The notes under the pieces are model-generated. The model had not been told where the DNA came from. It saw only the letters and a list, made by a program, of their open reading frames with translations, and ran no database searches. The position numbers and the translations under genes were made by a program. From Thelocarpon superellum (taxonomy: Eukaryota): DNA of 53,630 nucleotides. Of the stretch, positions 1 through 53,630 are shown piece by piece (the stretch's first letter is position 1; every line of letters begins with the position of its first letter). The stretch lies in contig JAPEUG010000079.1 of assembly GCA_026025795.1 (NCBI GenBank), forward strand, positions 1 to 53,630, written 5' to 3'.

Positions 1-899
1 TGGTGAAGTGAGGTGTGACGACCCCACTAGTCTAGTCGTCGTCGCCAGCCGATCCGCCCTCCACTCCATGCCGACCTATGCAACGGTGGGGAGGGCCAGG
101 ACACGACTGCAAATAACAACGATCTCTTTACGATAGCTCGGCGGCAAAGTGGTGACTTTTGATGGTAGTCCGTCGCTCCTATAGCTTCCCATATCGTAGA
201 CAAGAAGAGGTGTGCCACAACCCATCGGGTCATCAGCGCTTGGAGAAAATTCCCCATAATTCCAATCTCCACCGGCGCGACGACCGGCCTTCGTTCCTCG
301 TTCTTCGTGCGATCCACCCCAACAGTTTTACCATATAGAGAGACGTTTGGCGTTCATGGATCCGGCCGGCAGTCGCCGTCCACCAGGCGCTTCGCTACGT
401 GATGAGGGTCGGGAAGATCGGCGAAGCGTCTGCACCATGAGTATCTCGCGTGCGTATCTCTGGGAGCCGGCGTCTAGAGAAAGGAGAGCGGCGCAAGCAC
501 CGGCGACACTTCCCTCCGGAGCATTCTCGTGGGACTCCTCCTTTCCTCGATAATGAGAAAATGGGGGGGTCATTGTCATACAGGCCGGCGGATCAAATTG
601 TCATTAATTCCAGTCGAGCTACACGGCGACAAGAATGGTCCAATCTGTTCATTCCCGATTTCAGATCTGGGTACAGGAATTCAACCCAGCTGGGATCGAC
701 ATCAGTGGGCCAGTGCGAACAAGTAGCAATACCGACTATATGGCGTAGTCGCGGATCACTCACGTGTACCAGCGTGGCATGTGCAAATTGTCGAGCAGTA
801 CAACCTGCTCCTGTATACCCCCGACAGTATCGCTTTCGATCGCGAGGACTTTCTCAAGTGCCGTCACAGCACTATCAATTGACAAGCAACGGTGTAGAG

Positions 900-1183
900 A
901 TGTCCACCTCGAATCTCGAAGTCATCTTCTTTCGACCTCACTATGGGAATTTTCAGCACTGGGCAGCGTCTTCCTTTCGACAGTCAATGACCGACATATT
1001 TCAGGGCTAGAACGAGTGGTTCAGGGGACTCGCGTGTACAAGGAGACCGTGAAATGGGACTGCCACGATTACGGCCTCGAGATTCTCGAGAATCTGGAGG
1101 CGGAATGCATCGTCGAAGGTGAAGAGGAGGAATACCAACAAGCAAAGGCCAGAGTCGTCGAGAAGCGGAGCGAAATTCCATGA
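900..1183 (+). pseudogene. Internally deleted/frameshifted relic of a small fungal HWA...WDC-motif hypothetical gene
   Basis: ATG at 900 reads MSTSNLEVIFFRPHYGNFQHWA. The protein-like continuation SVFLSTVNDRHISGLERVVQ...VKWDCHDYGLEILENLEAEC...* (stop 1181-1183) is in a different frame, with no GT-AG intron at the junction (~964). Confidence 0.5.
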
Positions 1184-1369
1184 TAAACGCTATGATACCC
1201 TCGAACAGACCAGAGGGAAATCTCCCTTAATCTAGCATATGTACGGCAATTCAATGCAACGTCAAAAGATATTCTGGAAAGAGCATCCTGCGGAATTGAC
1301 CCGCATATCAGCAAAGTGGCATGATTGAATTTTGATGGGAATATCTATTGCTTTGCGCCTACCCCTCCC

Positions 1370-1488
1370 ACATACGACCATAGACTGTGGAGAACTGGGC
1401 ATCCCGTCCGCTCTGCCATACATAAGCCACAGATCGGCGGACTAGTAGTTGGGTCGGTGACGACCAGCGAATCCCCGCTGTTGTATGT
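1370..1488 (+). rRNA. 5S rRNA: 5S ribosomal RNA (dispersed copy)
   Basis: 119 nt ACATACGACCATAG...TCCCGTCCGCTCTGCC...TAAGCC...CTAGTAGTTGGGTCGGTGACGACCAGCGAATCC...TGTTGTATGT. The 5' and 3' ends pair (helix I). An AT-rich element lies at about -29. Confidence 0.97.
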
Positions 1489-1500
1489 TTTGATATTTTT
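1488..1500 (+). terminator. RNA polymerase III oligo-T terminator of the 5S gene
   Basis: TTTT at 1488-1491 and TTTTT at 1496-1500, directly after the 5S sequence. Confidence 0.8.
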
Positions 1501-1752
1501 GGCCCTTAAACGGCTTTCTCGACCGACGTCAGGTTGTCCGGCAGCCCTACGAGTGTGGCCGAGGTTTCCCTCAGACCAGCAACGTACAGAAGGGTCCCCA
1601 AGCTCGGAACACTCTTAACCATTTCGCGAACCAGATTGCTCATATTTCGTCTTAACAAGGAATTATCTTTAAAGATTCAATTCATGCCGTCCATCTTCAA
1701 AGAGCACGTAACGCGGCGGATATGACGAATTGACCCGGAATTTCCTCTGACC

Positions 1753-2811
1753 ATGGCCCCCGAGACGTCCCTGACCACCAATGGTCCATCTCTATCCTTT
1801 CCGCGCGCCACCTTTGCCAAGCTCTCCCCTCGACCCTTCCTCCTCGCCCACCTCCAGCCGTCGTCCGCTCAGACCCCCCCCTCGCGACCCAATGGCCGAC
1901 AGCCCGACACCTTTCGGCCGCCCACCGTACACACCGGCTCGCTCACGCACGCACACGGCAGCGCCGTCGTACGGCTCGGAGACACCGCCGTCGTGTGCGG
2001 CGTGCAAGGCGAGATCCTCCTAGCGCGCGACGCACTGCAGCACCGGGCGATAGCAGCGCCCTCAGCCGCCGACGTACAAGAGCTCGGGCTCCTCGTGCCT
2101 AACATCGAGCTCGCCACGGGCTGCTCACCTGCGCATCTCCCGGGCCAGCCGCCGTCGGTGCTCGCGCAGAGCCTGACGGCACGGCTGCTGGCGCTGCTAC
2201 ATTCCTCCAAGGTCGTGCAAGGCGAGGACCTGCGGATCTGGTACCAGCCACCGCGGCTTTCGGGAGCGGACGAGGACGAGAACGAAGCATCCGCCTCGCG
2301 GACTGTCAAGGCCTTCTGGACATTGTACATCGACATTCTGTTCATTTCACTGGACGGGAATGCGTTTGACGCCGCCTGGGCTGCCGCGATGGCCGCTCTG
2401 ACGGACACGAAGCTTCCCCGTGCCTTCTGGGATTTGGATCGAGATATGGTTCTCTGCGACGGGACGGCGTCGAAGGCTACGTCGTTGCATCTGGAGTGCT
2501 GGCCGTTTGCGTCCACCTTCTCCGTCTTCACGGACGCCGCGCCGTCCACGGGGGGCGAGAAGACGTCGACTTCGTGGATCCTGGCTGACCCTGACGCGTT
2601 TGAGGAGGGCCTGTGCCACGAATGCGTCACGGTCGTCGTCGACCTTCCGGGACGAGGAGGCGAGGACAGCAAGCCGAGGCTGTTAAAGCTGGAGAAGAAG
2701 GGTGGCGTCAGCATCAACAAGGACGGCATGCGACGCATCACCTCTCTGGCCGCCGCGCGATGCCGGCAATGGCGCCAGGCGATCGAGTCTAGATCTACAA
2801 ATGCTTCATGA
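1753..2811 (+). CDS. RRP43: Exosome complex component Rrp43 (RNase PH fold)
   Basis: Intronless 352 aa ORF with RPNGR...FR...GSLTHAHGSAVVRLGDTAVVCGV, LVPNIEL, WTLYIDILFISLDGNAFDAAW and LADPDAFEEGLC. Confidence 0.9.
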   Translation: MAPETSLTTNGPSLSFPRATFAKLSPRPFLLAHLQPSSAQTPPSRPNGRQPDTFRPPTVHTGSLTHAHGSAVVRLGDTAVVCGVQGEILLARDALQHRAIAAPSAADVQELGLLVPNIELATGCSPAHLPGQPPSVLAQSLTARLLALLHSSKVVQGEDLRIWYQPPRLSGADEDENEASASRTVKAFWTLYIDILFISLDGNAFDAAWAAAMAALTDTKLPRAFWDLDRDMVLCDGTASKATSLHLECWPFASTFSVFTDAAPSTGGEKTSTSWILADPDAFEEGLCHECVTVVVDLPGRGGEDSKPRLLKLEKKGGVSINKDGMRRITSLAAARCRQWRQAIESRSTNAS

Positions 2812-2963
2812 GGTCGGCTGGATCTTCTTCTTTCCAGTAGATGTACATATTTGATTCTGGCGAGGCCTACGGGAGGCTCCAATCGCCGATTCATGCTCGT
2901 TCGCTCGCTCCTTACCAGGCGCTGCAGACCCCGTTCATCCCGGCCTTTACGGCTCCATTCAGA

Positions 2964-4753
2964 TCATGTGGACTTCGTATTCTCAGGGTTTTCCTCGACC
3001 CGAACGCTGTCGCTGACTTCACACGCGGGAGCGGTCGCGCGTGCAGTGATGGTGCAGCAGAAGATCTCCCGCCCGTGGGAGCGGACGGCTGCATTGGACG
3101 GTCGGGCTTCATCTCGTGCCGGTGCTGGCGTCGAGCCGCGAGAGACCGCTGATCGATCTTCGGCCTTCATAGCGGCGGATGCGGCGAGCTTTGCGGGCTC
3201 TTTGGCAAAGATCGAGATTGGAGCGAGACCAGCGTGTTCGCCTTCGTCCTCGCTCCGTTCCGAATACGCCCACATCAGCCCGAGCTCCCCACGAAGTAGA
3301 GCCGTGCTCCACAAGGCGCCCAGCACGCCAGGAACGAGATACAAAAGTGCAGGCTGAGCATGCTCCGTAACTTGCATCACGCCCAGCGTCACTACCATGC
3401 CGCTGATGTATCCGACGATGCCGGCGTGAAAATATGGCTTGGGGAAGGAGCTGGAGCTGGAGCTGGAGCTGGACATCGCGGCGGACGGTGTCCAGAATCG
3501 CTCCCCCCATCCCCCGGAAGTCGAGAGATATTTGGCTTTGATCACCTCTGGATGGCCTTTTGGGTCGGAGGGCTCGGTTGAGGCTGCGGCTGGCCTAGTC
3601 GCTCGAGTCTGCTTTCGCAAATAGTACAGATATAGATCGAAGCGCAGAGCTAGGCCGATCATCATGCCGGGTAGGACGATGTCGCCAAGACCAAGCATGG
3701 CCAGCGCTTGGACGTCGATGTCGTCGTCGGGCCCTGACGGCCGAGGGATGAGGAGTTTGATCGGCACATCGAGTGACTTTGCCACCAACACCATCATTGG
3801 TCTGGCAGGGTTAACTTGGAGCAGTGTACGTCGCGGAGGTCCTGCACTCACGTGAAGAACACAAAGTAGATGTCGTACAGAAAGAGGCCGGTCAAGATCA
3901 TCGTCCCCGTCCAAAAGGTCGCTGGACTCATCAGCTGTAGCGTAGTGTAGCAGAAGCCAAAGCCCAATGCATTCGTCAACCACCAGGGCTTGTCGAGGCA
4001 ATTGTATGCCACCACGGTGCCTGCGCCGAGCACGAGACCGACGACGTCGTTCAGGCCGAACCGGCTCTTCACCAAGGTCTCCCCTCCTGCTCGGATGTGC
4101 AGGGTCCACCGCTCTAGCATCATGTCACAACATCTCCACAGGAACCGGCGCACGCTAGAAGACAATGCGATGGAAGACAGTACCCCAGGCAAGGGGGAGA
4201 GTTTCACGGCGGGAGCTTCGCTGGAGGCACCCTCACGCTCCGCCGCGAACATCATCTGATCGGAGTTTCTCCGCCACATTGTCTGTCCATCGCTCCAGGC
4301 ACGGGGGAAGACAAAGGAGCTCATCAGCGTGAGGGTGTTCCCGAACAATTGGCCGACGGAGAAGACCCCGAACAGGGAAAAGTACCAGGTCAAGAGCAGG
4401 TTCAGGATGGATGGATCTTCCAGCCACTTGATGAGCAGGTACAAGCTCCCCAGGGTCAAGCCGGCCAGAAGAGGGACCCAGATGGCGTCTTCGGGACGAA
4501 AGCCTTCCATCCGGCTCGCATCATCATCGTCCGTGCCATAGGCATCATCGTCCTGTCCTCGGTGGCTGTCGAAGCTGGACCTCACCGGCGCTGCGGCCGA
4601 CGAAGGTCTCGAGAGAGAAGCATGTGCGCCAATGTAGATCGGAAACAGCGATGACGCAATTACGTGAAGATATGTGGGAAGCAGTGGTTGAAGTAATGAG
4701 AGCTCGGCGGCAATCTTCTTGAGAAGCTCGGTAGACGCTCCCGGGACCGCCAT
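2964..4753 (-). CDS. Signal peptide peptidase (A22B intramembrane aspartyl protease)
   Basis: Two exons, intron 3802-3851 (GTGAGT...CAG, joining FFT|PMM). Catalytic LFLYD and LGLGD motifs, QPALLYLVP, multiple TM segments. Confidence 0.93.
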
Positions 4754-5057
4754 AGCATGGACTGCCTTGGCAAGTTTGAGTTACTGAGAGGTCCAAGATG
4801 ATTGGGGGTAGACGAAGCTTACTAGTTGGTGATCTGTTCAGCTTCTCATCGCCGCAGATATGGACGGACGAAAAAGTGGCATCTTGTCGTGTTTCTTTAC
4901 TTTCTGTAAAGGTTTGAGCAAACGGGTGACGCAGTGAGCGTACCTCGGCGCCAGCCCAACATCCCACGAGCTTTTTCGCCTATCAAGCTGTGCAGAACAA
5001 GGTAGCCATCAACGCCTGCAGTCACAACCACCTCCGGATTCTAGTTCTCCGGCCGCC

Positions 5058-5655
5058 ATGGCCACCAACGTGGTCTTAGACACCACGATGGTACGTTCCA
5101 GTAATGTGATGATCTGGTGAATGGCTTCCTTGCTTACGCTCACGGAACAGGGTTCCATCACAGTTGAGCTATACGACGACCACGCACCCAAGGTAGGACA
5201 TCTCATTCTTAGTGTGGATCATACTGATCCTGCTTCAGACGTGCAAAAACTTTGCAACCCTGGCTCAACGGGGCTATTACAACAATTGTCTCTTCCACCG
5301 AATCATTCCCAACTTCATGATCCAGACTGGCGACCCCACGGGCACAGGTCGTGGTGGGACGTCGATTTATGGAGAAAAGTTTGAGGACGAGATCAGTCCG
5401 TCGCTGAAGCACACTGGCGCCGGCATCCTGAGCATGGCCAACAGCGGTCCCAACACCAATGGGAGCCAGTTTTTCATCACCCTGGCACCTACTCCCTATC
5501 TCGATGGCAAACACACCATCTTTGGACGGGTCAAATCTGGCCTACGGACCGTGCAGCGCATGGGGCTTGTCAAGACTGGCCAAGCCGATCGACCAATGGA
5601 GGATGTGAGGATCACGGGAGCTAAGATAGTTACTGAGGAGAATGAAAGCATTTGA
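5058..5655 (+). CDS. CYP1: Peptidyl-prolyl cis-trans isomerase-like 1 (PPIL1-type spliceosomal cyclophilin)
   Basis: Exons 5058-5090, 5151-5192 and 5239-5655 give [30 protein letters not shown]...[22 protein letters not shown]...[18 protein letters not shown]. Confidence 0.95.
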
Positions 5656-6253
5656 TATCCCCGCATGCAAGACTTGGCCAGATGGTGCTCTCAGACATGC
5701 GGTGGGGTTTGGTCTCCCGGGGTAAGGACAGCTGCATCGATTCTATAAGAAGAAAAGATGTCATGCTCGGCGATGGTCGGGAATGTCAGCCCTTCAGCTC
5801 CACTTACCACACACCCGAGAGCTCAGAGGGAGCCTGAAAGGCCTGAAAGGGATGTGCTCGCAGTGTCCTTGAAGAGAAATCAAGATCGGCTGGCAGGCGT
5901 GCGGAAGGAGGCACAAATAATTCGGGTGTTTGGCGCCTTCTACGAGATCGTGTATCGTCCAAAACGAACCGCTTCCTTCAAGTCGTGGTCCAGAGCAGCA
6001 GATACAGGACGGACCCATTGAGGCCAATCTTCCGCCTTCGAGATGGATGTAGTCAACGAAGACACATCCTCATCGCAATGTCTCATGGAAGTAGTCACTG
6101 CAGTATGCGACGGCGGTGGGTGGAGGAGGTTGTGGGTTGCAGGCAATTTGATGAAGTCGAGTGTGATTACGTAATCGACCGGTGCCTCGATAAACTTGGT
6201 GGATCAAGTCCACTCGAGCTGTGTAAAGCTCGAATCTCAAGAAGCCATGAATC

Positions 6254-8180
6254 ATGGAACCTCTCAGCGAGACGCCGTGGGACGTCGTCATCTCCGGAAC
6301 GGGGCTGGAGCAGTCTTTGCTTGCACTGTACGTGATCCAACGTAAAGAAGATCGAGAATCACGGCCGTTCTGACTGACATAGCGGTTGAGGAAGAGCATT
6401 GTCTCGCTCCGACAAGAAAGTGCTCCATGTCGATGGCAATGAGCATTATGGTGGTGCCGAGGCTGCACTCAGCCTACAAGATGCAGATGCATGGGTGACA
6501 AAGATTGGCCAAGGTATGTTTCCGTCTTTGTTACGACCATGCATGCTAATGGATAGCAGGGCTTTCCCAGTCTGTTTTCCGAGATGCCTCCGTCACAACT
6601 CCTGAAGTGAGCTTGGACGCTTCTAAGACGAGGCCGAAGTTGTCATTCTCTCGTGCATACAGCCTGACTTTGTCACCACAACTCATCTATGCCCGATCGC
6701 CTCTTCTCTCCATTCTGGTGTCCTCGAAAGTGTACCAGCAGCTCGAATTCCAGGCCATCGGTAGCTGGTGGGTATATCAGGTAGGAACGAGTGAGGCAGC
6801 GGACTTTTCGCCTCGGGGAATGTTGAAGAAAGTCCCCAATGGCCGCGAGGATGTCTTCACGGATAAGTCGATCGATCTCAAGTCGAAACGAGCGTTGATG
6901 AGATTTTTGAAGTTTGTGGGCAACTACGAAAATCAGGGCGAAATATGGGAAGCATGGGCGGACAAACCGTTCGTGGAGTTCCTACTCGCCCAGTTTGGGC
7001 TACCAGTTGCTCTGCATCCGCCGCTCCTGGCCATCTCTATGACCTGCGACCGGCCCGAAAATGCTTCAACGGCCACGGTCTTGCCCAGCATCGCTCGACA
7101 CCTGCGGTCCATTGGCGTCTTTGGACCCGGCTTCGGAGCGGTGGTGCCAAAATGGGGCGGGGGTTCCGAGATTGCTCAGGTGGGATGTCGAGCTGCGGCT
7201 GTTGGCGGAGCCATCTACATGCTGGGACGGAGTATCGATGCGCTTTCGCCGACGGAGGTTGACGGTAACGGTCACACGAGATGGCGCGTGTCGCTAGGCG
7301 ATGAAGAAATAGTGACGACACAGTGGATTGTGGGATCACCGGTTGATGTGCCGGAGTCATTTCCCGCGCACGCATCGAGAGAGACAAGCAACGACCGCAC
7401 CTTTTTCAAATCCATCACCGTGGTCTCTGGCACATTAGCAAGTCTCTTGCCGAGCACGGCGGAGGGTGCGCCACCATCCGCAGGTGCCGTGATCGTCTTT
7501 CCCAGCGACAGTGTTGGAAAAGCATTCTCACACGCGCCGGTGCATGTGATTCTACACACCAGCGATACGGGCGAGTGTCCGGCAGGGCAAAGTAAGTTAC
7601 GTCCAATGTTCCGTCCTGCGTTGTCCACTTTGCAAAAGATGATCAAGTTATGAATACTTATCTACATTGTCTGCAACAACCTTGAGGACATACAACCTCT
7701 GACAACCTGATGCACATCCTCTCGCTTCCCTATCATACAACATCTGGGTCATGGAGCACCGCTAATCGATGAAACGATCAAGGTGTGATGTACGCGAGCG
7801 TCCTGGCAGAAGATGGAACAGAGCCGGATATCCTGGGCACGGCCATCTCTACCCTTCTGGGCAGCGTCCCGGATGAAAGCGAGCACGAGATCCTGTACAG
7901 CGTACGCTACAAGCAGCTCAGCCCGGCACAAGCTGCACTGCCATCTTCCCCTCCGTCCTCCTCAACACAAGCACAGTACCACCTTACTTCGCTTCCGAGC
8001 GCCGAACCGGTCTTTGACGACGGGATGATCGAGCGGGTCAAGGCACTCTGGGGGAAGATCGTGTCAGAGAGGGGAGATGGAGAAGGGGTGGATGACGCGA
8101 CATTTATGACATTTGAGGATCGGCAGGCGATAGGTGGTGGCGGTGATGACGACGATGATAATGATGGAATGGAGGGGTGA
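6254..8180 (+). CDS. MRS6: Rab proteins geranylgeranyltransferase component A (Rab escort protein, GDI family)
   Basis: MEPLSETPWDVVISGTGLEQSLLAL|ALSRSDKKVLHVDGNEHYGG; VPNGREDVF; PKWGGGSEIAQVGCRAAAVGGAIYML. Introns at about 6328-6394, 6514-6559 and 7592-7782. Confidence 0.9.
7631..7714 (+). ncRNA. Intronic box C/D snoRNA, snR62/SNORD34(U34)-like, with a second guide against 18S rRNA
   Basis: TGCA terminal stem (7631-34/7711-14); box C AAGATGA 7636-42; guide CTTATCTACATTGT 7657-70 (antisense to LSU ACAAUGUAGAUAAG); D' CTGC; C' TTGAGGA 7682-88; guide ACCTCTGACAA 7695-7705 (antisense to SSU UUGUCAGAGGU); box D CTGA 7707-10. It sits in a 191-nt intron. Confidence 0.88.
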
Positions 8181-8315
8181 CGAGGAAACTGTTCGCATTC
8201 ATACTGCGCTGTCCACGAAGAAGGGAACATGAAGCGGGAGATGAATATCGATTTGATGAATTGGTCGAGGCCCTCTTCCGATCACAAATACCACGCTCCT
8301 CATACCGCCGTGAAC

Positions 8316-9915
8316 TCATTTGCTCGTCTGCAACTCATAAGATTAGCAATGCCCTCGACGGGAGAGAAAAGCGAATTAAATTGAAAAGAGAAGAAGGAAG
8401 GGAAGGGGGGCAAGGAAGAAACTAACATCGAGCACAAGCCGTCCGGCAATCTTCCCCGCCCGCATCTGGTCATAAACAGTACTCAACTGGCTCAGTCCGA
8501 CGATTTTGATCGGGCAGTCGATGAGGCCGCGCTCCCAGAACGACAGGGCCTCGGCCGTGTCGTGGCGAGAACCGACGTAGCTCCCCTTGATGGAGATCAT
8601 GCGCGTCACGACGGAGAAAATGGGCGCCGAGATCTTTGCGGACGCTGGCATGCCGATTGCTACCACTGTACCGCGTGGGCGTACATACTGTCGTATCTCT
8701 CGTCAGCAGGATGTCATCATGTGTATGCGCATAAAGGGTGGAAAAGTTGTAGATGTACGTCGAGATGGCATCCTTGTCTCTGTGCATGGGGGTAGGGTAG
8801 GAATTCTGACAACGGAACAGAACGGTGAGGAGCTATCACAGCATACCTCGATGGCCTGCTCAAACGACTTCTCGGCGACTGCGACGACGAGGACGGCGTG
8901 CGGACCAAGCCCGTCGTCCGTCGCGGCCTGTACGTCCTTGACCAGGTCGTGTGAGGTGGCAAAGTCCACGAAGGCGCGCGTGCCGTATTTCTCACACATT
9001 TCTCTCTTCTCCTCCCCCTCGTCGATGGCAATGGTCTGGAGGCCCATTGCTTTGGCGTATTGTAGTGCCAGTACGCCCAGGCCCCCGCCTGCCCCCGTCA
9101 CCGCTACGACTTGGCCTGGTCGCGCCCCGGACTCTTTCAGCCCCTTGTATACCGTCACGCCCGCGCAGAGGATCGGGGCCACTTTGTCCATGGCTACGTC
9201 CTTGGGGAGGTGCGCGACGTGCGTGGCTCTGGCGACGGCGTATTCTGATCTCGTCAGCAATGACAACGCGGGACGTAAGGACGGGGGCAGAGGGAGAAGG
9301 GGAGGTACGCTGGAAGGTGCCGTCGACGGTGTATCCTGATAACGACGCCTTGGCACACAGCGGTTCGTCGGATTGCTGGCAGAAGTCACACGCTAGACAG
9401 GTCCCATTGATCCACTGGAAAGACATCATCTGGATCAGAGATGGCTTGGAGCTGATGGAGGAAATGCCCACTTTGATCCCGACGTTGTCTCCAACCTCAA
9501 CCTCTTCGACTAGGGCTCCTCGGCTCACGACCACACCCGCTCCTTCATGGCCTATGCCGTTTCGTCAGTGACGTCTTTCATGGGAGGAGGATGCGTGTGC
9601 GATACCGCCGACGAGGGGAAGTTTCGTATCGAGAGGCCAATCTCCTTGAAGGGCGTGGAGATCACTAAGCCCGGTCAGAGGAGACAGACATGGGATGGCC
9701 GGTAAGAGCAGACGTGTGGCAGACGCCGCTGAACTTGACGTTCACCAGAACCTCGTCTGCTCCCGGGGTCGGGACAGGGATCTTTTTGTACTCCACCGCT
9801 ACTCTCCCGTCAGTGACACCATCACCTCCGCATGATACGGGTGGAAGGCTGTCGTACGACCGCCGCTCTTCTCAAACACCTGCGCCCATTGCATCTTGGG
9901 AATTGTGGGAGCCAT
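8316..9915 (-). CDS. ADH1: Zinc-dependent alcohol dehydrogenase (ADH1-type)
   Basis: Seven introns. Spliced product [13 protein letters not shown]...GVCHTDLH...GHEGAG...CLACDFC...C...[15 protein letters not shown]...GAGGGLG...SIKGSYVG...RLVLD|TSK*. The last exon is 8316-8327. Confidence 0.93.
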
Positions 9916-10842
9916 GGTTCTTGCGGTAGCGAGACGACGGATGGCGTGGACTGGTCTGGCTGGTTGAAGTTGAAGTCGAAGTCGAGGTGCTCTTGAGTGG
10001 AAAGATGCAGCGGCTCGACCTTCAAGCACAGTCCACGTTCTTCGCATTTCTACCACGTAGGACGTGCAGTGGTGGAAAGCGGGGTGGTCAGTGAAGAGGC
10101 TGAGTGCGATGACTATGACGAATCGGTAGATCACCACCGTACCTTACGAAGGTACGTCATTGCCGCTTGCGAAAGAATGGGAAAAGCCACATCATGTCAT
10201 TGGTCTCATCACGTCGTCGTCAACATAGCTCATTTCAAGCTGCACGGGTGAAGTGGCGTGACTGGAAGTCGTCCCGTTGTTTTGCCCATTGTCACACCAC
10301 CTTGCTATTCTCTCGAAGATGGCACCCACCAACGCGACAACGGTACACCTGAAGCCTCTGTGGCTCGAGGCCGCCGCTCATGCAGCCGAGTCGGTTTCAT
10401 GCTTGTCCCTGATGAAGGCTCAATGCTGCCTCAGGTCATCCTAGGACGAGCCTTCTCAGACGCCCGCCGGCCCGAGCACTCGGATTTCGGCTTAGTCATC
10501 CCCACGAGAAGCGAGCTCTCGACAGCGAGTAGCACAGCGGCTCCGATAAGTCCCGAGAGGCCCCCAATATCTTCCACAAGTGACCACGAACTTGGACTTG
10601 GAATTGACTTGGAACTCTCCTTTATGATAGAAACTCATCTTGGGCCAGGCAAGATCGATCTGTACAAGCTCCAGTCGAGATTTCGTGCATTCTCGCAGTG
10701 ATGGAAGACGCATCACGGGGGACTCTTTTTGCCCGCCGCGAGAGGCCGAAATGCCAGGACGACACAGTTCGAGCAATAGCAAGACAGTTGGACATATAAT
10801 AACTCGAGGACCCCAACCCGTGAAGATTCTTCGCATGCCCGG

Positions 10843-13442
10843 TCAGGCGGCGTCTTTCGGCCCCTGTGCCGCCAGCCAGGCCTCATGCAAGCGTTTCTGC
10901 CGGTCCCAGTCCTTCCGTAACTTCTTGCTTCGGCTCTTGGTGATTTCCACTCCCTGGGCGTCTTGGGTGGGGATGCCGTCATCATCCCAGGCCCGATATT
11001 CTGCCGTGCGAAACATATCCAGGTGACTTGTTCTGCCCTTTTCCAGCTTCTCACGTTCCACGCGCTCGCGCTCCAATCGCGCATCCTCCTTCCGCTGCTC
11101 CGCCGATGCCGCCTCCCGCTTCTTTTGCTCGCGCACGGCTAGGAGGTCGGTCTTGGGAACCGCTTTCACCAGCGCCGGCTGGCCCCCCTCGCGGTCATCG
11201 AGAGAGATCCCGATATTAACAAACTCATTGTCGCGGAGAGTGTCCGACAGTGCCAGCAGCTCCTTCTTCACGCTCGGATTTGCCATCGCTATCTGCCTGA
11301 TTTGATCGCGGTAGCGAGACACCCCCCGAAGGAATGGCTCAAATGCCTCAGTATGGACATCAGAAGGCTTCGCACCGTCCTCGGACGAGGCTGAAGCAGA
11401 CCATCCAATCTTGTCGCCACCGCGGCTTCCGGATGCGGCCGCGTCGAGGCCAAAGATGTCGATCATGCGTGTGATCCATCGGGCGACTTCCTCAACCACC
11501 GCGAGACTGGTGCGCGCGGTCCGCTGTTTCGAGAGGTAGACGTTACTTCGCGTGATCAGTTCCTCGATGACCGCCATCACGGCGGGCGTATTGAACGAAT
11601 CGCGCAGGGCCTCGTCAACCTTCACCTGCGCACGGCTGAGCCTATTGGACGTTAGCATCCATGGAGGCGGTGTTCGCCTTGACCGGAACCTACTCATCAC
11701 GCAGCTCTCGCTCAGGTTGTCGAAACAGCTGAGGGACTTGTTGGCCCGAGTTCTCGAGCTGCGCCTCCTCCGCCATCAAGGCCTTGATATTGGTGAAAAA
11801 GTTCTGCGCCCATATTAGTCCCCGCTTGACCACGGCTGGAAGAGGTCGTACTTGAACCGTCGTCTCCCACGTCCCTGCCCGGCCCACCACATCGTCCGTC
11901 ACCTCGATGCGTTCCTTCCACCCCCCAAGCAAGAAGACGATGCGCAAGCCCCGTGCCGTCCATCCACCGCCTTTGCGGAGTGCGGCGTCGATGGTGGTAA
12001 AGTTCTTGAGCGACTTGGACATCTTCGATCCTTGGATGGAGAGATGGCCCATGTGAAGAAAGTAGTTGACCCAATCATGCTGACAATGATGCTTCCCATT
12101 GTCTTGGCACGAGTCGACCCAATAAGCCTCACTCTGCGCAAGCTCGTTGTCGTGATGCGGAAAGGCCAGATCGATGCCACCGGAATGGATATCGATGCGC
12201 CCTCCGAGCACTTCCGAGGCCATCGCAGAGCACTCAATGTGCCATCCCGGTCGACCTCGTCCCCACGGACCTTCCCAGCTGGGCTCCCCCGGCTTTGACG
12301 CTTTCCAGAGGGCAAAGTCGGCGTCGGATCGCTTCTCCGACGTCTTCTTCGTCAACGACCCTTCCCCATCCGCCTGCAGCTCTCTATCGTTCCGGTTCCA
12401 CGGTTCTAACCGCGCGTACGTATTTCCCGCCGCCTCAAAGGCTTGAATGTCGAAGTAGACGGATCCGTCCGACGTGGCGTAGGCGAATCCCTTGTCCTGA
12501 ATACGCTTGACGAAAGCGGCAATCTCCTCGACAAACTCACTAACCCGCGTGGTGGTGGTGGGGGGGAGGCAGTTGAGCATCCGAAGATCTTCCCGGAACC
12601 TGCGTTCCCAATGCTGCGTGAGCTTGGTGAAGATGCCATAGTCGCTGGGTGAGATGGACGTGCTGTACAATGCATCGAGATAGGGCAGCAAGACGTCCGT
12701 CGTTGCCAAGTAGAACTCGGTCGGAGACACGGACGTGGGGCTTGTCTGCGCCGTGACAAGCGCTTTCGAAGCTGCCTGCATCGACTTGTGGTGCATCTTG
12801 ATCTTGGCCTCGTCGTCACCCGGCACCCTACCGCCCGAGAGTGTGCCCGTTCCATCCAAAATCGGCCCGTATGCTGCACCAGTCGCTTGCTCATATGTTG
12901 CCGGGTTCAGGCTCTCCGGCAGCTTGGGAAGATGCCTCTTGGCGTATGCGGCGTAAGCTGTCTTCGTGGTCTGCAAGGCTTCGTCATTGACAGCCGGGTG
13001 CTTGGCGATGAAGTCGGCGACGAGATGTTGTTGTCGAGCTCGAACGATGATCTGGGCCGTGGTCAGCTATTGCATACTGTAGATCCGTAGATCTCGGCAG
13101 GCCTACCTTGTCGTCGATGTCCGTCACGTTCATGACGAATTCCACATTGTAGCCAAAGTAGTCCCGCAGGATCCGACGAAGGATATCCGTCGTCACGTAG
13201 TTTCGGGCGTGGCCCAGATGGCCGGCATCGTAGACGGTGGGGCCACAGCAATACCATGTCACCTTCCTCCCCGAATGGTCCAGGGGCACGAATTTCATCC
13301 TCTTCTTGCCCAGCGAGTTGAAGACCCAGAGACTACCGTCACCCGATTCGCTGGACGCCATGCTGTAGGAGCGGATCAAAGCAACAGAAGGAGGCCGTAG
13401 GAGTTTGCTCAGTCCGAGAAGAGGGCGTGCCGGGAAGATCAT
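10843..13442 (-). CDS. Cysteinyl-tRNA synthetase
   Basis: [18 protein letters not shown] (HIGH), [50 protein letters not shown]. Introns 13052-13106, 11804-11851 and 11642-11693. In-frame ATGs at 13442 and 13361. Confidence 0.95.
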
Positions 13443-13898
13443 GAATCTCGAAATCGAGCTTCCAAACGATGCTCCACGTGAGTCACAGGCAGCGCCATGC
13501 AAGAGAGGCAGTGGCCGTGCGGATGGAAGCTCAATTCGATGACGAGCCACGAGCCGTGGCAATGGGACCAAAAGAGCGACTGAGTCGAGGCACGAAGATG
13601 GCCTGGGCAGCTCCTCTGAAGCGTGGAGGGGATCAATGCGGCTCATATGCTCCCGTCGCTCCCCGTCCCCGTCGACGACACACCGGGAACCTCTCATCCT
13701 GCATGCCGGCAACTTTTCGCGGCGTCGCCTACGGTCGAGCATATGTTACCATCAGCAGCTCGGGTGAAACTGCCCCAGGCAAGCCTCATTGAAGATCAAT
13801 CGCAACGGAGGACAATTTCTACCACGGCAATGTGATCCTCTCCTGATCCACAGCTCTCTATGCCCTGTGCCGAGGCTTGGTGGAATCAGGCCGACTTG

Positions 13899-15574
13899 AT
13901 GGCCGCCCCGGGCCGCCCGCCGTCGTCCTTTTTGGATCCTGGCCTCACGACCACGGCGGACTCCGTGGTGATTCTACATCTCAAACGTGATCTGCTGATC
14001 CCCACCAAGCTCTCCGAAGGTGGCGAGAAGAATGAGGGCTACGATGAAGGCCTCGTGACCAACACGCGCTTTGGGTCCTTTCCACACAGTACACTGGTCG
14101 GTCTTCCATGGGGGAGCCAGGTGCGAGCGTCGGCCGTGGATACGGGATCCCGCGGCCGACGAGGTCCCCGAGCCGGGGACAAGGTGGGCACGAAGCGCAA
14201 ACGAGACGAGAGTGTGGCCAACGGCAGCGGCAGCGGCAGCGGCAGCGTAAAGGAAGACGAGGCAGAAACGGAGGACGCCGTACTCCTCAAAGCCGCCGTG
14301 ACGGCAGCGTCGGGGTTCGCTCACGTGCTTCCTCTTACCCCGGAAGCGTGGACCGCTGCACTCCCTCATCGAACTCAAGTCGTCTACACTCCGGACTACA
14401 GCTACATTCTTCATCGACTCCGCGTTCGACCGGGGAGTGTACTGATTGAGGCGGGTGCAGGTAGCGGGTCATTCACGCACGCCGCTGCACGAGCCGTCTT
14501 CAATGGATTTCCAACGACTGTGCCCCCACCCAAGGGATCCACGTCGACCGTGTCGAGTTTCGCGAGGTCTGGCCGAGTCTTCAGCTATGAGTTTCACGAA
14601 TCTCGCATTGCCAAGCTCCGGTCGGAGATTGCCAGCCATGGACTCGGCCAGATTGTGCACATCACGCATCGAGATGTGTGTCGCGATGGCTTCCGACTCG
14701 ACGAGACCGACGTGTCGCATCCGGCGTCGGGGCAAGCGGACGCCATATTTCTTGACCTACCTGCCCCATGGTGAGTGAGATTGTGACGGGCGGAGCCTTT
14801 TGAAACGTCCTGACGGCATATCCAAGGTTGGCTCTCCGCCATCTCACGCGGCACCTTGTGAGTAACGTGGTCGAGGAGCCGTCGGCCTCGACCGACACCG
14901 AAGTCCCCGAGCCGCGGTCGCCGTCTGATGGTGATGCGGCGACCGATCGGACAGCATGTGCCTCGCCCTTGAATCCGCACCAGACTGTCCACATCTGTAC
15001 CTTCTCGCCATGCATCGAACAGATCCAGCGGACGGTGACGGTGCTGCAGCAGCTAGGCTGGGTCGACATTGAGATGGTGGAGATCGGGCAGAAACGCATC
15101 GAAGTACGACGGGAGCGCGTCGGGCTGCAGGAAGCGCACCAACGCGGCGTGCACGTGGGCGCCGCAACGGTGGACGAGGCCGTGGCCCGCTTAAAGGAGG
15201 TGGAGGGCCGGTTCAAGGCATTCCACGCCGAGGCCAAGGCCGGCCGTGTACGAGCCACGGACACGCCCGCCCTTCCCGCCCTTCCCGCCACCGAGGTGGT
15301 GGAGGAGCGAAAGCTTTACAAGGAGGGCCGGCTGATCCACCGCGCCGAGCCGGAGCTCAAGGGGCACACGTCGTATCTGCTCTTTGCCGTCTTACCGCAA
15401 GAGTGGAGCGAGGAGGAGGAAGTGGAGGCGGGTCAGCAATGGCCGCTTGTAGCTAACTACGCCCCGGCCGAGCACAAGATGGACATGAGTAACCGGCAGC
15501 TGAAGCGGGCGGCCAAGGCCCGGACGAAGGCGATCGAGGTCGAGGCCCCCCCCCAGCTGCCCTCCCCTTCCTGA
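13899..15574 (+). CDS. TRM61: tRNA (adenine58-N1)-methyltransferase catalytic subunit
   Basis: LPHRTQVVYTPD, IEAGAGSGSFTH, FSYEFHE, IFLDLPAPW, CTFSPCIEQ, HTSYLLFA. Intron 14771-14826. An alternative upstream ATG is at 13860. Confidence 0.93.
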
Positions 15575-15646
15575 CACCGCGGACCCCCCTTTTGATCTTC
15601 CACGCCGTTCGCTCCGTGGCCTAGACGGCCAGACGTGCCGGTCGGC

Positions 15647-16381
15647 TCAGGATATCTCCATGCTCCCCTCGGGCACGCCTTGCTGGCTGCGTAATCGCCG
15701 CGCGAAGAATTGCATGATGGGTAGCGTCTCGTCGCGGCTGCTGGGCATGCTATCGCCCGCCCGCTCCCAGCTGTGGTACTCGACAAAGTTGAAGACGTGC
15801 GAGATGCGTGCCAGGGCGTCGGGCGTGAACAGGGTATTGGACGAGCCCCCGAGCAGCTGGATGGGCGTCTTGGCTTTACGGCCCGACGTGGCACTGGCGG
15901 ACACGCTGGAGGGGAGCGGTCCGCCGATCGAGATGACCCCGCCCAACTCGGCGGGGACGGCAGCGGCGACGGCCAGAGCCACCATGCCGCCTTGGCCGAA
16001 GCCGAAGAAGACGATCTCGCGCGGTCGGTAGCCGCAGCGGTCGATGAGGCCGGCCTGGATCACGTCGTGGGCAATGACGCGCACGGCCTTGGTGAAGCCG
16101 GTATCGAACTCGAGGTTGCCCGTGGCCTGGTCGAACATGATGTCGTCGCCCCAGTGAAAGCCATCCAGGTTGAAGGGCAACGGCGCCGGGCCCTGCAGCG
16201 CGATGCACGTGGTATCGGGCAAGGCCAAGGTGCGGCCCAGGGCGGTGAAGGAGGCATTGGTGTCGCCGAGGCCGTGCAACAGGATCAACACATTCGACGC
16301 TGGCTGCGCCGCGAGCGGCGGCGTCACGCTGAGCTCGAGGTGGGCGGGGAAGTCGGACCGCTCGGGCTGGCGAGGGCCCAT
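15647..16381 (-). CDS. Phospholipase/carboxylesterase-fold (acyl-protein thioesterase-like) protein, probably non-catalytic
   Basis: LILLHGLGD oxyanion motif and ELGGVISIGG are present. The nucleophile elbow reads GFGQGG. Likely start MGPRQP at 16381, although the ORF is open to 16522. Confidence 0.85.
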   Translation of the reverse strand: MGPRQPERSDFPAHLELSVTPPLAAQPASNVLILLHGLGDTNASFTALGRTLALPDTTCIALQGPAPLPFNLDGFHWGDDIMFDQATGNLEFDTGFTKAVRVIAHDVIQAGLIDRCGYRPREIVFFGFGQGGMVALAVAAAVPAELGGVISIGGPLPSSVSASATSGRKAKTPIQLLGGSSNTLFTPDALARISHVFNFVEYHSWERAGDSMPSSRDETLPIMQFFARRLRSQQGVPEGSMEIS

Positions 16382-18278
16382 AGCGCACGAGTACGGGTCC
16401 CCGGTCGCGCACGAGTATTCCAAAACCGGAGGAGAGCCGACACGCAATCGCGGGGCATCGACCCACAGGCTCCCAGCAAATTGGTGGTCAAAGCCTGGCA
16501 AGCTGGCTCGTGCGAAATCCATGCAACCAAGGGCCTATCCCATTCAGGCAGTCACGCACTGTGTATCTGCTTCGCACGAGGGACACGCAAGGTCACCGGC
16601 TGGTATCTTATACCATCGACGTAGAGGGCCTTGCTGCATCTCACCAGACTACGCATCATGCATCATGCGAAGTGAAGTGTGGCAGTTGTACTTCGTATGC
16701 GCGCGCGCCTTGAAACGTGCCAAAAGACGCTGGCAAACACGCCCCACCCCATGCTCAAGAGCGGCGCACGACCCGGTCAAAAACGTCAAAGTTGACCCGC
16801 CACGCCGTTTTGATTGGACTTGCGTCTCCGATCTCTGCCAACCTGTCACCGACCCTCGTACCTGACTTCTCCCATGCCTCCCGCCGCCGCGGGCACTGGC
16901 TGTCGACGCGGTCCTACCACTACGACGAAGCGCTCCGGGGGTCTCGGTGGCCTATCGGAGGACGCCGCTCCGTCCCAACTACCTCACGACCTGGAGCATT
17001 CGTCCGCCTATCGGTCGGGCTAACTGACCAGCCGGGTCGAAGATGCTAAGCGACCGGTCGACAAGCAGCTCAGCGGCCTCTGCTTCACTGTCTGGCTGTT
17101 CCCCGCCGTCGTCTCGGCCGCCAATCTCTGGCGTGGGAAGCCCCCACTGCCACGCCCGCAGCGGGCACTGCCCGGGTGCCAGCATCGACGCGGCTGGTAT
17201 CTTCATGTGCAACACTCAGGCTGTCACCGCATGCTAGGGATACGATCCTCTCACCTGCTATTACAAAAGTTCGAGCCATGTCAGCCACAGATACACCGGA
17301 TACACGGTAATCTTTGATCGCAACAGCGGCGCTCCGTTTCCGAGCGTGACTGAGCAAGACATTCAAGAAACGCCTATGCATTGGACGAGACTATTGACGC
17401 CGTACCACCGCATTTCATACAAGGATCCCGTTGTACCATCTGCAAGACATGGGTCAATGGAGTGCAACAACATACGCCTCGTCTTTCCTGACCCACCTTG
17501 ATGGTCTATTTTGATCATATCTATCTCATGGCGCACCAGCGGCCTCGAAGCTGCAATTCACGATTGTACCGACCGTACCTCTACTGGATGTAGGAACGAG
17601 GACATATGCCAGGGCTTCCTCACGGTCCTGAAATCTGGAAGGCATCAGGGCGAGTCTGGGATCGGCTGTTGTGTGGTAGCAATCGGATAGATCCGCTCCT
17701 TATGATGCTTCATCGTCTACGGCCTGATGCCGATCCCTAGAGGCGGGGATGCCGTCGGCCCACGCCGTCTACGTTTGCCGGGCTCGCAAGGAGAGCTAAG
17801 AGCAGGGTGCTCGAGTGGCTGGGCGAGCTCAGCTCGGATGGCTAGTGCCTGCCGCGAATGACGCAAGAGCCAACGCGAATCTCTGACGACCGACTGTTTG
17901 AGGCCTGCAAGCATCCTGCTGATCGCCGCCATTCACGAGCCTCCAGACTAGGATAGGACAGACACGACCGCCGCAAGGGCGACGGCATCGGCGGTCTTCG
18001 TGGCGAAGAACATGCCGGTGCTTAGCGCTCGCCCGGAGCTCCCCGCGACCCTGAGCGAAGGCAGCGGCGGGGTCTGCGTGGCAGCGTGGTTGGCGGGCAT
18101 GGCCTGGGGAGGGGGCCGACGGGAGCGCTTGGTCCCTCGTTACTAACCTAGCTTTCCCGTCCTTCACACCACCGCCCCTATCTACGATGGGTCTGACTGT
18201 GTGGGTGGCCGAGTGGTGAATTGGCGCAAGTGGGGCGGCGGTGCAAGGAGGGGTTCTCTTGTGGGAGGACACGTCCTT

Positions 18279-18284
18279 TATATA
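18279..18284 (+). promoter_or_regulatory. Putative TATA box of the CipC gene
   Basis: TATATA about 160 nt upstream of the ATG at 18443, followed by a C/T-rich leader. Confidence 0.45.
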
Positions 18285-18442
18285 GCTACGCCCCGCCCCA
18301 CCACTCCCACGCTGTTCATCCTCTCCTCGTAGCAGTACCATTCAGTCGCGCTCATCCATTTCTGTCTCACGCATTACACTTGAAAAAGAGTCCTGCATCT
18401 CAATCCACTTCAATCCGCTCACCACTTCATCCTCCGGTCATC

Positions 18443-18946
18443 ATGGTTTTCGGCTGGGGTAGGAACGCCTGCACCCACTGTCCCCGCTCACCCCAGGCTG
18501 ACACCTGAGCAGACGATTCGCAGCAGGCGCACGATCAGGTGTACGTGCAGGGTGGCGGCTACGACCAACCCAACGAGGCCAAGTTCTCGCATGAGATGAT
18601 TGCCGGCGCCGCCAGCTTCGCCGGGTTCAAGGCCTTTGAGGATCATCAGCGTAACGAAGGTGACGGTCTTTGACCCCAGGTGGCAGCAGACGCGTGATCG
18701 GGCTAACGGATCGTAGGCAAGCCGGTGTCGCACGCCTTCGCCAAGGAGCTCCTGGCCGGCTTCGTGGGCGGCGAAGTGGACAAGCTCGCCGAGACCAAGG
18801 GCATGGACTTCTACGACCGCGAGCGTGCCCAGCACCAGGCCAAGGAGAGCGCAGGGAACATGTACGACCAGCACTACGTGCAGCAACAGGGCGCGGATCA
18901 ATACGACCCCAACCAGTACGGTCGGCCTCAGCAGCTCAACTACTAG
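18443..18946 (+). CDS. cipC: CipC-like protein (DUF3759 family)
   Basis: Exons 18443-18458, 18513-18659 and 18717-18946 give MVFGWDDSQQAHDQVY...EAKFSHEMIAGAASFAGFKAFEDHQRNEGKPVSHAFAKELLAGFVGGEVDKLAETKGMD. Confidence 0.9.
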
Positions 18947-19745
18947 ATGGCTCTCGTTATGGACGCCACGGGGCGCGGGGCACTGAGCGATCGACTAGGA
19001 CGATAGTGCAGGGTAACGGCCGGCAACCCCACGATACGGCGGCCCGAACAAGCCCATCGTGTAGCTTAGAGCACGACCAATAAGAGCCTGAGGCACTGAA
19101 GCGCACAGATAACCTGTGACAACCCGTGCTGCGAAACTATGTGATCTGCTACTTAAACCCTTCACCGCCCGGTAGACTGCCAGATGGCTGCCAGCGACAG
19201 GGTTAGAGTGGACTCTAGTAGGATCCGTTGCCCTGAGGTACGAAGTACCTGTAGCGATGCCGATCAAGACTGTCTATTCATCCTCGCACCAGGGGTAAGG
19301 ACCGGGGAGTGCATGCCATCATGCCTATTTGTGTTCATGAGCGACGGTGTAATAACGCACGTACATGGCAATCTGGCGGACGATTGGATCGTAGGCCCAC
19401 TGAGTGCCATTGATCCCGTGTCTCCGTGGCGGCACCGGCCGAAGAGCGAGGCGTGGTAGAGCCAAGCGGAAAGCGAAGGCGAAAGCGAAATGACGCAAGA
19501 CAAGACCTGGAGCGTAAGAGTGGGAGGACGTGGAGGAGGATCTGCGTATGCTAAATTCACCAATGCAAGGGCCACACACGCGACGGCCTACCGAAAGCTC
19601 AACGCTGCGTGGGGCAACTGATCCAACACGCTGGGACATCGTGATCCGCGAAGTCTCCCGTCGCCTCTCGCCGGACTGCCTGAGGGCCATGGGTGTCATC
19701 GGTGCACTCGAGGTGAGCTCAATAGGTCTGTAGGAGGCCGAGAGG

Positions 19746-22700
19746 ATGAAGTTTGCCAAGTATGCCGCTCTCCGCCCGTCGTCAGCGGGCGTCCAATACG
19801 CCGCAGACTATCGACCATCGCCGATGGCCTGGACTGACATTCTTACCAGGGAACTGGACGATGAGCTCGTGCCGGAGTGGAGGGCCAAATATCTCGACTA
19901 CAAGGTTCGTCTTTCTGCCCGCCCCGCCGGCGATGAAGCAGCATTGACCCTCCGTCTAGGCCGGTAAGAAGAAGCTCAAATCCGTTGCGCGCGCCTTGCG
20001 CAATGTGAATAGCTCGTCCCCGCGGTCCCCACGGACGCTGCGACGGCGCACACCTCGGGCCATTGTGCCGGCTGCAGCCTTGGGGATCGGTCAACGTGGG
20101 CCTCTTTCCGCCGACGGCCCACGCGCCGGACGTGCTGTGTCCGATGGCGTCCTGAGGACGTCTCGAGCACCAGGGCCCACAGACTCCTCGGGCACCCGTA
20201 TCTCTTCGACCGACCATGAGATTGCGACGGGCGCGTCCAGCACACGGCCGCTCGATATCCCTTCTCGACATCGCCATGGCTCCCACGTGCCGGGATCTCA
20301 CACGCAGCTGGTCTCGGACGGTGTCTCCAACTATGGTAGTTTCGTCCTGACTCCTCCCGAGGATGCTCCGCCCCGGCCCCCATCAATCCTCGAGCTTCCC
20401 GACCCCGCTCTCGACCCTGACACCCTCTCCGTGTCGCTAGAGCACCCGTCGCACCCGCCGCGTCGCTCACGCCAGCCCAGCCAGCGCCGTGTGCGGCCCA
20501 GCGACTCCAGTCAGGCACTACATCACGCGTATGAAGTCGGGAAGACGCATGCGCCCTCAAGCCCCAATACCATCCGCTCATCCGCCTCCCAGACCCCTGG
20601 CAGCGCTGGACGACGAGGATCCGCCCCGCCAAGCTTCAACCTAGGACCTCTCGTGCGCCGCCTCCTTGCCCACCACCCCTCCAAGAAATCCGGATCACAG
20701 TCGGTGGGTCGGGGCGATGTCCCCCTCGAGGCGTATCGGGAGCTGGATCAGCGCCAGCGAGACTTTTTTACCTGGCAGGACCGCGAACTGGATAAGATTG
20801 AGACCTTTTACCAGGAAAAGGAGGAGGAAGCCAAGCAGCGGCTCACCGTACTCCGAGATCAACTGCATGAGATGCGCAAGCGCCGGCTACGGCAGCTGAC
20901 CGCAGCACAGCGGGACAAGGCCCGGGTGATGGAGCACGGTGGGCAGACCAGACTCATGATGCTCGAAGGACGGGTGGAGGACGCCGCGCAAAGACGTGCC
21001 AACGGACCAGGAATGCATTGGCTCAAGTCGGTGGAGAATGCCTTTGATCGCGCGACGGGTCGACCGGTGGCACATGTGGGCAAGAATACCAAGGCCATCG
21101 CGCAGCTGGGGACGCCGTCCGGACCGGTGGCGCAAACGCCGCAGCAGCTCGCGGAGCACCGCCGCGACTTTGTTCGCAAACATAGTCCGGATGACGGGAT
21201 TCCCTACCGTCAGGCCAAACGAAAGCTGAAGATGGCCCTGGTCGAGTACTACCGTGGTTTGGAGCTCCTCAAATCCTACGCCCTGCTCAATCGCACGGCC
21301 TTCTACAAGCTGAACAAGAAATTCGACAAGACGGTCAACGCCCGGCCGGCGGGACGCTACATGGCGGATAAGGTCAACAGCGCCTGGTTCGTGCAGAGCG
21401 GGGTGTTGGAAAGCCATCTCCAGGCGGTGGAAGATCTGTACGCACGGTACTTCGAACGAGGCAATCACAAGATTGCCGTGGGCAAGCTCCGGACGACGGG
21501 GCATCGAGAGGGCATGTTTCACTCGAGCGTCTATCAGAATGGCTTTTTCCTGGGCGCAGGGGCGGTCTTGAGCATTCAAGCGTTGGTTTACGCCACCGAG
21601 CTGTTGTCCAACCCACGTCCAACCATTGTCGCGGAGACGCAATATCTGTTCCAGGTGGGTTTGGTCCCACCTACCATCGCCGAGGCTAACCGGATAGATC
21701 TATGCGGGATACTTCCTTGGATTGTTACTATTTCTGCTCTTCTGTTTTGATTGCAGTATCTGGACACGAGCCAAGATCAACTACGTGTTCATCTTCGAAT
21801 TCGACACGCGCCACTCGTTGGATTGGCGACAACTGGCCGAGGTGGGTGAGAATACCAAGCGGAGGAACGTGGCTGATGAGATGATCGTTTAGATGCCATG
21901 TTTCTTCTTCTTCCTGGAGGGACTCATCATGTGGCTGAACTTTTCGCGCGTTGGAGGTGACCGGATGTATGTGTATTGGCCGGTCATCATGATAGGCTTG
22001 ACCGTGGCGATTCTGTTCTTTCCTGCCAAGATTCTCTACTATCGGAGTCGACAATGGTGGCTCTACTCGAACGTGAGTGTAGAGGCGTGCGGGGGATGGT
22101 GGCCTGGAACGCTGACGGATGTAGTGGCGTCTGCTGCTGGCCGGATTGTATCCGGTGGAGTTTCGAGACTTCTTTCTAGGAGACATGTACTGCTCCATGA
22201 CATATAGCATGGGGGTGAGTCAGGAGGAGGAGGAGGCGGAGGCGTGACGAAAAGTTGGGGCTAACGGATGACAGAATCTTGAACTGTTCTTCTGTCTCTA
22301 CGCACAGTACTGGTCGAACCCAGGCAATTGCAACTCGACGCACTCACGACTCCTGGGATTCTTCTCGACCTTGCCAGGAATATGGCGAGCGCTGCAATGC
22401 GTTCGACGTTATCATGATACCCGCAACATCTTTCCTCATCTGGTCAACGGGGGAAAATACACCATGACCATCTTGTACTATATGTCGCTGAGTTTGTATC
22501 GGATCGACGAGTCGACCGGATTGAGGGCACTGTTTATCGTGTGTGCCGCGGGCAATTCCATCTACACGTGTGAGTAGTGCTCCTCGGGGAGATGTCTTTC
22601 ACTGACGACTCTAGCGATATGGGACGTGGCAATGGATTGGAGTGGGTCGTCTCCATCTTGCGAATATGGCATGCTGACCACCATACAGGCCTGGGCAACC

Positions 22701-23933
22701 CGTACGCAAAACACCCTTTTCTGCGAGATGTGTTAGGATATAAGCACGTATGGCTCTACTACGTCGCGATGGTAGTCGATCCCCTTTTGCGATGCAACTG
22801 GATCTTCTACGTGATCTTCAGCCAGGAGCTGCAACATTCGGCGTCGTTGAGTTTCTTTATTGCTCTGTCCGAGGTCTTTCGAAGGGGAATGTGGACATTG
22901 ATTCGAGTCGAGGTGAGGGTTCACCACCAAGAGACTGAAACCAGAGTGATACTGATGTGAACACAGAATGAACATTGCACAAAGTAAGCTATCACCCTAC
23001 GGAAGGCGGGGAAGGAGCAGAGATGAGTGGAGATCTGACAATGGTGGATGTGATAGCGTCGGACGATTCCGAGCGTCACGCGACATTCCACTTCCATATG
23101 ATCTGGAACACGAACACGAACATGAACATGAACAGCCAAGCAAGGGCACGTCGAGAGGCGAATCGGGATCAAGCGCAGGCACGGGAACAGGAGCAGGCGA
23201 GACAGACGCAGACGCAGACGCGAAAGACACTCCACCTCCACCCGGCCCAGCTTTACTAGCCGTTACCACGACCTCCACCCTGTCACCACATGAGACGATC
23301 AAGGAGAGGAACGAGGCCACACCAAGTGCCAGGACCAGTCCGAGCACCTTCCGACAACGCCGCCGCAGTGCCATCGCGCCCTCGTCGTCGCCCTTGGGCG
23401 CCACATCGGGGATAGCATCCGGCATCGCCAGCACGGGGGCCGCCAGTCCGGTCCAGAGGGGGATCGCGCGCGTCGGCACCCTGATGGCGTCTGCACACGC
23501 GCAGGATTTCGAGCGGAGACGACGACCCGAGCTTCGGTCTCGCTCGACCACCGCCACCACCACTGGTGAAGCCAGCCGGGGTGGTGGTGGTGGTGGTGGT
23601 AGGGACGAGGAAGATGGAGAGGGAGAGGAGAGTGGACAACAGAGAAGAGGCGGCGAAGAGATCGACGAAGCTAGCGCGTTGCTGGACCCCACAGTGCTTG
23701 GTACTGCGCGAAGAAAGGCCATTGCCGTGACCAGCTCTGAAGAAGAGGAAGATGGAGAGGAAGATGATGACGAGGAATTCGAGGCGCATTTGCACACTTT
23801 GCACGGACTAGACGCCGTGGTGGATCGTGATCGTCCTGATCGTGACCATGGTCACGAGCACGAGGAGGGTGGGGAGGGTAATGGTGGCAATGGAACCGGC
23901 GGGAGTCCGGCCGTTGGAGACGATATCGTTTAG
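19746..23933 (+). CDS. SYG1: SPX-EXS domain protein (Syg1/XPR1/PHO1 family phosphate exporter-like)
   Basis: MKFAK|ELDDELVPEWRAKYLDYK|AGKKKLK; ELDKIETFY; LNRTAFYKLNKKFDK; INYVFIFEFD; VEFRDFFLGD; IWDVAMDW; RRGMWTLIRVE|NEHCTN|VGRFRASRD. About 10 introns and an acidic low-complexity tail. Confidence 0.92.
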
Positions 23934-23960
23934 AGTTATCATGCTGTGATCTTCAACCCC

Positions 23961-26129
23961 TCAGAGAGCTCTCTCCAATGCTTCCCTGGCAGCCTGTACA
24001 CTGTCCCTTGCTTCCCTTCTCGCCCTGATTTCCTCCTCTTCTTCCCCTCCCGCTAACATCTCATCGCCAAGTCGCCGACCTCCCTGCTTCACAAGTAGCG
24101 TCATCTCGTCCGTCTCGGCCTGGAGGGCTCTTCGCCCCTCTTCTCTCACCAACCCGGCCCACTCTGTCCGAGCAGCCTCCCAGCGCTTCTGGAGTCGACG
24201 GAGCGCATACACTATTCCGAGCGCCAGAACGGCCGTGACGGACGAAGAGGCCGTCGTCGTAGAGGCCGTCAACGCGCCATGGAGCGCCTCGGCGATGGAC
24301 GGTGCACAGGGGGAGTAGGCAGGGAGAGAAGAGAGGTAAAGCAGGCCTGAGAAGGCCGTGGTCAACGACGCAGTGGACAGCGAGGAGACGAGAAGGGACT
24401 GGGCGCGTGATTGGAGCGGCGGGATCGTGGCGCTGGCAAGGTGGGAGCGCGCGAGCGCTATCGATTGGGGCCAGGGCTTGGGCTGCGTTGGTGCCGGGAT
24501 CAGTGGCGCGCTTCTTTCCTCGGTCGCGTGAGCGTCGAGGAGATCCGAGTAGGTCGGAGCCGGTGGTGCGCTGCCTAGTCGTCGCCGTTCCCTTGGAAGC
24601 AGGACGTCGGACTTGGAAAGTGGGACACTCTCCCTCAACCCCGCTTGTTCCATCTTGCCCGCTATCCAGATCGCTTCCTTCTCTGCCTCGACAAGCCATC
24701 GTCGCTCCAGCACCTCCGTAGCTATCATCTCCACGTCGTCCGCGCGCCAAAGCAACTTCCACCATGCCATCCGCGCCCATCGTCGGCCCGAAAATGCAAG
24801 GTCTAGCTCGTCGCGAAGCTCGGTGTGTGCCCGCTCGGCCCATGCGTCGATGCTTCGCTGTAGTGCTTGTAGCGTGCTTGTCGGGATAGCAGCGCTGCGT
24901 TGTCTCGCCACTCTCCCCGCCTCTTCTTGCGCAATTCGCTCCAACGTGTCGTCCAGTGCAGACGTGATCAGCCGCTTCACCACTGGCTTGATTGTTCCGT
25001 CCATCGCGCGGTTTCCCTCCATCAACCAGTCCGATATGCTTGGCATCCCGCTCTGGAACCATTCGCGCTCGTACACCACCGCGTTATCCACCGTCTGTCG
25101 AAACTTGCCGATGGCGACATGAGCCAGGTCGAGGTCCACCACGCCCACCTCGTCGCTGCTCGTGTCCGATGTTGCTGGAAGAGTAACGGCGGTCTTGACC
25201 ATGTCTCGTAATGTGTCCACGTCTGCCTCGTTCACCACGTATCGGCCGATGTTCACTGCCGCTCCCACACCCGTCCCGATCACCACGGTCCGGTGCACGG
25301 GATACGTGACGATTGAATATGCCCCCCGCTGCGAAGCTGGTGTCGCCAATGATGGGATCAGCATAGAATCCCGTGGTCGGCTAGTTTCGTCCGCTGATCC
25401 CATCGAGGTCGCGTTTGGAGTAAGTCGAGAAATGAGAATCTCCATGTTGTTCGACCTTAGCAATGGGGAAGGAATCGTCCACGTGGCGAGGAGAGGGTTA
25501 TCCGATTCGACTTTTGAGCTCCCTCCGTACCTATCAGGCTGTCAGCACCGTAGATCGCTGATAATGATGGAGATCAGCCAACATACCGGAGAAGCAACCC
25601 TCGTCCGTCATCTTCCCACCCCTCCAACCATTCCTCCCACTTCTCCACCGACGAGATCGGGTCTGCCAGCAGCACACGAGCTAGTTTCAACGCCGCCGCC
25701 TGTCCGCCCAGACCCAGAACTAGGCATTATCAGCTTATAGTCATAATGGTGTGCACGTGGTGTGAACATACGAGCCACGCGAACGACGGCATCACGCGAT
25801 TCCAGGCCATTCAACGCCAGACGTAGCCGGCTGAGGTTGACATAGTTGGCTGCGCGTTCTTGTACGGCGCTCAGGCGGTCGTAAAGCTCGCGAAAGGAGG
25901 GCGGAATGGGCCGGGCGGCGTTGATAGCCGTGGCAGAGCGGTGGGTCGAGACGAAACGCGGACGTAGGTGCGGGCGTGTGCACAGCTTGACAAGCTCCCG
26001 TTGGGGCACGTGGCGTCTGATGAGGGACGAGAAGGTTCGCACGAAACATGCTGGGCATATGCTCGAGGTCCCGCGGACCAGCTCCATCCAATGACGCCGT
26101 CTTGGCGGCCGGGGGAAGGAGAAGGGCAT
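23961..26129 (-). CDS. Conserved fungal protein, Mmc1-like, probably mitochondrial membrane
   Basis: Arg/Ser-rich presequence-like N-terminus, NYVNLSRLRLAL, WAERAHTELRDEL...WWKLLWRADDV, and two C-terminal hydrophobic segments before LRRLQKRWE. Two GTATGT introns (~25532-25586 and ~25719-25770). The family name is from recall. Confidence 0.7.
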
Positions 26130-26674
26130 GTCTTGAGAGGATCGGTCAAATCCCAGATGCCGCTGTTGACTTGGTAGGTGGAAGCTCCGTCGCCCGCCAA
26201 TCACCTCGCAGGATGTACTCACACTTTCACGCGCCGGCAAAGTCGCGATCCTCCGTGATATTCCACGCGTATGGTTGTTCCCATTGATCGATGCCCCACC
26301 AACTACTGGATACTCTCTACACCAACCCTGAACACGGGTGTGCTTCAAACCTACGATTTGCATGCCATGACCGCTCATCGCTCATTATCTTCTAGAACCA
26401 GCGTCCTTGTACGGAACGGGTGGGGCGTATCATGGATCGTAGATGACGAAATGCACATGGGCATCGACACAAGAATTCGCTCGAAGATCATCAGGGGCAT
26501 GGGCAAGGACAAGGGCAAGGGCAAGAGGGTGAACGAGGGTGAAGCGGCGAGACGTTCAAGAGAGGAAAGGGAGGCGCTAGGAAGCCAGGTGCTACCGATG
26601 CCACCCAAATCCGACCAACGCCACCCGATCCAGCGGGAGGACCATGAACCGATCAGCGTTGCGTCAACGGACGT

Positions 26675-28634
26675 TCACCCATGTCGCTTTGACCTAGAGT
26701 CCAGGTCAGTCGGATTTCCACAGCACACCGAGGAGGCAACGAACATGCTGATTCGGCGGGCCACCTGCGCCAGCCCTTGGTCGTTCTCGGCCTCCATGCT
26801 GGCTCGCTCGAGCGCCTGCTTGCGCCCTTCCTGGCTCTGCCGTTTCACCTCGTCATGCGACGGTGGAAGCCGCTCGTTCTGCAGATCCACCTTGCGGGCG
26901 TCTTCGAAATTGGAGATAGCCTGCTTGATGCCCTCGGCACCCAGCATCAACGTCCCCGCGGGCAAGCGACCGCCCGAGGCCGTCTTAAGCTCCGTGACAC
27001 GCTCCGACTCCTCGCGAAGGACCTGGAATACCCGGGACAAGCGTCCGATGGCCAGGATCTTGTTCTTGATGGCCCGACGCTTCACCTCACTAGTGTCGGC
27101 GTCGTGCGGGTCGGCCGGCGGCGGCGACACCGCGCCCGCCACGGACGGGGGAGTCTCCTCTTCCAGCTCCTCCTTCGAGCACGTGTTGAGGATGGCGATG
27201 AGCATGTCCGTGACTGCCGTCCATTAGCCTCCGCGTCCAAGATCCCTCTCATGGGGGGTGGCGGGGGACGTTGCCACGTACTCTTCTCGCCGACAAATGG
27301 GAGCGACCAGGTGAAGACGTCCATGAAGTTCGGCAGCCAGTAGGGATGGGGAGTGCAATCTATCAGCGTCAGTCGCGATCGAACGCCGCGCCGGACAGGA
27401 AACCCACTAAATTGCCGGATATTCATCACGTTGTTCTCGTACTTGAGCACCGCCGCCTTGTTGTTGTACACGTCCAGGTAGTTGGGCGCACTGAAGATGG
27501 TCATGACGCTGGGGAATCCAGTGGTGCGGGTCTTGCGGTACATCCGATATCCCGCGTCTTGCGCCTCGTGGGCACGGATGATGGACAGGAGGTTGTTCTT
27601 CTCCAGGAAGGCGCACGCGGCCGGATAGGAGAAGAAATAGGAACATCCACGCACGTGGTTGTGCACGAAGAATTCCGACGTCTTTTCCTGCCCAAACTCC
27701 TCAAGCGGATCGGCCCAGAGGATGTCACACATGAGGCCCTGGGTCGGAGGCTCACGGAATCGATCGATCTGGCCGGCGTCAGTCTCGTTCCACGCTCCAC
27801 CATCAAGCTCGACACTAGCTTACGCTCTTGAGATCGTCCAGTGTGTGCAGCTCGGGGCTGAGACCGCCGTGGATGCAGAGAAATTGCTTGTTCATGACCG
27901 CAGCCAAGGGCAAGGCGCAGAAGGACTTCATGCAGGCCTCGTAGACGGCGTCAGAGTACTTGTGCTTGCACTCCAACTTGAAGGTGAAGTAATCCGTCAG
28001 GTGGCGACACTCGTGGTTGCCTCGGAGGAGCCACAGCGTATTGGGATACCAGATCTTGAGCGACCAGAGATAGAGGACGCACTCGATGCTGAAGTAGCCT
28101 CGGTCGACGTAGTCACCCAGGAACAGATACCGTGTTTCGGCCGGGTCACCGCCAACCTCGAAGAGTTTCATCAGGTCAAAGTACTGGCCGTGCACGTCGC
28201 CGCACACCGTGATGGGCGCGTCCATCTCGAGCAGGTTGGGCTCAGACCGGAGCACCTCGGTACCCGTCTCAATGATCCACAACGCTTGCTGCTCGGTCAA
28301 CCGGCCTTCGCGATAGAAATGCTGCTTGAGGTATTGAAGGTTGGGCTTGGTGGGGTCGTGCGGCGAGAAGAACTGCTGTTGTGAGGGTGGGTTGAAGGCC
28401 GGCGCCTGGACGTCTATCGACGGGGTCAGCATCATGAGGTCAGCGGCGACCCGTCCCGCGCCCGGTCATACCTTTGCACACCCGCTCATTGGTCGTGACT
28501 TGCGTGCCATCTTCCATCGTGTGCAGCGTGAAGTCGATCTCCGGTACCGGCTTCTTCTCATGCAAGGCGCGGATGGCACTGTCCAGCTGGTGATTATCTT
28601 CCAGGCCGTGATGATTGGCGGACGAGTTCGCCAT
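26675..28634 (-). CDS. CNA1: Calcineurin catalytic A subunit (PP2B)
   Basis: [46 protein letters not shown], CaM-binding [15 protein letters not shown], autoinhibitory [16 protein letters not shown]. Five introns. Confidence 0.97.
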
Positions 28635-29637
28635 GATGCGGTGGCCGGCTCGGACCGGGCCTCGCAATCAGGAATGAGGATAGTGCAGGACGCAAAGGAT
28701 GTTGATCGTGATGAAAGGCCGTCAGATGGAGGGAGGTGGCGATGCCGACGATGAGGACGAGGATGAGGATCACGGGCACGCGCGCAGCTGCGGGGAGTGT
28801 GAGGAAGGGTGGCGGGTGTGCGGATTGTTCATGCGTGCAGCCGTGGGTGCCGGAGATGGCGCGGACAGAGCGGGGGACAGCAATTGACCGGAGGGCAGAA
28901 CGAGTGAATCCGCGTGGATGACGTGAAGAGATGGGGCGGATGGAACGAACAAAGATTGCCGCCTGAGGCCAGAATCATCCGCGTAAGGCAAAGGTAAAGT
29001 TGCCCTCCCGCGGGACCCGCGATCTTCCCCACCAACGTCGACTCTTCACGCTGCACTAGCGAGATGGAGCCGTCTCGTGTGGGCCACGCTGACGGTGCGA
29101 AGTACTATCGTCGTACGATTGCCGAATGGGAGCCCAAAGGCGCGAGCGAAATTGTTGGGGCCTGGAGAGCTGTGGCGAGGTGCTCAGGTATCTGGTGCGC
29201 GAGTGAACAACGTGGAGAAGAAAGCTCGACCTCTTTCTGTGGAGAAACAGATGCAACGAACGCGGCAATTTACCGTTCGTTCTGGGACCCGGGGATAAAC
29301 TGCTTTTCGGAAAGAGATCCACCCCATCTCACCGTCGTGGAGCTGGTCTTCACGGACGCCTCACAGACCACCCTTCGCCCTCGACTGAAGAGCATATACC
29401 CGACCGTAGCTCTCCGCGGGCTTCTTCACTCGCCAGTTAGGCGAATCTCTGCCCTACGACACTGGCCATCCGACCAAGCACGCCCCACTACCAGGCAGAG
29501 TCTCTCCCCTGCCAGACAGCGGTTCACGAATGCGGGGCCCTAGGCATCGGCACGTCAATCTGAATCCACTGGCGACATGTCCAACGACCGTGTCCACTCT
29601 CCTACGTAGGAGGTATCGACCCGCGGAATCTGCGGCG

Positions 29638-30215
29638 ATGCATAATGGCCGTAAGTTCCAAGTTCATGTTCACCGTCGCCATGTTCGAATGGCCAGGGTT
29701 GCTGAGGCATGACAGGACCGCATCCACTCCTGGCACAGGTTCCCTTGACCGTGTCCCCATTCGTCTCACTGCCCACGGCCACCACGCTTCCCTACACCTA
29801 CAAGACCCTGCCATCCACCCTTCCGCCTTCCTCCACTGGTGAAACCAACGGCGTGGAGAAGCCCAAATATGTCATCTCGGCCAGTGGCCATGCCGCCAAT
29901 CCCGACGACATCGTCGCATCCTGTCAGATGCTCCAGACCCATCTACAGAAGATGCAGGACGATGCCGAACGCACACTAAAGGAATGGGACGAACGTATAC
30001 ACGAGCGAGAATTGGCGGAGAAGCGACGATTGGCGCCCGGCTGGTTGGATCGTGAGGAGAAGATCCTCGAGCCCGAGAAGGCGGGCGCGTCCAAGTCTCC
30101 GGACGCGATGCAAGACGACGCGCTCCCGGGCCCATCTGTCCCAGTTCCGTCTGAGGATAGCCGGGAGGGCGAGGAGCTGGATCGAGCCTTTGGCACTTTG
30201 GGTATCCGATCATGA
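29638..30215 (+). CDS. Conserved fungal hypothetical protein (coiled-coil)
   Basis: Exons 29638-29650 and 29716-30215 (GTAAGT...CAG) give MHNGRPHPLLAQVPLTVSPFVSLP...EKRRLAPGWLDREEKILEP...GEELDRAFG. Confidence 0.75.
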
Positions 30216-30640
30216 CGATCGTCAGATCGGTTTTCCAGCAAACGCCAAAGTTCCTTCAAACGTGTGCATTCCAGTAACGTGACGGAGTTTATCCAACCCG
30301 AGAGCCGTGGCTGTGGCGAGGCTTCGGCCGCGGTAATCTCCGAGGTATTTCCTGGAGTTAGGAGTTGAGGCGAGGCCGCCCATGGGCTGTCGTCATACCC
30401 GACCACCTTCAGGACAAGTGACAAACCACGGCTTCATCCGCCATCTTATCACTGGAGTTCGGAATAGAAGCCTCTACCGGCCCTGTCGTTCGGATATAGA
30501 AGATATCTCCGAGCCATCATCATGTAGAGCAGATTTAAAGGGCCAGCTTGGCTCCCAGGTCATTCCATGCCGTGCCGTGTTGACTGGCTTCGGTATTCTG
30601 TACACCCTGACGTACTTGGACCTGAGAGCCTTTCGCAAAC

Positions 30641-31661
30641 ATGAGTGCTTCATCCCTGATGACCAGCGATGGAACGGGTATGGAACGGTGATGCGATTCA
30701 TCTCCGTCCTCTCCACATCCACGCTCGGACTGACTGACGATTCAGGCGAACATTTCACCTCCACGCTGCACGACGATACATACACCGCAATCAACCCCGA
30801 GGGTCTCAATTTGTCTGGCCGCACGGTTTTAATTACGGGCGCCTCCAAAGGTATTGGGCGCGCCATCGGTATCTCCTATGCGACGGCGGGGGCCTCTCAA
30901 ATCGCCATTGGAGCCCGGTCTGACCTGGCCTCGCTCGAAAAGGACATCTATGAGGCCGCCAAGGCTTCCGCCAGAGAAGTCAAGGTCCTGCGCTTAAAGC
31001 TCGACGTGACCGACTCGGAGAGCATTGAGAAAGCCGTGGCCGAGGTGGAGCGCACTTTTGGCCGACTGGATATCCTGGTCAACAATGCAGGCGCCATGGA
31101 AGCCGCCGTGCCCATCGCCAAGAGCGACCCCGAGGCCTGGTGGAACACGTGGACTGTGAACATCCGCGGGCCTTATCTCGTCACCCGCGCCTGCTTGCCC
31201 CTTCTCCTTAAAGGAGGCGAAAAGCAAATCATCAATATGAGCAGCGTCGGTGCCTTTCTAGCTTGGCCAGGCCTGAGCGCATATCAACCGACCAAGTTGG
31301 CCTTGCTCCGCTTCTCCGATTTCATCAATGCCGAGTACGGTTCACAAGGCGTGATTGCCTACTCAACGCATCCAGGCGCCGTGATGACGGAACTGGTCGA
31401 CAACGTCGTGCCCGATGAGCTCAGGGAGAGTACGTCGATTCGTCATTCGATCTCCTCCATACTTACAGACCAAGCTGACCATTGTTAGTGTTCACCAATA
31501 AGCCAGAGCTAGCGGCAGATACCATTGTCTTCCTGACCTCGGAGAAGCGCACCTGGCTGGCCGGGCGCTACATCAGCTGCACGTGGGATATGCCCGAGTT
31601 CCTTGCCAAGAAGGAGGCCATTGTCGCTGGAGACAAGTTGAAACTTACTTTGACCGTCTAG
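30641..31661 (+). CDS. Short-chain dehydrogenase/reductase
   Basis: TGASKGIG, DILVNNAG, catalytic S...YQPTK, HPG, WLAGRYISCTWD. Introns 30678-30745 and 31430-31488. Confidence 0.92.
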
Positions 31662-32045
31662 ATTTTGGATTGAGAAAGAATTTGGTTGCGTGAAACTGCG
31701 AGCAGCGAGAGGAGAGCGTCAAAAGCTCGAACACCGAGGTAGAACAATGTTGATGTGTGTCCTTTAAGTAGCGAAATGTATAGAGAAAGAATGTCGGACG
31801 GGTGAGGGGCGAGCTGACCCGACGATGCGTCACATCAAGTATGGTTCGGTAGCGGTATCGTCGCCCACCAACGTTACGAGGCAGTGTGGCTGGCGGTGGC
31901 GGGGTAAATCAAAAGTTTGGCCTAGACAGCCACGCCCGGTGTGTGCTCTTCTTGCCAGCCCTGCAACGTACAATCTTACAGGAAGTACAGCCTTTGGGCG
32001 CGCAAGACGATACATTTTCTCCTTCACCTCTTGGACCCGACCGAC

Positions 32046-33005
32046 ATGGCTCTGGAAGTCATCCACGACGTGCCGGTAGAGGACCACTTCACCCCACTCT
32101 CGGTCCATGAATCGCAGACGCCCGACTCGTTCTTCTCGGGCAAGCCTGTCCTCTACGTCCATTCTCGCAGCTGCCAGGTCTCCTTGCCAGCTGCACATGC
32201 TGCCTTGTTAGAAGGAGATGCGAAGAGTGGAGGGTTTACCAATGGATCCGTCAACGGCCACGGGGACGTGACTCCAGACGCCTTTCCACTCATCTCGGAA
32301 ATTGATGTATGGGTATCTTCACAGTGAGTCCAGATGATACTCGATCCAGGTTCATCACTTGACTCTTACTTCTTCAGACGCTTGATCCTTTTCAATACGC
32401 CTCGATCACATGGGGTCTCTATCCCCTACCCTTCCATCACCCTTCACGCCATCAAAGATCGAGCACTAGAGAACGCGAGCGGCAAAGGCCTCTACATGCA
32501 GATCTCGACCACTGCACCCGAAGACGCCGCGGCCGATGACGAGGACGGCGTGGATGATGATATCATGGAACTGACCATCATTCCGACCCCGGAAAGCAAT
32601 GGGCTCACCGACGACGTGGTTCAAGAGCTCTACGAGACCGTCACACGCTGCTCGAATCTACATCCTGACGTCCTCTCGCCCTCGTCTGACCCCGACGAGC
32701 CTCCGCCGATCCTGTTCGAAGGAAGTGTTGGCTACGAATCGGGCATCCTTCTCCCCGATGGCATGAGCGGTGCGTCCAACGCAAGCTCCCTCCCCCCACC
32801 AGTCCCCGGCAGCGGAGGGTGGATCACCGCGGAGAACGTAGGCGAGTTCTTTGACGAGGACGGGAACTGGAAGGGCCGAGGCGGTGATGTCGAGGGAGAC
32901 GCCGCTCTCGGTCCTGGCGCAGGGACCGTTCGCGAGCGAGACTCTGCGGAAATGGACGAAGCGGGAGCGGAAGAGGAGGGGACGAAGTGGCAAAAGACCG
33001 AGTGA
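32046..33005 (+). CDS. LOT5: ICln/Lot5-like (Voldacs domain) protein
   Basis: FTPLSVHESQTPDSFFSGKPVLY, GVSIPYPSITLHA, LYMQI, CSNLHPD, GWITAEN. Intron 32324-32377. Confidence 0.85.
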
Positions 33006-33183
33006 CGAAGTGTTGAAGCGACGGTGACATTTACGCGCACTTGATACCCGGCGTAGAAGGCATAGAAAGGAAGAAAAGAAAAGAAAAGGATTGATTATAT
33101 TAGATGCGGGCAGGACGGTCATTCAATTCCAACATCGCAGAGCTACACAGCAGTCACATACGCTCCCCAGACCTATCAATTCA

Positions 33184-36100
33184 TCAACCCCTCAGAAACC
33201 CCTTACCATCATAGAGGCCCGCTCCCGCATCACACGCCTCTTCCTCTTCCTCGTACATACTGATGATGCCGCACGGCGTAAGACTAAGGCCCGGCGGGCG
33301 CGAGACTGCGGACAGATTGGTCCCGACGAGTCCGGAAGCGACATGGCCACCGCTTGTCTCGGAGCCGTCCGACACAATGCTCCCAGTATTCCCTGCACGA
33401 GTGCTGTCATTCCTGCCCATATTCCCTGGACGAGTGGCGGGGCTCGTGCCAGGATCAGCCACACCGGCTGCGAAATGCATCCTCGAGATGCCTCCAATTG
33501 CGTCAGTGACAGCTATATTCGTCCCCAGCGTAGGCGAGAGCGGACTCGAAGGCGACCCACGCACGCTCATGCTCGAGTAGATGATGCGGCCGCCGCCGTG
33601 CACGGAGCGAGGGACGGGCATGGCGAAGTTGCGCGAGTCCCGCACGCTGTGGATTTGGCGCGGCTGGGTGTCTGCGATGAGCGTCGCCGTCGAATCGGTA
33701 GAGGTTCGTCGAAGAGCCGCTGCCATGGAGGAGGAGGAAGGGGATGGAGAAGCAGTGGTTCGAGGCGTAGGTGCCATCGCGGGTGTCGTTCGTCCCGTTC
33801 TCTGCGCCACGGTCGTCCGCCCTCGATTTTGAACCGGGGTCGCTCGTCCCGTATTCTGCACGGGCGCGCTGCGAGATATGGCGTGGCTCATGGTGGGCGT
33901 GGTGGGCATGGTGGAGGTGGTGAGCGTGCCTCTCCTCCTCGTCGGGCTTCCCGTCTCCGAGCTACCGATGAGGATGTGTTGCCTTCGTCGGCCGGAGCCG
34001 TTCCATTGCACGTGTGGAGATGCCAGGCTAGGCTTGGTTGCCTCGTATCTGGTCTCTGCAGAGTACCTGGTGGGCGTCGGAATGGCGGATTGGGAGTGGA
34101 CGTGAGTGTGGGCGTGGGTGTGAGCGTGTGTCGGGTAGGATCTGCCCTTCGCACTACCATGACGGGAGCGAGAATAGCGCTGGAAAGGTGGCGTGCGTGG
34201 ACCCTGGACGCGGGATCCGGGAGAAGAGCCCTCGTCACCCGCGACCTGAGATAGGTGAGAAGCGGCGGAGTAAAAGGTCTGACAGGGCAACTTCGTGGCC
34301 GGGGAAGAGTCCAAAGTAGTTGAGACACGCGGCACGGCGGGGAAGACAGCAAGGAAGCCCGGCGAGAGCGAAAGCGGCGAATCGCGGCGCGAGAGAGGCG
34401 GGCTCGAAAGCACACTCGACGTCGTGGACGAGCGTCGGATCAGCGTCTCCCGCGCAGCCGTCAGCTCATCCTGCGAGGTGCGGAGTAGAGCGGGTGAACT
34501 ATGATAGTGGTGATGTCTGGGCGAGGCGGGTGCACCCGACGGGTTCACCATCTGCCGCGTCTCCATGAATGACAGCGATGGATGTGGCGGCGAAGCTGCA
34601 AAGACGGGATCGAAGGTGTTGATGGATGGGGGACGCGGCAGAGGCCGACCCTCCAGGGACGTGGCACCTTCCGGGCTCGCCTCCGGACGCGGACTTTTCG
34701 GTGAAGCCAGCGACTTCTCCGACGACGGCGGGGCCGGCAAGGCGTGATGGATCGTCGGCGCCTGGCTGGAGATACGGACGCATTTGCGCCGCTTGTGCAC
34801 GGTCGATCGAAGACTGCTTCCCTTGAAGGCGGAGATGGGTCGCTTCGACTGAATCTGGATCGACGGGTCCCAGAAGTCCAGGCTCTGGCCCGAGTGCGGC
34901 TTGATTGGGGAGCGCTGCAGGCTTGGCGTCGACGGGGAGTAGTCTCGTCGATTGCCGGCGACGTCACGTAACGCCATTGTCCAGCTGGCTGAGAGCGGAG
35001 TGACCTCGTGGGTGGCGCTCGATGCAGCGCTCGCGTAGCTGGCATTACTCCCGTGGCGAAGCAGGGCCTGGTGGTTGGGGATGGCGTCTTCTGGCGTCGA
35101 CGGCGGCGTTGCGGGCACGCGACCTGTCGGAGAGCTCTGGTCTGGAGAGCGCTGTTCATCGGCGTTGTAGGTGAGAACATGCGCGGGGAGGGGGTGGCTT
35201 TGCCGCCGTCCGCCTAGTGTCCCGATTGATATCCTACTGCTGTCACCCACGATGCGGTCTCGGTCGACAGGCTGACAGTCTACCCGCACGGAAATGACGT
35301 TTCCAGACGTATCGCGCGAAAGCGTCCGTCTCTGGAGACTCTGCACGCGCCTTTTCGACGGGGAGCTCAGGCCAATGGGGTGGGGAATCTCCCCCGCGAT
35401 GCTCCCGCGCTCCAAGATACTCAGACCATCCGACGTGCGAGACGAGCGCGCCGACGAGAGAAGTTGGATAGAAAGCCGATTCGTCTGCCCACCCATATCG
35501 GCTTGTGCGTGTGCTTGTCGCTTGGGGATGATGTCGTTCAGCACGGAGCTGCTGACGGAGCTGATGCTGGAGATGGACTTCAACGACGCGTGCGACAGCC
35601 GCGCGCTGCGCCGTTGTTGGCCGTCCCGTCGCATTTCTGCCGTTCCGTATCCCAATGGAGGTAACGGCGCTTGTGGTGTGGCTCCCACATCCTGTGCACC
35701 AAGCCAGGACCCGGGACGCCCTGCCCCTGACCGGTTCGACCCTGCGGGAGTTTGCTGGCGCTGGCTGACGTGCTGCACCTGAGGGGGTGGTGGAGCGTGG
35801 GTAGACTCGGAGAGAGGAGTCGGCCCTGGAGACCTTCTTTCCTCCGCCAACCAAGCGCGTAGCGGCTGCTGTGACGTGACTGCAGTGGACCATGACTGCT
35901 CTCGAGTATCGTCTAGATTCGGCGTGGTCTTTTCCGACAAGACCGTACCGAGCGAGGGAGACTTCAGTACTGCCACCTTGGACTCTGATTGTGGCTCCGA
36001 AATGGTAGCAGCGTCGCCGGATGTGGTGAGTGCAGGACTGGTCTTGGATCTGGTCATCGGTGCACGCTCGGCGGAGGAAAGTTGGCGCATGGACTTGGGG

Positions 36101-36600
36101 TGGATCACGTCCGCTGACTTTCGGCTCGATGATCGACGGAGCATCGTCCAAGACATGAATGCTGGACGGGCGGTCTTTGCTTGATCATGGGACACTAGTT
36201 GGTGGTTATTGCTGCCTCCGCGGACAAGGATGTCGGCGGATTTCGGGCTTGATACCGGCATGGTACATTCGGAGGAGGCGGGGCGCGAGGACGGCATCCA
36301 TGAAGATCCTTCCCGGAACCTGCGAAGCGCCGAGGATCCCAAGAATTCAAGGCTCCGATTGCCCCCAGGGTAGACGGTCAATTTTCTCGTCGGCCGATTC
36401 GCCTTGCTGCGCCGCCAGCGCAGCAGCATGAGACCTACCAAGGCGAGCAGAGCGACGCCGAGCACGGCAGCACCCGCGATGATGCCGATGGTTGGACCCG
36501 TTCCGAGCTTCATCACATTGGGCGCTCTTCGTGTCACCTCCGGCGACAACGACGCCGCGCGCTTCACGTCAGGCAAGGGTCCCGCGCGTCGGATTTGCAT
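33184..36600 (-). CDS. Large Ser/Pro/Arg-rich hypothetical protein with one N-terminal TM helix
   Basis: 1138-codon uninterrupted ORF. TM segment IGIIAGAAVLGVALLALVGLMLL is followed by basic RWRRSK; the rest is low-complexity and ends LYDGKGFLRG. Confidence 0.75.
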   Translation of the reverse strand: MQIRRAGPLPDVKRAASLSPEVTRRAPNVMKLGTGPTIGIIAGAAVLGVALLALVGLMLLRWRRSKANRPTRKLTVYPGGNRSLEFLGSSALRRFREGSSWMPSSRPASSECTMPVSSPKSADILVRGGSNNHQLVSHDQAKTARPAFMSWTMLRRSSSRKSADVIHPKSMRQLSSAERAPMTRSKTSPALTTSGDAATISEPQSESKVAVLKSPSLGTVLSEKTTPNLDDTREQSWSTAVTSQQPLRAWLAEERRSPGPTPLSESTHAPPPPQVQHVSQRQQTPAGSNRSGAGRPGSWLGAQDVGATPQAPLPPLGYGTAEMRRDGQQRRSARLSHASLKSISSISSVSSSVLNDIIPKRQAHAQADMGGQTNRLSIQLLSSARSSRTSDGLSILERGSIAGEIPHPIGLSSPSKRRVQSLQRRTLSRDTSGNVISVRVDCQPVDRDRIVGDSSRISIGTLGGRRQSHPLPAHVLTYNADEQRSPDQSSPTGRVPATPPSTPEDAIPNHQALLRHGSNASYASAASSATHEVTPLSASWTMALRDVAGNRRDYSPSTPSLQRSPIKPHSGQSLDFWDPSIQIQSKRPISAFKGSSLRSTVHKRRKCVRISSQAPTIHHALPAPPSSEKSLASPKSPRPEASPEGATSLEGRPLPRPPSINTFDPVFAASPPHPSLSFMETRQMVNPSGAPASPRHHHYHSSPALLRTSQDELTAARETLIRRSSTTSSVLSSPPLSRRDSPLSLSPGFLAVFPAVPRVSTTLDSSPATKLPCQTFYSAASHLSQVAGDEGSSPGSRVQGPRTPPFQRYSRSRHGSAKGRSYPTHAHTHAHTHVHSQSAIPTPTRYSAETRYEATKPSLASPHVQWNGSGRRRQHILIGSSETGSPTRRRGTLTTSTMPTTPTMSHAISRSAPVQNTGRATPVQNRGRTTVAQRTGRTTPAMAPTPRTTASPSPSSSSMAAALRRTSTDSTATLIADTQPRQIHSVRDSRNFAMPVPRSVHGGGRIIYSSMSVRGSPSSPLSPTLGTNIAVTDAIGGISRMHFAAGVADPGTSPATRPGNMGRNDSTRAGNTGSIVSDGSETSGGHVASGLVGTNLSAVSRPPGLSLTPCGIISMYEEEEEACDAGAGLYDGKGFLRG

Positions 36601-37231
36601 CTTGACTGCACTTCTCCTTGGTAGCGCAGGTGATGTTTGCCGAGAGAGGAGCTTACTCTTCGGTGGTAGATCTCACGCTCTCGTCGGTGAGGAAGAGCTT
36701 TTCACTGGGAAGTTCTCGCCATCTGGAGACGGTGGGTGACGGCAGAAGTGGAGGTACCGTGCGGATGGGAGCGTCAGGTATAGCATGCGTCAGGCGTGCT
36801 GCACGTATGCCGCGGACGAAGATCTCACAGCGGCCGAGAAGATGAATTGATTTATCGCGAGAGCTTCATGGTTTGTGCCAACTCGACAGTATGATATGGC
36901 AGCAACATGACGAAGAAAAGTCATCAGGATATGACCGGCCGCACCATCGATTTCCAAAGCGGAAGTCGGTTGGTAAAGAAACAAGACGGGCGATGCAAGA
37001 TGAGCCAGCATTCCCGGTCTCCAGCAAAGACCACAAAGCCCCAGCCGATCCTCCGAGTCCGGTGGCCATCTGCAAGGGACGGGGGACGACAGGCTGTCCG
37101 GGTAGCAACGCATTCCAGGCAAGTTAACATGACGCAGCTGACCTGCCCGATTGCCAGCCCCGACTGATACCGGCGCCTCCGCATTCTTCAGATTGTTCGT
37201 GGCTGGATATTCGTCCGAATCCGCGGGCCAC

Positions 37232-37291
37232 ATGCTTGAGAGATCCTCTGCCGATGGATGCTTGAGAGATCCTCTGCCGATGGATGCTTGA
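37232..37291. repeat. Perfect 26-bp tandem duplication (2.3 copies)
   Basis: ATGCTTGAGAGATCCTCTGCCGATGG at 37232-37257 and 37258-37283, plus ATGCTTGA. Confidence 0.9.
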
Positions 37292-38707
37292 CAGGTGCTG
37301 CTCTGCCATGACATGATCCGTTACACTGCATCCCAGCTCGCTAGAACCGAAGATTGGCGTTAGCTAAGCAGAGCCGCAGCCACTGCTGACGGACCCAAAT
37401 CCTTTGCTTACCGAAGCGTGACAGCGAATTGACTGCATCAACGTAGCGATGGCTACCGCCACCGCCAAAGAGGGGTAAATCGAGCGAAGGACGTGCGGGC
37501 GGGCCGTCAAACCCGGCAACGGTGCTCATCTGTTTCTGACTCCTACCCCTCTATCCAAATTGCCTCGAGCGTGGTCCACCCTACCGGACGCCGCTCCAAA
37601 TACCGCGCATCATGCCTCAAGACATGTGCCACCTTTGACCGTCAGTGGTCTCGTGGGGATGATATTGCAGGGATCTGGCGCGATTGAGAGTCGAGTGTAC
37701 GATCTTGATTGGAGAGAAGACGAACAGAGACGGACAACTGGCAAGCAGAGTTCGCTAGAGTAGCATATTTCAGTGAGGCTGAAGAGCGACGGTGGCAATT
37801 GATCCCATGGCGCTGGCATCGGAACCCTGCAACCTCCCACGATCGACGAACGGAGGCGTCGTGGTGCATTGGTATGATCGTAGCACTGGTAGCAGTATGC
37901 AGGGCAGGACGCCGGATGGGTCTCACCTCCGTCAGTGCACGCCGATCTCCGGCCATGCCGCAGGCAAAGACGTGGATGACTTCTCGATTCCTTCTGGTGC
38001 CTGGTACCCCGCCAACGGCGCGCTTTCGCCCCTGTCCAGCACTAGACCCTCGGCTGTCGGCGGGTGCCAGACACGACCCCTCCAAAGCCCCACCATGAGT
38101 CTGTCGACAGGTCTGAGGGCCCACAGCTTGCCCACCTATCGATCACCTCGATCACCTCGGACCACTCGTCCCAAAGCATCAGACCCGGTGATCAATAATG
38201 CCAGCTGCAATTTGGTTTCAAACCGCAGAACAAAAATCGGTGGGGGCTGCTCGCCAGGCGTCGTAGCCACTCGTCCGATGGGTCAGGTAAGGCCAAGGGC
38301 CGGTACAAGGAAAATTGGGAGCAAGGACCGACGAAACCACCCAACCAGGTTCTTCGGTGAGGAGCTAACGAGGTACGGATAGTTTGCTAAGGCCGTGTGC
38401 CGTTAGAAGTCCCTCAGACGATGAGCTGCGTGGGGATTGGGGGATGTGAGGCGCCGTGGACGCCCCACTATTATACCCGATGAGCTGCAGCTCCGACCGC
38501 CTTCGTAAGGAGCATGAGGCACCACAGACGAGAGAGACACGAGGACGTGGTAAAGCATTTATAAGTACCTAGACCGCTCACCGCGCGGGCAATCATCGTC
38601 ACCGACGTGTGCCTGGCTTTTATCCTCTCCACTTCTTGCTCCGTACATCCTGCCAAATTCAACTCACCAGAAACTCGCTCGTAATCCTCTCGCTACCACT
38701 CGCCATC

Positions 38708-39846
<1,139 letters not shown>

Positions 39847-40330
39847 ATCAATCCAGCCCCCACAGCTGCTCGTCAGAGCCGATGATTTCGACCGATGCGT
39901 GAAAAGCTATGGACATGAACATAATTTATCCCGGCAAAATGACAATCGAGGACCACGAGGACGACGGTAGCAGTGGCACGGGCGATGGAGACGGAGAGAC
40001 AAGCGAGACAGATCAACTAGCCTGCAGGCGTCCAGACAGACATGCTCAGGCCCGAGCTGATTAGAATGGCACCTAGGCGATTGATAAATTGACATACTAC
40101 TGCAAGGGCTCTGGTCTCTATGAATCCTTTCCATGCGTCCGTGTGCCCAAGGCATGACTTATCGGGTAGCTGACCTCTAGCAACACCACAACTCGCAAGG
40201 CCACCGCACGTTTTACTCCTGAGATAATCACTCGCCGCGGTCACGACGTTGATGCGCGACTCGTCTCGACTCAACCGGTCTCATCGCATATGGCCCCCAC
40301 CTGGGCCGTGCCGTGTATTGCTCTTCTCGA

Positions 40331-42258
40331 TCACAGCGTGTAGATGAAGTCGGGACTGCATCCAATCAGCGAGCGGCTCCGACATAGCCCAAGTACGTGG
40401 AATGTCGCGACATGGCAAGACGGGGCCGAGGAAAGACAGGGAGACAAACCGCTGATCACCCAGCATCTCAATCTCGCGCTCCGTCTTCCCTTGGATCCAA
40501 GGGTCGCGCACACCAGCACGACGCTTGGCGTTCTCCCGACGGAGGAGGAGATGCTGCAGTACGGAGCCGCCAAAGAGGAAGATCACCAGGTAGCCGATCA
40601 AGATACCGTGGCCCTTCAAGTACCGCGGGGCGTCTTGAGCGCGGTAGATGTTACTGCTGACCACGCCGTTGAGATTTCCCCACCCGATGACCAGACCGAG
40701 CGTGACTCCGCGCTTGTACACGCCTTCCACGTTGTTGCTGGTCCATGAGATTGTGTTCGCGATGCACGGATAGATCCCCATGGCGCCCAGGAACGTTCCC
40801 GCGTATTGCACTGCTGGCTTTTCGCTCGCGAGCACCATCGCGAATCCGCTGGCTCCAATGAGAGAGACGCCGATGTTGAAGATGCCGCGCTGCCCGGTAC
40901 GGTCGGCCAGGTAGCCGACGGATATGGTGAGAATGGCGGCGGCGGCGTACGGCGGCACAGAGAGCAGCTGTGCTTTGTTGGCCGTGTATCCGAGATCCTT
41001 GATGATGGTCGGCAGGAACAGCGAGAAGGCGTACAGCGCCACGTCGGTGCCCATGAAGATGGCCATGCCCGTCCATGTCTTCCAGTCACGCAGGCTAGCC
41101 CACACGTACGCCATCTTGAATTCCTCGTGCTCGGCGCTCGATTGCTTGTCTTCTCTGAGACGCCGAATGACTCGCGCCCGATCGACGTCCGACAGAAATC
41201 GGGCATCATCGGGAAAGTCGTGCACCATGCAGAAGGCGACCAAACCAATGACGACAGTGGCTAGACCTTCCAGGATCTACGTTGGCCCGTGTTAGCGTGC
41301 TTGACAAACAGAACGTGGGTGATTGAAGTGGGGGTGACGGACGAAGATCCATGCCCAGCCGTGTTTACCCCCAACGCCGCTCATCGAGCTAATGGCTGCG
41401 GCCAGCAGTCCGCCAAACGAGCCCGATACCGCGGCGGCAGAGAAGAAGATGGCGATGCGAAGGCCAATCTCGGACCGCTTGTACCAGCACGACAGATAGT
41501 AGATGATTCCCGGGAACAGGCCCGCTTCAGCCATACCTAAGAACCAACGGGCGGCCATCAGCCCTGACCAATTGTGCACCAGGCCCATCATCGTCATCAC
41601 CAGGCCCCACAGCACCATGGTGGTCGGAATGAAGATTGATGGGCGAAGGCGCTTGAGCAAGATATTGGTCAATGGTTCACAGAGTGCGTACGACACCTGA
41701 ATTGGATTTTCATCAGCAAGGGCACAGCCATCACGGGTCCTTGGGACGAGCTCACGAAGAAGATGCTGAGGGCAGCAGAGTATTGACCATTGGTAAGGTG
41801 CAGATCTTCTGTCAGGCCCTCAATCTTGGCATTTCCCTGTGCGAGTGAGCTAGGGCTGGACCCGGGATCCATGATGCCTCACTCACAATGTTGGTGCGGT
41901 CAAGGAACGAAGCTAGATAGAGGAGACAGAGCTGGGTCGCCAATCAGACGTTCGTCTCTTCTCGCCACGGCCTGAGAGAGGTCGTTGACCCACCCAGGGG
42001 ATCAAGCGAAGATCGAGCTTCCTCACGAGCTTTCGATCCTGCAGAGCGCAGCATGTCAACCTACACGTCGATGACTCTTGCTCAGGGTAGCTGGCTCACT
42101 ATCTGCGCACGGTCGGCTGCGGTCAATGACGCGTCAGTGTCGACCAACTGAGGGAACTCCTGACGCGCCACAGCGTTCGAGTCATGCTCGCTCCCAATGT
42201 CCTTTTCGTCTACAGTGAGGCTCCTCACGGACTTGACGTGGTTGTCAAGAGTCTTCAT
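40331..42258 (-). CDS. MFS transporter, anion:cation symporter (Tna1/Dal5-like) family
   Basis: RKLDLRLIPW|LCLLYLASFLDRTNI|GNAKI, RWFLGMAEAGLFPG, WYKRSE, WAWIF|ILEG, AQLLSVPPY, R|PDFIYTL*. Six introns. Confidence 0.93.
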
Positions 42259-43930
42259 GATGGCTGTGCAGGGATGGCTGATGCAGCGGTAAGCACGTTG
42301 GAACAAAGGACACGAAGATGAAGAGAGATGAAGGTGCATGCACAGCAGCAACAGCCCTCACAGGAGTACAGACGCGAAGCCAGCGACTACCCGTCCATGG
42401 TCCATTTCAACCGTCCGTGGGGAAGTGCGCGCCAAGTCTTGCTACATGCTCTGCTCTGGAACATGGAGCCAGCTTGCGGAGCATAACCACCCCACACCCA
42501 CTCATTCTCGAGAGAAGAGCGCGGGAAAAGGTGAGTCTTGCCGTGCTCGGCGGTCATGGCGTATCGGCATCTGGTCACCATCGCCTAGAAGGTCAGACGC
42601 ATGGCTGGTCAGTACCATGTCGAAGACCCAGAACTCAACCTTGTGGCGTCGATGTTCGATTTCTGCCACGCAGGTTACACCCAACGGTTCGCCCACGCCG
42701 CGGCCCACCACCGGAGGTTCTCCGCCGTCCTCGGAGGTTCCCCTCGGTTAGGAATTCAAGAAACAGGGGGCCGTCCGGCGCCAGGGTGGCCCGTCAGCAA
42801 TCAGCAGTACGTGGGGGCGCTGGGCTTGTCCGACAGGAACGCGGTCAGCATTGTACGACGCGGATGTGGTCATGAGTTCTCCGCCCGTGCGGCAATGCCG
42901 ACGTGGGCAACACAAAGTCGGCAGGATGCGGCGACGATGTGGTGATAGGTGTAGACTCGATTGGGCTAGGTTCGCTTGACTCAATCGTCAGGTCGTACCG
43001 GGAGACCTCCTTGCCTCTTGACTCCGCCATTCTTTTCGCCAGGCGCGCAGCTCACGCCCGCCCTCGTGGTCATCCCATGCATCGTCCCGTGCGTTACGCG
43101 ATGGTCATCAAGAAGGTCTCTGTCCCAGCCTCGTGAATTCTAGAGCCATCGCCAGTGCTCGAGGGCAATCTAGGTGTCTGCGCGTCCTCGGCATGCGAAG
43201 CGCCGGGTGGTCCGTCAGGCAGGGTCAAAGCCTGGATTGTGCCTCGTACAAAGTACTCCGTACTTCGCACATCGGCCATAGCCGAGTGAGGGACAGGTAT
43301 CTTTGCTCCTGCCCTGGCCGTACGGAAGAGTTCTTGGTACTGGACCTTACCACTACGTCCATGCCCCGGGGCCCATTCTCCAACCCTTCATGCACCGGCA
43401 TGGTGAATCTGGTCAGCACGGGCCGAAGCTCGTGTCGCCTCGTTCGTCTTCGGGCTGTCCACAGATCTCATGCAGGACCAAACCCAAGGCATGGCCGTCA
43501 TCCGTAGCTGAGGCTGAGGTGGGACTTCAACCTCGCCTTGGGCGATCATGACAGGCATCGGGTTTTGTGCGCGTGCGAGTGCAAGTGCCTCTCACGCATC
43601 TAACGATACGGCTTACTTTCCCTTTCCAACATTGGTGCTCCCCACCAGAGGGCAGACTCTCTTTCTCGGGCCAGGAGAGGTGACTGTTCCTTCTACCGTG
43701 CTCTGTCGGAGGGGGAGATGGCAGGAGCTGGAGATGCGGAGACAGGTTGCGTGACCACGCTTGCTTTGTGAGCTTTATGAAGTCAAGGATCCACCATCAG
43801 CGATCAAGTGAATGATGTCCACGTCCGCAATTGAGTTCATCCAACCGCGTCTCTTGTACTTCATTCTCGAAGCCGTAACGCATCGTCGTGTCCCTCAATT
43901 CGTGACCACCAGCCCAGTGAGCCCACCAGC

Positions 43931-45267
43931 ATGTCCGGCCCCACGCATTTGCAGCAGGTGGAGCTGCGGATCACGGAGCGGGTCTGCTCGGTGCTCTCAC
44001 TGACGGGCATCACATTCATCATCTTGACCTTCAGCATCTCGCCCGCCTTCCGCAAGCCGATCAATCGCTTGATCGTGTACGCGTGCTGCGGCAACCTGAT
44101 CGCCAACATCGCGACGATGATGTCGACGGTGGCAATCCACGAGGGCGCCAACTCCACGCTCTGTCAGCTGCAGGCCTTCATGATCCAGTGGTGAGGCACG
44201 CATCGTTCGTCTGCCCGTCACCACGGCTGACGTGACGGCAGGTTCCTGGCGGCCGACGCGCTGTGGGCGCTGGCGATGGCGTGCAACGTCTACCTGACCT
44301 TCTTCCGACGCTTCGATCAGCATCAGCTACGAGCGCTGGAGTGGAAGTATCTGCTGCTCTGCAACGGCGTTCCAGCCATTCCGGCCTTTGTCTTCTTGTT
44401 CATTCAGAATGATCAGGGCACGAAGCTGTATGGGCCGGCTGTGGTACGCATGTCTTATGTGCGCTGGGGGCTCGTGATGCCGGCTCGTCTGACGATGGTG
44501 GTAGATCTGGTGCTGGATCTCCAATGACTGGGCCTATCTGCGCGTCGCGACCTTCTATGGACCCATCTGGTGAGTGCGTCATCGAGGGTCACCGGTCTGA
44601 CGGAACTGATGGAGGACGTAGGATTATCATGCTCGCGACCTTTTCCATCTGGATCTATGCGGGCCTCGAGATCTTCAAGAAGCGCCGACAGCTCAAGAAC
44701 TTTTCCGACCCCCGCTTCGATCGATTCGCGCACGTGGAGGGCGCATTGAAAAACAGCAAGACCACGGTGGTGGAGATCACGAGCGAGCCCATGCAAGCGC
44801 TGGTGGCGCCAGCGGCGGAGGTGTCGTCGAAGCGTCACAATTACCAGCCCTACTCCATCACGATCAAATCGAGTGGGACGAGCAGCGGCGGCCTGGGCCA
44901 TGGACGTACGCGCACGCCGGGTCGGGTCCGGGCGGTCGACGCCAACGTGGCGGCTTGGGGCTACGCTCGCGTTGCATTCTTCTTCTTCCTGGCCATGCTG
45001 GTCACTTACGTAGGTCACGGCCATGTCCCGGACATGTGGCGACCCCACTCCCGGAGTGCTGATGGGTCTCTCCAGGTGCCGTCGAGTGTCAACCGCATGT
45101 ACGGCCTGGCACACCCAGACAAATTCAACTTTCCGTTGCAATGGGTGACGTCGATGGTGATGCCGCTTCAGGGATTCTGGAACTCTATCATCTACATCTC
45201 TACCTCGATCCCGGCCTGTCGTGCGCTATGGTATCGTGCCAAAGAGAGTGTCTGCTGTGCTCACTGA
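43931..45267 (+). CDS. cAMP receptor-like G-protein-coupled receptor
   Basis: ERVCSVLSL, FRKPINRLIVYA, CQLQAFMIQW|F, MACNVYLTF, YGPAV|IWCWIS, VPSSVNR, PLQGFWNSIIY. Four introns. A further 40-nt intron (45231-45270) could move the stop to about 45343. Confidence 0.9.
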
Positions 45268-45551
45268 CAGGTTGACGGGAACGGCATCGGGGCCTTCGCA
45301 TGGTGAGGGAGGATTCCAGAGGGCCAATGGCCAACTGGGCTGACGTTGACGGGGAGCACAACACATGATTGAACGAACCGGGTTCATTTGCAGAGCTTCG
45401 GCCTTGGGCAGGGATGGCCTTTGACTCAAAAGGCGTTTGCCGCCGGACAAGCATCCGGTGGAATTCCATACGTAAGCGGCGCGGTGCGTGCGGATCGGCG
45501 GACGGCGGCCGGCGGCAGCCAATGAAGGATGCGCCACCAGCAGTGCACCAC

Positions 45552-45593
45552 CAGAGCAACAGCAGAGCAACAGCAGAGCACCAGCAGAGCACC
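45552..45593. repeat. 11-bp minisatellite (CAGAGCA[A/C]CAG) x ~3.8
   Basis: cagagcaacag cagagcaacag cagagcaccag cagagcacc. Confidence 0.8.
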
Positions 45594-45642
45594 CAAAATA
45601 GGCGGAGGTGCGCAATATTATGAAATCGATGGCCTGATGTCA

Positions 45643-45676
45643 GGGCGAGGGGCGAGGGGCGAGGGGCGAGGGGCGA
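45643..45676 (+). repeat. (GGGGCGA)n heptamer repeat, G-quadruplex-capable
   Basis: GGGCGA followed by four GGGGCGA units. Confidence 0.85.
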
Positions 45677-46020
45677 GAGGCCAGGGCAGCCGTGTACAGC
45701 CGTGCTCGGCTGGACGGTAGTTGGTAGGCGAAGGCCAACTCAGCCCTACGGTGCATGGCAAAGTATCGCCATGGCACCGCGAACGATCGCATTATGGTAG
45801 AGCCGACGGCTTTCACATGACAGCGGAAAGCGGTGGAGGAAGCGGAAGACGAGAGACTTCATGAGCTGTAGTCATCGCTTGCGGCACTACTACCACACTG
45901 GCAGTAGTTCTGGCCTCCTGGTTGCCGGGGAAGATCTGGGTCCGAGCTCAGGCTGATCCCTGTGCCTGGTGAGGCCTGGCATCGGGCGCTGGCGCCTCTT
46001 CGACCTGTGATCTGTTTCAT

Positions 46021-46044
46021 GACGACGACGACGACGACGACGAC
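46021..46044. repeat. (GAC)8 microsatellite
   Basis: Eight perfect GAC units. Confidence 0.9.
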
Positions 46045-47254
46045 CGATTTGACCGTCATGATGCGCACAATCTACCCATCGAGACGTCGACCGTACCAGA
46101 GTGGGATCCTTCGCCCGTTATGCTCCAGGCGGGCCGGCGGACTTGTCGTTTATCGTAGCTCTGCGAGTAGTCTCGTCCCGGCATAGAGTCGGGCACGGGA
46201 TAGGCGGATCACTCGTGTGCAGATGGATGGGTCGCACTCGGCGCCGGGGCCAGTGGCATTGTCAGGTACCATACAAATCCACATGCTCCTCGGCGCCCGT
46301 GATGGGCGATCGACATGATTACGAATGCCCGTACTCGTACCACCAGCGGAGGATGCAAGTAATTGGAACCTGGGATCCTCGAGCCTTTCTGTTTCATGCG
46401 CCTGGTACCAAGACACGGACGTGCCAGCACGGCGAGCGGCTGGACCCAGATGGGCTGGATGGCCGGCGCACATGTGATGTGGGCTCATGATGACGCTCGC
46501 GAACGAGGGGAGGGGTCGGGGAAGGGTCGGGCTGTGGTAACGGGAAGCGGGCACACCACCCGGCCTGGCAGTTTGCTCGAATGAGGCGCGGTGGGAGGTA
46601 AGTACCAAGTACGTAAGTGCCAGCGTCCAGCGCACGCGCGAGCGAAGAAAACAGAGGGGCCTCCGTTGGCGGGACGGCCTGGCGTGCGGCCTGGGCCAGC
46701 TCCGTTGGGGGAGAGATCGATGGGTCCGACGGGTGGATGGGCGGGGCAGCGGTCAGGCTGGGGACTCGGTTGGCTCGTGACCACGGTCGGTCTCCCTCTT
46801 GCGCGCCGCGGGCTTCACTGGAGGTCGCACGCTCCATGCTCCACGCTCCACGCTACTCGACCGTTTTTCTCTCCCCCCTGGTCGGGCCGCATCAACTTTG
46901 GTCTTCCTTCCTGCCCCTGCAAGCAGCCTCATCCCCGTCTGATCGTGGGGCTAAGACGGAGCCAAAGTCAGCCACCTGGTCGATGCGCCGCTGCAGGGCA
47001 AAACGATCAACACCAGCATCGACGGTCTCATCACATGCATCTGGTCGGCTACCGCAGCACAGACAGCAAAAGGACAAGTACAGCGCGCCGGCACTCGCCC
47101 GTCCATCAGCACCCAGCGCCCAACCGCCAACAATTACCTCACCTCGTCGACCATCGCGGTCTTGCGTCTGCGACATCACATGTGCTTGGCGTGCACCTCG
47201 CACCGCACAGTCAGCGTCGCTTCTCTCCAACGTTGGAATCCCGACGTGCGTGCG

Positions 47255-48977
47255 ATGGAGCACCAGCCGCCTCGACCGCCGGCCCCCCAGTATCCAGGCC
47301 CGGCGTTGACGCAGCGTCCGGAAGGCCCCGCGTCACAACTTAAGAACCTGCCCTCCGTCCCCACCGGTTCCCTACGAACACGGGAGGAGAACGAACGCCC
47401 TACGGCCGAGGACGAACGCGTGACCAGTCCCGAGAATCATCCCGGTGGAGCTGCCAGCGTTCTTTCTATGGACGATCCTGACGTGCGCATCGCCGCCGAA
47501 GCTTTGGGAGACCTCCGTGCCGGTGAGTCTGGACATGTCTAGGCGGGTGAGTTCGAGGATCGGGACTGATGCGTTCGGCCCAGACTTTGTCCAATCTCCC
47601 GCCCAGAAACCCTCGTTGCTGAATAAGGATCCATCGTCGACCCTGGCGGACTCGACGGTGGAGCGTGGCCGACGCCCTTCCCAACAGCCCGAACCCCTCC
47701 TCTCGCTCCTCACGACGTCGCACCCTTTGTTATCGACGGCCATCTCTGGCTCCCTCTCGGCCTACAGCACGTCCAAGTCTTACTCGCCTCGATTCAAGTC
47801 CAGTGCGGAATTTGTGGAGCGGCACATTGGCACGCCTGTCGTCAGCACCGTCGAGACGGTGGGCCGACGCACGGGTGTGGAGGACGGCGTGCGGTGGTGG
47901 CTCGGTAGTCGCCGGCCCAGCGCCGTCCATCCAAGCACCGCGCCGGGCGAGCACGGGGACGAGAACGAGAACGAGAGCGAGAACGAGAACGAGAACGAAG
48001 GGGCGAACAAGCGACGGAAGATCAGCAACGCGACGCACACGAGCATGGATCTCGAGCACGGTCTCTACTCGGGTCTCCACGATTACGGGCAACGGCGACC
48101 GTCGCAGCTGTCGTTCGAATCGCTCCCGGCGTATGACGACAATCGCTCGCCCAAGTACGAGGTGCAGGGGACGCTAGTGACGACGAAGGAGGGCGACGAC
48201 CGGCCTACGCCCGCGTCGACATGGCAGTCTCGTCTGATCTTGTCCACGTCGGGTCTTGGCGTGGCCATGAGCGAGGAATCGTTGCGCAGCCTCAAATACT
48301 GCCTCACCTGGCTCCGATGGGCCAACGTCCACTTGGGCAAAGTCATCATCGCGCTGAAGAACGTGCTCGAAGACTACGAGCAGTCACAGCGACGCGCGGG
48401 CCCACCCGTCACCGAGCCCCTCTCGCCCGCGTCAACCATCACGGATGGATCGACGCCCAACGACGCCTCGCACGCGGTCGCGCGGCTATCGCATGAGGAC
48501 GCGATACTCTCCCGACGGGTGCAGGATCTCAAGAGCGATGTGCTTCAGACGCTGAAGAAAGTGGTCGACATTGTGTCGAAGTACGCGGGCGGGGCCTTAC
48601 CCGAGAACGCGCGGACCCTCGTGCGACGACACCTCACGTCGCTCCCGCAACGCTTCCGCCTGGCCTCCACCTCCTCCGTAACGAGCGACTCGCTCCGGCC
48701 GGCCTCCGAGACGGTCAGCAGCGCCACCCGGGTCATGGTGCTCGCCAAGGAGGGCCTGGACATGATGGCGCAAGTCAGCAGCGTGCTGGACGGCACCATC
48801 GTCAGCGCGGAAGAATGGTGTGATCGGCTTGGACGGCGCAAGCGCGGTGAGCCGGAGGACGAGGCGTCCAGTGCTCGCGACGTCAAGGGACAGGTTCTCT
48901 GGGCGGGTGAAAGCACGACGAAGATGGACGTGGACGAGGATTCGATAGATCCTAAGATGAAGGACGACGACCTCTGA
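47255..48977 (+). CDS. Opi1-family transcriptional regulator (clock-controlled protein CCG-8-like)
   Basis: DDPDVRIAAEALGDLRA|D, MSEESLRSLKYCLTWLRWAN, LKKVVDIVSKYAGGALPENAR, VLAKEGLDMM. Intron 47523-47583. Confidence 0.9.
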
Positions 48978-50064
48978 AAAAGGGGGGCATGAATTGAGTT
49001 TTTCGTCTGTCGAGGACGGCGATCTATGGCTTCAACGATTGAAAAGGCGCCATCAAAGGGCGGATGAAGGACGGATGAGGAATGAATGATATGACGACGG
49101 ATACATGGGGCGGGTGGATGTTTTTGTGGTCAAGAAACTCTCCGATGTCGGTGCTCCCATCTTCTGTACGGCTTCAAGAGACGGAGAGGAAGGGGAAAAG
49201 GAAGAGAAGGGCGTCAGAGAGCGGAGTGCCAGCATTGGCTTGATCTGGCTTGGTAGACCTGTCTCGCTTTACCTCTCTCGACCTCTTCGGACGAATGTAT
49301 AAAATGCGCATCGGCTCTAAATGTCTAAGATCCTGTTCTCGGGGAAGGTTCCGGATCTGCTTGCCAGGCCGTTCAGGATCGTGGAGGACTCGGCGGTGCA
49401 TGTCCCCTCCGACAGCCGAGCCATTGCACGTGATTTGAATCTACCTGTCCCCGCTCATCTTACCTAGACCTTCAGCTGCAAAGCCAACGGGATTTTCGGC
49501 AGTCTCCCTAACTGAAGACATTCCCGGGATCCCGGGTCGAGCGGAGAATCGTCAGCACGCCCAACCTCGTACTTCTGCGCATCATTGTCACCTATAGTGG
49601 ACGAGGCAGGATCCTCCTGATGTACCCCAGAATGTAGTCTGAAGCGGGTGGTCTATTCGACAGAAGCTCTTCGGCGAGCTATCATTATTGCGCACGGGGA
49701 ATACAGCTTAGATGATGTTGAGGCTAACATAGCTATTGACACTCTTCTTGGGTCTCTTTATCCGAAACATACGGGAACCCATAAGGCGGCATTCCCTGTC
49801 CTGCCTTCCCGTGACCAACCACTGAGTATCTCATCTTCCAACACCTCGCCTGGTGACTAAGTCCGCTCGTTTACGATTCCCTTTCCTCTCCTAAGAATCA
49901 GTGTTACGAATGCGTACCCCGTTACTAATTAATTAATTGAACAAACGTCACAATGAAACGCTTCCACAGCCCACGATGGACGGAGAATATTTGGTCCCAC
50001 ATCAGGACATTCGTACCTAGGTGATAGCAAACAACGCTCTCTCTCTCTCACACATTCTCCTACC

Positions 50065-50331
50065 ATGTCGAAGCCTCTTTTCTTCTCCCCGGCAATGCCA
50101 TTCCGACCACCCTTTGACGCCCAGAAGAATATCGAAACCCTTCGTCAATACATGGACCCCAACAATGCCGAGTTCAAAGGCGAAGCACAGCTAGCGAACC
50201 TGGCTGCTGCCATCAAGCTTTACGAAGCTGGCGAGCTATCAAAGCGTCGGACATCCTTTGTCGATGGCAAGGTCGTGACTCTCGATAAACTTCCAGAAGG
50301 CTCAACACCAGTCTGGGGAGTGTTGAGTTGA
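50065..50331 (+). CDS. Small hypothetical protein (possibly first exon or truncated gene)
   Basis: 88-codon ORF with protein-like composition (MPFRPPFDAQKNIETLRQYMDPNN...AAIKLYE), good ATG context (ACCATG) and a CT-rich leader. Confidence 0.55.
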   Translation: MSKPLFFSPAMPFRPPFDAQKNIETLRQYMDPNNAEFKGEAQLANLAAAIKLYEAGELSKRRTSFVDGKVVTLDKLPEGSTPVWGVLS

Positions 50332-50462
50332 AAACGGATGCTTCTGACCGTTCTAAGCACCATCGCATCTGACCTTTGCTAATCATGGATGGCTCCTCAG
50401 CTATTGCAGTCCCGAGACGCCACCATGCTTCCTCCCTCGCCCTCGCCCGCCTTCCGGACCCT

Positions 50463-51314
50463 CTACACTATCCACCCACTGCTCTCCTTCTCCCATCTTA
50501 TTGCTCGGCAGAGCAAGACGCCGACGATTGCCGAGACGAGGAAGAAGACACTGTGGTCATTCGTAGTCGTCAGCCTCGGAACCAACACGCACGGGAACAC
50601 GGAGCGGAGGCGAGAAGGAAGGCGAAGAGGCCACGAAAGAAAAGGAGGGGAGACCCACGCCAGAATGAAAGCCAAGACGACCGCAAAGCCCCAGGCGATG
50701 AAGGGGGGAGAATTGGCATAGACGTCGACCTGGCCCTGCGTCGGAAAACACATGAACGCGCCCGTCGCCGACCAGGCCAGCGCAGCGCCCACCTCCATCG
50801 GCAGCACGGCCGCCTTCCTGCTCACCACGACCAGCGTGCTATCGTTCCGATGCAGGACGGCCAGGCCATAGCCGATATGACCCCACGTCGCTGCCGTGAT
50901 GACCGCGCCTACGCCCACGATGGCGTCAAGGCGGTTCCAGTTCCCCGGGTGCGCGCGCGAGTAGATCAGCACGCTGATGTACAGCAGCGAGACGAAGAGT
51001 TCGAGGTAGCGCATGTAGAATTGCACTCCGCCGGCGCCGTAGCGGATGCGGAGGGAGGACGGGGAAGTGGATATGAAGGGTAAGAGGGCAGGAGTAGGGT
51101 TGCTTTGTGGGGCGGAGCGCTTTGAGGACGGCGCTGGAGAGGGGGCAAGGAGGTGTGAGGGTGATGGCGCCGGAGACGGGAGTCGGGAGGAGGACGCCGT
51201 AGGCGAGAGGTGGGGGGGCGAAGATGTCCGTGGGTTGAGATATGAGGGGGACGCCGTTGAAGGGGAGAGGTGGGATCGGGAGGGCGCGGGAGTGGGAGTG
51301 CTGGATGGCTCCAT
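50463..51314 (-). CDS. Hypothetical multi-pass membrane protein with Pro/Ser-rich N-terminus
   Basis: 283-codon ORF; about 85 aa of P/S-rich sequence, then 4-5 hydrophobic segments. Confidence 0.6.
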   Translation of the reverse strand: MEPSSTPTPAPSRSHLSPSTASPSYLNPRTSSPPHLSPTASSSRLPSPAPSPSHLLAPSPAPSSKRSAPQSNPTPALLPFISTSPSSLRIRYGAGGVQFYMRYLELFVSLLYISVLIYSRAHPGNWNRLDAIVGVGAVITAATWGHIGYGLAVLHRNDSTLVVVSRKAAVLPMEVGAALAWSATGAFMCFPTQGQVDVYANSPPFIAWGFAVVLAFILAWVSPPFLSWPLRLPSRLRSVFPCVLVPRLTTTNDHSVFFLVSAIVGVLLCRAIRWEKESSGWIV

Positions 51315-53630
51315 GATCTGATGATCACGGTGTGATATCTCCTTCGTGATCGTTATCGATGTCGGCTCCGTTTGACCCTGATAGATGATAGTGAAACGGA
51401 CGAAGAGCGTAGAGTACCACAGAAGACACCTGTGTGTGAGAGGGCGAGCATATGTACGAGCGGCGGGATGAAGAGGTCAAGATCCAAGAGGAAAAGACGA
51501 CTCGATTCCTGTTGGGCCGGCCCAGCCCGAATCGGTCTGCGAGTGCGGATCCGGATCCGGATCTGGATACGTAGATGATGAACAGCACGGGGACGATGGG
51601 CCCCAACGCGGCCCTGGCTTGGCCCCGGATCATATACAAACAACACCCAGAAGACTAGCCTACTAGTCTGATCAGCTGGACGATTCTGGACCGTGAACGT
51701 CATACAAGTACGACTTGTACCCTTGTACCACAAGCAGGTCAAGCAGGCGCATGCTGCTGCACACACAATGGACAGGGGCACGGGCCAAACTCAGCTCCGG
51801 TACGGTGATTAGTTACGTATGGTACTATCCGTCGTCACCTTGATTCACATATGTCAGTGGACGGATCGGTAGCAAGGTGGGCCGTTTAGACGAGTACCTC
51901 CTCGCGCGCAGCAAACATCTGGAACGGAGACATGAGCTAAATGTAGACCACGATCCTTCCGCTGTCCTCGAAGCGGCGGCGGCGGCGGCGGTGGCGGCGG
52001 GCTGTGCAACAGCGGTTCGTCTCCCCACCGTTTCCCTCCCTCGGCTTCGACGAGACCAGTCAGAGCAACACCGACCACTCGCTCCGGCCGCTGAATCCGA
52101 AACCCAAACTCCCCTCGCCCACCTCATCTCGCCCCATGAGGCGCGCGCAACGCGGGGGCCATGTTTGACCGGCTCGGTGGAGGTGAGCGAGCAACGCGAG
52201 TTTTGCCGGCGGTAGGGCTGAGACGAGAGAAAGCTACCGAAAGAGGTCGTCTCGGGAGTGAGCTTCTTACTTGTTGGGGTTATTTAGTGTTCAACCGTGG
52301 CGCTAGCTTGGCGGTTGGGGCTCCCTCCGCCCTTAATAATCTATCCCAAGAGTATTTGTGGTGCAGAATTTAGGGCAAATAACGAGCGTCAAATGGCTGA
52401 GGCGAGCAAGATCTATAAATATGATGTGAAACGACGATCTTCGCGTCCCTTGCGCTCTTACGACATCGTCCCAGCCATCTGTCCAGCGCGAGAGTGATAA
52501 ACCAACAAGTCGAACTGCAATTGACTCGAGAAAGAAATACCCGAATTGTACATTGTTCGAATGTTCTTGATTCGGAGCATCACTTTGTTTCCAGACTGTA
52601 ATTATGTTGTCCATTACTCTTATATTCTATTTCTTTCCGTTATCCCCTCCACCAACGCAATCTCCAAGCACGTCGGAGGCGTGGATACGGCGACGATGAA
52701 GATGAAGGGCACTTCAATCTTCAACCAGCCATGGCAGACAATGCCCACCGTCGCGCCAATCATGGCATTGGCCAAATTCAGCAATGATAGGATGTGCATC
52801 ACCACCAGGTACGTTGGCCATGACCTTCGGAGGTTGTTCGCTCGTGCGTCTCCGGATCCAGAGACTTGGGAACGATTCCCGACTAGTGAATCGCGTTGGG
52901 AGTCGTCATTCCAAAGGAGCACCCAATCTCGATTCCGAGGAAGGACGATGTTGGTATAATTCGCGTGGCCAGCCATGGGTTGGTTGTTGATTGTATATTC
53001 CGAAGCCTGATCTGCTGCATGGAGAACATAACGGTCCGAAGAGTGTAGGATCCTCTGAATGCTGTTGGCTCCACGTGGTCTTGGCTGCGAGGACTACGAT
53101 GCGATTGTTCTGCTCTGTTTCGTGAGTGATCATGGTGTGCCTATCAGATGATGCATCATTCCGCCTTGTCCATTGTTAGGGCATGTGACCTCAAACCAAA
53201 ATCCGACCGGATCTCCACGTCCAACGACACTGTTGACATGACAGTTCAAAAGATCATGTCAATGTCCGATGGGCAGTCTTTGGAAAAGGATGATAACGGT
53301 CTTTCATCCCCTTTTTGCCTTCCTGTAAACCCGACTGTTCGTTTCAAGTGCTCTGTTTAAGCATCAGCACCACTTGCATCTTCAAGTCGGACTGATCAAT
53401 CCGAACTTAGCGGCAATCGGGACACAAGACTTGCGAATCCTTCTCGGCCGTTCTTGCCTTTTCAACCCATTTTCCACGCGTGGCATCTCTACTGAATGAG
53501 GACCTCCTTGAATTGTCTGTGGATCTTCCTCTGCTAGGGACTCCGACAGGAACTTGGGTCGAGGAGCGTACTCATCGTCGTCCCAATAGACGGCATCCGG
53601 CATGCAATCACCAATCCAGGAGACGATCAA

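Follow-up and report, generated by a model that had tools for sequence, protein, structure and literature searches.

What accounts for the length of the last intron of a Rab escort protein (REP) gene, and does it encode a product of its own? The gene lies in a 53,630-nt stretch of DNA from Thelocarpon superellum, hereafter the window. An initial annotation, made from the letters of this stretch, placed in its last intron a double-guide box C/D small nucleolar RNA (snoRNA) directed at ribosomal RNA. The coordinates of the gene and its introns are as follows:

6254..8180, + strand: host gene, Rab escort protein (Rab geranylgeranyltransferase component A), from tblastn of the named orthologs P0001, P0002 and P0011 and splice-site reading
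6254-6327, 6395-6513, 6560-7591 and 7783-8180, + strand: predicted REP exons, from tblastn and splice-site reading
6328-6394, + strand: REP intron 1, 67 nt
6514-6559, + strand: REP intron 2, 46 nt, or 43 nt if the AG three bases upstream is used
7592..7782, + strand: last REP intron, predicted host of the snoRNA, 191 nt, GTAAGT...AAG, phase 1
7762..7766, + strand: putative branch site CTAAT, 17 nt 5' of the 3' splice site and about 50 nt 3' of the snoRNA, from sequence reading only

By homology, the host gene is a Rab escort protein, nearer to REP than to the GDI proteins, in agreement with the initial annotation. Exon 3 matches the GDI family in Pfam (PF00996, E 1.4e-12), and the comparison with the PDB ranks Rab Escort Protein 1 (E 2.6e-15) ahead of Rab GDI (E 1.6e-5). 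The best named relatives are Pezizomycotina proteins annotated as 'Rab proteins geranylgeranyltransferase component A', with those of Sclerophora and Trichoglossum at approximately 50-53% identity. The last intron is bounded by a 5' splice site GTAAGT at 7592 and a 3' splice site AAG ending at 7782. Across it, the exons join as ...GECPAGQ-S-VMYAS..., where named orthologs such as P0001 read ...GECPAGQSVLYAS... in the tblastn alignments. Since the other two introns measure only 67 and about 46 nt, the description of the 191-nt intron as about three times longer than its neighbours is correct.

The gene is flanked upstream by a cyclophilin-type peptidyl-prolyl isomerase (window 5197-5655, + strand; PF00160, E 6.6e-46) and downstream, on the opposite strand, by a zinc-binding dehydrogenase (window 8703-9392, - strand; PF00107, E 1.9e-15). 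A dispersed 5S rRNA gene is located at 1370-1489 (+ strand; Rfam RF00001, 73.5 bits, E 1e-13).

The intron contains the following predicted elements, all on the + strand:

7631..7714, + strand: box C/D snoRNA, 84 nt long with its 4-bp terminal stem; C-to-D span 75 nt
7631..7634, + strand: 5' arm of the terminal stem, TGCA, pairing with TGCA at 7711-7714 (4 bp; RNAduplex of the flanks, -4.0 kcal/mol)
7636..7642, + strand: box C, AAGATGA, with A at position 2 where the consensus has U
7657..7670, + strand: D' guide, CTTATCTACATTGT, 14 nt; counting upstream from D', the fifth base is A7666
7671..7674, + strand: D' box, CTGC, degenerate, from sequence reading
7683..7688, + strand: C'-like box, TGAGGA, degenerate, aligned with TGAAGA, TGACGA and TGGAGA of the orthologs described below and, by eye, with UGACGA of Neurospora crassa Nc CD22
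7695..7706, + strand: D guide, ACCTCTGACAAC; counting upstream from box D, the fifth base is A7702
7707..7710, + strand: box D, CTGA, invariant in seven of seven aligned sequences

The element starts 39 nt 3' of the 5' splice site and ends 68 nt 5' of the 3' splice site. Every part that had been proposed for it, namely the terminal stem, the C, D', C' and D boxes and the two antisense elements, is found in place. The description of two boxes as non-consensus also stands, with box C carrying A instead of U at position 2 and D' being degenerate. The 4-bp terminal stem is missing from the minimum-energy fold of the snoRNA, and the fold is not significant (z -0.09), as is expected of a single-stranded guide RNA.

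The insignificant intrinsic fold and the two degenerate boxes would equally suit motifs brought together by chance within a long intron, or an element that acts in splicing and has no guide function. Against such an origin, both guide patterns are rare. The D' 14-mer is unique in the window at up to two mismatches, with 0.10 occurrences expected per shuffle, and the D-guide core together with box D is unique at up to one mismatch, with 0.12 expected. A second line of evidence comes from the orthologous introns of other fungi.

A metagenome scan with the 15-nt word CTTATCTACATTGTC, whose last base differs from the rDNA strand according to the CD28 pairing, returned at least 119 loci. Comparison of the REP exons of the window with 120 loci, by tblastn, yielded six loci in which the word lies beside a REP gene (L027, L048, L050, L073, L102 and L112). 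The distance from the end of REP exon 3 to the word is 62-78 nt in at least six loci among the matches listed, and 67 nt in the window. All six orthologs have a canonical box C and box D with a C-to-D span of 74-80 nt, and box C reads [A/C]TGATGA in each of them. A seventh copy, L020, is interrupted by the start of its contig and scores 41 bits. The D' box is CTGC in L112, L102 and L073, CTGA in L050, L048 and L020, and CTGT in L027. The D-guide core CCTCTGACA, which is complementary to 18S rRNA, is common to four of the six orthologs and Nc CD22. In L048 the core reads TCTCTGACA; at the 5' end of the core, C is replaced by U in L048 and in L020, a change that keeps a G-U pair with the G of 18S rRNA. 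The window and four of the six orthologs have predicted stems flanking the snoRNA, which differ in sequence from one another; none is predicted for L112 and L102.

The pairwise identities of alignment A1 delimit the conserved element sharply. Identity is 100% in box D, 85% in the D-guide core, 67% in C' and 89% in the five bases preceding the 15-mer used for the search (the 100% within the 15-nt word being a consequence of the search), compared with 28% and 35% in the intron flanks. An alignment of orthologous REP introns, the check called for at the outset, thus finds boxes and guides conserved in six metagenomic fungal loci. Such a pattern, with boxes and guides kept and the remainder free to change, is typical of a guide RNA. 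By REP protein identity, the contigs compare as follows: L048 is 99% identical to Aureobasidium pullulans, L050 is Pleosporales-like at 69%, L073 and L102 are Physcia-like at 58-67%, and L027 is Elsinoe-like at approximately 52%. The element is therefore found in the same REP intron in Dothideomycetes-like and Lecanoromycetes-like contigs, and it is present there in many other assemblies as well.

One of these copies deviates in its second guide. In the Elsinoe-like contig L027 (2973-3059, + strand), the snoRNA of the REP intron retains the LSU guide and has a different D guide, which lacks the 18S complement. From its sequence, the second guide in this lineage would have been either replaced or never gained.

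Three further loci, L029 (approximately 960-1150, + strand), L044 and L096, carry an snR62-like D' guide with other D guides and show no REP exon in the DNA covered; they were not counted among the orthologs. Around the match, L029 and L044 are visibly rich in GC, and L029 contains a second box-C-like ATGATGA approximately 110 nt downstream, which suggests a snoRNA cluster of some other eukaryote.

A sequence-only model (R1) was built from the six orthologs (alignment A2) with the window left out. Run against both strands of the 53.6-kb window, it gives a single match, at 7637-7712, with 60.3 bits and an E value of 7.6e-18. R1 gives 10.6-23.8 bits to loci that have no more than the word in common, and the remaining loci of the word search look like chance 15-mer matches. 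An element recovered by this independent model, and retained in one intron while the REP proteins are only 40-52% identical and the rest of the intron is unconserved, is hard to attribute to coincidence or to splicing alone, and we regard the probability of either origin as close to negligible. A box C/D guide RNA remains the preferred reading.

With a box C/D guide, the rRNA nucleotide that faces the fifth base of the guide is the one to be 2'-O-methylated, so the targets of both antisense elements can be predicted. A direct counterpart is available for this purpose in Neurospora crassa, where Nc CD22 (GenBank EU780946) was recovered as a 79-nt cDNA-library clone, given the location 'Intron' and described as a double guide (PMC2780460). 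Its D' guide, 5'-CUUAUCUACAUUGU-3' followed by CCAA, pairs with 26S rRNA 5'-ACAAUGUAGAUAAG-3' and places Um1866 at the fifth position (14/0), and its D guide pairs with 18S rRNA 5'-UGUCAGAGGUG-3' at Um893 (11/0) (PMC2780460). For the D' guide, the same source gives as homologs snR62 of S. pombe and S. cerevisiae and U34 of plants and human; for the 18S guide, its table has no yeast, plant or human homolog (PMC2780460). In the available portion of that paper, methylation mapping covers the targets of CD11 and CD29 only, and 18S-Um893 is thus a prediction (PMC2780460).

The 14-mer of the window D' guide is identical, letter for letter, to that of Nc CD22. Compared by eye, the two RNAs share a 21-nt block at the D' guide, UGAAUACUUAUCUACAUUGUC, as well as the 10-nt core of the D guide, ACCUCUGACA, followed two bases on by CUGA. 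The shared blocks are alike in order and spacing, and the fifth-base register is alike in both guides. All 14 bases of the D' guide pair with the printed 26S string, the rRNA being that of N. crassa (supplementary file 4), and 10 bases of the D guide pair with the printed N. crassa 18S string, which covers 10 of the 12 guide bases. The D' guide and the D-guide core thus match Nc CD22, which bears out the assignment to the double-guide box C/D class and names a second target, the 18S site Um893, that the initial annotation had left unnamed. The LSU target had been placed by the +5 rule at the uridine of yeast snR62 (Um1888) and human SNORD34; the pairing of Nc CD22 at 26S-Um1866 and the register of SNORD34 agree with this, on the rRNA of N. 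crassa. Yeast 25S Um1888 is assigned to snR62 (PMC8307265), and a site common to plants, human and yeast is given as yeast Um1886, U34 Um2824 and AtU34 Um1882 (PMC3511168). The pairings support the prediction that the D' guide would address the LSU uridine equivalent to 26S-Um1866 and 25S-Um1888. Likewise supported is a D guide that would address the 18S uridine equivalent to N. crassa Um893, itself a predicted site.

As an rRNA stand-in, one contig from a viral-contig scan with the LSU motif (L001) was considered and rejected, its site differing upstream of the core. This IMG/VR contig is eukaryotic LSU rRNA according to Rfam, with model positions 1-2129 in only about 1100 nt; it is reduced or fragmentary rDNA, probably a misfiled eukaryotic sequence. 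The viral-contig scan with the 18S motif gave no match.

A shorter snoRNA can also be drawn in this intron, ending at the first CTGA (7699-7702), related to Aspergillus fumigatus Afu_328 and having another D guide. The Rfam model of Afu_328 (RF02403) does align to 7630-7705, at 19.1 bits (E 1), and Afu_328 resembles the window element in being of the C/D class, in measuring about 75 nt and in lying in a fungal intron. This score is far below the gathering threshold of 70, and Afu-328 guides 26S Gm2792 and sits in intron 2 of Afu6g04570 (PMC2377427); on target, host and score we rejected it as a relative. In the available text of the A. fumigatus cDNA survey there is no Um18xx, Um88x, Um89x or Um90x entry. 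The first CTGA is part of the D guide, inside its conserved 18S-complementary core, rather than a box. The second is invariant, with the stem directly after it, and the N. crassa cDNA extends to the second CUGA. An end at the first CTGA is accordingly very improbable, and we retain the full-length snoRNA of 7631-7714.

The main irregularity of that full-length element is its box C. Position 2 is A only in the window; the six orthologs and Nc CD22 all have U there. AAGATGA, unique among these eight sequences, could mark an inactive or weakened relic, in which the U-to-A change impairs the kink-turn and the binding of Snu13, little or no snoRNP forms, and another copy, or none, serves the rRNA sites. 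Box C still matches RUGAUGA at six of seven positions and retains both GA dinucleotides. Both guides, box D, C' and the spacing are intact and identical or nearly identical to the orthologs. Decay predicts scattered changes, and one is seen. We therefore consider a relic improbable, and a functional guide is the reading that we carry forward.

The snoRNA has also left traces in protein annotations. In a sample of 162 REP-family proteins, which is independent of the RNA word, 54 end within 60 residues after the GEC motif that closes exon 3. These truncated proteins, gene calls from public assemblies, are the product of calling that ran on into the intron. The D' guide appears translated, in one of the three frames, in 26 of the 54, with near-variants in three more; the other 25 stop within 21 residues, short of the guide. 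The translated guide often follows MM or HDD, which is box C in translation, and tails such as ...MMNT..NTYLHCL.., seen among proteins P0050-P0158, combine box C and the D' guide. The snoRNA tails in these 26 calls are an artefact of annotation, by which protein databases come to contain snoRNA sequence. In P0030 and P0033 the whole intron is read through, with a variant peptide.

The REP model of Escovopsis weberi (P0042) is a different case, with a readthrough of 33 residues (about 99 nt) at this intron position. The insert begins with CEY, like GTGAGT translated, and is without a translation of box C or the guide. The gene model is likely mis-annotated. A readthrough lacking the guide peptide suggests that the snoRNA is absent from this REP intron in some lineages, of which P0042 would be a possible example.

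Taken together, we find it very probable that the intron gives rise, by processing, to a methylation-guide snoRNA of the box C/D class that is orthologous to Nc CD22. From general knowledge of intronic box C/D snoRNAs, the REP pre-mRNA would be transcribed and the intron then removed by splicing. Snu13, Nop56, Nop58 and the methyltransferase Nop1/fibrillarin would assemble on the C/D kink-turn and on C'/D', and the debranched intron would be trimmed by exonucleases to the terminal stem, yielding an RNA of about 80 nt; these steps, too, are those known in general for such RNAs. The D' guide (7657-7670) would pair with 14 nt of LSU rRNA, where the U opposite A7666 would be 2'-O-methylated (the Um1888/U34/Um1866 site). 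The D guide (7695-7706) would pair with 18S rRNA, where the U opposite A7702 would be modified in the same way (the Um893 equivalent). As the snoRNA would be without a promoter of its own, we propose that REP transcription sets its supply.

A more far-reaching proposal is that hosting by the last REP intron is old and has been kept by selection across several Pezizomycotina classes, either with the guide supply tied to expression of the Rab prenylation machinery or with snoRNP assembly tuning REP splicing. In this proposal, the U-to-A change in box C would make the present copy hypomorphic and both rRNA sites would be partly methylated. We offer this combination as speculation and think it unlikely as a whole.

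Part of this picture was in print before. The snoRNA family and both of its targets have been published since 2009 (PMC2780460, Nc CD22), and the initial annotation thus overstated the interest of the element. The host appears to be the newer part. No host gene of Nc CD22 is named in the text of PMC2780460 or in its seven supplements, and 'Rab' occurs zero times in the text. A literature search on Rab escort protein, snoRNA and intron found no text linking this snoRNA to REP. The words 'escort' and 'MRS6' are absent from the text of PMC8476143, and 'escort' from its supplement; the S. pombe table 'ncRNA in intron' has no 'escort' entry; and The fungal snoRNAome, whose supplements may list the family and loci, does not use the word 'host' in its main text. 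As none of the texts searched links this snoRNA to REP, a conserved REP host is a small new observation.

The biology itself would be ordinary, combining an already described guide, for an LSU methylation that is universally conserved, with an 18S site so far predicted for filamentous fungi only. The snoRNA would explain why this intron is three to four times longer than those next to it, and the genome of the window would gain a non-coding RNA gene absent from its annotation. Owing to the shared location, the REP gene locates the snoRNA, and the snoRNA in turn helps to fix REP gene models.

The closest known system is Nc CD22, with which the window element shares the intronic double-guide organization, an identical 14-nt D' guide, the 10-nt D-guide core and the order of the elements. 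The sizes are similar (a cDNA of 79 nt in N. crassa and 75 nt from C to D in the window), and the D' box is degenerate in both. The two differ in box C (UAUGAUGA in Nc CD22 and AAGATGA in the window), in the D' box (CCAA and CTGC) and in the two bases adjoining box D (UU and AC).

Comparison with Rfam gives a more distant relation. At the gathering threshold, nothing is found in the REP intron, and only a 5S gene in the window. In a permissive scan of 7550-7800, SNORD34 (RF00147) is the best family, at 19.3 bits (E 0.28) against a gathering threshold of 38, and its alignment places the guide and D' in register with the RF00147 consensus. The suggested search with Rfam models thus gave no hit at gathering, and the expected relationship emerged in the top sub-threshold family. 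The window snoRNA would address the same LSU uridine as yeast snR62 (RF01205) and human U34/SNORD34 (RF00147), both of clan CL00055. It is thus predicted to work like SNORD34 at the LSU site, yet by Rfam's criterion, with a score below the 38-bit threshold, it is not a member of RF00147. The hosts also differ: SNORD34 resides in an intron of RPL13A and snR62 is independently transcribed, whereas the window element lies in a REP intron.

Stable hosting by a protein gene has parallels among fungal snoRNAs. For snR59 in RPL7 and snR191 in NOG2, both the intron position and the host gene are conserved across many fungi (PMC8476143), and the REP-intron snoRNA resembles them in that one intron position of one protein gene is retained in many fungi. 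The hosts of snR59 and snR191 are ribosome-biogenesis genes, while REP serves Rab prenylation, a process unrelated to ribosomes.
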